DNA from: Acidobacteriota bacterium
Lineage (GTDB): Bacteria > Acidobacteriota > UBA6911 > RPQK01 > JAJDTT01
DNA length: 64,000 nucleotides
Assembly (NCBI GenBank): GCA_965263035.1
Contig: OZ253580.1
Span: 4,192,001 to 4,256,000, forward strand
Reading direction: 5' to 3'
Shown here one piece after another: positions 1-64,000 of this stretch. The position numbers and the translations under genes are program-made. Within the stretch, counting starts at the first letter, position 1. Each line of letters starts with the position of its first letter. Under the pieces are notes generated by a model that had not been told where the DNA came from, did no database searches, and saw only the letters and a program-made list of their open reading frames with translations.

Positions 1-1
1 C

Positions 2-547
2 GGCAGCGCCAAACGGACGGGCGAGGGTCCGGAATCGCTGAAAGCCGAAATCGACGCCTTTATCGAGAAAATGAAGCCCCACGTGGCCGCCGCCGAGGAG
101 GCGGGCGTGACCATCGGTATCGAGAACCACGGCTCGGCGTTGATCCGGAGCCCCGATTCCATTCGCTATCTGGCCGAGAAGTCTCCCTCACCCCGTCTGG
201 GGATCGCTCTGGCGCCCTACCACCTGCCGCAGGACCCGGAGCTCATCGCCGGGCTCATCCGAGATCTGGGTCCGAAAATGGTCCATTTCTACGCCTGGCA
301 ACATGGCAAGGGCGCCATGAAGAAGCTGCCCAAGGCGGAAGAGATGGAGCAGTTGCCCGGCTACGGAAGTCTCGACTTCGTCCCCGTCGTCCGGGCCCTC
401 AAGGAGACCCGCTATCAGGGTTGGACCTCCATCTTCATGCACCCGGTCCCCCGGGGGATTCCCATCCTGCCGACCGCCCGGGAGGTCACGGACGCCGTGA
501 ACCGGTCCCGCCGCTACCTGGAGGAGTGCCTGCAGGTGGTCTCGTGA
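2..547 (+). CDS. Sugar phosphate isomerase/epimerase (xylose isomerase-like TIM barrel), 5'-partial
   Basis: Frame open from the window start; motifs GVTIGIENH, LAPYH, HFYAW and Y-x-G-W-x-SI are typical of AP_endonuc_2-fold proteins. Confidence 0.75.
   Translation, partial: GSAKRTGEGPESLKAEIDAFIEKMKPHVAAAEEAGVTIGIENHGSALIRSPDSIRYLAEKSPSPRLGIALAPYHLPQDPELIAGLIRDLGPKMVHFYAWQHGKGAMKKLPKAEEMEQLPGYGSLDFVPVVRALKETRYQGWTSIFMHPVPRGIPILPTAREVTDAVNRSRRYLEECLQVVS
489..547 (+). repeat. Direct repeat copy 1 (3' end of the isomerase gene)
   Basis: 40 bp exact match to 3129-3168, then ~19 bp imperfect match through the stop codon. Confidence 0.9.
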
Positions 548-670
548 CCCCGGCATCGGCGGCTGGGTGAATAGGTTTCTTGAGAGGATCTTTGCGATCC
601 TTTGTGCTCTCCGCATAGTGTGACCATTCAGGATTGCATTCCCTGGCACCCCACCGAAAGACAAAGCGTT

Positions 671-687
671 ATTACAATAGTTGTAAT
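671..687. promoter_or_regulatory. Palindromic operator upstream of AbrB/MazE antitoxin
   Basis: ATTACAA-TAG-TTGTAAT perfect inverted repeat ~20 bp upstream of ATG 709. Confidence 0.6.
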
Positions 688-708
688 GTTCTGAGGAAAG
701 GACGATCC

Positions 709-936
709 ATGGTTGAATTGAAGGTTCGTAAATTCGGCAACTCGCTCGGCGTCATCCTTCCCAAAGAGGTCATCAGCCGGCTGCGAACGTAAGACGGGGA
801 GCCTCTATTCCTGATCGAAGCTCCTGACGGCGGGTACCAACTGACACCTTACGATCCCGCGTTCAAAAGGAAACTGGCCAAAGCCGAAGATATCATTGGC
901 CGCTACCGGAACACGTTGCGCGTATTGGCCAAGTGA
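709..936 (+). pseudogene. AbrB/MazE-family antitoxin with internal stop codon
   Basis: Translates MVELKVRKFGNSLGVILPKEVISRLRT*DGEPLFLIEAPDGGYQLTPYDP...LAK; swapped-hairpin motif (RKFGNSLGVILPK); in-frame TAA at 790-792; no recognisable toxin follows. Confidence 0.8.
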
Positions 937-968
937 CGAATGGGAATCACCGGAGGGAAGAAACAGAA

Positions 969-2183
969 TCACGAAAACCGGGTGACATTCTCTCTGCCTG
1001 CGACCGCCCTGACTGCAGACTCGTCGAGTTCGACGCCCAGACCTGGACCGGCGGGCACGAGGTACTCGGCGCCGTCGACCTCGAGGGGCCGATCGAGATA
1101 GCGGTTGGCAACCGAGAAGACGGCCGGGTTGTACTCGGCGAGCCCGACATTGCTTGACGCAGCAGCGAATTGCAGGGCCGCGGCAATCTGGGGTCCCATG
1201 GCAATGCTGATGTGGGGGACGATCCGAGCGCTAGCGCCGATGTCCCGCGCCAGGCCGGCCGCTTCGGTGATGCCCCAACGGCCGAGGTCAGGCTGCAACC
1301 ACTGGACGCAGCCGCACGCCAGGAATGGAGCCAGCTCGTACCGCGAACGATAGCTCTCGCCCAATGCGATCGGCGTGCGGATTTCAGCCGCCAAATCGGC
1401 GTGGTCTGCCGGGGATTCCGGAGCAAGCGGGCATTCAAGCCACAGGGACCCGCGATCGTCAAGTTTTCTGCCAAAGCCGCCCGCCGAGGCCTCGTCAAGC
1501 CGCCAGAGAGCGTCCACCGCGAGGGAAGCCTCCGGCCCCAAGGCTGCGCGCAGGCGGTCGATGAGATCGAAGAGTTCTTCTTCCGTACGGTCGTAGAACA
1601 GCTTGAAGATTCGAAATCCTGCGTCCCAGGCCTCCCGGGCCCGCTCTACTCGATCCGCGTTCGTTGCGCCCGGGAGCCCCGAGAGGTAGCACGGAATCCT
1701 GCTCTTGGGGGCGGAAGATGACAGCAGGTCCGCGACCGAAGTCCCACGAGCCTTGCCGGCCAGGTCCCACAGGGCGATGTCGACTCCGGCTATCGCATCG
1801 AGCATGAAGCCGCCCGTCTGACCGCGAACGCGCATGGTCGAGTACATCCGATTTCGCAACGACCTCACCGTATCGGGAGAACCGTCGAAATCCTGGCCCT
1901 CGACCGCCGGGCGCAGCAATTGATCAATGATCAGGCACGCTATATCCGGAGCGAGCGGGGCCTGAGCCTCTCCCCATCCGGCCAGGCCTGACTCCAGTGT
2001 CACCTTGACCAGCGCGGCTTCGAAATTCACCGAATAGAGCGTGCTGTTCGTTTCCGACCAGCGGTAATCAAAACCACTGGCAGCCAGCTTGGCGGGCGTA
2101 CCCGCGGTTCCTGTCACCGCTGCGGCGTCACGCGGCAGCCTGATCGAAAACGCCTCGATTGAAGCGATTCGATCTACTGACAT
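969..2183 (-). CDS. Mandelate racemase/muconate lactonizing enzyme family (acid-sugar dehydratase-like)
   Basis: GWGE, AIAGVDIALWDLAGK, WLECP, TPIALGES, QPD and PGLGVELD motifs. Confidence 0.85.
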   Translation of the reverse strand: MSVDRIASIEAFSIRLPRDAAAVTGTAGTPAKLAASGFDYRWSETNSTLYSVNFEAALVKVTLESGLAGWGEAQAPLAPDIACLIIDQLLRPAVEGQDFDGSPDTVRSLRNRMYSTMRVRGQTGGFMLDAIAGVDIALWDLAGKARGTSVADLLSSSAPKSRIPCYLSGLPGATNADRVERAREAWDAGFRIFKLFYDRTEEELFDLIDRLRAALGPEASLAVDALWRLDEASAGGFGRKLDDRGSLWLECPLAPESPADHADLAAEIRTPIALGESYRSRYELAPFLACGCVQWLQPDLGRWGITEAAGLARDIGASARIVPHISIAMGPQIAAALQFAAASSNVGLAEYNPAVFSVANRYLDRPLEVDGAEYLVPAGPGLGVELDESAVRAVAGRENVTRFS

Positions 2184-3085
2184 GGCGGACTGTTCGTCCC
2201 CACCAATGATCGCAGAGCATCAAGCTCCCTCAACCCGCATTCATCAAGCGAGCGGGTTGGATGGCGGACCGTGGCGTTCTCGATAACTCCCGCATGTACG
2301 AGATTGTGTTTCATTGCCGAAACGCCCAGTCCGGGCTGCAATTCATACCGGATCAGGGGCAGCGCCCGCTGGAACGCGCTCCATGCCGAATCGAACTCGC
2401 CGCTCTCAAGCGCGCTCCAGATCGAGCAGTAGACCGAAACCAGGTCGCTGCCCGGCATGATTCCCCGGGATCCCCGCTGCCACTCCTCGATCATGAACTG
2501 CCCGTTCAGTCCTCCGAACAGTTTCAACATGTCGCCGGCCGCTTCGAGTGTCGTGGTGATCTTGGGGGCGGTCGGCGGAGCCTCGATCTTCGCGTACTCC
2601 ACATGCTCGATTTCACGGGCCATGCGTGCGAGCACCGCCGGAGGCATAGCTACCTGCGTGAGCAGGGGCGCATCCTGCACCATGATCGGAATCCCAACCG
2701 CATCGCTGATCGCGGAATAGAAGAACATCAGGCCGTCCGCATCAGGGCGCAAGTAGTACGGCGGCAAGACCATCAAGCCTGCCGCACCGAGGCCCTCCGC
2801 TTCTTTGCAGGCTTCGACGGCGGCTTCCGTACCGGTGGTGCCAACGCCGGCGATCACCGGGATCCTGCCGTCCAAATGACGCACGATCGCATCGAGCAAC
2901 TGGCGCTTCTCTGAAGGCAGGAGAGTGTAGCCCTCCCCGGCGTTGCCGAAGGCGCCGAAGCCGCCCAGGGCTCTGTGCGCGTACAGATGGTCAACGACCC
3001 GCAGCAGGCCGGCCACGTCGACCTTGCCGTCGTCCTTGAACGGCGTTACCAGGATGGGAATTACTCCTTGGAAAGCGTTTTGCAT
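2174..3085 (-). CDS. DHDPS/NAL-family aldolase/dehydratase
   Basis: GVIPILVTPF, GNAGEGYTL, PVIAGV, LPPYY and Schiff-base AKIE motifs. Confidence 0.85.
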   Translation of the reverse strand: MQNAFQGVIPILVTPFKDDGKVDVAGLLRVVDHLYAHRALGGFGAFGNAGEGYTLLPSEKRQLLDAIVRHLDGRIPVIAGVGTTGTEAAVEACKEAEGLGAAGLMVLPPYYLRPDADGLMFFYSAISDAVGIPIMVQDAPLLTQVAMPPAVLARMAREIEHVEYAKIEAPPTAPKITTTLEAAGDMLKLFGGLNGQFMIEEWQRGSRGIMPGSDLVSVYCSIWSALESGEFDSAWSAFQRALPLIRYELQPGLGVSAMKHNLVHAGVIENATVRHPTRSLDECGLRELDALRSLVGTNSPPCQ

Positions 3086-3128
3086 CTTTATCGTCTTCTT
3101 ACCTGAAAAAACAGACTGTCCCTTTCCG

Positions 3129-3187
3129 CGGACGCCGTGAACCGGTCCCGCCGCTACCTGGAGGAGTGTCTCAAGGCGGTCTCGTAA
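3129..3187 (+). repeat. Direct repeat copy 2 (orphan duplicate of isomerase 3' end)
   Basis: CGGACGCCGTGAACCGGTCCCGCCGCTACCTGGAGGAGTG identical to 489-528; ends CTCGTAA versus CTCGTGA. Confidence 0.9.
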
Positions 3188-3760
3188 ACGGAAATCCGCT
3201 AGGAGGGCGGCCGAGGATGGGCCGCGTGTGTTGGACCTTTCGGTCCCAGGGGCAGTTGACTGGCCCTGGGGACTCCGGGTTGAAGGCCACCAGTGGATTC
3301 CATCCCGACGGCTGGGGATCAGCCTCCACGAATCGGTAATCTATTTCCCGAGAAGACCTCAAATAGTTCGATCTGGTCTGGCGCCGGTGGATCACTGGGG
3401 CTCCAGGTCGTCGATCCAAACGCTCATCGATGAGATCCGGAAGCGAGGTAAAGACCCTTCGACTTGGAAAACGTGGCCGAGATCCCTTTAACTCGAAAAA
3501 TCGAGCGCCGTAGTCGGCCTGTGTTGGCCTGAAAGGCCGGCACTAAGTAGAGTATAGGCCCCTGGGCGTTGTCCATGTCCACAGGGTCGGCGACTTTTCC
3601 ACGGTCAAACACCCTGACTTCTCTTTCACGACGTTAAGAGCAAGACGTTAGTTACAAGAAGTAACCCCGGGCCAGATGTGGAAGCGGATGGGCTATGGTG
3701 GCCGCGTGGTGGAACTCATGAAAGGGTACCGACCCGATTCGTGCAGAAATACACGCTGAG

Positions 3761-3857
3761 GGCTTGGCTTGAGCCCTCGGGTGCTCATGAAGCTATGGAG
3801 AGTGGCACGGGACACGCCCGTGCTTCTGGCGATGTCGGTTTTGGACACGCCCAGCTC
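3761..3857 (-). pseudogene. Fragment: C-terminal HTH of a resolvase/invertase
   Basis: ELGVSKTDIARSTGVSRATLHSFMSTRGLKPS resembles the HTH tail of small serine recombinases; no catalytic domain present. Confidence 0.55.
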
Positions 3858-4191
3858 GTTGGTTCGCGGGAACGCCATTGTCTCGATGCGGTCCGTCTCG
3901 GGCCGGACGCCTCCGGCCGGCGGTAACCGCGATGACCACGCCGCCAGGCGGCGAATCACCCTGTGCCCTCTGAATGACCTTGCGCCGTTGGTCTTCTCCG
4001 CCGCCCGCTCGTGGCGGGTGGACTACGGAGCCGATGCTCACCGCGGCGGCGAATCCCGTTGGTCGTTTTCTCGCGGTCGGCGGGGCAACGGATCGCCCAA
4101 TGGCGGAAGCTGGGCATCGTCTCTCCGGACTGGTAGCGCCTGATGACCCAACGGCCGTGCCGCTTGCCGTCCACAACCGAACAGGCTGCAT

Positions 4192-4251
4192 CGCGGCGCC
4201 GGCCGCCCCGCTGCCGTATGCGCGGCGCCCAGCGCCTCCCGCAGTTCCAGC
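4192..4251 (-). repeat. 60-bp duplicate of 5123-5182 (C-terminal [16 protein letters not shown] segment of the large LRR protein)
   Basis: 58/60 identity by eye. Confidence 0.85.
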
Positions 4252-4320
4252 GATAGCTGTTGCCCCGGATGTTGACGACGTGGTAGTGGTGCACCAACCG
4301 GTCGATGCGCGCCGCCGCCG
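4250..4320 (-). pseudogene. Fragment: IS21-family IstB C-terminus
   Basis: AAARIDRLVHHYHVVNIRGNSYR matches the IstB DRLxHH...I.G.SYR motif. Confidence 0.7.
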
Positions 4321-4324
4321 GAGT

Positions 4325-4978
4325 TCAGCGGGGCGCCGGAGGCCCGGCGGCGGCGGGTTCGAATCGGCGGCGGTCTTCTTCCTCCGGCCGCCGGCGGGGA
4401 ATCGGCTCGCCGAGGGGCGGCAACTGCGCGGGATCGATCTGGCTCACGGCGTGCAGCCCGCCGCCCACCGAGCGGATGCGGTAGGTCGCCTCCGGCGTCC
4501 GCACCGTGCCCGCGACCACGTCGCCGTTTACCACCAGAGTTACCGTGCCCATCTCGACCCCGACCAGCTGGCCCGACAGCGAATAGCCGCCCGAGAAGGT
4601 CGGCGCGGTTCGCTCCACGAGCCCTGTAAACGAGGCATCGTCGAACAGGTTCAGCCTGAGCACGCCCGACGGTCCGGCTGCGACGCCCGCCGTGGCCGCG
4701 TTCACCGCCGGCGTGAGCTGCCCGAAGTCGATGGACACCAGACGCCGCCGCAACGTCAGGGCATCGGGAGACGTCTGCGAACCGGGACCGGCAAACACTG
4801 CCGCCGGCTCTACCACAAGGAAGAGGCCGCCGGGCTGCCCCGCCGCCTCGCCGGCAGCCAACGCCGCCAGCAGCACCCCCGCGAGCGCCGCAAACCAGTG
4901 CCGGCGGCCGAACGCCAACCTGCGCCCGCCGCGCAGCGCCTCCGAATGCAACCGTAGAACGTATTCCATGGGGTTCAT
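4325..4978 (-). CDS. Secreted protein resembling the N-terminal (pro-)domain of bacterial reprolysin/M12-like metallopeptidases
   Basis: Hydrophobic signal segment followed by RRRLVSIDF..LRLNLFDD..SLSGQL..VTLVVNGDVVAGTVRT..YRIR; no HExxH. Alternative start at 5035 overlaps the upstream stop. Confidence 0.6.
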   Translation of the reverse strand: MNPMEYVLRLHSEALRGGRRLAFGRRHWFAALAGVLLAALAAGEAAGQPGGLFLVVEPAAVFAGPGSQTSPDALTLRRRLVSIDFGQLTPAVNAATAGVAAGPSGVLRLNLFDDASFTGLVERTAPTFSGGYSLSGQLVGVEMGTVTLVVNGDVVAGTVRTPEATYRIRSVGGGLHAVSQIDPAQLPPLGEPIPRRRPEEEDRRRFEPAAAGPPAPR

Positions 4979-5031
4979 CTCAGTCGGTCCTTCCTGCAGG
5001 CGGGCGCCAGCCCGGCCGCGCCCGAGCCGCC

Positions 5032-8000
5032 TCATTCCAGTGCCGCCACCGCGGCGCGCAGTTCCGTCAGGTGCGCCGCCCGGATCGGGGTCGTCCCCGC
5101 CGTCGGCGACGCGTCAGTCCAGCGCGGCGCCGCCCGCCCCGCTGCCGTATACGCGGCGCCCAGCGCCTCCCGCAGTTCCAGCAGATGCACGAGCCTGACC
5201 GGCGTCACTCCAGCCATGATCGAGTCGTCGGTGAAACCCCCGGTCACCGTCACCACCACCGTCACCGTGAACGCCTGCGTGGCGCTCAGGCCGCCGGGGT
5301 CGGTCGCCGTCACCTCGATCCTCGCCCTGCCGACACCCACCGCCGTCAGCGTCACGCGGGCGCCCGCCGCCAGCACCGTCACCACGTCGGGCGCCGCCGC
5401 CGACACCGCGTAGGCCAGCCGGTCGCCGTCGGGGTCGACGAACGCCTGCGACACGTCCAGCGTGCCGGGCAGGGTCAGCGCCCGGTCCGGCAGGGTCCCC
5501 GCCGCCGCCGGCGGACGGTTGGCGCCGGCCGGGCGGTCCCGCCACAGCGCCACCGCGGGGCCCGTGGTGTTGAGCACGGCCGCCGCGTCGGCCGGACCGG
5601 TCACGCTCGATCCTTCGCCGTAGGCAACGCCCAGCGGGTCGCCGTTGTAGCTCTGGCGGGGATTCGAGAAACGGGGCAGCCGCGAGCAGCTGGTGTGGGC
5701 GTCCTCGCACTGATTCTCGTAGGCCATTATCGTGCGCCAGCGACTGGACAGCGCGGCCCCCGCCGCAAAAGCGCGCTGGTTCACGTAGCCGTGCGCTGGA
5801 TGCGGCGACACCCCGCCTTCGTTGTGGTGCACCTGGTAACGGTCGTGCGAGAGTCCCATGTTGTGCCCCACCTCATGCGCTAAGACCGCGCCCCCGCAAG
5901 ACTGGCAAGTGAGGCCGAAAGGACCGCCGGCGAGGCCGCCAACGTCACCCTTCTCGAACAGCAGATGCACGAGGTCGGCCCCGGTCCTGTCCCGCAACGT
6001 GTGTACCCCGTCCATATGGCCGTCCGACGGATTCGCGAGACGGTTGATATCCAGGAAGGAGTCGCCCGTCTCGGTGTACTGCACCTGGGACCGTTCGACC
6101 AGCACCAGGCGGTGCTGCACACCGCTCTCCTCAAAGGCCTGGTTGGTCTCGGCGATCATCAGGTCGATCACTGTCTCGATCGCGGCGGTCCCGCCCGCCG
6201 CCGCGCGCGCGGCCGGTGTATAGAAGATGGCGATGTCGATCGTGACATCGGTTCCGACCTCGCATAGCCGCCCCGTGAACTCGATCGTCGCCAACCACTC
6301 CTGCCAAGCAGCAGGCGCGCACGTCCGGGTTACGAAGATGTCCAGCGTCTCGAGAGGTGCGGTCTCCAGACCGGACGGAAGCGGTCCCGAGAGACCCCAG
6401 TTGTAGGACAGGCCAAGCCTCTCGAGATTCACCAGGTTCCCCAGCTCGTCCGGAATCGACCCCGTCAAGTCGTTCCCGCTGAGGTCCAGCCACTCGAGGT
6501 TGACCAGGCGTCCCAATTCGCTCGGGATGGGGCCCGTCAACGCGTTCTCAATGAGGTCCAGCGACTCAAGGTTGACCAGGCTTCCCAGCTCGTCCGGGAT
6601 CGGGCCGGTCACCGCGTTCCCACCGAGGTCCAGGGACACGAGATTCGCAAGGCTTCCCAATTCGTCCGGGATCGGGCCGGTCAGCTCGTTCCCGCCGAGG
6701 AACAGCCACCGGAGGCGGCCCAGGTTCCCCAACCACGCCGGGATCGGGCCGGTCACCGCGTTCCCACCGAGGTCCAGCCACCGGAGGCCGGTCAGGTTCC
6801 CCAACCACGCCGGGATCGGGCCCGTCAACGCGTTGCCCCAGAGGCTCAGCGACCCGAGGTTGACCAGGCTTCCCAGCTCGTCCGGGATCGGGCCGGTCAC
6901 CGCGTTCCCACCGAGGTCCAGGTACTCGAGATTCGCAAGGCTTCCCAATTCGCTCGGGATGGGGCCGGTCAGCTCGTTCCTGCCGAGGTGCAGCCACCGG
7001 AGGCCGGTCAGGTTCCCCAACCACGCCGGGATCGGGCCCGTCAACGCGTTTTCGCGGAGCACCAGTTCCGTGACCCGGCCGGCAGGGTCGGTCGTCACCC
7101 CATGCCACTCGCCTAGCGGGGCCGACGTCTTCCAGTTCGTGCGGTTCGTCCAGCTCGCGCCGCCGGTGGAGTCGTAGAACACCTCCAGCACCTCGCGGTC
7201 GCTCTGGGGGCCGGCCGACGCGGCGGTCGTCACCGTCATCGCCTGGGTGGCGTTCAGGCCGTCTGGATCCTGCGCCGTCACCGTCACCCTAGCCGTCCCG
7301 GCTGCCCCGGGCACCAGCCAGACGGTGTCGCCGGATGCGAAAGCCGTGACCGCGCCCTCGTTGCTGGACGCGGCCGCGTAGGTCAACCGATCGTCGTCCG
7401 GGTCGCTGAAGTAGGCTTCCATGGACACGCCGAGGGCCGGCCCCGACTCGGTCAGCACCTGGGGCGGGACCGTGTCGACCGGTTCGGGTGGGCGGTTGCA
7501 CGATTCGCCACGGAAGTCGATGGTCGCCAGCCACTCCTGAAACGCTACATCGGCGGGCGCACACGCCGCCGTGTTGCTGATGTCCAACCGCATGAGCTGC
7601 GACAACTGGGTCAGGCTTTGGGGGAGGCTTCCCGTCAGAGGATTGAACTGGAGGTGCAGCGACTCGAGGTTGACCAGGCGTCCCAATTCGCTCGGGATGG
7701 GACCCGTAAGTTGGTTTCTTCCGAGCCACAGTAAAGTCAGGTTGGAGAGGCTGCCAAGTTCCGGAGGAATCGGGCCCGAAAAGTCGTTGCCGTAAAGATT
7801 CAGGTTCGTCAGCTTGGCCAAGCCGCCAAGTTCCGACGGGATCGGGCCGGACAAATCGTTCGCATTGAAGTCCAGCGTCGTCAGGTTGGCGAGCTTGCCG
7901 AGTTCGGGTGGGATGGAACCCGTGAGGTAGTTGTCGAAAAATTGCACGTACTCCAAGCTGGTCAAGTACGCGAGTTCCGGCGGGATCGGCCCGGAAACGT

Positions 8001-10068
8001 TATTGTTGATCCACTGTTCCCCATCCGAGTAGGACATCGCCAAGCTGACAACACGTCCCTCTTGATTCGTCGTCACGCCGAACCACTCTCCCAGTGGCGC
8101 GTCGGTCAGCCAGTTCTCGTTGTTGGCCCAGTTCGGCCCGTCGGTCGCTTCGTACAGCGCCACGAGCGCCTGCCGCTCCGAAACGGCCACCGTCACCGTC
8201 ACCGATTCCGTCGCCGTCTGCCCGTCCGCACCCCGCACGGTGATCCGGTACGCCGTCGTTCGCGCCGGCGACACCCGCCGCGTCCCCGAGGTCGGCACCT
8301 CGCCGATCCCCGGCGTGATCTCCGCGCTCTCCGCATTCGTTGACGACCACCTCAGCGTCGTGCTCTGCCCCCGGTCGATCGAACTCGGCGACACCGACAG
8401 GGTCACCGATGGCGGGGGCGCCTGGCCCCCACCGTCGATCCCAACCCCGCCCTCGATCTCCACTCCACCGTCGATCCTGACCCCGTCCACGATCCGGATC
8501 AACGGAACCGCCGAGAGCGCCCCCGTCCCCTTGCCGAACCGCAGCCCCAGTGGAGCGAACCCCGATCCGTCCTCCGTCCGCAGCAACAGAAGTCCCCGGA
8601 AGTCCGTCAGGAACTCCGTCTCCACCCCGTCCACGTCGAACCATTCCGAAAGCGTGCGTGCCGACTGCCGGAAATCTCTCCAGGGGATGAACACGTCCTC
8701 CAACGGGTCGCGCCCCGATTCGTCCCGCAGCCGCAACTCGATCCGGGAATCCGGATCCGGCTTGAACACGGCCAACCCGGTCCCCACTTCGCCGGATTCC
8801 TCCACGAACAGGGCGAAATGATTGCCCCGCTCGACCGGCGCCACCCCCACTTCCACGCCGGTTCCGGAGTGTCCGTAGAGCAACGATCCACTCACCCGCG
8901 GCGTCCCGGTCCGCACCTGGATCCAGCCCCGCCGAATCTCCCCCGCTCCGGCGCTTCTCAGGACTCGACTCCCCAGCGATGGGATCTCGAACGCGGCTTC
9001 CGAGTCGAACAGGTCCGGAACCGGCCGGCCTTCCTGATCATGGGAGGTCACCACGACCTCCGCCGCGGCGTTCGGATCGACGTTGCTGAGCGCCAACTGC
9101 ACCGACCAGCCGCCTCCCTCTACGTAGTCCGGGAAGAGCAGCGTCCTCTCCCCCGCTTCCTGGGTCCGCTCCCGGATCAACGGCACCGCCGACAGTGCTC
9201 CCGTCCCCTTCCCGAATCGCAGCCCCAGCGGAGCGAACTCCGATTCGTCCTTCGTCCGCAAGAGCAGAAGACCTCGAAAGTCCCGCAGGAATCCTCGGTC
9301 CATCCCGTCCACGTTGAACCATTCTGAAAGCGTGCGCGCCGATTGGTGAAAATCCTCCTCGGGGATGAACGGCCCATCCAACGGGTCGCGTCCCGATTCG
9401 TCCCGAATTCGCAACTCGATCCGGGAATCCGGATCCGGCTTGAACACGGCCAGCCCCGCGCCCACCTCGACGGTTTCCTCCACGTACAGGGCGAACCGGT
9501 CACCCAGCTCGACCGGCGCCACCCCCACCTCCACCCCGCTTTCCGAGTTCCGGTAGGTCAACAGTCCGCTCACGGCGGACGGGCGGGTCCGGACCTCGAT
9601 CCAACCCCGCCGCACTTGTCCCGTTCCGGCACTGCTCAGGACCCGGCTGCCCAGGGGTAGGATCTCAAATGCGGTCTCGGAACCGAACAATTCGGGGACC
9701 GGTTGGCCGTCCTGGTCATAGGCGGTGACGACGACGGACGCCCCTGCCCGGCGGGCCACGTTGCTGAGCACCAACTGCACCGACCATCCGCCCCCATCCA
9801 CGTAATCCGGGAAGTAGAGAATCTTCTCCTCTGTCACGAGTGTTGCCACACCACTTGAGAGCACGCCGATCCCGACGCCCGTGCCGTCGACACCGCGACT
9901 CCGGCGCAGCGCTGCGGCTTGCCGGTCGGCCCGCTTCTGTATTCCACCTCCAGCGGCGACCGCCGGCTGCTCGGCCCGGATCGGCTCGATCAACAGAGAG
10001 ATCGCCGCCAACACCCCGAATACACCAAGGGCCCATGACGGGTTTCCTGACCAGCGTGGCTGCCTCAT
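5032..10068 (-). CDS. Large secreted multidomain protein: duplicated N-terminal domain, Ig-like domains, two plant-type LRR blocks and a reprolysin-like Zn metallopeptidase
   Basis: Signal peptide; 24-aa LRRs LxxLxLxxNxLTGPIPxELGxL with N-caps; [11 protein letters not shown] metzincin motif and TIMAY Met-turn; FSDPDDD/ATDPGGL cadherin-like repeats. Confidence 0.85.
6400..7065 (-). repeat. Tandem 72-bp LRR-coding repeat array
   Basis: About nine near-identical 72-nt units (GGGATCGGGCCGGTCA... recurring at 72-nt spacing). Confidence 0.85.
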
Positions 10069-10323
10069 AATCCTGGGGTGAGCAAGAATCGGTGTCCTTA
10101 CGGGGACTTCGATAAAGAGCGAGAAGGGATGGTCGCTCTCATCCGTCTATCTTTAGACTCCTGCCAGGCAGGGTGCTCCGAGCTAATGTGCGCTGTTTCT
10201 CGACATGATGAGTTCCGTGCAATAGACAATGTGTCAATTCTAAGGAGCAACCCGGACGAATTTGGAACCAATTCGTGAAGTCCGAGTGATATTTCAGTTG
10301 ATATAGTGATTCTTCAGTGAAAT

Positions 10324-11397
10324 ATGCTACCTGGACCGCTCTCACTGGCGGCTGCAGAGCGCGGCGCACCCGGATCCTCCGTCGAAACGACGCCGGGGGA
10401 CGGCGAACCGGGTCTCGCTCCGGGGTCTGACGAGGTTGGGCCAACGAAGAGTCCCGACGAATTGAGGCGAGAGATCGACGCGCTGCGGGAGCACATCTCC
10501 CGGCTGAGCGCCGCCATCCCGCGCATCAGCGCGACCCTCGACCTCGGCACCGTCCTGCGCGAGGTCGTGGACAGCGCCCGCGCGTTGACCGGCGCCCGCT
10601 ACGGCGTGATTGCGACCCTCGGCGACGCGGGGCAGCCCCGGGAGTTCGTCTCGTCCGGCCTCACTCCGGAAGAACACCAACGGCTGACGAGCTGGTCCGG
10701 CGGGACCCAGCTCTTCGAGCACCTTCGGGGCCTTCGGGGAACGCTGAGACTGCGAGATCTGCCCGATTATTCCACCGCGCTCGGCTATCTCCCGAACCTG
10801 ATGGGGTCGAAGACCATCCAGGGCGCGCCCATGCGTCATCGGGGCATGCAAGTCGGCAACTTCTTTCTCGGCGGGAAGGAGGGAGAGCAAGAGTTCACGA
10901 GCGAGGACGAAGAGGTCCTGGTGTTGTTCGCGTCGCAGGCGGCGACGGCGATCGTCAATGCCCGCTCCCACCGGGACGAGCAGCGGGCCCGGGCCGACTT
11001 GGAGGCGCTGGTCGACACCTCGCCGGTGGGGGTCCTGGTTTTCGATGCCAGGACCGGAAATCCGGTGTCGGTCAATCGGGAGGCCAAGCGGATTGTCGGG
11101 GACCTCTGTGCGCCGGACCGCTCCGCGGAGCAACTGCTGGAGATCATGACGATCCGGCGCGCCGACGGGCGGGAGATTTCCCTCCAGGAGTTCCCCCTGG
11201 CGCAGGCGCTCAGCAGCGCGACGACGGTGCGCGCCGAGGAGATCGTCCTCCAGAGCCCCGATGGCCGGAGGGTCACGACGCTGGTCAACGCCACGCCGAT
11301 CCGTTCCGAGGACGGCGCCGTCGAGTCCGTGGTCGTCACCTTGCAGGACTTGGCGCCGATCGAGGAACTAGGAGGCTGTCCGAGAACTCGGTATTGA
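10324..11397 (+). pseudogene. GAF-PAS sensor (histidine kinase-type) truncated at an IS1182 end
   Basis: GAF (LREVVDSARALTGARYG...FTSEDEEVLVLFASQAA) plus PAS (LVDTSPVGV...VNATPIR); breaks at CTAG 11368-11371 where a HisKA domain would be expected. Confidence 0.8.
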
Positions 11398-13109
11398 GCG
11401 ACGTTCGTCCATGACAACGCTCATGGGCGATGGTCGTTGGCTTGGAAGACCATCGAATCCCGGCCTCCAAAGCCGGTGAACTCGGGTTTTTGCGCCATTT
11501 CGACTCGAAATGGGCCGATAGAGGCCGGTTTGGGACTTCATCCCCCTTTATCCGCCCTTTTTTCATGCCCAGGCCGCTCGCTTCCCGAACTCCGGACACA
11601 CCTCTCCCCGCAGTGCCGCAAAAATGATTTTCTTGAGGTTGTGCGCCACGCAGACCAGGGAGAACTCCCCCGCCACTTTCTCCTTGCCCCGCAGCCCGAA
11701 TCCCCGAAATCCCGAGTTCTTGATCTGCCCGAACACCGGCTCCACGATCGTCTTGCGACGCGCGTAGATCGCCTGGCTCTCCGGTTGCGACATCCGCTCG
11801 TTCATCGCCCGTCGCAACGGCTCCTTCCCGTCGCTCGTGATCGTGCGCGCCGCCCCCGACTTCGACCGGCAGCAACGACGATAGTAGGCACAGGATCGGC
11901 ACGCCTCGATCTCCCCCTGATACACCCGCTGTCCCGTGCCGCGGGTGGTTTTCAACGTCAGCAGTTGGCCGCCGGGACAGTGAAAGCCGTCCCGCTCTTC
12001 GTCATAGCGAAAGTCCGCCTTCACCAAGTAACGCTTGCTCGCGTCCAGGTCCCCCTTCCCCCGCTTCTCTCCCCGGTCCGTCGCGATGTAGGCTTCCACC
12101 TTCCGATCCGACGTCTCCTGCAGGTTCTTCCCCGAGTAGTACCCGTTGTCCAGACTCAGCTTCTCCGGCAACCGACCGCTCGTCTCCTCCACCTCATCCA
12201 GGGCCTGAGCCATTTCCTGGGCGTCGTTCGCCTGCTGGCTCACGTGCTGCCCCACGATCACCTGCGACTTGCCGTCCACGCTGATCTGTGCGTTGTACGC
12301 GTACTCGAAGTCCCCTTTTTGCTTCATGATCCGCGCCTCGGGGTCCGCAAAGCTGATCTGCTTCTTGTCCTCGATCTTCTGACCCGGTCGAAGCTCCTGC
12401 TCCCGCGCTTCCAGCGCCTGCTTCATCTCCCGGACCTTCTTCAACCGCTGCTTCTTGTCGCGCAGGTCATCGGGCAGCTCATACCCGGTCCGCTCCTGGT
12501 AGACCCGGTCCTCTTCCTCGTCGCAGCGGTCCGCCTGCCGGGTCAAGGCTTCGATCTCCTCGCACAATTCCTGCTCCTTCTCCTTCAGCCGTCCGTAGCT
12601 CATCGCCTTGTGCTTCGAGCTGTTCGCCTTGAACTTGGACCCGTCCAGGCTCACGTGTCCCAAACTCACCAGCCCCAGCCCCAGCGCCAGCGCCAACTGC
12701 ACCGTCTGTTTGAAGCAGGCCCGGAAGAACCCTCCGTGGTCCTTCCGGAAATCACTCAACACCCGGAAGTTCGGGCAGTTCCTCCCCGCCAGGTACATGA
12801 AGCCGAGATCTTCCCGGCAGCGCTGCTCGATCTGCCGCGAGCTGAACACGCCGTGACTGTAGGCGTAGATCAGGATCGAAACGATCTGGCGCGGCGCGTA
12901 GGCCCGCTGACCCCGGTGGCTGTACCGGGCCTCCACTTCCGACGTGTCCAGTTGCTCGAACAGTTCCTGATAGAGGAAACATTCGTGATCCTCCGGCAAG
13001 AGGTCGAACAGGTTGGTCGCAAACAACCGACTCTGGCAATAGTCCTTGCGATAGGGCTTGAATCGGGGGGCCATCCGACATTCTCCTGATGATCTGTTCC
13101 CCTTATTTT
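11372..13109 (-). mobile_element. IS1182-family insertion sequence (one end visible)
   Basis: Candidate terminal GAGGCTGTCCGAGAAC after CTAG; transposase inside; opposite IR not found. Confidence 0.7.
11563..13074 (-). CDS. IS1182-family transposase
   Basis: DUF772-type N-terminus (LLPEDH, YAYSHGVFSSRQIE), DGSKFKANSS, YNAQ, DNGYYS, RRKTIVEPVFGQIK. Confidence 0.92.
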   Translation of the reverse strand: MAPRFKPYRKDYCQSRLFATNLFDLLPEDHECFLYQELFEQLDTSEVEARYSHRGQRAYAPRQIVSILIYAYSHGVFSSRQIEQRCREDLGFMYLAGRNCPNFRVLSDFRKDHGGFFRACFKQTVQLALALGLGLVSLGHVSLDGSKFKANSSKHKAMSYGRLKEKEQELCEEIEALTRQADRCDEEEDRVYQERTGYELPDDLRDKKQRLKKVREMKQALEAREQELRPGQKIEDKKQISFADPEARIMKQKGDFEYAYNAQISVDGKSQVIVGQHVSQQANDAQEMAQALDEVEETSGRLPEKLSLDNGYYSGKNLQETSDRKVEAYIATDRGEKRGKGDLDASKRYLVKADFRYDEERDGFHCPGGQLLTLKTTRGTGQRVYQGEIEACRSCAYYRRCCRSKSGAARTITSDGKEPLRRAMNERMSQPESQAIYARRKTIVEPVFGQIKNSGFRGFGLRGKEKVAGEFSLVCVAHNLKKIIFAALRGEVCPEFGKRAAWA

Positions 13110-13527
13110 AGGAGTATCCATGTTGCAAGTGGTGGGTGCTAATCGGTGTTTCCATCCCGTGTCGTTAGTACGTGATCTGTCCGGTCCAAAGGGCACAGGG
13201 TTAGGAGGAGCGTTCTTCCGCCGGAGGTGAGGCGGAGATCGAGCTGGATCCGCCGGGCGCCGTGCAGGGGGCGATGAGTGGACCGATAACTGGATCGAGG
13301 GACCTGAGATCGTCGACGTCAGTCCTCCGGGAGGTCCGGATACGCCCTGGGGAGCGTCGGGTCACCCGAAGGGCCGCAGCGAAGCGGAGGAGCCGGAGGA
13401 GGAACCGGAGGCTTGACCCGACGCTCCCCAGGGCGTATCCGTGCCTTTCGGACCGGACACTTCACGGGCTAACGCCATGGGATAGACGCATCAGCTAGAA
13501 GCCACCACTTGCAACATGGATACTCCT
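13110..13527. mobile_element. 418-bp non-coding fold-back/MITE-like element
   Basis: 26-bp perfect TIR (AGGAGTATCCATGTTGCAAGTGGTGG) extending imperfectly to ~87 bp; internal perfect 28-bp IR 13337-13364/13414-13441. Confidence 0.8.
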
Positions 13528-14715
13528 CTACCACATGGACTTCTTGTCCCCCCACGGGTGACGGAGAAGCTCCTCCTCGCGGAGCTCGGTCCCCCATCCG
13601 GGGCCGGTGGGAATCTTCATGTGGCCGTTGACGACCTCAGGCGCATGGGTCGTCACATCATCCCTCCACGGCACGTCGTCGATGTCGGCCTCCATGATGC
13701 GGACGTTGGGGAGGACTCCGCAGAGGCTGGCGCTCATAAAGGTTGCCAAGTGGCTGTAGTAGTTGTGAGGAGCGATGTTCAATTGGTAGGTCTCCGCCAG
13801 GTCCCCGATCTTCTTGGCCTGGGAGAAGCCGTTCCAGGGCACGTCGACCATGAACACGTCGGCCGCCCGCAACTCGAAGTAGGGGATGAACTCCCGCATG
13901 TAGATCAGGTTCTCCCCGGTGCAGATGGGCGTGGAGGTCGATTCCTTGATGTCCCGAATGGATTGGGGATCGTACATGTCGATCTCCAGCCAGAGCAGGT
14001 TGTAGGGCTCCAAGGCACGGGCGATCCGGCGGCAGGCTTCCGGTTTGAAGTTGAAATTGAGGTCCAGGTTGATGTCCACGTGGGGCCCGACCGCCTCTCG
14101 AAAAGTGGCGATGATGCTCACGATGTGGTCCAGCAACTGAGGGGTGATGGCCTGGTCCGTCGTGCCGGGACCCCGAGCGAATCCGGGAAAGTAGGCGAAC
14201 GGAGTATCCCCCGGGAAGATGATGTTGGTCTTCAAGGCGGTGTAGCCCTTCGCCACCACCTCACGGCCCAGGGCGCCCACGTCCGACAGCGTCCGGAGCG
14301 GCTCGCACCGAACATGACGGTAGTGCGCGGTCCGGGTGGTTCCGCAATGGGACCAGTAGAGGCGGACCTCTTCCCTCAGGGGACCGCCGAAGAGCTCTAC
14401 GACGGAGATGCCCAGGGCGCGCGCCTTGATGTCCAGGAGCGCCAGCTCGATGCCGGCGATCCCCTTGGCAGCGATGCCCCCCGGACTCTGGCGGGTGCCT
14501 CGGATCATGTCCCAGAACCGCATCTCGAAGGCCCGGGGATCCTGTCCCAAGAGGATCGGCTTCAGGTCGTTGACGACACCCACCACGCCCCACGGATTCT
14601 TGCCGTCGCTGCATTCCCCGCAGCCGGTCACCCCCTCGTCGGTCTCGATCTTGACGAAGACCCAGGGCCTCCAACCGGCGTCTACGACGAAGGTCTTGAT
14701 CTCGGTGATTTTCAT
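13528..14715 (-). CDS. Mandelate racemase family (galactonate dehydratase-like)
   Basis: MKITEIKTF..RPWVFVKIETDEGVTGCGE, AGIELALLDIKARALG, TPICTGEN, APHN, GPGWG. Confidence 0.88.
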   Translation of the reverse strand: MKITEIKTFVVDAGWRPWVFVKIETDEGVTGCGECSDGKNPWGVVGVVNDLKPILLGQDPRAFEMRFWDMIRGTRQSPGGIAAKGIAGIELALLDIKARALGISVVELFGGPLREEVRLYWSHCGTTRTAHYRHVRCEPLRTLSDVGALGREVVAKGYTALKTNIIFPGDTPFAYFPGFARGPGTTDQAITPQLLDHIVSIIATFREAVGPHVDINLDLNFNFKPEACRRIARALEPYNLLWLEIDMYDPQSIRDIKESTSTPICTGENLIYMREFIPYFELRAADVFMVDVPWNGFSQAKKIGDLAETYQLNIAPHNYYSHLATFMSASLCGVLPNVRIMEADIDDVPWRDDVTTHAPEVVNGHMKIPTGPGWGTELREEELLRHPWGDKKSMW

Positions 14716-14875
14716 GGTGATAGTCCCTCGTTTTTGAAAAGGCCCCGAGAGCGTACGCTTGGGGATGTTTCCCACGCAAGCCTCGCGTGGGCGACTCGGA
14801 CGATGAAAAGAAAAAGGCTGATCGTTCTTTGGTCACACGTCGCCGGCAGCGCCTGTACGATCATATTGACCAACA

Positions 14876-14889
14876 CCCATAAATATGGG
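14876..14889. promoter_or_regulatory. Putative vapBC operator
   Basis: CCCAT-AAAT-ATGGG palindrome plus a repeated ATATGGG just upstream of the antitoxin ATG; TTGACC at ~14866. Confidence 0.45.
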
Positions 14890-14902
14890 AATATGGGACT
14901 CA

Positions 14903-15169
14903 ATGAAGACGACCGTGGAACTTCCCGATGCCACCTTCCGCCAAGCCAAGGTCCTGGCCGCCAGCCAGGGCATGACCTTCAAGCAGTTCTTCACCGAAGC
15001 CGTCGAGGAGAGGCTCCGCCGTTACAATCGTGAAGCCGCTGATCGGGAGATAGAACCCCCATGGATGGCTGGTTTCGGCGTCTTAGCCGACCTGTCGCAT
15101 GAAAATCGCCGTATCATGAGGATGATCGAGGAGGAATTCGAGACGCTCGACTCCGAAGACTTGGAATGA
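14903..15169 (+). CDS. vapB: VapB-like antitoxin (RHH)
   Basis: MKTTVELPDATFRQAK N-terminus, acidic tail, ATGA overlap with the PIN gene. Confidence 0.75.
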   Translation: MKTTVELPDATFRQAKVLAASQGMTFKQFFTEAVEERLRRYNREAADREIEPPWMAGFGVLADLSHENRRIMRMIEEEFETLDSEDLE

Positions 15170-15543
15170 TCCTCGATACCAATGCCCTGTCCGCCTGGGT
15201 GGAAGGACACTCGGCGATCGAGACATCGCTTCGATCCGCCCGGCGCCTCATTATTCCCAGCATCGTTCTCGGCGAATACTACTTTGGTATTCGGCAATCG
15301 CATCATCGTGTCCGCTACGAGGACTGGCTTCGCCGATTTCTGCCGCTGACCGAGATCGCCACCGTCACCCATGCGACGGCAGACTTGTACGCCGACATCC
15401 GCTTGGAACTGAGGCGCCTGGGTGCGCCCATTCCGTCCAATGACATCTGGATTGCGGCCCTTGCCCGCCAGCACACACAGCCGGTATTGAGCAACGATGC
15501 CCACTTCGAGCTCGTCAGCGGCATCGTCTGGATCTCCTTTTGA
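15166..15543 (+). CDS. vapC: VapC PIN-domain toxin
   Basis: MILDTNALS, IVLGE, PSNDIWIAALA, SNDAHF. Confidence 0.92.
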   Translation: MILDTNALSAWVEGHSAIETSLRSARRLIIPSIVLGEYYFGIRQSHHRVRYEDWLRRFLPLTEIATVTHATADLYADIRLELRRLGAPIPSNDIWIAALARQHTQPVLSNDAHFELVSGIVWISF

Positions 15544-15651
15544 GACGGTCCTGCTCCAACAGCACTCATCCTCAGATGGCGTGTCCGCAAGGCGTTTTCA
15601 GACCCGGCCGGGGCGTGCTAATCTGGTTCCCACTCAATTAGGGGAGATCAC

Positions 15652-16236
15652 ATGGACAAAGTACTTGTCATTGTCGGTGATGCGACCGAGACCGTGGATA
15701 CGCTGTATCCGTATTTTCGCCTCCAGGAGGCTGGCTTCCAGCCCATCGTCGCGGCGCCGGAGAAGCGCCGTTACAACATGGTCCTGCATGAGATCGGGCC
15801 CAACTGGGACATCACCCGGGAGTTCGAGGGCTACAAGATCGATGCGGACATCGCCTTTCGCGACGTGGTGCCGGAAGAATACCTGGGCATTTTCTTTTCG
15901 GGCGGCCGGGCCCCCGAGTACATTCGTTACGATGAGGATCTGGTCGCCATGACGCGCCATTTCTTCGACGCCAACAAGCCGGTGGGCTGTGTCTGCCACG
16001 GCGTGGAGATTCCCGCTTACGCCGGCTGCGTCAAGGGGCGGAGAATGGCGACCGTGCCCAAGTGCAAGTTCGACCTGGAAGTGTGCGGCGGCATCTTCGT
16101 CGACGCTGGTTGCGTCGTGGACGGCAACCTGGTGAGCGGGCGCACGTATCACGACCATGGCCAGTACATGGGGTATTGGATCCGGCTGCTGATCGAGGCT
16201 CGTGAGGAACAGCTTGTCCAGGCCGTGGCCGGCTGA
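15652..16236 (+). CDS. DJ-1/PfpI family protein
   Basis: GGRAPEYIR, VCHG nucleophile elbow, VVDGNLVSGR. Confidence 0.88.
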   Translation: MDKVLVIVGDATETVDTLYPYFRLQEAGFQPIVAAPEKRRYNMVLHEIGPNWDITREFEGYKIDADIAFRDVVPEEYLGIFFSGGRAPEYIRYDEDLVAMTRHFFDANKPVGCVCHGVEIPAYAGCVKGRRMATVPKCKFDLEVCGGIFVDAGCVVDGNLVSGRTYHDHGQYMGYWIRLLIEAREEQLVQAVAG

Positions 16237-16237
16237 G

Positions 16238-18640
16238 TTGAGATCCCCCCGGAAATCTTTCGCAACTCTGGCGGCGGGCTGCTGTGGCCTGTTCCTGGCC
16301 GGCGCTTGCTCCCCGGTTTCCGATCTCCCGAAATCTCCGTCCTACCCTCTCGTGGTCGGATTCGAGCGTTTTCACCGGAACGGGGATGCGGACCGGCTCC
16401 ACGGAGGCGAAATCCTTCTGGGAGAGCTGGGTTGCACCCATTGCCACCTGGCCGATGGAGCAGTCGCCCAACGGGTCATTTCCCGGCAGGCTCCCATCTT
16501 GGACGGCGTCGGCGGCCGGATCCGCCTGGCTTATCTGAAAGACTTCCTGACTCGACCCCAGGAGACCAAGCCGGGAACACCCATGCCCCATCTTCTGGCC
16601 GGTTGGGCCCCGGAAGAGCGGGACGCTGCGGCCGAGGCTCTGGCCCACTTTCTCGCTTCTCTCGGGGCGCCGGATCCGGCAGAGTCCGCTCCGGAAACGA
16701 ATCCGCATGAGATTGAGGAAGGAGAGCGGCTGTACCATACGGTCGGGTGCGTCGCCTGCCACGCCTCCTTCTTGCCGCCCGGAATCCTGCACCAGGAAGA
16801 TGGAGAAGGATATTCTCTGGCGAGCATCCAGTACCAAACGCCTAGCGTCCCATCGGTTCCCCTGGCGGATCAGACTCGGAAGACGACCTTGGAGCCGTTG
16901 GCCGGTTTTTTGGTGGACCCCGTGCGGACCCGGCCCGCAGGAAGAATGCCTCCCATGCGGCTCACCAATGCGGAGGCCCGTTCCATCGCCGCCTATCTGC
17001 TGGAGCAGGCCACGGACCGCACGGTTCCAGAGAACATCAACCCCGACGCGGAAAAGGTCGCGAAAGGCCAAGCTCTTTTTCGGGAGCTGCGTTGCAACGC
17101 CTGCCACCGGCTTGGAGAAGGGGAGACCGTCGCGGCCCCGATTCCGGTGCTTTCGCGGCTTGAGGAACTGGACCCCGGAAAACCGGGCGGCTGCCTGGAC
17201 CCGTCGCCCCGGAAGGGGGTGCCCAACTATGAACTGGACCCGGACCAGCGGGCCGCTCTCGGCGAGGCGCTGTCTGGGCTGAAAGGAGCCGTCAGCCGTC
17301 TCGATCCCGAGGCCGAGGTCCGGCGGAATCTGGAGATCTACAATTGCTTCGCCTGTCACCGGCGGGGAGAGCAGGGCGGACCCGAACCGGGAAGAGCGGC
17401 CTATTTCCTGCCGGTGGAGGAGTTGGACATGGGGAACGAGGGCCGGTTGCCCCCACCCTTGACCGAGGTCGGCCGCAAGTTGACTCCCCCGTGGTTGAGG
17501 AAGGTCCTGGAGGGATCGGGCATGGTGCGTCCCTATCTGATGGTTCGAATGCCGGACTACGGGACCGCCGCCGAAACCCTGGCGGACGCCTTGATACGTG
17601 CCGACGAAAACCTGCAGTTGCCCGCTACGGATGTCTCCGGCACCTTGCACCACCACCGGAATCGTTACGGGCGCCGCCTCATGGGGGCCGACGGTCTCAA
17701 TTGCATCAACTGTCACGGCCTCCGCGGACACCCCTCCACTGGCATGCCGGCCCTGGACTTGGCCGACACCCTGGAACGCCTCCAACCCGACTGGTTCAAG
17801 CGATACCTCCTGGACCCCGACTCCAGCCGTCCCGGCACTCTGATGCCTACCTTCTTCGAAGGAGGGAAGGGCACTCTGACGGAGGTGTTGGAGGGAGACG
17901 CGGACAAACAGATCGAGGCCATCCTCACCTACCTGAAGGAACTGGACCAGACCCGCCTGCCCGTGGGCATGGAGCCGGACAAGTTCTTCGAGCTGGTCCC
18001 CGGGGAACGGCCCATCCTGTTGCGGACCTTCATGGAGGGAGTCGGCACCCACGCCATCGCCGTGGGTTTTCCCCAGGGAATCCATTTCGCCTTCGATGCC
18101 TTGGAGGTCCGATCCAAACTCCTCTGGAGAGGCCGATTCCTCAACGCCGAGTCCACTTGGTCCAATCGCTTTTCGCCCTTCGTGCACCCCTTGAGCGAGG
18201 ATCTGGCCAAGCTTCCTGACGCCATGCCTCTGGCGTCCCTGAAGAACGGCCTGAGTCCCTGGCCCGACCGGACGGGTAAAGAGGCGGGCTACCGCATGGG
18301 TGGATTCCGGATCTCGCCTTCCGGTGCACCCACGTTCCTTTACAGTTTTCAGGGGATCGCCGTCGAGGAACGGCTGATCCCTTCCCACGACAGCACCTGG
18401 TTCCGGCGGACTCTCGAGCTCACCGGCGCGGGCGATTCGGTATGGTTCCTGGCGGCGCGGGCTCCGAAGATCGAATCCCAGGACGGGGGACTTTTTTCCG
18501 CCGAAGGCCTCAAGGTCCGGCTCCGTGAGCCGGAAGTCTCCGTGGCGCATCTCCGCCGTTCGGGCAATGCCGACGAGTTGCTGCTCCCGATCCGATTCCG
18601 GAAAGGGCGCGCCCGGGTGCAACAGGAGGTCTCGTGGTGA
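16238..18640 (+). CDS. Multiheme c-type cytochrome lipoprotein (5 CxxCH)
   Basis: Lipobox LAGAC; CTHCH, CVACH, CNACH, CFACH and CINCH motifs, each followed by distal MP motifs; start uncertain (16202/16238). Confidence 0.8.
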   Translation: MRSPRKSFATLAAGCCGLFLAGACSPVSDLPKSPSYPLVVGFERFHRNGDADRLHGGEILLGELGCTHCHLADGAVAQRVISRQAPILDGVGGRIRLAYLKDFLTRPQETKPGTPMPHLLAGWAPEERDAAAEALAHFLASLGAPDPAESAPETNPHEIEEGERLYHTVGCVACHASFLPPGILHQEDGEGYSLASIQYQTPSVPSVPLADQTRKTTLEPLAGFLVDPVRTRPAGRMPPMRLTNAEARSIAAYLLEQATDRTVPENINPDAEKVAKGQALFRELRCNACHRLGEGETVAAPIPVLSRLEELDPGKPGGCLDPSPRKGVPNYELDPDQRAALGEALSGLKGAVSRLDPEAEVRRNLEIYNCFACHRRGEQGGPEPGRAAYFLPVEELDMGNEGRLPPPLTEVGRKLTPPWLRKVLEGSGMVRPYLMVRMPDYGTAAETLADALIRADENLQLPATDVSGTLHHHRNRYGRRLMGADGLNCINCHGLRGHPSTGMPALDLADTLERLQPDWFKRYLLDPDSSRPGTLMPTFFEGGKGTLTEVLEGDADKQIEAILTYLKELDQTRLPVGMEPDKFFELVPGERPILLRTFMEGVGTHAIAVGFPQGIHFAFDALEVRSKLLWRGRFLNAESTWSNRFSPFVHPLSEDLAKLPDAMPLASLKNGLSPWPDRTGKEAGYRMGGFRISPSGAPTFLYSFQGIAVEERLIPSHDSTWFRRTLELTGAGDSVWFLAARAPKIESQDGGLFSAEGLKVRLREPEVSVAHLRRSGNADELLLPIRFRKGRARVQQEVSW

Positions 18641-20133
18641 GACGCCTTGGCCTTCTGTTTCCGATTCTGTTCGGGCTCGCTGCGAGCCTGCGCGCGCAGG
18701 AAGAAGACTACTATCGCATCGTCACCCTCCCCGTTCCGGAAACGGTCCCGTTCGAGGTCAGCGGTCTGGAAGTCCTGCCGGACGGAAAGATCGCGGCAGC
18801 CATCCGACGGGGAGAAGTCTGGTTGGTCGAGGGCGCCTACAAGGAACCGCCCGAGGGGCTCCGATTTCGCAGGATCGCCCAGGCGCTGCACGAGCCCCTG
18901 GGCCTGATTCGCCACGGCGATTCCCTCTATCTGGCCCAGAGGAGCGAGCTGACGCGGCTCCGGGATCTCGACGGCGACGGCGTGATCGACGAGTACCTCA
19001 CCGTCACCAACGACTGGGGCATCACCGGCAACTACCACGAATACGCTTACGGGCCCCGAGTCGATGGGGAAGGGAATTTCTGGCTCACCCTCAACGCCTC
19101 CATCGGCAAGCGGACCGCCGGCACCAACGCGTGGCGGGGATGGGCCGTGAAGGTGACGCCTCAGGGCCGCCTGCTTCCCGTGGCTACGGGTCTGCGATCG
19201 CCTTGCGGGATCGGAATGAACAGCCGCGGAGACGTCTTCACCACCGACCAGCAGGGAGGCTGGGTCGCGACCTGCGCCCTCCATCACCTGGAGGAGGGAG
19301 ACTTCTACGGACATCCCGACGGTCTCAAGTCGTGCTCTCGTCCCGGCTCGCCCGTCGCCTGTCCGGAGCGAATCCCCACCGGTATCAACGTCGTGGAGGC
19401 GGCCAAGCAGATTCCGGGATTCAAGTTGCCGGCGGTCTGGTTCCCTTACCGGAAGATGGGCCGGAGTTCCACCGACTTGGCCTGGGATCAGACCGAGGGC
19501 CGCTTCGGACCCTTTGAGGGACAGCTCTTCGTGGGGGATTTCACCGACGCCATGATCTCGCGGGTGTTTCTGGAACGGGTGGACGGGGGGTACCAGGGAG
19601 CCTGCTTTCCCTTTCGGGAGGGATTCCGGAGCGCCGTGGTTCGGATGGTCTTCGGAGCCGACGGATCGCTGTTCGTGGGCGAGACCAACCGTGGATGGAA
19701 CTCCATGGGCACCCGCTCCTACGGCCTGGAACGCCTGGTCTGGACCGGCAGCACGCCCTTCGAGGTCCGGGAGATGCGCGCCCTTTCCAACGGCTTTCGG
19801 CTCACCTTCACCCGGCCCGTCGACCCGGATCGGGCCGCGCGGCCCGATAGCTACCGCATGTCCAGCTACACCTATCTCTACCATCCCGACTACGGCAGTC
19901 CGGAGGTGGAGACCAAGGAGCTGAACCTGACCACGGCCCGCGTGGCCGCCGGCGGACGATCGGTGGACCTGACCGTCGAGGGGCTCAGGCCGGGCTACGT
20001 TCACGAACTCCACTTGCCGGGAGTGGTGTCCGTCGAAGGAGAGAGTCTGCTCCACCCCAGGGCCTACTACACGCTGAACCGGATTCCGTCCGCCGCTCCC
20101 GACGCGGACCCGGGGAACGTGGTCCGTCGCTGA
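18634..20133 (+). CDS. Secreted beta-propeller (glucose/sorbosone dehydrogenase-like) partner of the cytochrome
   Basis: Signal peptide; DLDGDGVID, GNYHEYAYGP, GLRSPCG, DQQGGW, GPFEGQLFVGD; overlaps the cytochrome gene. Confidence 0.7.
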   Translation: MVRRLGLLFPILFGLAASLRAQEEDYYRIVTLPVPETVPFEVSGLEVLPDGKIAAAIRRGEVWLVEGAYKEPPEGLRFRRIAQALHEPLGLIRHGDSLYLAQRSELTRLRDLDGDGVIDEYLTVTNDWGITGNYHEYAYGPRVDGEGNFWLTLNASIGKRTAGTNAWRGWAVKVTPQGRLLPVATGLRSPCGIGMNSRGDVFTTDQQGGWVATCALHHLEEGDFYGHPDGLKSCSRPGSPVACPERIPTGINVVEAAKQIPGFKLPAVWFPYRKMGRSSTDLAWDQTEGRFGPFEGQLFVGDFTDAMISRVFLERVDGGYQGACFPFREGFRSAVVRMVFGADGSLFVGETNRGWNSMGTRSYGLERLVWTGSTPFEVREMRALSNGFRLTFTRPVDPDRAARPDSYRMSSYTYLYHPDYGSPEVETKELNLTTARVAAGGRSVDLTVEGLRPGYVHELHLPGVVSVEGESLLHPRAYYTLNRIPSAAPDADPGNVVRR

Positions 20134-20153
20134 GCCAATCTTCCGAGTGTTCC

Positions 20154-21446
20154 TCAGGCGCTCAGAAACCAGGACTCGGGCACCCGCACGAGCTTGATCC
20201 TGCGGGTCCTCTTGCCCTCTCGGACGGTGTCGTACTGGTAGGTCATGAGCACCTGGTTTCCGGAGAAGGCCAGGGAGGGATAGTGGCACCGGATGAAGCC
20301 GCTGGGCAGTTTTCCGGCCTTCGGGTTGACCCGGATGTGGGCCACCGGCGGCGGCGAGACCCTCCCTGCCGGTTGCAGGCCGGGACTGGAATCCACCGTC
20401 TTGAAATTCTGCCAAGTCTTGCCCTCGTCGGCGGAGGTGGCCACGGAAAGGCGGGAACGATAGTATCCGCTCCGAATTTCGTCCCCGGTAGTCTGGTTCC
20501 AGATCACCAGCAACTGGCCGGAGCCGCGCAGCCGGTCCAGATCGCAGGGGACGTCGCCGCTGGAGAGGGCAGTGGGACTCGCCTCATGCCAATTCTCGCC
20601 GCCGTCGTCCGAGTGGGCCTGAAAAAAGCGTCCCACCTTGGTCCTCAGGAGCATGAGGACAGATCCGTCCCTGAGCTCGGTCACCACCGGCTCGGCGGTT
20701 CCGCCGAATCCCCCCAGGCTCCTCTCCCCGGGCAGGGGCCAGACCATGATGGATCCCTTGGAACGCTGCCAGGTCGATCCCCGGTCGTCGGAGAAATAAG
20801 CGAAGCAGCCGCTCATCTGAGGCCGGTGGGCGTGTCCTTCCAGTCCGACGGAATGCCCGTCCAGCAGCCCCGTGGCCATGGCGTGGCGGGATTCGGGATG
20901 GAGGCCGTTGAACTGCCAGTAGACGGGCAGCAGCAACCGTCCCGTGGAGAGCTCGATCAGGCGACCGAAGGGAACCTGCAAAAAGGCGCCCGACGAACCC
21001 GATCCGGGTCCGGGCAGGTCGATGTCCGATCCCGCCGACCAGTTCCGGCCTCCGTCCTGGGACGTGGCGAACCGGAGAATCCGATGGTCGGCGTGGCGCG
21101 CCGGCGCACCGCTCAGTTCCTCGGCGTAAACCATGCCCACGGTTCCCCCCTTGAGAGGCACCAGGTGGTTCCGGGTGACGTTCATGGGTTTTCCCTGGTG
21201 AAGCAGCGGGAAGGGTTTTCCCCAGGTCTCTCCCCGGTCGCGGGAAAGGGAGGCGGAATTGCCCTTCATCAGGGTCAGAATGCGGCCGCCCTCCAGCGCG
21301 GCCAGAATTCGTCCGGAGCCCGCGGGCAGCAGACCCTCGTAGGTGTGTCCGCTGGCGGAAACCTTGGCGGACCCTTTAAGGGCCGCGGCCGCCGCCATGG
21401 AGGTTGCCAGAAATCGCCTTCGGGTCAGACTGTTTTTCTCTTTCAT
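20154..21446 (-). CDS. Tat-exported sialidase-like (BNR repeat) protein
   Basis: TRRRFL twin-arginine signal; five Asp-boxes (SRDRGETW, SQDGGRNW, SDDRGSTW, SDDGGENW, SADEGKTW). Confidence 0.82.
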   Translation of the reverse strand: MKEKNSLTRRRFLATSMAAAAALKGSAKVSASGHTYEGLLPAGSGRILAALEGGRILTLMKGNSASLSRDRGETWGKPFPLLHQGKPMNVTRNHLVPLKGGTVGMVYAEELSGAPARHADHRILRFATSQDGGRNWSAGSDIDLPGPGSGSSGAFLQVPFGRLIELSTGRLLLPVYWQFNGLHPESRHAMATGLLDGHSVGLEGHAHRPQMSGCFAYFSDDRGSTWQRSKGSIMVWPLPGERSLGGFGGTAEPVVTELRDGSVLMLLRTKVGRFFQAHSDDGGENWHEASPTALSSGDVPCDLDRLRGSGQLLVIWNQTTGDEIRSGYYRSRLSVATSADEGKTWQNFKTVDSSPGLQPAGRVSPPPVAHIRVNPKAGKLPSGFIRCHYPSLAFSGNQVLMTYQYDTVREGKRTRRIKLVRVPESWFLSA

Positions 21447-21559
21447 CCAATTTCTCCCGGTTCTGAAGTGCACCATCACAAATCACAGAGGCAGGGTACG
21501 GGTGTCCGCTCCGGCATTGTAGAATGGGCCGCTCCCGAAAACGAGGGGAACCAGCGGCG

Positions 21560-22081
21560 ATGACCATGCGGCAGTCGAGAGCTCCCGAATCCAAGGTTTT
21601 CCGGCGACAGAAGATGGTTGAGGAATGTGAACACCTCCGGGACCAGGGACGGACCATCGTCTTCACCAACGGTACCTTCGATCTCCTTCACGCCGGACAT
21701 ACGACCTATCTGAACCAGGCCCGGGAGTTGGGAGACGTGCTGATCGTGGGTCTCAACTCGGACGAGTCGATCCGCTCCATCAAAGGGGACAAGCGGCCCA
21801 TCATCCGGGAGCCCTACCGGTCCCGGATGCTGGCGGCCCTGGAGTGTGTGGACTACGTGGTGCTCTTCGACGAGGATGAGCCCCGGGATCTGATCTCCGA
21901 ATTGCTGCCGGACGTGCTGGTCAAGGCGGAGGACTGGGCCCACTATGTGAGCGGCCGCGACGTGGTGGAGGCCAACGGAGGACGCGTGGTCCTGGCGCCC
22001 CTGGTGCCGGGCCTTTCCAGCAGCGGGATCATTCGGCGGATCCGGAAGCTGTTCCAGGACCCGGAAGAGGATTCCCGTTGA
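21560..22081 (+). CDS. hldC: D-glycero-beta-D-manno-heptose 1-phosphate adenylyltransferase (RfaE domain II)
   Basis: VFTNGTFDLLHAGH, VGLNSDESIRSIKG..RPI, GLSSSGII. Confidence 0.85.
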   Translation: MTMRQSRAPESKVFRRQKMVEECEHLRDQGRTIVFTNGTFDLLHAGHTTYLNQARELGDVLIVGLNSDESIRSIKGDKRPIIREPYRSRMLAALECVDYVVLFDEDEPRDLISELLPDVLVKAEDWAHYVSGRDVVEANGGRVVLAPLVPGLSSSGIIRRIRKLFQDPEEDSR

Positions 22082-22101
22082 GAAACCGAGGTTAGTGCAA
22101 C

Positions 22102-23088
22102 GTGCCGGTCCAGTACATCGTCACCGGCGGCGCCGGCTTCATCGGCCGGAACCTGGTGGCCGCCCTCAACGCCCGGGGACACGAGGACATCCTCATCGTG
22201 GACCGTCTGGGCTCGGACCAGAAGTGGAAGAACCTGCCGGGCCTCTCCTTCATCGACCTCGTGGACCTGGACGACTTCCGGAACTTCATCGCAGACTCCT
22301 CCATCGACGAGCTGGAGACGGTCTTCCACCTGGGAGCCTGCAGTTCCACCACGGAACGGGACGCCGACTACCTGCTGGACAACAACTACCGCTACTCCCA
22401 GGAAATCTGCCAGTGGTGCCTTTCCAGCGACGTGCGCTTCATCTACGCTTCCAGCGCGGCCACCTATGGGGACGGATCTCTGGGCTACTCGGACGAGGAG
22501 AGCCGGATTCCCCTCTGCCGGCCCTTGAACATGTATGGCTACTCCAAGCAGTTGTTCGATCATTGGGCTGCCAGGGAGGGTCTCTTCGACCGCATCGTGG
22601 GGCTCAAGTACTTCAACGTCTTCGGCCCCTACGAAGACCACAAGGGAGAGATGAGATCCATGGTGCACAAGGCCTACGGCCAGATTCTCTCCACCGGAAA
22701 GGTGCGGCTCTTCAAGTCGCATCGGGACGACTACGGAGACGGTGAGCAGTTGCGCGACTTCGTCTACGTGAATGACGCCGTGGACGTAACCCTCTTTTTT
22801 GAGGACCATTCCGGGGTTTCGGGGCTCTACAACTGCGGTACCGGACGGGCCCGGAGTTGGAACGATCTGGTCGGCTCCCTCTTCGTTGCCATGGGACGAC
22901 GGCCGGAGATCGCATACATTGACATGCCCGAGTCCTTGCGCAACCAGTACCAGTACTTCACCCAGGCGGACGGGGCCAAGCTCCGGTCCGCCGGATACGA
23001 TCGCCCCTTCACGACCTTGGAAGAGGCGGTGCGAGACTATGTGACGACCTACCTGGAGCCGGTCCTGGGCGGGGCCGCTCCAGAGTAG
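22102..23088 (+). CDS. hldD: ADP-L-glycero-D-manno-heptose 6-epimerase
   Basis: VTGGAGFIG, HLGACSSTTE, YASSAATYG, PLNMYGYSK, YFNVFGP.E.HKGEMRSMV, YQYFTQAD. Confidence 0.93.
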   Translation: MPVQYIVTGGAGFIGRNLVAALNARGHEDILIVDRLGSDQKWKNLPGLSFIDLVDLDDFRNFIADSSIDELETVFHLGACSSTTERDADYLLDNNYRYSQEICQWCLSSDVRFIYASSAATYGDGSLGYSDEESRIPLCRPLNMYGYSKQLFDHWAAREGLFDRIVGLKYFNVFGPYEDHKGEMRSMVHKAYGQILSTGKVRLFKSHRDDYGDGEQLRDFVYVNDAVDVTLFFEDHSGVSGLYNCGTGRARSWNDLVGSLFVAMGRRPEIAYIDMPESLRNQYQYFTQADGAKLRSAGYDRPFTTLEEAVRDYVTTYLEPVLGGAAPE

Positions 23089-23113
23089 ATCCACCAGCAA
23101 GAAAGGAGATCAC

Positions 23114-23977
23114 GTGGCCGAACCTCTTCGCATCCTCTCCATCGGAGCTCATCCGGCGGATATCTTCGACCAGTGCGGCGGCACCATGGCCCATCACACG
23201 GCTCGGGGCGATTGGGTGGGCTGCGTCGTCCTCACCCACGGAGCACGGGTTCACGACAAGGTCATCAGCGACTCCATGCACGGCCGGGAGACCATCCCCG
23301 AGGCCTCGGTTTTGAAGGAGATGATCGAGGAACGGTCCGACGTGAAGGCCCAGGAGGTCCGGCGCGCCTGCCGGCTGCTTGGGGTGGAAGACCTCTATTT
23401 CTTCGGGGCCGACGACGCCATCCTGCTGGTCACCCCCGAGCTGGTCCGGCGGCTGGCCCGGCTGCTGCGGGAGCTCCGTCCCAACGTGATTCTGACCCAC
23501 TACCCCAAGGAAGGGGACGGTGTGGCCCAACCCCATGCCGTCGCCGGGCAGATCGTGCTGCACGCCATCCAGTTCGGCGCCTCGGTGGATCCGGGGGACC
23601 GAAATCCAGCGACCAAGGCGGCTCAGGTCTTCTTCTTCGGGACCGGAGCCGCCGCCGTCCCCAGCGACGTCTGGTCGGCGCGGCTTGGGGTCTACAACGA
23701 CGTCCTCATCGAGATCACCGATGTTGTGGACAAGAAACTGGCAGCTCTGGACTGTCTGGAGAGCCAGGGGTACGGTGGCGCGTACGCCCGCAAGAGGATC
23801 GAGACCAGCGACGGCGCGTTCGGGGTCGGCGGACGAGTGGCTTATGCCGAAGGGTTCATCAAGATGAATGCCGAGGTGCACGACTTTCTTCCGGTGACGA
23901 GCCGAGCCTTGCGGCTGGCGAAGGAATCGGACCATGAAATGATGCAGCGCCACTCCTACCGGGTCCGGGTGGACTAG
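23114..23977 (+). CDS. PIG-L/LmbE family deacetylase (variant motif)
   Basis: LSIGAHPADIFD.CGGT, VLTHG, ACRLLGV, LRPNVILTH, KKLAAL. Confidence 0.75.
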   Translation: MAEPLRILSIGAHPADIFDQCGGTMAHHTARGDWVGCVVLTHGARVHDKVISDSMHGRETIPEASVLKEMIEERSDVKAQEVRRACRLLGVEDLYFFGADDAILLVTPELVRRLARLLRELRPNVILTHYPKEGDGVAQPHAVAGQIVLHAIQFGASVDPGDRNPATKAAQVFFFGTGAAAVPSDVWSARLGVYNDVLIEITDVVDKKLAALDCLESQGYGGAYARKRIETSDGAFGVGGRVAYAEGFIKMNAEVHDFLPVTSRALRLAKESDHEMMQRHSYRVRVD

Positions 23978-23991
23978 GACTAAGGAGAACC

Positions 23992-24747
23992 ATGACCTCA
24001 CTATCTTTGAAACCGCGGGTGCCCGTCTTCGACGCCAACGTCAAGGTGGGCAATCATCACAATGAAGTTTCTCCCTGTGCCGACCGCGCCAGCCTGCTGA
24101 AGGAGATGGACACCCACGGGGTGGACCGGGCCGTGATCTACCACGCCTTGGGCGATTTGACGTCTCCGGTGGACGGAAACCGGGCGCTGGAGGAGTGGCT
24201 GGGAGACGACGGCAGGCTGCACCCCCAATGGAGCGCCCACCCGCTACCCCGTTCCCTGGAGCAGTTGCAGGAACTGCATGCCCAAGGGCGCGTGAGCAGC
24301 GTTCGTCTGGCGGGGCTGGACATCATCGATTTCCCCTTTCGTCCCTGGGGTTACGATCCGCTGCTGAGCTGGCTGAGCCGGGAGGGGATTCCGTTGTGGG
24401 TGCCGTTGCCGGAGATGGACCCCGATGACATCGTGACCACGCTCCAGGCCTATCCCGACCTGGAGACGGTGCTGGTGGGAGCTCATTATCTGCACGCCAT
24501 GTGGGTTCAGCCCATGCTGAAGGCGCTGCCCCGGGCGAACCTGGAACTGAGCCGCTACGAACCCATCGGTCAGCTCGAGGCGCTGCTGGAGGAGTTCGGG
24601 GTGGAACGTTTTGTCTACGGGTCGTGGTACTGGCGCCTGGCCATGGGACCCATGCTCTTTTACCTGCATCACGTGGGGCTGGACGACAGGGAACTGGCGC
24701 TGGTCTGCGAAGGCAATCTGCTGAGAATCCTGGGAGAGAAATCATGA
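23992..24747 (+). CDS. Amidohydrolase_2-fold protein with degenerate metal site
   Basis: FDANVKVG in place of DxHxH; EMDTHGVDRA; FGVERFVYGS; GNLLRIL. Confidence 0.65.
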   Translation: MTSLSLKPRVPVFDANVKVGNHHNEVSPCADRASLLKEMDTHGVDRAVIYHALGDLTSPVDGNRALEEWLGDDGRLHPQWSAHPLPRSLEQLQELHAQGRVSSVRLAGLDIIDFPFRPWGYDPLLSWLSREGIPLWVPLPEMDPDDIVTTLQAYPDLETVLVGAHYLHAMWVQPMLKALPRANLELSRYEPIGQLEALLEEFGVERFVYGSWYWRLAMGPMLFYLHHVGLDDRELALVCEGNLLRILGEKS

Positions 24748-25496
24748 TCGACGGCGTGCGAGTGATCGATTTTCATGGACACGTGGGGGCCAACGACATC
24801 ATGGGGATGGTGGATGATCCCGACCTGATGCTGCACGCCATGGATGCCGGCGGCATCGACGTCTCCTGCCTGTTCAACATCTACTATCCGGACGGAACCA
24901 CAGGCAACGACATGACGGCCCGGTTCGTGGCCCGGCATCCTGACCGCTTCGTGGGCTTCGCCTACGTCTGCCCCCTGATGCCGGCCGACAGCATGGTGGC
25001 CGAGTTGGAGCGGGCCATCGACACCCTGGGGCTGGTAGCCATCAAGCTTTATCCCCCCTTCGTCCCCTGGTCACTGGAACATCCCGTCTGGGACCCCATC
25101 TACGAGTTCGCCAACGAACGGGAGCTGGCCCTCATCCATCACACCGGAACCGAGTGGCAGGCCTATCCCAAGTTCCTGGCCGACGTGGCGCCCCGGTTCC
25201 CCAAGGTCAAATTCGTTTCGGGGCACTCGGGCAACACACCTGAGGCGAGAACTCAGGCCATCGCCGCGGCCCAGGCCAACGAAAACGTCTACCTGGAGAC
25301 CTGCTCCACCTTTCGTACTCCTGGAGTCATCGAGCAGCTGGTGGAGGAGGGGGGAGCCGACCGGGTGCTCTTCGGATCGGATACGCCCCTGATGGACCCG
25401 CGGCCTCAACTGGGGAAAATCATCACGGCGCAGATCTCCGACGAGGCCAAACGCCTGGCCCTGGGCGGCAACGCCGCCCGGATTCTGGGCATCTGA
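24744..25496 (+). CDS. Amidohydrolase_2 family protein
   Basis: IDFHGH, HPDRFVGF, IKLYP, IHH, GHSG, RVLFGSDTP, GGNAARIL. Confidence 0.88.
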   Translation: MIDGVRVIDFHGHVGANDIMGMVDDPDLMLHAMDAGGIDVSCLFNIYYPDGTTGNDMTARFVARHPDRFVGFAYVCPLMPADSMVAELERAIDTLGLVAIKLYPPFVPWSLEHPVWDPIYEFANERELALIHHTGTEWQAYPKFLADVAPRFPKVKFVSGHSGNTPEARTQAIAAAQANENVYLETCSTFRTPGVIEQLVEEGGADRVLFGSDTPLMDPRPQLGKIITAQISDEAKRLALGGNAARILGI

Positions 25497-25526
25497 AACC
25501 CGCCCTGACGGAATCGGCGCGGCCGC

Positions 25527-26843
25527 ATGCCGCTGGGACGGGAACACGCTGGAGACCAGGATTTGGAACAGGATCGTCCGGAGCGAGAGGCGGTATCCGG
25601 TGGCGTCGCGGTGGCGACGGCGGCTATGGACCGGTACAACGGCCGGATCCTCATTCTGAAGTCGTTCCTGATCTATTTCGCCGCGCCCGTCGTCTACGTC
25701 GGCATTGTCCAGGCGGCCCTGTGCGACCGCCTCGGCGCCAGCGCCACGGTGTCCAACCTGCCTGCCTCCACCTATCTCCTGGGATCGGTGGCCCCCCTGG
25801 TTCTCTCCTGGCTCATTCCCCATCGGCGGACCCGCACCACGCTGGTGGTCGCCTACCTGGTGACCATGTCCGCCTTCCTGATGGTTCTGGCCACCCTGGT
25901 CCTCCCCGTCTCCAATACGGTGCGATTGTGGGCCGTGGTGGGCCAGGGTCTGATTCAGGGGGTTTCGGCGTCGGTGGCCCACGTCTACGGTTTCCAATGC
26001 CTGAAACGCGGCACGACTCCCAAGGGCCGGGCCAGGGCGTTGAAGTGGGCCTACGCGGTGTCGCCGATGGCCGGGGTGGCCGGCTCCCTCTGGGCTCAGT
26101 TCGTCCTGGGAGGAGGCATCGAGGGGCTTGCCTTCCCCTATGACTTCGGTCTCCTCTACCTGACGGGTGTGCCCTGCATGGTGGCCATCTCGGTCCTGTC
26201 GAGCCGCTATCGGCTGCTGGACATCCAGGAGGAAAAGGCGCCCAACCTGCTTCCCTATCTCTGGAGGAGTCTCCGTTCCTTCTGGACCCTCCGGATTCTG
26301 CTCCTGGTCTGGCTCGCCTACTTCTTCTGGTATCTGACCATCAACACCATGCCCAACCTGTCGCTCTTCGCCCGCGAAGCCCTGAGTCGGGAGCCCCAGG
26401 AGCTCTCGGGCTGGATGATGGCCCTGCGCTTCGGATTCAAATGCGTGGGGGGATTCGTGCTGGGGGTGATCGCCATCCGATGGGGCATGCGAGCCCCGCT
26501 TCTGACCTGTGCCGTTCTCGTGGGTGCCGCCGTCCTCTGGGCCTGGTTCATCCCCGGGCACCTGTACCTGCTGGCCTTCGGCATCATGGGCGCCGGAGAG
26601 TTGGGAGGCGTCTACTTCCCCAACTACGTCATCAGCATCTCTTCGGCCGCCGACTCCACCCGCAATCTGGCCATCCTCGGGTTGGTGACTCCGGTGAGCA
26701 GCCTGGGCCCGGCGCTGCACGGCGGGCTCGCCGACACCCTCGGTTTCCCGGCCAGCTTCCTCTTCGGAGTGACGGCAGCGCTGATATCGTTGACGCTGAT
26801 TCTGAGGCTCTCGCCCCAAACGTCCCCGGTCCGCCCCGGGTGA
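25527..26843 (+). CDS. MFS-type transporter
   Basis: About 12 hydrophobic segments in two halves. Confidence 0.7.
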   Translation: MPLGREHAGDQDLEQDRPEREAVSGGVAVATAAMDRYNGRILILKSFLIYFAAPVVYVGIVQAALCDRLGASATVSNLPASTYLLGSVAPLVLSWLIPHRRTRTTLVVAYLVTMSAFLMVLATLVLPVSNTVRLWAVVGQGLIQGVSASVAHVYGFQCLKRGTTPKGRARALKWAYAVSPMAGVAGSLWAQFVLGGGIEGLAFPYDFGLLYLTGVPCMVAISVLSSRYRLLDIQEEKAPNLLPYLWRSLRSFWTLRILLLVWLAYFFWYLTINTMPNLSLFAREALSREPQELSGWMMALRFGFKCVGGFVLGVIAIRWGMRAPLLTCAVLVGAAVLWAWFIPGHLYLLAFGIMGAGELGGVYFPNYVISISSAADSTRNLAILGLVTPVSSLGPALHGGLADTLGFPASFLFGVTAALISLTLILRLSPQTSPVRPG

Positions 26844-26937
26844 CGAGAGGGAGGGGGACCCGGTGGTCTGACGCCGGGAACGTGAGTTTGTTCGGTGGGG
26901 GTGTTCGACCCGTGTCCGGTGTCACCGAAACTCCTGT

Positions 26938-27351
26938 TTATCTGAGCACTTCAAACGCGAACCTGCGGCCACGCCCGTAACGATAGATTGCAAAATCGCT
27001 GTCGAAGGTGATCACACGCGAGATGCCGAGTCGCTCCATGAGCGCGAAGGAAGTGCGATCGACGAGAGAGAAGTCCTGATCCGGGAAGCGTTCTCCGATC
27101 GCCCAGGCGGCTTCGAGATCAGCATTGGTGGTCTGTTCAACAGTTGAGACGCCACCACGCAGAGCCCCCCAGAAGGTTTCCGCTGCATCAGCGGAGATGT
27201 AGTGGTGGATAAGTCGCCAAGTTTCGGCCAGCACGTGTTCACTCGTGACGAGTGATTCATCCGTCGACAGCAGTCGCTTCGCACGGCCATTGTATCGGTC
27301 GCTCCGATCGGCGGCGGCATACCAGACCGAGGTGTCCACGAAGATACTCAT
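26938..27351 (-). CDS. vapC: VapC PIN-domain toxin
   Basis: MSIFVDTSVWYA, VLAET, FSLVDRTSF, TFDSDF. Confidence 0.9.
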   Translation of the reverse strand: MSIFVDTSVWYAAADRSDRYNGRAKRLLSTDESLVTSEHVLAETWRLIHHYISADAAETFWGALRGGVSTVEQTTNADLEAAWAIGERFPDQDFSLVDRTSFALMERLGISRVITFDSDFAIYRYGRGRRFAFEVLR

Positions 27352-27608
27352 GACGAGTCGGACCCTCGGCGCTTGCGGGCGCCAATCGCTTCCGCAATCA
27401 TGCGGGACTTTTCGGATGCGATGTCCGTCCCCTCGGAGGAGCCGAGATCGAATACCAGGGATCGATCGGTGTTCCTGGAGGGCTGGGACAAGTCCTGGTC
27501 CACCAGCCGGCGCATGTATTCGGCGAGTGAAATGCCAAGGTCGGCTGCCCGTGCACGAACTCGGGAGTGAACCTCCGCGCTGAGGGAAATCTGAGTTCGT
27601 ACCATCAT
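27348..27608 (-). CDS. vapB: RHH/CopG antitoxin
   Basis: RTQISL...ARAADLGISLAEYMRRLVD; overlaps the vapC start. Confidence 0.78.
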   Translation of the reverse strand: MMVRTQISLSAEVHSRVRARAADLGISLAEYMRRLVDQDLSQPSRNTDRSLVFDLGSSEGTDIASEKSRMIAEAIGARKRRGSDSS

Positions 27609-27775
27609 TATGGCAACATCTTAATATCACTATAATGATGTCTCAAGATAGCGCTGGGGTGAAGGCGTGGGGAAGGTTTGGGATCTGCAGGGCGCCAGGG
27701 TGAATCTCTCCCGGCCGCTCAGTTCGGCCGGCGCGGCACGTGGCGAGTTGGATTCGCTTCCGATGATCGATCCAG

Positions 27776-27942
27776 CTAGGAGTCTGCGCGGTAGAAATGA
27801 TCGTAGCGAGAAAGTGGGGAATCGAGGCCAGATTTTCTCGATTTGGAGGTGCATAGTTGTTCTATTCGCCGAGAAATCGAGGAAATATGGACCGATTCTA
27901 CCGCTTTCGCAGTAGATCCATTTCTGCCGCGCAGGCTCCTAG
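27776..27942 (+). mobile_element. MITE copy 1 (159 bp plus CTAG duplication)
   Basis: CTAG-GAGTCTGCGCGGTAGAAAT...ATTTCTGCCGCGCAGGCTC-CTAG; near-identical to 58528-58694 and to the reverse complement of 44869-45035. Confidence 0.92.
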
Positions 27943-28142
27943 GATCTGGCATGTCCGGACGGATGACTCTTCATCCTGAAAGGGTGTTCCGTCCGTCCTG
28001 GGTGAAACGGAGGCGCTGTCGATTTAGAGCCCCTTGGATTTCAAGTATCGTCGTCTATCATTTAAGGGATTTCCGTGAGTCTGCGTTCCGAGCCCACTGT
28101 GAGCCGACGTATGGAAAACATCGAATTCGGAGATCCTGAGCA

Positions 28143-29978
28143 ATGAGTGTTGACCCGAGGCCGGCCACCCTGGAAAAGGCTCTGGGCAACATGACGATCG
28201 CGAACCTCCAGCCGATGATGGAGGTGCTGTCCGTCCCCGAGCCGCGGCCGACCCGAAAGCCGGCCATCATAGCAACCGTCCGACTCCGGCTGACTGAAGA
28301 TGTGTTACGAACGATATGGCGGTATCTGGATGAAACCCAGCAGCTCGCGGTGTCGGAAACGCTCTACAGCCCGGAGCATCGATTCCATCCCCAACATTTT
28401 TACGCCGTATACGGTGCGCTGCCGGAGGGCATCAATAAGAGCTATGTCCGGGAATTTTCGCCGCTGCATTTTTTTCTCTATCCGCCGTTCAGTTACCGGG
28501 ATCTTCCGATCGTCATCCCCAAGGATCTCGAGCCGCAACTCGTGAAGTTCGTCCCCCGGCCGCCGGAACCGGCCATCAATTCTCTGGATGAGGTTCCGGA
28601 CTTCCTAGATCGGCGCCGCCGCACCCACGGTTCCGAGAAACCGGAGTTCGATCGGGTGCCCATGATCCGACGCGGCATGGAGCCGGTTGCGGTGCCCGAC
28701 CTGTTCGCCGTGCTGCATCTGATCGACGGGGGCAAGATCGCCGTCAGCGTGAAAACGTGGAGGCCTACGGCGGTTTCCGTCCGACGCATCGCGGAGGTGC
28801 TGTACGGCGGCGACTTCTTCGACCCGACTGCGACGAAGCGACAGGGTCAGATGATCGGCCCCATCCGGGCATTCGCTTGGCCCTGGATGGTGCAAGCCGC
28901 CCAACTCGCCGAATTGCGGGGCTCCAAGCTGGCTTTGACCAAGGCTGGACGCGCGGCATTCGTAGCTCCGCCCGAAAAGACGTTGCGACGCATCTGGGAG
29001 CGATGGTTGAAGAGCACCTTGTTGGACGAGTTCAGCCGCGTGGACGACATCAAGGGCCAGTTTCGAGGACGGGGCAGGCAGATGATGACGTCGCCGCGAA
29101 AGCGCCGACCCGTGATCGCCGAGGCGCTCGCGAAATGCCCCGTGGGCGGCTGGGTCCAGGTGGACGGTCTCTTTCGCTTTATGCACGCGACGGGGCTTGG
29201 TTTCGGCGTCACCCGGGATCCTCGGAGTCTCTACCTCGTCGACCCGGAGTACGGGAGCCTCGGCCATGCCGAAGGTCTGCTCTGGAACTTCGTCGAGGGT
29301 CGCTATGCCCGGTGTCTGTTGTTCGAGTACGCGGCCACACTGGGGATGGTGGACGTCGCTTTCACCGACCCGCGGGGCGCGCGGTTGGACTACACGCACC
29401 TGTGGGGCGCCGATGAGTTTGATTTCTTGAGCCGCTACGACGGCCTGGAGTATGTTCGACTCAATCCGCTCGGCGCCTACTGCCTCGGCCAGACCAAGGC
29501 CTACGAGCCGACCACGCCTACGATTCGCACCGCCCTGACTCTCCAGACCGATCTTCGCGTTCATGCGGCGGCGCCGCTGACGCCTCAAGAACGTCTGATG
29601 CTGGAGGCCTATGCCCAGGCTGAGTCCGACGGTGTCTGGCGACTGGATCTCTTACGTTCACTTACGGCCGCCGAGAGCGGTCAGGACGTGGCGAGACTGA
29701 GGAGATTTCTCGCCGCGCGCGACGATCAGCCGTTGCCGGAGAGGGTCGAAGGATTCCTCCGCAGCGTCGAGCGCGGTGCGAGCGCTCTGACGCCCAAGGG
29801 CAGGGCCTGGTTGATTGAATGCCGGGACCGGAAAGTCGCCGACCGGATCGTTGCCGACCGGCGGGCGGCCAAGCTCTGCCTGCGCGCCGGCCTCCGCCAA
29901 CTCGTCGTTCATGCAGGATCCGAAGCGGCGTTTCGGCGAGTGGCCCGCGCCTTGGGGTACGCTTTGTCCTTGCGTTGA
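28143..29978 (+). CDS. Helicase-associated (XPB N-terminal/Helicase_C_3-like) domain protein, paralog 1
   Basis: C-terminal LEAYAQAESDGVWRLD..SLTAAESG..LRRFL...PLPERVE resembles Helicase_C_3; no Walker motifs. Confidence 0.65.
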   Translation: MSVDPRPATLEKALGNMTIANLQPMMEVLSVPEPRPTRKPAIIATVRLRLTEDVLRTIWRYLDETQQLAVSETLYSPEHRFHPQHFYAVYGALPEGINKSYVREFSPLHFFLYPPFSYRDLPIVIPKDLEPQLVKFVPRPPEPAINSLDEVPDFLDRRRRTHGSEKPEFDRVPMIRRGMEPVAVPDLFAVLHLIDGGKIAVSVKTWRPTAVSVRRIAEVLYGGDFFDPTATKRQGQMIGPIRAFAWPWMVQAAQLAELRGSKLALTKAGRAAFVAPPEKTLRRIWERWLKSTLLDEFSRVDDIKGQFRGRGRQMMTSPRKRRPVIAEALAKCPVGGWVQVDGLFRFMHATGLGFGVTRDPRSLYLVDPEYGSLGHAEGLLWNFVEGRYARCLLFEYAATLGMVDVAFTDPRGARLDYTHLWGADEFDFLSRYDGLEYVRLNPLGAYCLGQTKAYEPTTPTIRTALTLQTDLRVHAAAPLTPQERLMLEAYAQAESDGVWRLDLLRSLTAAESGQDVARLRRFLAARDDQPLPERVEGFLRSVERGASALTPKGRAWLIECRDRKVADRIVADRRAAKLCLRAGLRQLVVHAGSEAAFRRVARALGYALSLR

Positions 29979-30044
29979 AGTTCTCGCGGTTGAACGCGAT
30001 GCGTCCTGAGGCCGGGGAGCCATCGATCTCGGAGACCCTGAGCA

Positions 30045-31895
30045 ATGAGAATCAAACCACCGTCCGCCACCCTGAAGCAGGCCCTGTCGACACTGTCGGT
30101 TCCTACCCTCAAACCGATGATGAATCTGCTGTCCATTCCCAAGCCGCGGCCGAGATTGAAGGCGGACATGGTGGAGGCGATCTCGCTCCGTCTGACTGGC
30201 AGGTCGTTGAGAGAATTGTGGGAGCGGCTTGACAAGACTCAGCAGTTGGCGGTGAAGGAAGCGCTCTATGGCCTGGAGGGCCGATTCGAGGCCAAGCGGT
30301 TTCGCGCCAAGTACGGAGTGTTGCCGAAGCGCATCGACAAAGGCGATACCACTGAGCCTACTCTGTTGCACCTGTTTCTCTATCCTCCGGACAGCTACCG
30401 GTATTTTGCACCGACCACCATCCCCAGAGACTTCGTGAAGCACCTCCGGGAGTTTGTGCCCGAGCCGGAGGAACCGACCGTTTCTGCGGTGGATGAAATT
30501 CCGGAATTCATCGATCGGCGCCGGATCGCCTTCGTTCCCAAGGGTCAGAAACCGCGATTCGACAGAGTGCTCCTGACTCGGCGCGCCATGGAGCAGCCTG
30601 CGGCTTACGACCTGTTCGCGGTGCTGCGTCTGGTCGATCAAGGCAAGATCTCCGTCAGCGCGAAAACGCGGCGCGCGTCGGCGGTTTCCGTGCGCCGCAT
30701 CGCGGAGGTGCTGCACGGCGGCGACTTCTTCGACCCGAACCAGAAGAAGAGGAAGAGCTGGGAACAGACGATTGGGCCGATCCGGGCATTCGCTTGGCCC
30801 TGGCTGGTGCAGGCCGGCAAGCTGGTCCAACGGCGCGGCTCCAAGCTGGTGTTGAACAAGGCCGGGCGCGCGGCCTTCACGGCCCCGCCCGCCGAGACGC
30901 TGCGGCGGATCTGGCAGTGGTGGCTGAAGAGCACGTTGTTGGACGAGTTCAGCCGCATGGAGGACATCAAGGGCCAGCACCGGGGGCGGGGCAAACGGAC
31001 GATGACTGCCGTGCGGCACCGCCGGCCCCTGATCGACGACGCGCTCGCCGAATGCCCCGTGGGGGATTGGGTCCAGGTGGACGAATTCTTCCGCTTCATG
31101 GAGGCGGCGGAACTGGACGTCAGCGTCACGCGGGATCCGTGGCGCCTCTACCTCGTTGAGATGCGGCACGGTAGCTTTGGCTTTGCCGGCAATCACGAGT
31201 GGAGTCTGCTCCAGGGACGCTATGTCCTGTGCTTGTTGCTCGAGTACGTGGCCACCCTGGGTTTGGTGGACGTCGCGTTCACCGACCCGCACGGGGCCCG
31301 GTGGGACTTCCGGCACATGTGGGGTGCGGACGATCTGGAATTCCTGAGCCGTTACGACGGGCTGGAGTATTTCCGGCTCAATCCCCTGGGCGCCTATTGT
31401 GTCGGCCAGACGGACGAATACGAGCCGGGCAGTCCGCCGATTCGAACCGCTCTGACTCTGTATACCGACCTGCGGGTCGAATCGGCGACACCGCTGCCGC
31501 CCGAGGAACTCGTGGTGCTGGAGACCTATGCCCGGGTCGAGTCCGACGGGGTCTGGCGACTGGATCTCACGCGCGCTCTCACGGCCGTCGAGAGCGGTCA
31601 GGACGTGACCCAGTTGAGGGAGTTTCTTGACGCGCGCGACGATCAGCCGCTGCCGGAGAAGGTCGAAGGCTTTATCCGAAGCGTCGAGCTCGGCGCGCGC
31701 GCCTTGAAGCGGAAGGGCCCGGCCCTGTTGATCGAGTGCGCGGACAAGGAGATCGCCGAACGGATTGCCGCCGACCGGCGGGCGGCCAAGTACTGCGTGC
31801 GCGCCGGTCCGCGCGGGCTCGTCGTTCCGGCAAGATCCGAAGCGGCCTTTCGGCGGGCCGCCCATGCCCTGGGGTACGCTCTTCCCGCGGGCTGA
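30045..31895 (+). CDS. Helicase-associated domain protein, paralog 2
   Basis: Colinear with 28143-29978 over its full length; shared CCTGAGCAATGAG start context. Confidence 0.65.
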   Translation: MRIKPPSATLKQALSTLSVPTLKPMMNLLSIPKPRPRLKADMVEAISLRLTGRSLRELWERLDKTQQLAVKEALYGLEGRFEAKRFRAKYGVLPKRIDKGDTTEPTLLHLFLYPPDSYRYFAPTTIPRDFVKHLREFVPEPEEPTVSAVDEIPEFIDRRRIAFVPKGQKPRFDRVLLTRRAMEQPAAYDLFAVLRLVDQGKISVSAKTRRASAVSVRRIAEVLHGGDFFDPNQKKRKSWEQTIGPIRAFAWPWLVQAGKLVQRRGSKLVLNKAGRAAFTAPPAETLRRIWQWWLKSTLLDEFSRMEDIKGQHRGRGKRTMTAVRHRRPLIDDALAECPVGDWVQVDEFFRFMEAAELDVSVTRDPWRLYLVEMRHGSFGFAGNHEWSLLQGRYVLCLLLEYVATLGLVDVAFTDPHGARWDFRHMWGADDLEFLSRYDGLEYFRLNPLGAYCVGQTDEYEPGSPPIRTALTLYTDLRVESATPLPPEELVVLETYARVESDGVWRLDLTRALTAVESGQDVTQLREFLDARDDQPLPEKVEGFIRSVELGARALKRKGPALLIECADKEIAERIAADRRAAKYCVRAGPRGLVVPARSEAAFRRAAHALGYALPAG

Positions 31896-32033
31896 AGTGC
31901 TCGTACCGGTTCACCTCTCAGTTCTTCCGACCCTGCTGTCTACAGCGTCTTGAGGCGATGCCGCGTCCGGTTCCGAGGACGCCCCTCCTCCCGGTGCACT
32001 GCGTGACCCGAGACGACGTGCGATACTCAAACC

Positions 32034-33647
32034 ATGCGTTTCTTCAACACCGCCGGCCCGGTGAACCCGGAAATGCACTACACCATCCCGCCCCTGGAGC
32101 GGCTCGACGTCGACGATTTCCTGATGCTCATACGGCAGTGGAAATACTTCGTCCTGCACGCGCCGCGTCAGACGGGCAAGACTTCGGCATTGCTGGCGTT
32201 GAGGGACGAGTTGAACCTCGGCGGCGAGTTCCGGTGCGCGTACGTCAACGTCGAAGGCGGCCAAGCGGCCCGGGAAAATGTCCGCGAGGGTGTGCGAGCG
32301 ATCCTCAGCGCCCTGGCGCGGGCGGCGCGCCACGCGCTGGACGACCTGTTCCTGGCTGAAGTTTGGCCGGAGATCCTAGAAACAGCGGGCCCCAACGACG
32401 CGCTGGGGGAGACGCTGGCCCGATGGTCCGAAGCCGACGCCAAGCCGCTCGTGCTCATGATCGACGAGATCGACGCGCTGGTGGGCGACACGCTGCTGTC
32501 GGTATTGCGTCAACTCCGGGCCGGTTACCCGGACCGCCCCCAGCGGTTTCCCCAGAGCGTGATTCTGTGCGGTGTGCGTGACGTGCGTGACTACCGAATT
32601 CGGTCCAGGGCCGAAAACGCCATCGTCGCCGGTGGCAGCGCATTCAACATTCGGGCCGAATCCCTGCGGCTCGGAGATTTCTTGCCACGCGAGGTCGAGT
32701 CCCTGTTGGCACAACATACCGGGGAGACGGACCAAGTGTTCACGGACGAGGGGCGGGACGAGATCTGGAGGTTGACGGAGGGCCAGCCATGGCTGGTGAA
32801 TGCGCTGGCTTACGAGGCCTGTTTCCGGAACAAGGCCGGTCGCGACCGCAGCCAGGCGATCACGGGCGATGCCATCCAGGACGCGCGCGAGCAATTGATC
32901 CTGCTTCGCGAGACCCATCTGGACCAGCTCACCGACAAGCTGCAGGAGGAGCGGGTGCGCCGGGTCGTTGAACCGCTCCTGAGGGGGTCCGGCGCGGTTG
33001 ACTTGATTCCAGCCGACGATCTGGCGTACGTGCGCGACCTGGGCCTGGTGACAAGAACCGGCCCCGTGGCCATCGCCAATCCCATCTACCGCGAAGTGAT
33101 CCCGCGCGATCTCACCTATACCACTCAGGAGATGTCGATCCATCACGATCCGGCCTGGTACGTCGATGAGGCCGGGGCGTTACGATCCGTCAAGCTGCTG
33201 GCCGCGTTCCAGCAGTTCTTCCGGGAGCACTCGGAGCACTGGGTTGAACGCTTTCAGTACAAGGAGGCCGGGCCGCAGCTGCTGCTGCAAGCGTTCCTGC
33301 AGCGTATCGTCAACAGCGGCGGGCGGATCGAGCGCGAGTACGGCCTGGGCCGGAGGCGGACGGATCTGTTGATCCTGTCACCAGTTGCAGGGCGTGCCAG
33401 CGAGGCGCAATCCGGAACGGACCGGCAGATGCAGAAGGTGGTCGTCGAATGCAAAGTGCTGCATCGAGGCCTTGATGAAACGCTCCGCGAAGGCTTGGTG
33501 CAGACGCGCGCCTACATGGATCGATGCGCCGCATCGGAGGGACACCTCGTGATCTTCGACCGCGATGAGGGGAGGTCGTGGGAAGATAAGATCTATCGCT
33601 GCGACGAAACGGCGGGCGGGGCCACGGTGACCGTATGGGGAATGTGA
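32034..33647 (+). CDS. AAA-like ATPase with C-terminal PD-(D/E)xK nuclease-like domain
   Basis: MRFFNTAGP, HAPRQTGKTS Walker A, LMIDEID Walker B, REYGLGRRRTDL...VVECK. Confidence 0.85.
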   Translation: MRFFNTAGPVNPEMHYTIPPLERLDVDDFLMLIRQWKYFVLHAPRQTGKTSALLALRDELNLGGEFRCAYVNVEGGQAARENVREGVRAILSALARAARHALDDLFLAEVWPEILETAGPNDALGETLARWSEADAKPLVLMIDEIDALVGDTLLSVLRQLRAGYPDRPQRFPQSVILCGVRDVRDYRIRSRAENAIVAGGSAFNIRAESLRLGDFLPREVESLLAQHTGETDQVFTDEGRDEIWRLTEGQPWLVNALAYEACFRNKAGRDRSQAITGDAIQDAREQLILLRETHLDQLTDKLQEERVRRVVEPLLRGSGAVDLIPADDLAYVRDLGLVTRTGPVAIANPIYREVIPRDLTYTTQEMSIHHDPAWYVDEAGALRSVKLLAAFQQFFREHSEHWVERFQYKEAGPQLLLQAFLQRIVNSGGRIEREYGLGRRRTDLLILSPVAGRASEAQSGTDRQMQKVVVECKVLHRGLDETLREGLVQTRAYMDRCAASEGHLVIFDRDEGRSWEDKIYRCDETAGGATVTVWGM

Positions 33648-33722
33648 GGCTATTCAAGAGCCCGTGTTGAGAGGCGCCGGCACGCGACGTGGCGGGACGC
33701 AACGGTGAACTGAGAAGAGAAG

Positions 33723-34913
33723 ATGACACCCGGACGAGACCCGAATCCCAGGATGAACCTCCATCCCGGGTTGAGTTTCAGCCAGGATGAATACTTGCGA
33801 CGTTACCGGCTGGTGATGGACGGTATCCGCAAGGCCGGAGTGGACGCCCTGCTGGTCCGGGGTCCGGAGAACATCACTTATCTCACCGGCTACGAGACTC
33901 CCGGCTACTACGGTTACCACTGTCTGATCCTGGTCCCGGGAGAGTCGCCGGTCCTGGTGGGGCGCAGGTTGGAGGTGGGGACCAACGTCCCCGAATTCTC
34001 CTGGTTGACCGAGGTCGCGCCGGTGGAAGACCACGAAGTGCCGGTGGAGGTCACCATCCGGACCCTTTCCGGCATGGGCTTGGCGCGGAAGCGACTTGGA
34101 ATCGAATCGGATAGCTGGTTTCTGACCGTCAACGAGCATAAAGCCCTGGCCGGTGCGTTGCCTCATGCCACGCTGGTCGACTGCTCCAGCGTCATCGAGG
34201 AGGCGCGGATGATCAAGTCCGCCGAGGAAGTGGACGTGATCCGTCAGGCCGTGGCCATCGCCGATCGCGCCTGTCTCGCCGGGATCCGCGCCACCCGACC
34301 CGGCACCACCGAGGACCGGATCGCGGCGGCGGTCTACAAGGAATGGTGCGAAGCCGGCGCCGAGTACACCGGTCTGCCCAACTTCATCGTCTCGGGACCC
34401 CGTTCCGGCGCCTGCCACGCCACTTGGCGGGGCAGGCGGCTGGAAGACGACGACCATTGCTGTTTCGAAATCGCGGCTTCCAAGCATCGCTATTGCGGAG
34501 CGATTTTTCGGGTCGCCACCGTGGGCCGGGTGAATTCCCGGCTGCGCCGGCTTTCGGACGCGCAGAACCAGGCCATCCGGGAAGTGATCGCCGCCATTCG
34601 GCCGGGAGCCGTCTCGGAAGCGGTGGACCAGGTGGGACGGGACGTCATTGCCAAGGCGGGGTTCGGCAAGTGGCATGTGAGCCGGCTGGGCTATTCCATC
34701 GGCATCAACTATCCCCCCGACTGGGGTGAGGGGCAGATCATCAGCATCCGGCAGGGAGAGAAACGGCGCCTCCAGGAGAATATGACCTTCCACCTGGTGG
34801 CCGGTGTCCTCATTCCCGGCGAGTTCGGCTGCGGGGCCAGTGCCTCGGTGCGGGTCACCGGCACCGGCTGCGAGGTGCTGACCTCGCTGCCACTTCAACT
34901 GTTCGAGAACTGA
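33723..34913 (+). CDS. M24 (Xaa-Pro peptidase/creatinase) family, ectoine hydrolase DoeA/EutD-like
   Basis: ENITYLTGY, RMIKSAEE, GYSIGINYPPDWGEG, LQENMTFH. Confidence 0.75.
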   Translation: MTPGRDPNPRMNLHPGLSFSQDEYLRRYRLVMDGIRKAGVDALLVRGPENITYLTGYETPGYYGYHCLILVPGESPVLVGRRLEVGTNVPEFSWLTEVAPVEDHEVPVEVTIRTLSGMGLARKRLGIESDSWFLTVNEHKALAGALPHATLVDCSSVIEEARMIKSAEEVDVIRQAVAIADRACLAGIRATRPGTTEDRIAAAVYKEWCEAGAEYTGLPNFIVSGPRSGACHATWRGRRLEDDDHCCFEIAASKHRYCGAIFRVATVGRVNSRLRRLSDAQNQAIREVIAAIRPGAVSEAVDQVGRDVIAKAGFGKWHVSRLGYSIGINYPPDWGEGQIISIRQGEKRRLQENMTFHLVAGVLIPGEFGCGASASVRVTGTGCEVLTSLPLQLFEN

Positions 34914-34939
34914 CCGGAAACGGACGTTTCCGGCGGCCG

Positions 34940-36223
34940 TCACCGATTCTGAATGGTCTTGTCCGCGGGCTGGTACCGGTTGCCCAGGTTCCGCCACTCC
35001 AATTGGAAGAACTTGAAGGGTTTGTCGCCCAGGACCTTGTAACCGTGCTTGGCGTAGCGGGGGCAGAAGATCACGTCCCCGGGGCCGACCTCCCGCTCGA
35101 ACTCGCCCACCTCCCAGAGGGCTCTGCCCGAGACCACGATCTCCGCCTGCTCCATGTCGGGATGGTAGTGCACCGGCGTGTAGCCGCCGGGGTCGTACTG
35201 GACCAGGGCGATGATGGCGGCTTCCGAGTTTTTGCCTGGAAGCACGAAGCCCACCTGGGAGATCCCGAAATGGCCTCCCGCCCGCTCCGGGCTCAGCTTG
35301 ATCAGGGGCGTCTGCTTCTCCGAAAGGACGAAGCCCACGGTCCGGGCCAGGACCAGATCGGACGCGCCCTTCCCGTCCAGGTCGATTCCCCCCTTGGGCC
35401 TCGCCCTCCAGTTGAAGTCGACCATCACGAATTCGAAGCGGAGCACCCCGTCGGGTCCGGGTCCCGCGTTGGCCACCAGCAGCTCGCCGTCCCGGGTGAA
35501 TTCCAGTCCGCGGGGAACCCGAAGTCCGGGGTGGGTCAATGTCCCATTGGCAACCAGCCTGCCGTCCTGGATTCGAAGCCGGTGAATGGTCGGTTGGGAC
35601 TCGTCGGAGACGAAGGCCTCACCCCAGGGGCTCACCGTGGCGGCCGTCAGCCGGCTTCCCGGCAGGGCCAGTGCTTCCTTCGCGTCCGGAGTGTCCGCGT
35701 CGTCCCCGGAGAGCAGGTCGATCCGGTCCACGGCTACTCCGAAAGCGGCGTCGTGCAGGACGAAGAGGTCCCGGTAGCGGGACCCGGCGGCCTCCTGCAC
35801 CCGGGCGAGACTATGGCGGTCGCGGTAGTGACCGCCGCCGGTCTCGGAGTACAGTCGGCTGCCGCTGCGAAAATTCTGTTCAGTGTCGGTCTTCTCCAGC
35901 CGCCTGCCCCCAGGATCGGTGGCCTGCCCCGGGCTGCCGTCGTATTTCGTCAGACCGTCTGAACGGCGATACAGCAAGCGAGCCGTCTGACGCTTTTGCT
36001 CGTCGTAAGTGACCAGGATGTTTCCGTCCCGCATTTCCAGCGACTGCGCCGGAAAGACGCCGGGCAGGTCCCGGTCCCGATAGGTCCGGACCCGCCGCGC
36101 GTTGCCTTCGTCGTCGATGTCGACCTCCAGGATGGCTTCTTCCCCCTGAAGCACGAAGAGGCGGTTCTCGGCCCGGCAGGTGAGGGGACACAACAGAAAA
36201 AGGCAGACGAAGACACTCCTCAT
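34940..36223 (-). CDS. Secreted protein with propeller-like N-terminus and C-terminal cupin
   Basis: Signal peptide; PVHYHPDMEQAEIVVSG...VGPGDVIFCP..KHG cupin motif. Confidence 0.65.
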   Translation of the reverse strand: MRSVFVCLFLLCPLTCRAENRLFVLQGEEAILEVDIDDEGNARRVRTYRDRDLPGVFPAQSLEMRDGNILVTYDEQKRQTARLLYRRSDGLTKYDGSPGQATDPGGRRLEKTDTEQNFRSGSRLYSETGGGHYRDRHSLARVQEAAGSRYRDLFVLHDAAFGVAVDRIDLLSGDDADTPDAKEALALPGSRLTAATVSPWGEAFVSDESQPTIHRLRIQDGRLVANGTLTHPGLRVPRGLEFTRDGELLVANAGPGPDGVLRFEFVMVDFNWRARPKGGIDLDGKGASDLVLARTVGFVLSEKQTPLIKLSPERAGGHFGISQVGFVLPGKNSEAAIIALVQYDPGGYTPVHYHPDMEQAEIVVSGRALWEVGEFEREVGPGDVIFCPRYAKHGYKVLGDKPFKFFQLEWRNLGNRYQPADKTIQNR

Positions 36224-36254
36224 GGTTTCCTCCTGGAGACGGCGGCGGGTCGGG

Positions 36255-37595
36255 CTAACCCAGGACCTCGCCCACGGACTCGGTCATGATCTCGACGACA
36301 CGATCCATTTGGGACCGGCTGATGATCACGGGCGGAGCCAGGCAGAAGACGTCCTGCCTCAGGCGGCTGAAGAGACCCCGCTCCTGGGCCGCCTGGTGAA
36401 CCCGGATCCCCACCTTCTCGGCCGCGGGAAACTCGGCTTTGGTCTCCTTGTCCTGGACCAGCTCGATTCCGATCATGAGACCCAGCCCGCGAATCTCTCC
36501 CACGTGGGGATGGTCTCCCAGAGCCGACTGGAGTCCGTCCAGCAGATAGCGCCCCTTCTCGGCGGCCTGAGTCGGGAAGTCTTCTCCCTCGATGATGTCC
36601 AGGTTGGCCAGAGCGACGGCGCAACCGACGGGATGGGCGCTGTAGGTGTAGGCGTGCATCCAGGTCGCCTTGCCCTCGTCCATGACCTGGGCGATACGCT
36701 CGCTGACGCCGATCCCTCCCAGAGGAAAGTAACCGGAGGTCACGGCCTTGGCGAACTGGATCATGTCCGGCTCGATGCCCCAGTGCTCCAGGCCGAACAT
36801 GCGCCCGGTCCGCCCGAAGCCGGTGATCACCTCGTCGGAGACCAGAAGCACCTCGTACTGGTCGCAGATTTCCCGGATGCGCTGGAAATAGCCGTCGGGC
36901 GGCACGATGACGCCGCCGGCGCCCTGGACCGGTTCGGCCAGGAACATGGCTACCGTGTCCGGACCCTCACGGAGGATGGCCTGCTCCAGTTCATCGGCCG
37001 CGGCCACGGCGGGGTCGGCGCCGGCCGGGGCCTCATAGCGGTAGGGATAGGGGGACGGGATGTGGATGAAGCCGGGCACGCGGGGCTCGAACATGGACCA
37101 ATAGGCGGTGATCCCGGTGGCGCTCATGGCGGCCAGCGTGACCCCATGGTATCCCCACTGCCTCGAAATCACCTTGGTCTTATTGGGGTATCCCAGAAGT
37201 TTCCAGTAATAGCGGGACGTCTTGACGCAGCTTTCCGTCGACTCGCCGCCCCCCGAGGTGAAGAAGAACCGGGAGATGCTGGGATAGGTGAGATCCGAGA
37301 TCCGCTGTGCCAGCCGGATGGCCGGCGGGTTGGAACTTCCGGCGTAGCCGGAGCAGTAACCCAGTTGCTCCATCTGCCCGGAGGCGGCCCGGGCCAGCTC
37401 CAGCCGCCCGTGACCCGCCACCACGTTCCACAACCCGGCCAGGCCGTCGATGTATTCCCGGCCGTCGGCGTCGGTGAGAACCGCCCCATCTCCGCTGATC
37501 CAGACATGCCCCTTCTCCTGGAGGTTCCGGTCGTGCAGGGGATGGATCAGATGGGCTCGGTCCCGCGTCAGAAGTTCAGTCTTGGTGCTTGTCAT
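36255..37595 (-). CDS. Class III (omega) aminotransferase
   Basis: YIDGLAGLWNVVAGHG, YHG, AEPVQGAGG, DEVITGFGRTG, AKAVTSGY; likely start MTSTKT. Confidence 0.92.
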   Translation of the reverse strand: MTSTKTELLTRDRAHLIHPLHDRNLQEKGHVWISGDGAVLTDADGREYIDGLAGLWNVVAGHGRLELARAASGQMEQLGYCSGYAGSSNPPAIRLAQRISDLTYPSISRFFFTSGGGESTESCVKTSRYYWKLLGYPNKTKVISRQWGYHGVTLAAMSATGITAYWSMFEPRVPGFIHIPSPYPYRYEAPAGADPAVAAADELEQAILREGPDTVAMFLAEPVQGAGGVIVPPDGYFQRIREICDQYEVLLVSDEVITGFGRTGRMFGLEHWGIEPDMIQFAKAVTSGYFPLGGIGVSERIAQVMDEGKATWMHAYTYSAHPVGCAVALANLDIIEGEDFPTQAAEKGRYLLDGLQSALGDHPHVGEIRGLGLMIGIELVQDKETKAEFPAAEKVGIRVHQAAQERGLFSRLRQDVFCLAPPVIISRSQMDRVVEIMTESVGEVLG

Positions 37596-37621
37596 GAAAG
37601 GTTCTCCAGATAGTGTTCGTC

Positions 37622-38758
37622 TCAATCGGGGACTCCGCACCATTGGCGGATCATCTGTGTGAAGAGTCGGGTCCCCTTCTCGATCTGGTCCAACAGGATC
37701 CACTCGTCGTGCGTATGAGCCTGGGCGATGTCCCCCGGGCCCATCACCACCAATCGCTCCAGCTCCGTCAGCATGGCGCCGTCGGTGCCGAAGGCGACGG
37801 TCCGGGGGCGCCGCCGTCCAGCCAACTCCAGCGCCTCCCGAACGTAGTCCGAGTCGGGATCCATGTAGATGGGTTTGCCCGTCCAGAGGGGGTTGAACTC
37901 GATCCCGCACTCCAGGGCCTTGTCGTGAGCCCGCTGCATCAGGCCGTCGGCATCCATGCCGGCCATGGGACGGAAGTAGACGGTGCAGATGCTCTGGGCC
38001 GCCTTCATGTTCACCACCCGGGTGTGGTCGTTGATTCCGATGTTCCAGCTGATCCCCGGCGGGTCGAACTCGTGGTTCTGCCACTCGGGCGCCTCCTCCG
38101 TCTCGTCGTGGATGCGCTTCATCTCAGAGAGGAAGGGAATCATGGCCAGATTGGCGTTGAGACCCTCCCGGCTGCTGGAGTGGGCCGCCTTTCCATGGGA
38201 GGTGGCGATGAACCCGTACGTGCCCTTGTGGGCATGGACCACCTCCAGCATGGTCGGCTCGCCGATGACGCCGCGGGTTCCCCCGGTGACCATTTCGCGG
38301 AAGAATCGGGACTCGCGGGCCACGGCGGCCGCCCCGCCGTAGCCGATCTCCTCGTCTGACGTCAGGGTGATGTAGAGCGGCTCACGCAAGCGGGCACCCG
38401 AGAGCCGGCTCGCGGCCGCGAGCATGCAGGAAATGGATCCCTTCATGTCGCATGAGCCGCGCCCGTAGAGCCGGTCCCCCTTGATGGTCGGCTCGAAGGG
38501 TCCGTGCTCGTCGCTGAACCAGGTGTCGGCGGGGACCGTGTCGGTGTGGCCGAAATAGGCCATGCCGCCTTGACCCTCTCCTCGCTTGCCCACGATGCTG
38601 GCTTTGCGGACCCCTTGGGCGTCATCATACTCGATCCGCTCGGTTTCGAAACCCAGGTGCTCCAGTGCCTCTTCCACGTAGTCGGCCGCCGGCAGGTTGG
38701 AACGGCTGCTGGTGGTGTTCATGGGAACCAGGTCATGCAGATAGCCGAGGGCATCCAT
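37622..38758 (-). CDS. M20 peptidase, acetylornithine deacetylase (ArgE)-like
   Basis: GHTDTVP, LYGRGSCDMKG, SDEEIG, IGEPT, GKAAHSS, GPGDIAQAHT.DE. Confidence 0.88.
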   Translation of the reverse strand: MDALGYLHDLVPMNTTSSRSNLPAADYVEEALEHLGFETERIEYDDAQGVRKASIVGKRGEGQGGMAYFGHTDTVPADTWFSDEHGPFEPTIKGDRLYGRGSCDMKGSISCMLAAASRLSGARLREPLYITLTSDEEIGYGGAAAVARESRFFREMVTGGTRGVIGEPTMLEVVHAHKGTYGFIATSHGKAAHSSSREGLNANLAMIPFLSEMKRIHDETEEAPEWQNHEFDPPGISWNIGINDHTRVVNMKAAQSICTVYFRPMAGMDADGLMQRAHDKALECGIEFNPLWTGKPIYMDPDSDYVREALELAGRRRPRTVAFGTDGAMLTELERLVVMGPGDIAQAHTHDEWILLDQIEKGTRLFTQMIRQWCGVPD

Positions 38759-38886
38759 GGGCTCGCTTCTCCTTATCATTTGGTCCCGTTTATACCACCG
38801 GTTCCGGCGCCGGGGGAATCGGTGCCCACGTGTTATTGTTGCCCCTCCGGTGATTTAATCGGCGCGAACCGGAATTAGGAGGGATC

Positions 38887-40431
38887 GTGAGAAGACTGAG
38901 TTTGTGCACACTGGGGACGATCTGGCTTGCGGGGCTGCTCTCGCTTTCATTGTCTGCCGGGTCTCACGACGACGTCCGGAATGTCGGGTCGCGTCTGGAG
39001 CTCTTCGTCGACGACTGGCTGATCGCGCGCATGGACAATCTGCGCCTAGCCCTGCACCGGCCGCGCCCGGCCGAGGTGGCTATCGATTTCGACCGGCCCT
39101 GGGAAGGAGAGTACTCGGCCTACGTGACCGTGTTCCAGGACGGCGACCGGTACCGCATGTACTACCGGGGGGTGGGGAGCGCCGAAGACGCCAAGCAGGT
39201 CTACTGCTACGCCGAGAGCCGCGACGGTGTCCACTGGACCCGGCCCTCTCTCGGTCTGCACTCCCACAATGGCTCCACCGACAACAACATCATCTGGACG
39301 GGCAAGGGATCGCACAACTTCGCCCCCTTCAAGGACTCCAACCCCGACACCCCGGCCCCGGAGCGCTACAAGGCGCTGGGCGGAGGGCCGCTCTTGGCCT
39401 TCGTCTCTGCCGACGGCCTGAACTGGAGCCAGGTCCGGGAGGAGCCGGTCATCAGTGACGGCGCCTTCGACTCGCAGAACCTGGCGTTCTGGGACCCCGG
39501 AAGAAAAAAGTATGTGGCCTTCTACCGGGACTTCATCCGCCCCGTCGGAGACGCGTGGAAGTACTCGGGCGTTCGGGCCATCAAGACGGCGACCTCCACC
39601 GATTTCCTCGACTGGACCGAGGGCAGGTACCTGGACTACGAGGATGCGCCCCTGGAGCATTTCTACACCAACGCCATTACGCCCTATCCCCGGGCGCCAC
39701 ACATCTACCTGGGCTTTCCCAAGCGCTTCGTGCCCACCCGGATCGTCCGGGAAACGGATGAGACCCTGTTTCAGAACTATTGGGAGGAACTGCACGAGTC
39801 CGGAAACGAGGAAGGGCTCGAACGGAACCGGAAGCGGGCCCAGGCGGCGGGTCAGCCGCTGGAGGAGTGGTACCGAATCGCCCTCTTCGGGGGTGTCTCG
39901 GATGCGGTCCTCATCAGCAGCCGTGACGGGTACCGCTTCCAGCGCACCTTTCGGGAGGGATTCGTCCGGGCCGGCCTGGACCAGGGGAACTGGGGGCATC
40001 GAAACAACATGACGGCCTGGGGAATCCTTCAGACGGGCTCCGAAGAGCTCTCCATCTACCTGGGGGAGCACTACGAATTGCCCACCTGCCGGCTACGTCG
40101 CCACACCCTGAGGTTGGATGGTTTTGGGTCCGTCCACGCAGACTTCGGGGGCGGCAGCCTTCTGACTCATCCTCTCACTTTCGACGGCAAGGAACTGGTC
40201 CTCAACTACTCGACGTCGGCGGTCGGCTACGTGAAGGTAGGTCTGCAGGATGAGCTGGGTAGACCCGTTCCGGGCCTGAGCCTGAACGAATGTCCCGAGA
40301 TCTACGGTGACGAGATCGAGCGGGTGGTCCGGTGGAACGGAGACGGCGACCTGGGCGCCCGGGCCGGCAAGAAGGTCCGCCTCGTATTCGAGATGAAGGA
40401 CGCCGACCTCTATTCGATTCGCTTCAGGTAG
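38887..40431 (+). CDS. Secreted five-bladed propeller glycoside hydrolase-like protein
   Basis: Signal peptide; ELFVDD, YAESRDGVHW.RP.LG, FDSQNLAFWD, LRLDGF, C-terminal beta-sandwich ending DADLYSIRF. Confidence 0.7.
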   Translation: MRRLSLCTLGTIWLAGLLSLSLSAGSHDDVRNVGSRLELFVDDWLIARMDNLRLALHRPRPAEVAIDFDRPWEGEYSAYVTVFQDGDRYRMYYRGVGSAEDAKQVYCYAESRDGVHWTRPSLGLHSHNGSTDNNIIWTGKGSHNFAPFKDSNPDTPAPERYKALGGGPLLAFVSADGLNWSQVREEPVISDGAFDSQNLAFWDPGRKKYVAFYRDFIRPVGDAWKYSGVRAIKTATSTDFLDWTEGRYLDYEDAPLEHFYTNAITPYPRAPHIYLGFPKRFVPTRIVRETDETLFQNYWEELHESGNEEGLERNRKRAQAAGQPLEEWYRIALFGGVSDAVLISSRDGYRFQRTFREGFVRAGLDQGNWGHRNNMTAWGILQTGSEELSIYLGEHYELPTCRLRRHTLRLDGFGSVHADFGGGSLLTHPLTFDGKELVLNYSTSAVGYVKVGLQDELGRPVPGLSLNECPEIYGDEIERVVRWNGDGDLGARAGKKVRLVFEMKDADLYSIRFR

Positions 40432-40459
40432 CGCCGAGCGCGGAAAGGAGTCACGCGGG

Positions 40460-42058
40460 ATGAGAAGGCGTTCAGCGGCCTGCGGTTTGGCGGGGCTGGT
40501 GTTTTTTCTCCTGAGCGCCGTTGCTGCTGCGGGCTCTGACGAGCCGGTCGCAGTGGGGAGCGAGAAGCAACTTTTCGCTGGACCCTGGACCGAAGACGGA
40601 CGAGACGGCTATCTCGTCGACTCCATGCGCAACGTCACCATGCGGACGGGCGAGGCGATCGCCACCGGTCAGAAGGTGCCCCTTCCGGCACCCGGATTCG
40701 TGGTTCGCGACGGATCCCTCCACCGGCTCTACTACGGCGCACCAGGTGTCGAATGCGACTTCTGGGACCAGAAGCTCCACTGCAATCTCCTGCGCTACGC
40801 GGAATCGGACGACGGTGTGCACTGGAGAAAGCCTTCATTGGGCCTGGTGGAGTGGGAAGGCTCCCGCGACAACAACATCCTGTTCCCCAACGACGATTTC
40901 CCCTACGCTGTGGCCTCCGTCGGCGTCAACACCGTGTTCGTGGATCCCAACGCGTCCGGTCCCGGAGATCGGCTCAAGGCCAGCTACAAACTCACTCCGC
41001 CCCAGGAAACCGGTCCGGACAATGCAATGGAACCGCTTCCCGACGGAAAGGGGAAATACGGTTTTGTGTCCGCCGACGGTATTCACTGGAAGCGGATCAC
41101 GGGCAAGCTGGGCACCTCGGGGGACGGCGGCTTCGAACCCTTCTGGGACGGGCGCATCGGCAAGTACGTGGCCTACAGCCGGGTCAAGACTTTCGACGAC
41201 CCGCGGCAGGTGGACTACTACCATCGGGTCTACGGCAAGCGGAAAATGAACTGGAGGGCCCGGCTCCTCCGCATGGGGCGGTCGGTGTCGGACGATTTCG
41301 TTCACTGGAGTCCGGAGGAGATCGTCCTGGCCCCTGACGACGTGGACGAGGCCGATTCCGTGGCCCCGAACCGCGTCGATTTCTACAGCCTGCCCGTGAT
41401 CCAGTACACGAGCCGGGCCTACGTGGCCTTCCTCTCCATCTACAGTCATTGGAAAGCCCGGGTCAAGAAGGACGGATCGCTGAGCCAGTTCCCGGGACGG
41501 GCCGACATCCAGTTGGCCACGAGCCGCGACGGCATCCACTGGAGCCGGTCCCCGGGGCGGACCCCCTTCATTCGGCTGGGTCCCCAGGGGAGCTTCTGGG
41601 CCGGAATGCTCTTCGTCAAACGTCCGCTCCCCTCGGCGTCGGCCCCGCGCCTGGAGGTCTTCTTCGATGGTTGGCGGAAAGTCCACAACGATCCGACCCG
41701 GACGGGGCAGCCGGTGCGGGGCGTGGCCGTCACCCGGACCGACGGCTTCATCGTGGCCGAAGCCGCCTACACCGGAGGAGAATTGACCACGAAGCCGCTG
41801 GTCTTCGAGGGGAACACGCTCCAATTGAACACGGACACCAGCGCCGGGGGCATCGTGCAGGTAGAGATCCAGGACGAGTCGGGCCGGCCGGTGGAGGGAT
41901 TCAAGGCGGCCGATGCCGACGAGATCAACGGCAACTACCTGAAGGTCGCGGCCAGTTGGAACGGCCGGTCCGACGTGAGCTCGCTGGCGGGGCAACCGGT
42001 CCGCCTCCGCTTCCTCATGCGTGACGCCCGCCTCTACGCTTTCCGGTTCAGCCCCTGA
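40460..42058 (+). CDS. Secreted propeller glycoside hydrolase-like protein (same family)
   Basis: YAESDDGVHW.KP.LG, SRDGIHW, GGELTTKPL, ARLYAFRF. Confidence 0.7.
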   Translation: MRRRSAACGLAGLVFFLLSAVAAAGSDEPVAVGSEKQLFAGPWTEDGRDGYLVDSMRNVTMRTGEAIATGQKVPLPAPGFVVRDGSLHRLYYGAPGVECDFWDQKLHCNLLRYAESDDGVHWRKPSLGLVEWEGSRDNNILFPNDDFPYAVASVGVNTVFVDPNASGPGDRLKASYKLTPPQETGPDNAMEPLPDGKGKYGFVSADGIHWKRITGKLGTSGDGGFEPFWDGRIGKYVAYSRVKTFDDPRQVDYYHRVYGKRKMNWRARLLRMGRSVSDDFVHWSPEEIVLAPDDVDEADSVAPNRVDFYSLPVIQYTSRAYVAFLSIYSHWKARVKKDGSLSQFPGRADIQLATSRDGIHWSRSPGRTPFIRLGPQGSFWAGMLFVKRPLPSASAPRLEVFFDGWRKVHNDPTRTGQPVRGVAVTRTDGFIVAEAAYTGGELTTKPLVFEGNTLQLNTDTSAGGIVQVEIQDESGRPVEGFKAADADEINGNYLKVAASWNGRSDVSSLAGQPVRLRFLMRDARLYAFRFSP

Positions 42059-42084
42059 CCGTTTTGCTGGCGAATGAGAAGGGG

Positions 42085-42233
42085 CGGAGGGGCGACATCC
42101 TTGTCGCCCATTGGGAGGTGACTTTCTTGTCGCCTGCTCTTCTTTGTCGCTACCGGATGCTGCGGCCGGAAAGTGTAGAGTGGGGACTCCGTCCCCCCTG
42201 CCCCCCTGGTCGGCGACAAGAAAGTCGCCGCTC
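42085..42233. repeat. Cluster of REP-like palindromes
   Basis: GGCGACATCCTTGTCGCC, GGTGACTTTCTTGTCGCC, GTAGAGTGGGGACTCCGTCCCC, GGCGACAAGAAAGTCGCCGCTC. Confidence 0.75.
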
Positions 42234-42863
42234 GTGCGCCCGACATGGGCTGTATCTAAGGGATGAAAGATCCCAAGGGAGGTGATGGGACCAACCCTAG
42301 CCGAACCGCAAGGCGTAGCCGCGAGGTGAAGCTGAAGGAAGCGGAAGGCAAACCCACGACCGCAGGAACACGAACCGGCAGCGAGGCCGGGTGCGGGCGG
42401 TGAGCTGGCGAGCAACAGCGAAACCCGAACCCCATCCAGACGTACCAGGTAGAGTCGGGCGGCCCGGGGGGAAAGATGCAGCACCTTACTCGGGGAGATC
42501 TCAAGGGTGAGAGCCTTTGAGAAGTCAGCAGAGGTCATAGTAGCGAAGAAGCCGGATAATGCCGGTGGAGCGAAGGACCGAAGGAGTCGGACGGGCCCTA
42601 TGGTGGACTCGTCAGCGGGATCGCAAATACCTCCGAAAACGGGGCGGGGGGAGGCCCCTCGGACCCGGCATGGAAGGCCCACGGGTGGAGCCCGGCAAGC
42701 CGGAAGGGCGGAGATCAAGTCTCAGCGGCGGCGAAAACCGGAAAGAAAGGCCCTGTACGAGGCTCGAAAGAGCCTCGGGTGACTCCAACCGCCGGATACT
42801 GAAAACGGTACGTCCGGTGGTGTGGGAGGGTGCGGGGGCGCAATCCCCTGCACTCGACCCGAT
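42234..42863 (+). ncRNA. RT-less group II intron, class IIC (copy 1, 630 nt)
   Basis: 5' GTGCGCCC; GAGAAGTCAGCAGAGG domain II/III junction; short domain V CCGCCGGATAC...GTACGTCCGGTGG; domain VI ending ACCCGAT; no RT ORF. Confidence 0.9.
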
Positions 42864-42923
42864 CTCGCCTATCGTCTTGCAGCCTGTCTTGTTCCGTCAG
42901 TATCGTAGTCGGAGGAGGACGTC

Positions 42924-44786
42924 ATGCAGCAGAGGGGATTCCGCAGCAGCATCACCACCCAAGGGCGGCGCATGGCCGGGGCCCGGGCTCTCTGGAGGGC
43001 CACCGGCATGAAGACGGAGGACTTCCGGAAACCCATCATCGCCATCGCCAACTCGTTTGCCCAATTCGTCCCCGGGCACGTTCACCTGCATCCCCTCGGC
43101 CAGAGGGTCAAACAGGTCATCGACGCCAGCGGCGGGTACGGAGTGGAGTTCAACACCATCGCCCTGGACGACGGCATCGCCATGGGACACGACGGCATGC
43201 TCTACTCCCTCCCCAGCCGCGAGCTGATCGCCGACAGCGTGGAGTACATGGTGAACGGCCACAAGGCGGACGCCCTGGTCTGCATTTCCAACTGCGACAA
43301 GATCACTCCGGGAATGCTCCTGGGCGCTCTGCGGCTGAACCTGCCCACGATTTTCGTCTCGGGAGGCCCCATGGAGGCCGGCCGGGCCCTGCTGGCTTCG
43401 GGTCCGGCCAAGCTGGATCTGGTCGATTCCATGGTGGCCGCCGGAGACAGCCGGATCAGCGACGCCGAGGTCCTGAAGATGGAGGAGGAGGCCTGTCCCA
43501 CCTGCGGGTCCTGCTCGGGCATGTTCACGGCCAACAGCATGAACTGTCTCAACGAAGCCATCGGCTTGGCCCTGCCGGGCAACGGGACCATCCTCGCGAC
43601 CCACTCACTGCGCTGGCAGCTCTTCGAGCGGGCCGCCAGGCGCATCGTCCAGATGGCCCGCGCCTATTACCTGGAGGGAGACGAAACGGTGCTGCCCCGG
43701 AGCATCGCGACCTTCGAAGCCTTCGAGAACGCCATGAGTCTGGACATCGCCATGGGGGGTTCCACCAACACGGTGCTGCACATCCTGGCCATGGCGCACG
43801 AGGCGGGCGTGGAGTTCACCATGGCCGACATCGACCGCCTCTCGCGGCAGGTGCCCTGTATCTGCAAGGTGGCGCCGGCCACGGGGAAGTTTCATCTGGA
43901 GGACGTGGCCCGGGCCGGCGGGATCCCAACTATCCTGGGAGAGCTCCAGCGCGCCGGCCAGATCCACTCCGGGGTGGGAACCGTCTCCGGGGACGGCATG
44001 GGAGACATGATTCGCAAGAATGACCTTCGCGACGGCAACGGGTCGGTATCCGATTTCGCCCGCCGACGGGCGCTGGCGGCTCCCGGAGGGGTCCGCTCCC
44101 GGGAGGCGTTTTCTCAGGAGAACTATTATCAAGGGTCCGACGTCGACTCGAGGGAAGGCTGCATCCGATCGGCCGAGCACGCCTATTCCCAGGATGGAGG
44201 GCTGGCCGTCCTGTACGGCAATCTGGCCGAGGACGGTTGCATAGTGAAGACGGCAGGGGTGGACGAGTCGATCTGGGTCTTCCAGGGGCCGGCCCGGGTC
44301 TTCGAGTCCCAGGAGGAAGCCTGCGACGGGATCCTGGGCGGACGGGTCGAGGCCGGTGACGTGGTGGTGATCCGGTACGAGGGGCCCAAAGGCGGTCCGG
44401 GAATGCAGGAGATGCTCTATCCGACCTCCTACATCAAGGCCCGGCAGTTGGGCGCCAAATGCGCGCTGCTGACGGACGGCCGTTTCAGCGGCGGAACCAG
44501 CGGATTGTCCATCGGCCACGTCTCTCCCGAAGCGGCTGAGGGTGGGGCCATCGCGCTGGTGGAAGAGGGAGACCTCATCCGCGTCCACATTCCCGAACGG
44601 ACGCTGGAATTGGCGGTCCCCGAGGAGGAGTTGGCGCGCCGCCGCCGTCGCATGGAGGCTCGCGGTCAGGAAGCCTACCGTCCGCGCGACCGTCACCGTC
44701 CCATCTCCCAGGCCCTGGCCGCCTACGCCGCCCTGACCACCAGCGCCGCTCGGGGCGCCGTCCGTGACATCTCCCAGCTCCGATGA
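42924..44786 (+). CDS. ilvD: Dihydroxy-acid dehydratase
   Basis: [75 protein letters not shown]. Confidence 0.97.
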
Positions 44787-44868
44787 CGGGCGGGTCGAAA
44801 TTCAAACGCCAAGAGTTGGATCGGGTGGCGAATCGGGAGCCTTGCCACCACTCGTGGCCGAAGCCGGA

Positions 44869-45035
44869 CTGGGAGCCCGCGCGGCAGAAATTGATCTACT
44901 GCGAAAGCGGTAGAATCGATCCATATTCCCCCGATTTGTCGGCGAATAGAACAACTATGCACCTCCAAATCGAGAAAATCCGGCCTCGATTCCCCGCTTT
45001 CTCGCTACGATTATTTTTACCGCGCAGACTCCTGG
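44869..45035 (-). mobile_element. MITE copy 2 (inverted, CTGG duplication)
   Basis: Reverse complement of copies 1 and 3 with several substitutions; flanked by direct CTGG. Confidence 0.88.
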
Positions 45036-45299
45036 CCTACAACAACCGCCGTGAGGTCAATCTGCTGGCCCAGTCCCCGCCTCTGTGGTCCCGAAAAGGG
45101 GTGCAGTCGTGACCGGAAAATTTATGGCATTCCTGCTCCCGAAATCTTGACGATGGCTTGAGGCGAAATTTTTCTTAGCGCTGTTCATTTGATTTTTGCC
45201 GTGGTATAAATCACTTAACTTTGCGCTATTGTCTTCCATTTCCACAGCGAAGCCGACGTAGCGTGTCACCACAAATTTCTTTTGGGGGGAGGAACATCC

Positions 45300-45620
45300 A
45301 TGGGTAGAATCATTACTGCTTTGACCGTCTTGGTGGCAATCATCGAGGGAGTCGGCAATCTGGAGACAGGGGGCATACTCGCATTGGCTCTGGTCGTCTT
45401 GGGTATCGTTTATGCGGTAACTGAGATCGATGCCGAAGATGCGACAGGCCCGCTGGCCGTTGTCATCGCCTCCGGTGCTGCCGTAAATGCGGAGGTGTTG
45501 AACAACATCCCCGCGATTGGCATGCACCTGAACGCCATCCTCGGAGAGGTTGTCGTGGCGCTGTATGCTGGTGCCGCAACCATTCTCGTGGTGAGGATCA
45601 TCAACCGGCTCAAGGGCTGA
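45300..45620 (+). CDS. Small hydrophobic membrane protein
   Basis: Strong GGAGG RBS, ~4 TM helices, AT-rich upstream region, downstream hairpin. Confidence 0.75.
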   Translation: MGRIITALTVLVAIIEGVGNLETGGILALALVVLGIVYAVTEIDAEDATGPLAVVIASGAAVNAEVLNNIPAIGMHLNAILGEVVVALYAGAATILVVRIINRLKG

Positions 45621-45627
45621 AGTTTTC

Positions 45628-45660
45628 GGCTGAGGAGCGGTCCCCAACCGCTCCTCAGCC
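45628..45660 (+). terminator. Stem-loop terminator
   Basis: GGCTGAGGAGCGG-7nt-CCGCTCCTCAGCC, 13-bp perfect stem right after the stop codon, between convergent genes. Confidence 0.65.
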
Positions 45661-45892
45661 CTCTCGCCTCATTTCATTGCGCGCGCGACGGGCAGCTCGG
45701 CTGAGCCTTGACAAGGGGGCGAAGGCCGAGTTGGCAGTCGTCGCGTTTCGTCCGATTTCGGGCGTTCTCGCACCTTTTTCTATCTCGACGAAATCCCCGG
45801 GTTAATTGACTCAAGTTGGAACGCACCGTGACGGCGGTCCGTCCGAATTCCTCTGCCGCTCCACAGTGCTCCCTTCCAAACTCCCGTCCGGC

Positions 45893-48800
45893 CTAAAAAT
45901 AGAACTTTAGCGCCATCTGTAGCTGCCGAGCCGGTTGGGCATGCCCCAGAGCTCCGAACTCCGAGGTCCCGAACTCACCGGTCCTGGACCTGCCCGTCAG
46001 CAGGAAGTTGGGATGGTTGGTGGCGTTGAAGGCCTCCAGGCGCAGCTCCACCCGCTGGGTGTCCTGGAGATGAAATGTGCGCCGGAGTGAAAGGTCCAGA
46101 TTGATCACGCCCGGTCCCTCGACCGAACTCCGTCCCGCATTTCCGTAAAGGAACTCCCCTGGACGCCGGAACGCCCCGGTGTCGAACCACCGGGAAGGAC
46201 TCCGCTCCGAGTCTTTGAGGTTGGGATTCCGAATCCGGTCCGGCCATTGCGAATGGTAGGAGCCGGTGTCCAGAGGATCACCGGGCAGGTAGACTGTAAA
46301 CCAACCGCCGTCCTGGAAGCTGGCGATGACCCGGATCGACCAGCCGCCGGCGATCTTCGCGAATGCCCCTTTGGAAAGAAAGGACCGTCCGGCGCCGAAG
46401 GGCAGATCGTAACCCGCGGTCAGCATCATTCGTTTGGGCGCGTGGAATTCCGAAAGGGACCGATTGGCTTCCAGCGGCAGGTTGCGCGATCGGAATCTGC
46501 GTCTCGAGGGCGGGCCCTGGTATCCGCCCCCGGTATCGATCTGCCGGGACCAGTCGAAAACCACCAGGGCCGAGAGTCCGTACCGGTCCGGCCTCTTCTC
46601 CACCTGCAACTGCATGCCGTGAAACCAGGCGTCGGCATCGGCGAAGGGCATCTCGACGGTTTGCAGCTCAGGGTAAGGGCGGCGCCGGCTCCGGTCGCCC
46701 GGTCCGGGGACCGCATCGTTCAGGGAGACGGTTTCCAGACGGTTGGAGGAATGAGACCCCAGGTATCCCACCTGCAGCAGGATGCCCGGGGAAAGCCGGT
46801 GCTGAACGCTGAGTCCCCAGGAGTGGGTGGCCGCCAGCGGAAGCGGCGTCTCCATCCCCGAGTGGTTGGGAGCCGCCGAATCTGTGAGACGCTCCGGAAA
46901 CGGCTCGGAAAGCCTCAACGTGGCCTGCTCCAGCGGCGCCAGGAACACCAGGCGCTGAGCCCCTGGACGTGGATTTTTGGCCATTTCCTGAACCATGTTC
47001 AGATCGGGCTCGTTGGAATAGATCCCGTAGCCGCTCCTCAGCACGGTGGCGTTTCCGAGTCGAAACGAAATCCCCAGGCGGGGGAGGATGGCGGAGGCTC
47101 GATTCCACTCGACCAGGGGAAACCCGGGTTCGAAGCGGCCGGTCTGTGGAACGGGCGGATCGGCGATCAGGAGCGGGGGAATCAGGCGCCCCTCGGCCAC
47201 GTCGAAGTTGGCCATGAAGCCCCGCTTGTCTCGCCAGGGAAGTCGAAGCTCGTACCGGAGTCCCAGCGTGAGGGTCAACCTGGGCCGGACCCTCCACACG
47301 TCCTTGAGGTAGAAATAGAAGCTGTTCTGGTGGAAGTTTCCCCGGAAGCCCTCCCCGCCCAACTCGGTGCGTACCGGATGGCCCAGCAGAAAGTCGGCGA
47401 ACGCATTTCCCGTATACCGGCTGAAGAACTCGAATCTGGATCGGCGTTCCATCACGTAGAAGTTGTAGTGCTGCCGGAATTCGACTCCTCCTCTCACGGT
47501 GTGGTTGCCGCGGGACCAGGAGACATCGTCCTTGACCTGCCAATTCCCCACGTTGGCGTGTCCCACGGCGCCCGAGTCGCCGATTCCCGTGTAGCCCTGG
47601 ATGACGATCGTGGGAACACCGCTGCGGTCGGCTTCGTTCGTCAACAGTTGCGGAATGCCGAGACTCAATGGGACCTGGGGCTTGGGGTGGGACGGGCCGG
47701 CGATGTAGGGGCGGAAAAACCAGTGGATGCCGGCCGCGTTGATCAGGCCGGTTCCGAACGTCCGGGTGTTGGAGATGGATTGTCCATAGGTCCGCAGGGG
47801 CTGCACTGCGGAGAAGACGCTGAAAGTCCGGGGGGACACCTGGGGACTCGAATCCCAGATGAAGCGGCCGGCCCATCGGTTGCCGGGTGAGGTCGTAAAG
47901 TCCAAGCGCGAGATGAGTTGGGGATTGTCCAGGTTCGCCGTCGAATCGGGACTCGTGAAGTTCAATGAGCCCGGAGTATTGGGAGACGGCCAGAAGTGGA
48001 GGAGCTTCCTGGACACCGGATCCAGGCGGTGCTCGGGCATCCGGTCCGCCGGGAAAAACTGTCCTGTCGCAGGGTCCAAGATGGGCGACGCAAACTCGCC
48101 CCGCTTTTCGGCGTCGGTGGGAACGACTCCGGTCAACGGCCGGGTCTCCCGAATCGACCGGAACTGGTAGGAAAGGAAGAACCAGGCCCGGTCCCTCCCG
48201 TCGAACAGCCCCGGGATCACGATGGGTCCGCCCAGGGTCGCTCCCAACTGGTTGCGCTTGAATTCGGCCTTCCTCTGTTCGAAGAAGTCCCGGGCGTCCA
48301 GATTGTCGTTCCTGTGAAACCAATACAGGTTTCCGTGAAACTGGTTGCTGCCGCTCTTGGTCACGGCGGTGATCTGCCCGCCCGGACGCACGCCGTACTC
48401 GGCCGAATAGAGGCCGGTCTTCACGTCGAATTCCCGCAAGGCGTCGGTGCTCGCCTTGAACGAGGTCTCCCCGTCTCCGTGGGTGAAGAGGGTGCCGTCG
48501 ATATAGGTCAGATTATCCTTGAACCTCATCCCCATGACCTTGACGTTGCCCCGGTTCGAGGCCGAGGGAGTCGCCCCGGCCGCCAAGCCGGCCAGCTTTC
48601 CGATGTCGCGGGCGTTGACGGGCAAAGAGTCGAGTTTCTCCTGGTCGATGACCTGTCCCAGATCCGTCCTCCCGGCCCCCAGCAGGGCCGGGTCCGCTTG
48701 TTTGACCGAGGCGCCGGGGCCTGTCCCCCGCCGGAGTTGGAAATCCGCCCTGGCGGACTGTCCCACCAGCAGTTCCAGATCTCGGAGAACCTCGGTCCGG

Positions 48801-49063
48801 AACCCCGGCAGCGCCACGGTCAACTGATATTTTCCTACCCGTAGACCGTCGCGCCGGAAATAGCCCGCCGCTCCGCTGAGCAGGTCGGCGACTTCGTTGG
48901 TGTCCATGTGCCTGAGGCTGACCTGGGCGTTCGCCGCCGCCGCTCCGTCCTCCCGTAGAACCCGGCCCAGAATCGTGCCGGTGTCGATTTGGGCCTCAAG
49001 GAGTACGCCGGCCGCCAGGCAGAGGACCCAAGCCGGCGCCAGAATTCTTCGGACGAGATTCAT
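45893..49063 (-). CDS. TonB-dependent receptor (acidobacterial Oar-like, carboxypeptidase-regulatory N-domain)
   Basis: AQIDTGTILGRV, LPVNARD, TKSGSNQFHG, RNQLGATLGGPI, LRLEAFNATNHPNF, RQLQMALKFYF. Confidence 0.92.
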   Translation of the reverse strand: MNLVRRILAPAWVLCLAAGVLLEAQIDTGTILGRVLREDGAAAANAQVSLRHMDTNEVADLLSGAAGYFRRDGLRVGKYQLTVALPGFRTEVLRDLELLVGQSARADFQLRRGTGPGASVKQADPALLGAGRTDLGQVIDQEKLDSLPVNARDIGKLAGLAAGATPSASNRGNVKVMGMRFKDNLTYIDGTLFTHGDGETSFKASTDALREFDVKTGLYSAEYGVRPGGQITAVTKSGSNQFHGNLYWFHRNDNLDARDFFEQRKAEFKRNQLGATLGGPIVIPGLFDGRDRAWFFLSYQFRSIRETRPLTGVVPTDAEKRGEFASPILDPATGQFFPADRMPEHRLDPVSRKLLHFWPSPNTPGSLNFTSPDSTANLDNPQLISRLDFTTSPGNRWAGRFIWDSSPQVSPRTFSVFSAVQPLRTYGQSISNTRTFGTGLINAAGIHWFFRPYIAGPSHPKPQVPLSLGIPQLLTNEADRSGVPTIVIQGYTGIGDSGAVGHANVGNWQVKDDVSWSRGNHTVRGGVEFRQHYNFYVMERRSRFEFFSRYTGNAFADFLLGHPVRTELGGEGFRGNFHQNSFYFYLKDVWRVRPRLTLTLGLRYELRLPWRDKRGFMANFDVAEGRLIPPLLIADPPVPQTGRFEPGFPLVEWNRASAILPRLGISFRLGNATVLRSGYGIYSNEPDLNMVQEMAKNPRPGAQRLVFLAPLEQATLRLSEPFPERLTDSAAPNHSGMETPLPLAATHSWGLSVQHRLSPGILLQVGYLGSHSSNRLETVSLNDAVPGPGDRSRRRPYPELQTVEMPFADADAWFHGMQLQVEKRPDRYGLSALVVFDWSRQIDTGGGYQGPPSRRRFRSRNLPLEANRSLSEFHAPKRMMLTAGYDLPFGAGRSFLSKGAFAKIAGGWSIRVIASFQDGGWFTVYLPGDPLDTGSYHSQWPDRIRNPNLKDSERSPSRWFDTGAFRRPGEFLYGNAGRSSVEGPGVINLDLSLRRTFHLQDTQRVELRLEAFNATNHPNFLLTGRSRTGEFGTSEFGALGHAQPARQLQMALKFYF

Positions 49064-49238
49064 GATTGCCAATCCGCCGTCCATGATACTCGCTGGTGAG
49101 TCCGGCCTCGTGTGAATTGCGCCGCCGGGTTTCGAGAGTGGTCCTGCAGACCCAAAACGCCGGTTTCCCGCTTGCGCGGAAGGGGGCTTTCCTGGAGACT
49201 CGGTTATCACACGGCACAACAACGTAAGGTAGGAGTCC

Positions 49239-50462
49239 ATGAACCGAAGACGATTCGTCGGCTCGGTGGCCGGGACCGCCGGGTTGGCCGCCGCCATGGC
49301 ACAAAACGCTCGTGGGGAAGCCCATCAGGCTCTCTCATCCATGCGGATCACCCGGATTCGCTTCTACGAGGCCCCCTCCCGCGTCATGTTCAATCAGAGC
49401 TCCCACGTTTCGCTGGTCGAAACGGACCAGGGCATCGTGGGGGTGGGCGAAGGGGGATCGGAGGACACGATTCGCCAGTGTGCCGGCCTGCTCATCGGAG
49501 AGAATCCGGCCCGCATTGAGCATCTCTGGCAGCTCATGTACTGGGGCCACTTCTATCCGCCCGGGCGGGAAAAGATCCATGCGCTGGGTGCACTGGACCT
49601 GGCGCTCTGGGACATCCGGGGCAAAGCTCTCGGAGTCCCGGTCTACCACTTGCTGGGAGGTCCGGTTCGAAACCACATCGAGTGCTATTCGACGGGTTTC
49701 CCCGGCTACAAGAATCCGCGCGACGCGGCACGTGCGTGCATGGATGCCGGCTTTCGAGCCTATCGGACCAGCACTCGTGGTTCGGGCAACCAATTCAACC
49801 CTCGCCAATCCGTTCGCGACACCTACAAGCTGTGCGCGGAAGTGCGCAAGGGCGTGGGCGCCAGCGGCGATTGGGCCATCGACTACCACACGCGGCTGGA
49901 CATGCCCGATGCCATCCGGCTTTCCAGCCTCATCGAGGATCTGGAGCCCTACTTCGTCGAAGACCTGCTCCGCAGCGAGAACCCGGGCGTCTACCGGCAG
50001 CTGCGCCCTCAAGTGAAGGTGCCCATCGCCGTAGGCGAGCAGTTCGGCGACCGCTGGGATATCAACGAGCTGATCGAGGAACGCCTGATCGACTATTCGA
50101 GGATCTCCCTGCCCAACGCCGGCGGTATCACCGAGTTCATGAAGATCGCAACCTTGTGCGAGACCCACTACGTCGGGCTGGTCCCCCATTTCACCGGACC
50201 CATTGCCACTGCCGCCCTGGTCCATGCGTGCAACGCCTTTCCGGGACCCGTCCTGATGGAGATGTTGGGCGGCGGTAAAGAGGATCTGGATCACCTGCCG
50301 GTGAGCTACGACTTTCGGGACGGAAAACTCTGGCCCAGCGCCCGGCCGGGCCTCGGTGTGGAGGTCGATACGGAATCGCTGAAGCTGGTGGCCGAAGTCA
50401 CGGAGCCGCTGGAGGGTGCTCCCCTGAATCGGCGTCCCGACGGGTCCATCACCAATTGGTGA
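49239..50462 (+). CDS. Tat-signal mandelate racemase family protein
   Basis: MNRRRFV signal; ALDLALWDIRGK, DYHTR, VPIAVGE, PGLGVEVD. Confidence 0.88.
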   Translation: MNRRRFVGSVAGTAGLAAAMAQNARGEAHQALSSMRITRIRFYEAPSRVMFNQSSHVSLVETDQGIVGVGEGGSEDTIRQCAGLLIGENPARIEHLWQLMYWGHFYPPGREKIHALGALDLALWDIRGKALGVPVYHLLGGPVRNHIECYSTGFPGYKNPRDAARACMDAGFRAYRTSTRGSGNQFNPRQSVRDTYKLCAEVRKGVGASGDWAIDYHTRLDMPDAIRLSSLIEDLEPYFVEDLLRSENPGVYRQLRPQVKVPIAVGEQFGDRWDINELIEERLIDYSRISLPNAGGITEFMKIATLCETHYVGLVPHFTGPIATAALVHACNAFPGPVLMEMLGGGKEDLDHLPVSYDFRDGKLWPSARPGLGVEVDTESLKLVAEVTEPLEGAPLNRRPDGSITNW

Positions 50463-50515
50463 GGAAAGAGAAAACAGAAAATGTGGAAAGAGTGGGGAAG
50501 AGACGGCGAGGTGAC

Positions 50516-52000
50516 ATGGGATTGCAGGTGAATCGCCGCGTGTTTCTGGGTGCCGGATTTGCGGGAGCGCTGGTTGCTCGAACCGCTCATTCAGAAACGG
50601 CGCTGGAGGTTGGCGACCGCGCCCAGTTGCTCTTGGACGATTACTTCGTGGAGCGAAAAGAGGGCGTCCGGCTCAGGGTGACTCCCGCCCGGGCCGATCA
50701 CGTCCGGGTGGTTTCGCCTGACATACCCACGGACCAGGATGGGGTATGGGCCTGGGTGACGGTGGGGGATGAGGGTGGACGGGTGCGGATGTGGTATTCG
50801 GGCCGGGCGCTCGGCGATCCGGCCGAGGTCAGCCGGCTCTGCTACGCCGAGTCGGAGGATGGTGTTCATTGGGACAAGCCGCCCTGCGGGGTGACCTCGT
50901 TTCAAGGCAGCCGGAAGAACAATATCGTCCTCACCATCCAGCATGAAGGCAGCGTGTTCCTGGATCCTTCCGCGGGGCCGGGTCAACGGTACAAGTGTGT
51001 GTTTGGAGAACGAGACAAGGAGCGCGGATACGGGTACCGGATGACCCTTCGGGACCGGGGGCGAACCCGGGAATGGCTGGGGCCCACCATCGAAGGAGCA
51101 GCTTCGCCGGACGGGATCAGTTGGACCAAGGGTCCCGGTCCTCTGATGGACTGGTACACCGATACCTGCAACGTCTGCTACTACGACTCCGGGCTGGGAA
51201 AATACGTCTGCTTCGTCCGGGACAACCAGTATCCTCGCTTCAAAGGGGGAGCCATCCGCTGCATCGGCCGGACGGAGAGCAAGACATTCGGCGACTTCCC
51301 CCGCCCGGAGCGGGTCCTGGCGCCCGACCAGGAGGATCCACCGGGGATGGACCTCTACAATTCGGCGGCCCAGCCCTATCCGTTCGCCGACGGGGTCTCC
51401 CTGCTGTTTCCGGCGGCCTACTACCACGACACGGACAACCTGGAGATTCAGATCGCCACCAGCCGCGACAGCGTGCGATGGCGGCGGCCCGACCGCAATC
51501 CGTTACTGAGTCCCGGAAGGGAAGGGGACTTCGACAGCCGCATGGTCTACATGGGCGTGGGAATGATTCCCCGACGGGATGAGATCTGGATGTACTACGG
51601 TGGCTTCGACGTCGGGCATGAACAGGTCAAACGGGCCCCCGGCATGGGCGGCGTCGGCCGGGTCAGGTTCCAGCGTCACAGGATCGTCGCTCAGGCTGCG
51701 GAGTCGGCACTCGGACATCTGGTAACGAAGCCGCTGATCTTTTCGGGTCGGCATCTGAAACTGAACGCGGATTGCGGAGCCGGCGGGCGGATTCAGGTCG
51801 GCGTCTTGGGGGTGGACGGCGTCCCGGTCCCGGGTCTTGGCCTGGAGGAGTGCGAGCCTCTTATTGGAGATTTCCTGCGAGGCGTGGTGCGGTGGAATTC
51901 TGGGGCCCGGCTGTCGGATCTGGCGGGGAAGCCGGTTCGGCTCAGCTTTCGGTTGCAGCAGCGCAGCCGGCTTTATGCGTTTCGGTTTTGGGCGGCTTGA
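50516..52000 (+). CDS. Tat-signal propeller glycoside hydrolase-like protein
   Basis: NRRVFL signal; YAESEDGVHWDKP, ATSRD, LVTKPL, RLYAFRF. Confidence 0.7.
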   Translation: MGLQVNRRVFLGAGFAGALVARTAHSETALEVGDRAQLLLDDYFVERKEGVRLRVTPARADHVRVVSPDIPTDQDGVWAWVTVGDEGGRVRMWYSGRALGDPAEVSRLCYAESEDGVHWDKPPCGVTSFQGSRKNNIVLTIQHEGSVFLDPSAGPGQRYKCVFGERDKERGYGYRMTLRDRGRTREWLGPTIEGAASPDGISWTKGPGPLMDWYTDTCNVCYYDSGLGKYVCFVRDNQYPRFKGGAIRCIGRTESKTFGDFPRPERVLAPDQEDPPGMDLYNSAAQPYPFADGVSLLFPAAYYHDTDNLEIQIATSRDSVRWRRPDRNPLLSPGREGDFDSRMVYMGVGMIPRRDEIWMYYGGFDVGHEQVKRAPGMGGVGRVRFQRHRIVAQAAESALGHLVTKPLIFSGRHLKLNADCGAGGRIQVGVLGVDGVPVPGLGLEECEPLIGDFLRGVVRWNSGARLSDLAGKPVRLSFRLQQRSRLYAFRFWAA

Positions 52001-52003
52001 GGC

Positions 52004-52063
52004 TGTAGAGTGGGGACTCCGTCCCCCCTGCCCCCCTAACCGGCGACAAGAAAGTCGCCGCTC
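52004..52063. repeat. REP-like doublet (5' exon of intron copy 2)
   Basis: Matches 42174-42233 except for 3 nt. Confidence 0.8.
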
Positions 52064-52693
52064 GTGCGCCCGACATGGGCTGTATCTAAGGGATGAAAGA
52101 TCCCAAGGGAGGTGATGGGACCAACGCTAGCCGAACCGCAAGGCGTAGCCGCGAGGCGAAGCTGAAGGAAGCGGAAGGCAAACCCACGACCGCAGGAACA
52201 CGAACCGGCAGTGAGGCCGGGTGCGGGCGGTGAGCTGGCGAGCAACAGCGAAACCCGAACCCCATCCAGACGCATCAGGTAGAGCCGGGCGGCCCGGGGG
52301 GAAAGATGCAGCACCTTACTCGGGGAGATCTCAAGGGTGAGAGCCCTTGAGAAGTCAGCAGAGGTCGTAGTAGCGAAGAAGCTGGGTAATGCCGGTGGAG
52401 CGAAGGACCGAAGGAGTCGGACTGGCCCTATGGTGGACTCGTCAGCGGGATCGCAACTACCTCCGAAAACGGGCCGTGGGGAGGCCCCTCGGACCCGGCA
52501 TGGAAGGCCCACGGGTGGAGCCCGGCAAGCCGGAAGGGCGGAGATCAAGTCTCAGCGGCGGCGGAAACCGGAAAGAAAGGCCCTGTACGAGGCTCGAAAG
52601 AGCCTCGGGTGACTCCAACCGCCGGATACTGAAAACGGTACGTCCGGTGGTGTGGGAGGGTGCGGGGGCGCAATCCCCTGCACTCGACCCGAT
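52064..52693 (+). ncRNA. RT-less group II intron, class IIC (copy 2, 630 nt)
   Basis: Same length and boundaries as copy 1; roughly 15-17 substitutions by eye, no indels. Confidence 0.9.
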
Positions 52694-52701
52694 CACCCCC
52701 T

Positions 52702-52729
52702 AACCGGCGACAGGAACGTCGCCGCTCCA
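52702..52729. repeat. REP-like palindrome
   Basis: CCGGCGACAGGAACGTCGCCGCTCCA. Confidence 0.65.
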
Positions 52730-52736
52730 TTGCTCC

Positions 52737-53882
52737 TTACTTCCCGGATTCCGGCTTGATGAAGAATACGTGCGTGTTCGTGTCGAGGCCGTCGTAGACG
52801 ATGCTGAACTGGACCATCAGTTCGTTGGGAACGTCGTCGGCATACTTGTTGATGACGCAGTTGTGACTGTATCCGTCGGCGTGTCTCCGATCGCCGCTGA
52901 CGATGATTCCGCTCCCCCAGTTGATGCCGTCGTCGGACTGGTAGAGGACGAAACGGTCGGTCCCTTCGCCGTATTGGCCCGACCTTCCGTGCAGATAGTA
53001 TTTGCCGGCCAGATAGGCCAGTTCGGGATCCCGAACCTTCTTGTCCAGATAGGCTCGCCGTTGTTCGGTCCAGGTCCTCCCCTGATCCCGGCTGATGCAG
53101 TAGTAGAGATGGTTTTCGTCCTTCTCGGTGTAGGCGCCGGCCAGCAGGCGGCCGTCCTCCATGATGCACAGGGCGCCGTACCATTTGTCGTCGTCCAGCG
53201 GCAGGGTGCTTCTCCTGCGCCAGCTCCGTCCGTCGTCGGTGCTGACGTACAGGACGTGGGGACCGCTGCTGATGTCGTACAGGACGAAGTTGGCGCCGCC
53301 CGTCACTCCCACCGCGCAGGGATACCCGACGAAATCTCCGTCGAGGGGTTCGTAGTCGATCCAGGAGGCGCCGTGGTCACGGCTTCTCATGAATCCGCTC
53401 CGGCTCCTTCCCTTGTCGACATGCGTGAGAAAAAGGACGGTGACTCCGTTACTGGTCGTCAGCCCTTCTTCTACGATCACCGGCCGTTTCGGATCTTTCT
53501 TGTAGGCCGCATGGGAATACTCGAACTTGTTGTATCTGGTCCAAGTTCTGCCGCCGTCCTTGCTGAGGGCGTACTCGCTCCACCCGTCGGAGTTATGGTC
53601 GCTGGTGTTGGCGTAGAAGGCCGCGATGTGGCCGTTCGCGTATTCCAGACAGACCGGGCCTCCGTGTGAACACCGGCCCGGAGCGTCGTTCTCCAGGTCG
53701 GCGATGATGGTGCCGAAAATGTCGTCTCCGAGCCGGGTGGAAGGATCGTGATCGTAGATCGACGCCCCTTCGATGGGTTCATATTGGATGGCCTCTTGCC
53801 CGGATGCGGCGCCCTGGGCGAACGTCACGAGGGCGGGGCCGACCAGGAACAGGACAACGGAAACCGGTATCGATCGATTCAT
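52737..53882 (-). CDS. Secreted sialidase-like (BNR) protein
   Basis: Signal peptide; Asp-boxes SKDGGRTW, SRDHGASW, STDDGRSW, SRDQGRTW, SDDGINW. Confidence 0.8.
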   Translation of the reverse strand: MNRSIPVSVVLFLVGPALVTFAQGAASGQEAIQYEPIEGASIYDHDPSTRLGDDIFGTIIADLENDAPGRCSHGGPVCLEYANGHIAAFYANTSDHNSDGWSEYALSKDGGRTWTRYNKFEYSHAAYKKDPKRPVIVEEGLTTSNGVTVLFLTHVDKGRSRSGFMRSRDHGASWIDYEPLDGDFVGYPCAVGVTGGANFVLYDISSGPHVLYVSTDDGRSWRRRSTLPLDDDKWYGALCIMEDGRLLAGAYTEKDENHLYYCISRDQGRTWTEQRRAYLDKKVRDPELAYLAGKYYLHGRSGQYGEGTDRFVLYQSDDGINWGSGIIVSGDRRHADGYSHNCVINKYADDVPNELMVQFSIVYDGLDTNTHVFFIKPESGK

Positions 53883-54001
53883 CGCGACTCCTTTCCCACA
53901 CGAGATCGCTCGATTCGGACCACCGGTCCAGCCATTGCCGGCGCCGCGGTCGCCATCGAGCCTTTTGGTACGGACTGTTAGAATAAACTCCAACATCTGC
54001 A

Positions 54002-56389
54002 ATGAGAAAATGTTCGTGGAATTTCTGCCCGCCCGGGGCTCGAATTCGTGATTCGGCGAGGCCGCCGGTCGTCTGCCTTGTGCTGCTGAATCTCTTCTTG
54101 TCGCCTCTGGTCACAGCGGTCCCCTCTCAGAACTCCAAAGTCGACTTTCAGCGGCAGATTCGGCCGTTGCTGTCCGATACCTGTTTTCAGTGCCACGGTC
54201 CCGATCCCCAGGTCCGGGTGGCAGACCTGAGGCTCGATCTGCGAGAAAACATCTTCCAGGCCCGGACCTCCGGAGTGCCCGTCGTTCCGGGAGATCCGGA
54301 CAACAGCCTGATCTTTCGGCGCATCACACATGAAGACGCGAACCATCGCATGCCTCCCGCGTACTCGCAAAAGAGGCTGAGCGACGACCAGATCGATCTC
54401 ATCCGCCGTTGGATCGAGCAAGGAGCCGTCTGGCAGCAACATTGGGCGTTCATCGCGCCGCGGCGGCCCACCCTGCCTCAGGTGAAGGACAACTCCTGGC
54501 CCAGGCAGGATCTGGATCGCTTCGTCCTCAACCGCCTGGAAGCTGAAGGGCTGGATCCTGCGCCGGCCGCGGAAAAGAGCCGGATCCTGCGCCGAGTGAC
54601 CTTGGACCTGACCGGGCTGCCGCCGACCTTGGATGAACTGGACGCCTTCCTCGCCGACCCGTCGCCCGGCGCGTACGAGAAGGTCGTCGACCGGCTCCTG
54701 GCTTCGCCCCGGTATGGGGAACGCATGGCGGCGGTCTGGCTCGATCTGGCCCGATACGCCGACACCGACGGCTATCAGGACGACGAGCCTCGAACCATGT
54801 GGAGGTGGCGCGAATGGGTCGTCGACGCGCTGAACCAGAATCTGTCCTTCGACCAGTTCACGGTCCAGCAGTTGGCCGGGGATCTGCTCCCTGAGGCGAG
54901 TCCGGAGCAGAAACTGGCCACCGGCTTCCTTCGCAACAACCGCGTCAACGGTGAAGGCGGATCCATCGCCGACGAGTTCCGGGTCGAGTACGCCGTCGAT
55001 CGCGTCAACACCGTTTCGACCGCCTGGATGGGGCTCACGGTCGGCTGCGCGCGTTGTCACGATCACAAGTATGATCCCGTCTCCCAGACCGAGTTCTACC
55101 GTCTCTTCGCCTTCTTCAACGCCATCTCCGAGCCGGGCACCTATCGGCGGAGCGCCGCGCCCACCATCAAGGTGCCGCCGCGGGCCGTTCAGCTCCGATT
55201 GGATCGGATCCATCGCGAACTTCAGGTCCTGGAGCGGAGTTCACCCGCGTACGCCGCGCTCGAGGCACAGCATCAACGCTTCTGGGAACAGGTCCCCGCA
55301 ACCATGATCATGCGGGACGACCAGGCTCGAGAGACATTCGTTCTGGGACGCGGACAATACGATCAGCCAGGGGCCAAGGTAACCCCGGGCGTCCCCAGGG
55401 TGCTGCCACCGCTGCCCCCCGGCGTCCCGGCCAATCGTCTGCTCCTGGCACGGTGGCTGGTGGATCCGGCCCATCCACTCACCGCCCGTGTGGCGGCGAA
55501 CCGATTGTGGCAGTTGCACTTCGGCTCGGGACTGGTGCCGACGCCCGAGGATTTCGGGGCGCAGGGGGAGCCCCCGACACATCCACTCCTGCTGGACTGG
55601 CTGGCCAGCGAGCTGATTCGACTGCAATGGGACAGCAAGGCTTTCCAGCGGATGATCGTGACCAGCGCGACCTACCTGGAGTCGTCGAAGCTCACGCCGG
55701 CACTGCTCCAGAAGGATCCGGCCAACCGCCTTCTGGCGCGGGGTCCCCGGTTGCGTCTGCCCGCGGAGATGATTCGGGATCAGGCCCTGGCGGTGAGCGG
55801 GCTGCTGGTCGAGTCGGTGGGAGGGCCGTCGGTCAAGCCGTATCAGCCGGAGGCCATCTGGGACGAGATCGCCGGCGGAGCGTCCGGCGCCTACAAGAAA
55901 GGCTACGAGCAGGGGACCGGCGACCATCTCTACCGTCGCAGCCTCTACTCTTTCTGGAGGCGCACCATCCATCCTCCCGGGATGGAGGTGTTCGATGCTC
56001 CGAGCCGCGAGGTCTGTACGGCCCGGCGCGAGCGGACCAACACGCCCCTCCAGGCGTTGACGCTCATGAACGACGTGACCTACGTCGAGGCGGCGCGTGC
56101 TCTCGCCCAGCGTCTGATCCGGGAGGGAGGTTCGACCGATCGGGAGCGGGTCGATTTCGGTTTCCGCCTGGTCACTTCGCGGCAGCCCCAGCCTGCGGAA
56201 ATCGAGGTGCTGACGCGCGGTCTGCAGCGTCATCGGTCGACCTACGAGAACGACCCCGAGGCTGCCCGGAGACTGGCTCAGGTCGGTCAGTCCCCTTTGG
56301 ATCCTGGGATGGACACCGTCGAACTGGCTGCCCACACGGCCCTCGCGAACGGCCTCCTGAACCTGGACGAGACCATTCACCGGGAATGA
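54002..56389 (+). CDS. Planctomycete cytochrome c / DUF1549 / DUF1553 protein
   Basis: IRPLLSDTCFQCHGPD, HWAF, WLDLARYADT, CARCHDHKYDP, HPLTARVAANRLW, TNTPLQAL; exact start uncertain. Confidence 0.9.
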   Translation: MRKCSWNFCPPGARIRDSARPPVVCLVLLNLFLSPLVTAVPSQNSKVDFQRQIRPLLSDTCFQCHGPDPQVRVADLRLDLRENIFQARTSGVPVVPGDPDNSLIFRRITHEDANHRMPPAYSQKRLSDDQIDLIRRWIEQGAVWQQHWAFIAPRRPTLPQVKDNSWPRQDLDRFVLNRLEAEGLDPAPAAEKSRILRRVTLDLTGLPPTLDELDAFLADPSPGAYEKVVDRLLASPRYGERMAAVWLDLARYADTDGYQDDEPRTMWRWREWVVDALNQNLSFDQFTVQQLAGDLLPEASPEQKLATGFLRNNRVNGEGGSIADEFRVEYAVDRVNTVSTAWMGLTVGCARCHDHKYDPVSQTEFYRLFAFFNAISEPGTYRRSAAPTIKVPPRAVQLRLDRIHRELQVLERSSPAYAALEAQHQRFWEQVPATMIMRDDQARETFVLGRGQYDQPGAKVTPGVPRVLPPLPPGVPANRLLLARWLVDPAHPLTARVAANRLWQLHFGSGLVPTPEDFGAQGEPPTHPLLLDWLASELIRLQWDSKAFQRMIVTSATYLESSKLTPALLQKDPANRLLARGPRLRLPAEMIRDQALAVSGLLVESVGGPSVKPYQPEAIWDEIAGGASGAYKKGYEQGTGDHLYRRSLYSFWRRTIHPPGMEVFDAPSREVCTARRERTNTPLQALTLMNDVTYVEAARALAQRLIREGGSTDRERVDFGFRLVTSRQPQPAEIEVLTRGLQRHRSTYENDPEAARRLAQVGQSPLDPGMDTVELAAHTALANGLLNLDETIHRE

Positions 56390-56397
56390 GAAAACCG

Positions 56398-57867
56398 ATG
56401 GCTTCTCCCGCGCATCCGATCGCCAACGCCCGGCAGCTGTTGACCCGCCGACACTTCTTTGGCCGGTCGGGGATGGGAATCGGCGCCGTAGCGCTGAGCT
56501 CACTGCTGTCGGAGGACCTCCTGGCCGCCCCCCGACGAAGTCCCGGAGCAGCGGCCGGTGCGGCAGGCCTACCCCACTTCGAGCCCAGGGCCAAGCGGGT
56601 GATCTACCTGTGCCAGGCTGGCGGACCGGCCCAGATGGACCTCTTCGACTACAAGCCGGGCCTGCGGGAAATGTTCGACGTCGATTTCCCCGACTCGGTG
56701 CGGAAGGGTCAGCGCCTGACCACCATGACCTCGGGCCAGGATCGTTTCCCGTTGGTGCCGTCCATTTTCGAATTCCGCCGGCATGGGGAGTGCGGCGCCT
56801 GGGTCAGCGAGTTGCTTCCGCACACGGCCGGCGTGGTCGATCGACTCTGCCTGATCAAGTCGATGCACACGGATGCCATCAACCACGATCCCGCCATCAC
56901 GCTGATGCAGACCGGCTCCGAGCGGTCGGGCCGCCCGAGTCTGGGGGCTTGGCTCTCCTATGGGTTGGGAAGCGCGAACCGGGACCTGCCCACCTTCGTG
57001 GTCATGACCTCCAACTCCAAGAAGGGGTCGCAGCCGCTGTACAAGCGCTTGTGGGGCAGTGGCTTCCTGCCCACCCGGCACCAGGGGGTGAGGTTCCGCG
57101 GCGTCGGCGATCCGGTCCTGTACCTCTCCAATCCGCCGGGGATGGACAGCGTCACCCGGCGGCACATACTGGACGACATCGCCCGGTTGAACGAGTTGAA
57201 GCAGGCCGAGTTCGGAGACCCTGAGATCGCCACCCGAATCGCCCAGTACGAGCTGGCGTTTCGGATGCAGACCTCGGTTCCCGAGCTGACGGACCTGTCC
57301 GATGAACCGGAGCATATTTTTCGGCTCTACGGAGACGACGCTCGAGAACGGGGCACCTACGCGTCCCATTGCCTGATGGCCCGGCGGCTGGTGGAGCGAG
57401 GGGTGCGCTTCGTTCAGCTGTTCCACCGGGGCTGGGATCAGCACCGGGACCTGCCGCGGGACCTGAGGGGCCAGTGCCAGGCCACCGATCGGGCCACGGC
57501 CGCCCTGATCCTGGATCTGGAGCAACGAGGCATGCTTGAGGACACCCTCATCGTCTGGGGCGGCGAATTCGGACGGACCATCTACTGCCAGGGAGATTTG
57601 ACCAAGGAGAACTACGGGCGGGACCATCATCCGCGCTGCTTTACCATGTGGCTGGCCGGAGGCGGGGCCTCGGGCGGTCTGAGCTACGGCGAAACGGACG
57701 ACTTCAGCTACAATATCGTGAAGGATCCGGTACCGGTCCACGACCTGAACGCCACCATCCTGCATCTCCTGGGAATCGACCATCTGCGGCTGACGTTCAA
57801 GTTCCAGGGCCGAGACCACCGGCTGACGGACGTGCACGGCAAGGTGCTGAAACCGCTCCTGGCCTGA
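56398..57867 (+). CDS. DUF1501 family protein (Tat)
   Basis: TRRHFF; AKRVIYL..AGGP.QMDLFDYKP, ARRLVERGVRFVQ, WGGEFGRT, GRDHHP, RLTDVHG. Confidence 0.92.
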   Translation: MASPAHPIANARQLLTRRHFFGRSGMGIGAVALSSLLSEDLLAAPRRSPGAAAGAAGLPHFEPRAKRVIYLCQAGGPAQMDLFDYKPGLREMFDVDFPDSVRKGQRLTTMTSGQDRFPLVPSIFEFRRHGECGAWVSELLPHTAGVVDRLCLIKSMHTDAINHDPAITLMQTGSERSGRPSLGAWLSYGLGSANRDLPTFVVMTSNSKKGSQPLYKRLWGSGFLPTRHQGVRFRGVGDPVLYLSNPPGMDSVTRRHILDDIARLNELKQAEFGDPEIATRIAQYELAFRMQTSVPELTDLSDEPEHIFRLYGDDARERGTYASHCLMARRLVERGVRFVQLFHRGWDQHRDLPRDLRGQCQATDRATAALILDLEQRGMLEDTLIVWGGEFGRTIYCQGDLTKENYGRDHHPRCFTMWLAGGGASGGLSYGETDDFSYNIVKDPVPVHDLNATILHLLGIDHLRLTFKFQGRDHRLTDVHGKVLKPLLA

Positions 57868-57898
57868 GTGGGGGGTGCCGAGAATTGAGAAGAACGAC

Positions 57899-57960
57899 GG
57901 GAGCGGCGACTTTCTTGTCGCCGACAGGGGGGATTAGGGGGGGCTGAGTCCCCCTCCGCC
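57899..57960 (-). repeat. REP-like doublet without intron (empty target)
   Basis: Reverse complement reads ...GGGGACTCAGCCCC...GTCGGCGACAAGAAAGTCGCCGCTC|CC. Confidence 0.78.
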
Positions 57961-58527
57961 TCTTCCAAAGTCCGGAGCAGGCGATTAGAATGTCCTGTCC
58001 CTATGTTTTCCTCAGAAGAGGAGACTGAGGGGTGGCTCCGCCCCCTTCGATACCCCCTAAGCCCGCGTTTCGGCGGAGTTTTCGGGAGAAACCCACTCCC
58101 ATTTTCCCCGGCCCGACGCGTTGTGATGACTGACCACCGCTACGTCACCACTGGTGTCCACGTATCGCCAACGGAACCCACCGATTAGCAGGCCAACGCC
58201 ACCGCCGTCTCGCCGTCGGCAGTGCTATGCGAGGTTATGGCAGGTGTCCGGACATGTACCGCCGCAGGTGCCCGGCGAGCGTCCCCGACTCGCGTACGGT
58301 GCGGCCACATACTTTGCTGAAGAGGCCGTTATCACGAGACGGAATCGCTCCACCGATCCGCCGCGCCTCCACCGGCAATCGACAGCGGGTGACGCGCCAC
58401 GAATTGCGCGCAGCTGGGGCGGTTCCTCGGGTGCACTCTCCACGCCTTCGCGCTATAGTGATTTGCCTTTGGGATGGAAACCGAAGAGCGCAGAATACTC
58501 GCTACCACAACTACATGGCTAAGTAAG

Positions 58528-58694
58528 CTAGGAGTCTGCGCGGTAGAAATGATCGTAGCGAGAAAGTGGGGAATCGAGGCCAGATTTTCTCGATTTGGAG
58601 GTGCATAGTTGTTCTATTCGCCGAGAAATCGAGGAAATATGGACCGATTCTACCGCTTTCGCAGTAGATCAATTTCTGCGGCGCAGGCTCCTAG
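58528..58694 (+). mobile_element. MITE copy 3 (CTAG duplication)
   Basis: Near-identical to copy 1. Confidence 0.92.
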
Positions 58695-58813
58695 GAACTA
58701 TGAAGCATGAGTCGCCCGGCCTCAGCACGATTCACAAGTGGAGCGCCGAAGCCGACCCGCGAACCTAGAGCCGAGAGGAGGGATCCATCAGCTCTGGGTC
58801 TAAGGAGGGCAGC

Positions 58814-60030
58814 TTGAGTACGGGCAGTAGCAGAATCGAGAGTGCTTCGCTACGACTCGCGCGGTACTTGAAGGAGTTCGTTGGCCTCCGCAGTACGACT
58901 GTTCGTGATGTCGACAAGTACGATTCCGTGCTCTGGTTCGACGAGATGCCGCAAACGGCGGACTGCCACAGTGGTGCCTGGACCGACGACTACGATCTGG
59001 CAAAGCCTTGGCTCGAGGTTCGCAAGCAAAAGTTCGAGAACCCGCCAGAGCCACCCGACATCACCGTGAAATGGATCGACGCCGAGGCTCTCTACAAGGC
59101 GACGCCGAGTATTACGCCACTACGTCCGAGCATCTTGGAGGAAGACACGGACATCGATCTGGGGGAGGGCGAGACACCGCCGCTCGTCGAGCGACCACTG
59201 GTGGACTACCCGGAAGTTGTCGAGGCGTATCGGGCCTTTCGGCCGAAGTGGGAGGCGTGGGCGGCAGAACATCGCCGTCGTGAGGCGGTGCAGCATCTCT
59301 ATGCTGAACTCTTCAGGCTTTATTCGCAGTTGCAGAAGCAGAGCGAGATCGTCGAGGTCGTCCTCGGGCTTGGCCTGATGGACTGGCGGGCTACGAACGG
59401 TGTTAGGTCGATTCGGATTCGCCGCCACGCGGTGGCTGGGCAGGTCGAGTTGACCTTTGATCCGGGTAGCGGTGTCATTCGCGTAGGCGCCCCCGGTGAG
59501 GGGACGAACCTGCGAGTCGAAGATGACATGCTCGAGGCCGAACTCCGACCTGATCGATCATGCTATGACGCGGTCGAAGCGCAGCTTGACGAGGTGGGTG
59601 ACGCGATCTGGGACAAGTCGCTCATTCATGCTCCGCTAAAGACCTGGGCGGGGGCACTCAGCCCCGACACGGAGTGGTCGGAGGGACTCGGTGCCAAGCA
59701 GTCAACTGGCAATGACCCTGTCGTGAGCTTTGCGCCGGCCCTGATCCTTCGCAAGCGCCTCCAGACTGGCATGGTCCGTATCTACGAGAAACTGATTCAG
59801 AACCTTGAGGACGAATCCGGCGAAGTGCCTCGCGGTTGGGGCGAGCTGACTGATGACGACTGGGGAAATGGAGGTGGGAAGGCTACCGGGCACGATGGCC
59901 GAGATGTGACGCCTGCTGGCGGCACGCCGTCACTGTCAGAAATATACTTCCCGTTGTTAGCTAACCGGGAGCAGCGGCGTATCGTCAATGCAATCGACGA
60001 CAATCAGGGAGTGCTGGTTCAGGGTCCACC
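58814..60030 (+). pseudogene. SF1 (Upf1/DNA2-like AAA) helicase, 5' part, interrupted
   Basis: YFPLLANREQRRIV..GVLVQGPP breaks mid Walker A. Confidence 0.85.
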
Positions 60031-60058
60031 CGATCCGGTGACATACTGCACCACCTTT

Positions 60059-62143
60059 CTACATCGTTGATGTCATGAGACTTAACTGTGACGCGTTGGT
60101 ACCTCGCGGAACTCTTCTGCCGCTTCGAATGGCCTCGGCGGCTCGTTGGACTGCTTCAGATCCCAAGTCCGAGTGCCGAATCTGCCAGGGGGCCGTGGCC
60201 ACCACCTGCCGTGCTGGCAGGAGTTTGCGGGCAACCAGCTTGCGTACGGAACTGGGGCTGATTCCCAGTTGCGAAGCCGCTTCTTGCATGTTGCAGAATT
60301 CGTGAGGGCGTTGCGAGAAGGCTGGGATGCGCCGATAGTTGCGCAAGCTGCGAACACGAGTCTTGTTCCAGCTGTGCCCTCGTCCCGTCTTCTTGCCCAT
60401 TCGGTTCAGGATCCGGGCAATCTGATCGTCACTCACCTGCCGGGCCAACTGGCGAACCAACTTCACCACGTCCTCCTCGGTGCGGTAGCGATGGCGACCG
60501 GTGGCGTTCTTTCGTACCTGCAGCCGCGTGTGTTTGCCCCCGCGCCAGCGGATGATCAACTCCACCTCCCGCCTACCCTGATCCACGCTCGCAATGATCT
60601 CTTCAATCAACGTGCGTGCGATCCGCTTCTTGATCCGATTGTCGGTGACGGCATCGGACCAGAGCGCTGGAAACCGCTCGGCTAGCCGGAGCAGTTCCAC
60701 TCGCTGCGGTCCCGGCGAACTCGACCGCTTCTGCCCGATCTGCTCCAGACGGGACTGCACTTGGCGCACACTGTTCAGGGCTTCGTTCCACTTCCGCTCC
60801 AGCGTCGAGGCTACCAGCCGGTTCTCCGGGTCGACTGCATCGTACTGTCGCTCAGCCCGTCTTGCCTGGTAGCGCAACTGCTCGAGTTCGCGCTCCAGGA
60901 GTTCTCGTTTCAACTGGTCTCGCTCGGTGGCTTCCTCTTGCACTCGCAGAGCCGCCTCGATCGCGCCTGGGGAAACCACTCGCACGATCTCGCGCCCCAC
61001 GGCTTGGTCGACCCTGCGTCCGCCAAACGAGATGCAACCCGCGACGCCGTGGTTGATCCGCGCCCCTCGGCAATGGTAGCGGGGGACTCGTCCCCCAACT
61101 CCACTGTAGGCCACGTGCAGCCGGCGACCGCAGTGCCCACACAGCAGCAGACCCGCCAGCAAACTCTTTCCCGAACGAACGGCTCCCTTCGCCATTTTGC
61201 CTCGCATCTGTGCGTTGTCGGCCAAGAGGCGTTGATTCGCTTCAAAGCTCGTCCAGTCGATGTAGCCCGGGTGATGCTCCTTGAGCCAGACCGTCCACTG
61301 TTCCGGGTGGGCCCGGGACCGAATCCGTTTGCGAGCTTGACCGTCCTTCAAGTAGGTCTCGGTCCAGGTGCGCCCCCAAGCATAGGCCCCCGCGTACAGG
61401 GGGTTCTTCAAGACCCTCAGCACGCTGCTGTAGACGGGCCGCTTCCACACCGTCTCCCAACCCCAAGCGGTGTGTCGTCTCACGGGCAACCGGATCCCTT
61501 CCTGCCGATACCACAGAAGAGTCTGCCGGGCACTGCCCGTCTCGGAGAATTTAGCAAACACCCCCTGAATGCTTTCCTGCACCCGGCGGTCCGGATCCTT
61601 CTCCAAACATCCGTTCGGGTTCAGAACGAACCCCACTGGCAATGAGGTGTACAGTTCTCCGCGAGCCGCTTTGCTGAGCAGTCCCTGTTGGGCACGCTGC
61701 CGGAGCAGGCTCAACTCTGCCTCGCTCATCGTTCCCTTCAACCCGAGAAGCAGTCGGTCGTTGCTGAGACGCGGATCGTACACGGCCTCGCTGTCGACGA
61801 TCAGGGTCCGCGTCAGCGAGCACAGGTCCAGCAATCGGTACCAGTCGGCATTGTTGCGAGCCAGTCGAGAGGCATCCAGACTGAAGATGGCCCCGCACCG
61901 TCCCAGGCTGACCTCGGCGGACAAGCGTTGAAAGCCCACCCGATCGACCGTAGTGGCCCCCGAACGCCCCTGATCCTCGTCGATCACCTCGACTTGGTTC
62001 CATCCGAGTTCTTCGGCTTTGGCCGCCAGCCGGTATTGCACCCGGCCACTCTCCTGGTGGTAACGAACCTGCCGCAGGCTCGACTGGCGCACGTAGACGT
62101 AGGCTTGGCGTCTCAGGTGATCCTCAGTGATCTTTCCTCTCAT
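60059..62143 (-). CDS. Large serine recombinase (resolvase, recombinase, zinc ribbon, coiled coil, C-terminal HTH)
   Basis: AYVYVRQSS catalytic motif, DEDQGRSG, ASRLARN, LKNPLYAGAY, LLCGHCGRRL, AVDPENRLVA, C-terminal MQEAASQLGIS HTH. Confidence 0.93.
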   Translation of the reverse strand: MRGKITEDHLRRQAYVYVRQSSLRQVRYHQESGRVQYRLAAKAEELGWNQVEVIDEDQGRSGATTVDRVGFQRLSAEVSLGRCGAIFSLDASRLARNNADWYRLLDLCSLTRTLIVDSEAVYDPRLSNDRLLLGLKGTMSEAELSLLRQRAQQGLLSKAARGELYTSLPVGFVLNPNGCLEKDPDRRVQESIQGVFAKFSETGSARQTLLWYRQEGIRLPVRRHTAWGWETVWKRPVYSSVLRVLKNPLYAGAYAWGRTWTETYLKDGQARKRIRSRAHPEQWTVWLKEHHPGYIDWTSFEANQRLLADNAQMRGKMAKGAVRSGKSLLAGLLLCGHCGRRLHVAYSGVGGRVPRYHCRGARINHGVAGCISFGGRRVDQAVGREIVRVVSPGAIEAALRVQEEATERDQLKRELLERELEQLRYQARRAERQYDAVDPENRLVASTLERKWNEALNSVRQVQSRLEQIGQKRSSSPGPQRVELLRLAERFPALWSDAVTDNRIKKRIARTLIEEIIASVDQGRREVELIIRWRGGKHTRLQVRKNATGRHRYRTEEDVVKLVRQLARQVSDDQIARILNRMGKKTGRGHSWNKTRVRSLRNYRRIPAFSQRPHEFCNMQEAASQLGISPSSVRKLVARKLLPARQVVATAPWQIRHSDLGSEAVQRAAEAIRSGRRVPRGTNASQLSLMTSTM

Positions 62144-62282
62144 CGGCGTCCTCCTTTTGCCCTCGCCAAGCCTGCTCCAGCAGCTGAGCCATCAGCCGCA
62201 GCAGTTGCTTCCTGGTCGAAGGGGGTAGCTGGTCCCACTCGGGCTGGTTGGGGGTTGCAAACGCGAACTCCTTTTGCTTCAT
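62124..62282 (-). CDS. 52-aa small helical protein upstream of the recombinase (not in ORF track)
   Basis: GGAGG RBS; MKQKEFAFATPNQPEWDQLPPSTRKQLLRLMAQLLEQAWRGQKEDADERKDH; overlaps the recombinase start. Confidence 0.6.
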   Translation of the reverse strand: MKQKEFAFATPNQPEWDQLPPSTRKQLLRLMAQLLEQAWRGQKEDADERKDH

Positions 62283-62608
62283 GCCGTCCTCCGGGGGCAA
62301 CGTTGCCCCGGGTGGTCTGACAATCCGACTTCGACCCGAACGTCTCGATCAGGTCCAGAAGTTCTTGCAAGGCGCCGACGCTGCATCGCGGCTGGTCGTC
62401 GACCCGACCCACTGCCGCAGCTTCGGGCCGGCACATCCAGCGTGGGATCTTCGCGTGAGTACTGTCCGGTAGCCGGCAGGTGAACCACTCCCCACACTGG
62501 CCGTGACGAGGAGGCTCGGCCAGTTCAAGGTCTCGTCCGGCTAAGGGGTGAAAGGGGTAATGGATTCTAACGGAGGTCGCAATGTGAGCATTGTGTCGTG
62601 GGTTCGCC
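62140..62608 (-). CDS. Y4bD/DUF5372-like accessory ORF lacking its start in the integrated state
   Basis: Frame open to the element boundary: ANPRHNAHIATSVRIHYPFHPLAGRDLEL...IPRWMC; no ATG/GTG/TTG upstream of the YPFHPL motif inside this end. Confidence 0.7.
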
Positions 62609-64000
62609 TGGCACCGGGAAGAGCCACACCATCGCCAACCTCATGTGCCACCTCCTCGCCATGGGGAAGCGAGTACTGATCACGGCGGAAACGGGACGTG
62701 CCCTCCAGGTTCTCAAGCGCAAGCTCCCGAATGAAATCCAGCCCCTGTGCGTCAGCCTGCTTGGGCACGGTGGCGACTCTTTCGCGGAGGTCAACACCGC
62801 AGTGCGTGGCATCACAAACCGGCAAGCCTCATACGCGCCGGGCGCATATGATGGCAGGATCGCGGAGATTGATCGTGAGCTTGACAAGGCCCGAAGGCGT
62901 CTCGCGGGGATCGACTCGGAGATCCGAAGTCTGCGCGAAGGCGAGACGCTGTCACATTCGCTGCTCGATGGCACATACGAAGGCACGGCCTCAGAGATCG
63001 GATCCAGGGTCGCCGACGAACGCAAGATGTTTGGGTGGTTCCGGTTGGCGCGGAATGCGAAAAATCATCCGACGATCTCCAATGCTGAGGTAGCCAGATG
63101 GCTGGAGATTCGCAGGCAGTACTCGGACGAGGAGGTCGCGGCCTCGGAACTCCAGATCCCGAGCACTGCCACTCTTACTGCTCCGGCAGATTTCGCGGGG
63201 ATCGTCTCGAAGGAGGCTACAGCACGAGGGCGCAGCAGCGAACAAGTGGACTCGCTCCGACAGCACCCAACTTTTTCGCCGATTCGTGCTTTACCGGCCC
63301 ACGAGCGAAACCATCTAGCCGACGATCTCAGGAACATTGAGGGGCAACGACGTGCTCTCCTAGGAAGACAAGCCAAGTGGTTGCTCACGGCGCTCGAACA
63401 GGTGGTCTTGGGTCATGACGCGAAGTGGCGTACGCTGCTCAATCTGAGCGAGGAGCGCATCGAGCAGATTGAGCCGCTGGTGCGTAGTCTCGGCAATCGA
63501 GTCGTGACTCGCCCTGAGGGGCTCGACCCGCGAACAGTACGCTCGGATGCGGAAGCCGTGGCCAAGCATCTCCAGGCCGGTGGCAAGTGGAAGTTGCTTG
63601 GATTGGTCACGCCAAAGGTACTCAAGGGACGAACCTATCTCAATAAAGATGTTCTGATCGACGGACAGCCCGCCGATGATGTGCAGAAGCTGCGCTTGGT
63701 GCGCGACGAACTCGACCTCGAGTTTGCGCTTTCTGATCTTGTGGGCCTTTGGAAGGGCGTAGGAGTTACTGGTATCTCGGTCGACCGGAGATTCTGCCTC
63801 GCCGATCTGCAACCACACGTGTTAGCCCTGCAGGGTGTACTCGAATATGGGGACGTCTGCACCCAAGCTGCCGAGAGCATGTCCCGCAAGTCCCCTCCGG
63901 TCCCGACGCCCAACTGGATCGATGGGGAAGCGATGCGGTGGGTTGATCTCGTCGTCGGTGCGGGCCTCGACGAGGCGCTGGACGAGGCAGAAGCACAAGT
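62607..64000 (+). pseudogene. SF1 helicase, 3' continuation (runs off window)
   Basis: PGTGKSHTIANLMCHLLAMGKRVLITAETGRALQVLKRKLP..., in frame with 58814-60030 once the element is removed. Confidence 0.85.

Follow-up and report, generated by a model that had tools for sequence, protein, structure and literature searches.

The window, a stretch of 64,000 nucleotides (positions 4192001-4256000 of the single-contig genome G000, 6.2 Mb, 62% G+C), contains two 630-nt copies of a group IIC intron from which the reverse transcriptase (RT) gene is absent. The explanation that best joins the observations is that this is a non-autonomous (delta-ORF) IIC intron, mobilised in trans and targeting mostly the hairpins of a REP-like repeat. 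We assign this joint explanation a probability of about 0.8.

The two copies, their parts and the sequences around them are located in the window as follows.

42117..42134, plus strand: reverse-orientation family-A hairpin GGTGACTTTCTTGTCGCC, which forms the left end of the composite repeat that precedes copy 1 (sequence read).
42175..42196, plus strand: H1 module of the composite repeat, outside the intron, GTAGAGT plus the hairpin GGGGAC-TCC-GTCCCC (sequence read).
42211..42230, plus strand: target hairpin of copy 1, stem CGGCGAC/GTCGCCG (7 bp) with loop AAGAAA, a member of the REP-like family A.
42230..42233, plus strand: IBS1 GCTC, the final four bases of the 5' exon, found in 24/24 copies; its first G doubles as the last stem base.
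42234..42863, plus strand: ORF-less group IIC intron, copy 1, 630 nt (RF02001, RF01998 and RF00029 matches; joint in an X16 contig).
42410..42413, plus strand: EBS1 GAGC, assigned by covariation, in the loop of the D1 stem-loop 42404-42419 (GCTG-GCGAGCAA-CAGC).
42759..42776, plus strand: tip of domain 4 (D4) at the site of the former RT ORF, the GAAA-capped hairpin GAGGCTC-GAAA-GAGCCTC (alignment with the parents; the D4 consensus fold closes here).
42789..42820, plus strand: domain 5 (D5), 32 nt, with a 2-nt bulge and CGC instead of the usual AGC triad (RF00029 alignment).
42821..42863, plus strand: domain 6 (D6) and the 3' end, ..GACCCGAT (RF00029 alignment).
42864..42864, plus strand: IBS3 C, the first base of the 3' exon, found in 23/24 copies.
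52041..52063, plus strand: target hairpin and IBS1 of copy 2, the same sequence as in copy 1 (sequence read).
52064..52693, plus strand: ORF-less group IIC intron, copy 2, 630 nt, 97.6% identity with copy 1 (Rfam).
52705..52728, plus strand: empty target site right after copy 2, CGGCGAC-AGGAAC-GTCGCCG, then CTC and C (sequence read).

Both copies start with GTGCG (at 42234 and 52064) and end with ..GACCCGAT (..CCGAT, at 42863 and 52693), and each has GGCGACAAGAAAGTCGCC-GCTC directly 5' and C directly 3'. Copy 1 lies upstream of a gene of the ilvD/edd family. A first-pass annotation, made from the letters alone, had described two 630-nt copies with the same insertion point; its coordinates are exact, and Rfam calls both copies group II introns. 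RF02001 (group-II-D1D4-3) matches copies 1 and 2 with 81.4 and 84.7 bits (gathering 32), and RF01998 (group-II-D1D4-1) with 47.2 and 43.6 bits (gathering 35). The match of RF00029 (Intron_gpII, D5-D6) at 42787-42863 was obtained in a permissive scan and has 38.9 bits (E 5.5e-6), i.e. 1.1 below the gathering score of 40. According to the Rfam alignments and the consensus fold, D4 of copy 1 covers ~42579-42786. IIC ribozymes are small, about 400-450 nt outside D4, and here the total length including D4 is 630 nt. Among the 19 intact ORF-less copies of the genome, 18 have the same D5 sequence. A candidate for the branch site is the unpaired A of D6 (42857), which lies seven bases from the 3' end.

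We compared the contigs of four public sequencing runs with positions 41700-43400 of the window. In a contig of the RNA library X16, 42233 is joined exactly to 42864, and 630 bases with GT..AT ends are skipped. This exon-joined contig has 33 letters on the short side and a depth of 10.1, and its organism is a related strain, with a few SNPs and a 26-nt deletion compared with the window. The joint is either spliced RNA or the empty DNA site of a sister strain; the boundaries are confirmed either way. The depth of the intron contig relative to the flanks is ~21-23x in run X1 and ~46-150x in the RNA runs X15 and X16, values from which expression cannot be read, as they are contig depths.

A BLAST search of the genome with copy 1 returned 30 segments, corresponding to 24 copies and one 51-nt fragment. 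The copies are 19 intact ORF-less introns (630-632 nt), three ORF-less introns broken by insertion sequences (IS) and two full-length parents, a ratio of 22:2 (11:1) between ORF-less and parent copies. Two of the broken copies are split by a 1782-nt IS, present in ~ten copies in the genome, and the third by a 4.7-kb insert. An RT-encoding parent had been expected elsewhere in the genome, and it was found in two intact copies, which differ at 6 of 1848 bases.

Genome positions 529488-531335: full-length parent, 1848 nt.
Genome positions 2572796-2574643: full-length parent, 1848 nt.

Each parent has an intact RT frame of 409 aa, in which Pfam finds RVT_1 and GIIM only, without an endonuclease domain; the score against TIGR04416 is 363 bits. 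The best solved relatives are the GsI-IIC RT 6ar1 (1.6e-133), followed by the IIC RTs 7uim, 5hhl and 5hhj, with LtrA reaching only 8.5e-35. Judged by these nearest solved structures, the parent RT can be placed with the class C clade. The Rfam scans and this IIC-type parent RT together bear out the earlier identification of the short copies as ORF-less group IIC introns.

When aligned to the parents, each of the 22 short copies matches them in positions 1-528 and 540-630, and the deletion junction is common to all. The deletion took the RT frame from about the start codon to just short of the stop. As the junction is the same in all 22 copies, the ORF was lost once and the short form multiplied afterwards. 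Between the ORF-less copies and the G000 parents, the identity is only 71-89% in the 5' arm of D4, compared with 93-100% in D1-D3. In this arm the G000 short form is nearer to the short form of the congener G001 than to the parents, and there are hints of a mosaic origin of the G000 short form. The 5' arm of D4 is the expected binding place of a IIC RT, and its divergence from the parents is the main weak point for recognition in trans by the parent RT. The two resident parents are probably what mobilises the ORF-less copies in trans. The only other group II family of the genome (4 copies) is unlikely as an RT donor, because its ribozyme is of another type (RF02003) and its RT is 34% identical.

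The pairing between the intron and its 5' exon was examined by covariation. The congeners have two ribozyme subfamilies, and the exon end varies within each. Introns with the exon end CCTC (L010, L011, L012, L027, L036) have the loop GCGAGGAA (GAGG), and those with GCTC (L013, L028, L014 and the G000 copies) have the loop GCGAGCAA (GAGC). The loop matches the exon end in 11/11 sequences, i.e. the changes are compensatory, with at least two independent switches. Left out of this comparison within the genus were L015, L016, L018 and L031, which are truncated or unalignable, and L029 and L037, which end before the EBS1 loop.

For a wider test, a covariance model of intron positions 1-195 was run on 80 loci encoding RT relatives. 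It gave 74 matches, of which 69 have at least 30 nt of exon; one has no alignable loop, and 65 are unique. Twenty of these 65 were set aside because the model start was off the G[TC][GA][TC]G 5' end, i.e. the splice site was misplaced, and 45 were kept. In the 45 IIC introns, with 25 different IBS1 words, pairing between exon positions -1 to -4 and bases 3 to 6 of the loop is seen in 158/180 cells. Shuffled loops give 92.7 +/- 5.5 cells, none of 2000 shuffles attains 158, and the pairing falls to 34-48% when the register is slid by one or two bases. When all 65 introns are used, 182/260 cells pair, a number that is also attained by 0/2000 shuffles. From the compensatory changes in the congeners and this pairing test, the GAGC loop at 42410-42413 is EBS1 for the exon GCTC, in agreement with its first-pass assignment.

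All 24 copies in the genome sit after a hairpin followed by GCTC, and 23 of them have C at +1. For 23 copies the hairpin belongs to related REP-like families, mostly GGCGRC-AAGAAA-GYCGCC and in the remaining cases GGCGGCTGGAAACCGCC, GGGGGTTGNAAACCCCC or GGGGACAAGGATGTCCCC. The exception is the copy at 436206, which has the unrelated hairpin GGCCATC-AGGTC-GATGGCC upstream. Removing this intron in silico restores a 365-codon frame on the opposite strand, which looks like a zinc alcohol dehydrogenase and has a GC3 of 0.81, so this copy has split a gene, in antisense. Among the relatives in congeners, two of ten 5' exons (L036, L014) also end in unrelated hairpins, and +1 is C in every relative whose exons were read. 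Class C introns in general insert immediately 3' of a DNA stem-loop, with a short IBS1 (3-4 nt) and no IBS2. As the unrelated hairpins at 436206, L036 and L014 show, recognition here follows the generic IIC rule: a hairpin, a 4-nt IBS1 and IBS3. The earlier claim that the intron targets REPs thus stands for 23/24 copies but not as an exclusive specificity. Outside the genus, the nearest relatives of the RT (61-72% identity) are from metagenome bins labelled Acidobacteriota, Bryobacterales and Verrucomicrobiaceae, and their introns lie after GC-rich but unrelated hairpins followed by GCTC, GCTA or GCCA.

Right after the intron, the sequence is a different one at each copy, and the same is true of the far upstream flanks. 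For copies 1 and 2 the similarity reaches ~60 nt upstream of the intron, which is explained by the target hairpin being part of a larger composite repeat and not by an earlier intron start.

The pattern GGCGRCAAGAAAGYCGCC, with at most two substitutions, occurs 274 times in the genome, in 134 clusters, which confirms that the insertions are just 3' of a hairpin of a dispersed repeat family. The consensus of this family A is GGCGRC-AAGAAA-GYCGCC with a conserved GCTCC flank, followed by variable bases. The paired stem variants GGCGAC..GTCGCC (87) and GGCGGC..GCCGCC (69) are far more frequent than the mixed forms (8 and 6), i.e. the stem pairing is kept. The 3' flank is GCTC in 135 repeats (115 empty GCTCC and 20 GCTCG) and CCTC in 48. 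The idea that EBS1 follows the commonest repeat flank of each species was rejected, as G003 has 62 GCTC-type and 29 CCTC-type repeats (exact matches), yet its introns have GAGG. Tandem head-to-tail units of ~28 nt are common, in arrays of up to five, and both orientations are found in 52/134 clusters. According to crude gene calls (4410 frames, 85% of the genome, with the disrupted gene at 436206 missed), 217/274 repeats are intergenic, and 78 of these 217 are in convergent gaps, compared with 866 of 4400 gene pairs in the background. Family A is often the right end of a composite repeat of ~150 nt, which consists of a reverse family-A hairpin, a conserved spacer, H1, CCTGCCCCCCT and a forward family-A hairpin. 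The H1 pattern (at most three substitutions) has 131 copies in the genome, 60 of them with a family-A hairpin within 45 nt downstream and 70 with a reverse family-A hairpin within 70 nt upstream.

With its 274 copies, family A is a high-copy, mostly extragenic short palindrome, as a REP should be. REPs are also marked by a conserved GTAG (or CGTC) tag beside the palindrome (PMC3733652). In the flanks of the 115 empty sites no conserved GTAG/GTGG tag was found on family A: the commonest continuations after GCTCC are CAG (14), CAT (12) and CGC (10), and those giving GTGG (AC...) are ACC (4) and ACG (3), among the twelve commonest listed. A GTAGAG is carried by the H1 module, next to family A. 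Of the proposed GTGG/GTAG-type REP, what remains is the minus-strand GTGG in the rejoined exons of copy 2; the tag is not family-wide. Two genes in the genome match Y1_Tnp, one of them frameshifted and the other of 224 aa with 73.9 bits, below the NCBIfam cut-off of 80. Neither gene is flanked by family-A or H1 copies, the nearest being ~700 nt off and on one side only, so the suggestion of a RAYT transposase beside the same REP did not hold. These RAYT-like genes were rejected as the family-A transposase because of the frameshift or sub-cut-off score, the lack of flanking repeats and the nearby inverted repeats, which are unrelated. As family A has neither the GTAG/GTGG tag nor a flanking RAYT, we use the wording 'REP-like', which is fair as a description, while membership in the RAYT-served REPs is unsupported. 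The family-A repeat is also present in congeners. One of them, G002, has 27 exact repeats and no intron match; the repeat is thus independent of the intron, and its origin as an intron product was rejected.

Not all suitable hairpins are used equally. The genome has 344 empty and 22 filled sites at which GCTCC follows a perfect hairpin of 6 bp or more. Overall, 16/84 family-A sites are filled vs 3/185 for other sites with a hairpin and GCTCC. If only intergenic sites in the permissive orientation are counted, 12/28 are filled for family A and 0/22 for family B (p 4e-4), although family B (GCGRTT-GGA-AAYCGC) has the same GCTCC tail; for other hairpins it is 3/26. From these counts, something more than a hairpin and GCTCC seems to matter. 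Our guess would be loop size or stem length.

Five ORF-less copies, at different loci and after different hairpin variants, show no difference in sequence (100% identity), and there is one further identical pair. Among the 19 intact ORF-less copies the median pairwise identity is 97.9% (range 95.1-100%). There are 18 variable sites in D4 (alignment columns 351-490) vs ~4 per 70 columns in the core. Co-orientation with the leading strand is seen for 20/24 copies (p 0.0015), with the origin (~2.85 Mb) and the terminus (~5.8 Mb) located by cumulative GC skew alone; shifting either by 0.3 Mb changes the count to 19/24. Among the family-A hairpins, 16/19 occupied sites are co-oriented with the leading strand vs 40/115 empty sites (Fisher 7e-5). 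The leading-strand bias in G000 matches the lagging-strand-template bias that has been reported for class C introns (PMC8919778). The strand bias and the five identical copies point to recent retromobility of the ORF-less form.

Three other explanations were weighed. The upstream flank of ~60 nt (H1, spacer, hairpin) is common to many copies and two RAYT-like genes are present, as would be expected if the intron spread as DNA, riding inside a composite REP element moved by recombination or a Y1 transposase, with no need for retromobility. We consider this highly unlikely. The sequence breaks right after the last intron base everywhere and the far upstream flanks differ, the same composite repeat is common without the intron, and the repeat does not flank the RAYT-like genes. 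Further, copies are also found after other hairpins, one of them in a coding frame without a REP, and the bias with respect to the replication strand corresponds to that of En-less introns and is contrary to how the empty repeats are oriented. It is quite unlikely, too, that the ORF-less copies are dead relics of an old burst, without movement or splicing. Signs of decay exist, as the identity goes down to 95.1%, three copies are IS-broken, one has a GTACG 5' end and T at +1, and the EBS1 stem-loop is changed in two copies and D5 in one. However, relics would hardly include five identical copies at different loci and after different hairpin variants, and they do not agree with two intact parents that differ at 6/1848 bases or with a ribozyme core that is conserved relative to D4.

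Somewhat less improbable, but still unlikely, is that we see ordinary IIC behaviour, the hairpins being repeated terminators without a U tract (I-shaped) and nothing being retargeted. IIC introns do insert after terminator hairpins, U-tract-less ones being counted among these (PMC8919778). The enrichment of the repeats in convergent gaps agrees with such a role, and so does the reverse orientation, with its T-rich tail (42117..42134), which a simple scan scores as terminator-like. However, in the orientation that the intron uses, the hairpin lacks a T run and the simple scan does not call it, and the upstream gene is co-directional with the intron at only 12/23 sites (p 1.0). The head-to-tail arrays and the clusters with both orientations also speak against terminators, and the conservation of loop and flank over 274 copies is the behaviour of a repeat and not of independent terminators. 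Finally, four or more of the last six exon bases are T in 26/45 other IIC introns; in this lineage, one is.

We therefore return to the non-autonomous intron mobilised in trans, for which the following course of events can be proposed. A single deletion stripped the RT frame from domain 4, leaving the GAAA-capped stem, and the 630-nt ribozyme then multiplied to 22 copies. The RT/maturase of the two 1848-nt parents would bind the ORF-less RNA in trans, and the resulting RNP would reverse-splice into single-stranded DNA on the lagging-strand template, after which the RNA would be copied into DNA. The target, as the copies show, is a DNA hairpin followed immediately by GCTC, which pairs with the EBS1 GAGC in D1, and then C. 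The REP-like family A with its GCTCC flank supplies most of the target sites in the genus, and these are mostly intergenic.

ORF-less forms are also found in three congeners, each with its own D4 tip; the short form of G003 still has four codons from the start of the RT frame and eight from its end. The different D4 tips among the species show that ORF loss is recurrent. A broader reading, which we put forward tentatively, is that the IIC lineage and the REP-like family are a lasting pair in this genus. Four features would belong to it. The intron may sense more than any hairpin, as family A is filled and family B is not. EBS1 would have undergone at least two switches between GAGC and GAGG, in step with the repeat flanks GCTC and CCTC. 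The RT gene would have been lost repeatedly, with four D4 tips in four species. The short form may be a MITE-like retroelement that outnumbers its parents by up to 11:1.

According to a 2015 review, bacterial group II introns have three target specificities, i.e. homing sites, terminators and attC, and ORF-less introns are described as rare, short-lived and usually accompanied by relatives that may provide their protein in trans (PMC4424553). Compared with the rarity stated in this review, the ORF-less IIC intron is the dominant form in G000 (22 vs 2). The terminator IIC introns of the B.h.I1 type (Robart, Seo and Zimmerly 2007, cited in PMC4424553) share with it the En-less IIC RT, the small ribozyme, the insertion after a hairpin, the 4-nt IBS1, the 1-nt IBS3 and the lagging-strand-template bias. 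They differ, as far as they are described there, in that the G000 hairpin belongs to a dispersed repeat that is conserved and has GCTC as a GC-rich tail but no U tract, the G000 intron ignores the direction of the upstream gene, and nearly all its copies have no RT gene. The IIC-attC introns (S.ma.I2 type) also use a repeated, structured DNA site that is not a terminator, and attC is an integron recombination site with bulged stems and bottom-strand recognition (PMC4424553, PMC3001079). In contrast, the G000 site is a perfect 7-bp REP-like hairpin without integron context.

In Thermosynechococcus elongatus, ORF-less introns are reportedly mobilised in trans (Mohr et al. 2010, cited in PMC8919778). 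The introns of that species are of the CL/IIB type, with long homing sites. The proliferation of ORF-less derivatives alongside RT-encoding relatives in one genome is common to both systems, but the G000 intron is class C, targets hairpins and has 22 ORF-less copies to two parents. Insertion sequences that target REPs are known (ISPpu9, ISPpu10, ISPa11, IS1397); they share the use of an abundant extragenic palindrome as landing site, but are DNA transposons (PMC1525189). The only association between group II introns and REPs that our literature search found is in Pseudomonas putida KT2440, where PMC1525189 gives 2/9 copies of an intron as REP-associated, vs 23/24 in G000.

What is new here is that the known IIC hairpin targeting is applied to a REP-like family, with non-autonomous copies 11:1 over the parents. 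If the broader reading of a lasting pair is true, REP-type repeats are a third natural class of IIC targets besides terminators and attC, and the intron exemplifies a bacterial group II ribozyme that is stable and mobilised in trans in nature. The dominant ORF-less form in G000 provides a natural system for the trans-mobilisation of a minimal 630-nt IIC ribozyme, and a test bed for how the IIC RNP reads hairpins, with one repeat family filled and another not. It is also a case in which one selfish element exploits another as a landing site that does little harm in most cases, the split dehydrogenase-like gene being the exception. For genome annotation the case is a warning, as intron searches based on the RT would catch only 2/24 copies in the G000 genome.

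The 630-nt form of the group IIC intron, which carries no RT gene (copy 1 at window 42234-42863), was compared domain by domain with the two 1848-nt RT-encoding parents in the host genome (G000). Identity is 93-100% over domains D1-D3, against 71-89% for the 5' arm of D4, which lies at intron positions ~346-528 (window 42579-42761). As this arm is close to that of the short form in the congener G001, while D1-D3 match the host parents, the sequence comparison suggests a mosaic or recombinant origin for the host short form.

The following features surround copy 1 or lie elsewhere in the window.

42090-42233: composite repeat, ~150 nt, also found genome-wide
42864-42924: gap between copy 1 and the start codon of an ILVD_EDD-family gene
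60022-62608, minus strand: copy of a 2.6-kb repeated element, 99.9% identical

The composite repeat is MITE- or BIME-like. Its left end is a reverse hairpin of family A, the dispersed REP-like main target of the intron, with a T-rich tail, followed by a conserved spacer (..GTTGCTATGCGATTCGGTGGCCGGAAAGT); its right part consists of GTAGAGT plus a GGGGAC-TCC-GTCCCC hairpin (together H1, 131 copies genome-wide), CCTGCCCCCCT and a forward family-A hairpin. An Rfam scan of window 42100-42950, covering all but the first 10 bases of the repeat, gave no match to it. The ILVD_EDD-family dehydratase gene (620 aa) is on the same strand as copy 1, and its start codon is 60 nt past the intron end. Should transcription of this gene start upstream of the repeat, copy 1 must be spliced out of the gene's 5' leader.

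Several related features lie outside the window.

G000:C1:436206-436835: ORF-less intron copy, antisense to the disrupted frame
G000:C1:3067891-3069672 and 3923464-3925242: 1782-nt insertion sequence, each within an ORF-less intron copy
G000:C1:2482811-2483487 (L002 1390-2064) and 3477778-3478464 (L001 1144-1830): RAYT-like Y1 genes
G000:C1, about 983763, 5056630, 5538413 and 5842998: second group II intron family, four RT-bearing copies

The copy at 436206 is an ectopic, gene-breaking insertion: it interrupts, near codon 317, an alcohol-dehydrogenase-like frame of 365 codons and is preceded by a non-repeat hairpin. The insertion sequence (~10 genome copies, 98-100% identity) hit its two introns at different intron positions. 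Another broken intron, at G000 5180457-5185638, contains the 2.6-kb element seen in the window.

One of the two RAYT-like genes is frameshifted, and neither is flanked by an obvious repeat of its own. The second group II family (ribozyme type RF02003, RT 34% identical to the IIC RT) is unrelated to the IIC family. Family-A units also form head-to-tail arrays genome-wide with a period of ~28 nt (for example G000:C1:2539988-2540070); they reach at most 5 units in the host genome, with longer runs in the congener G003.
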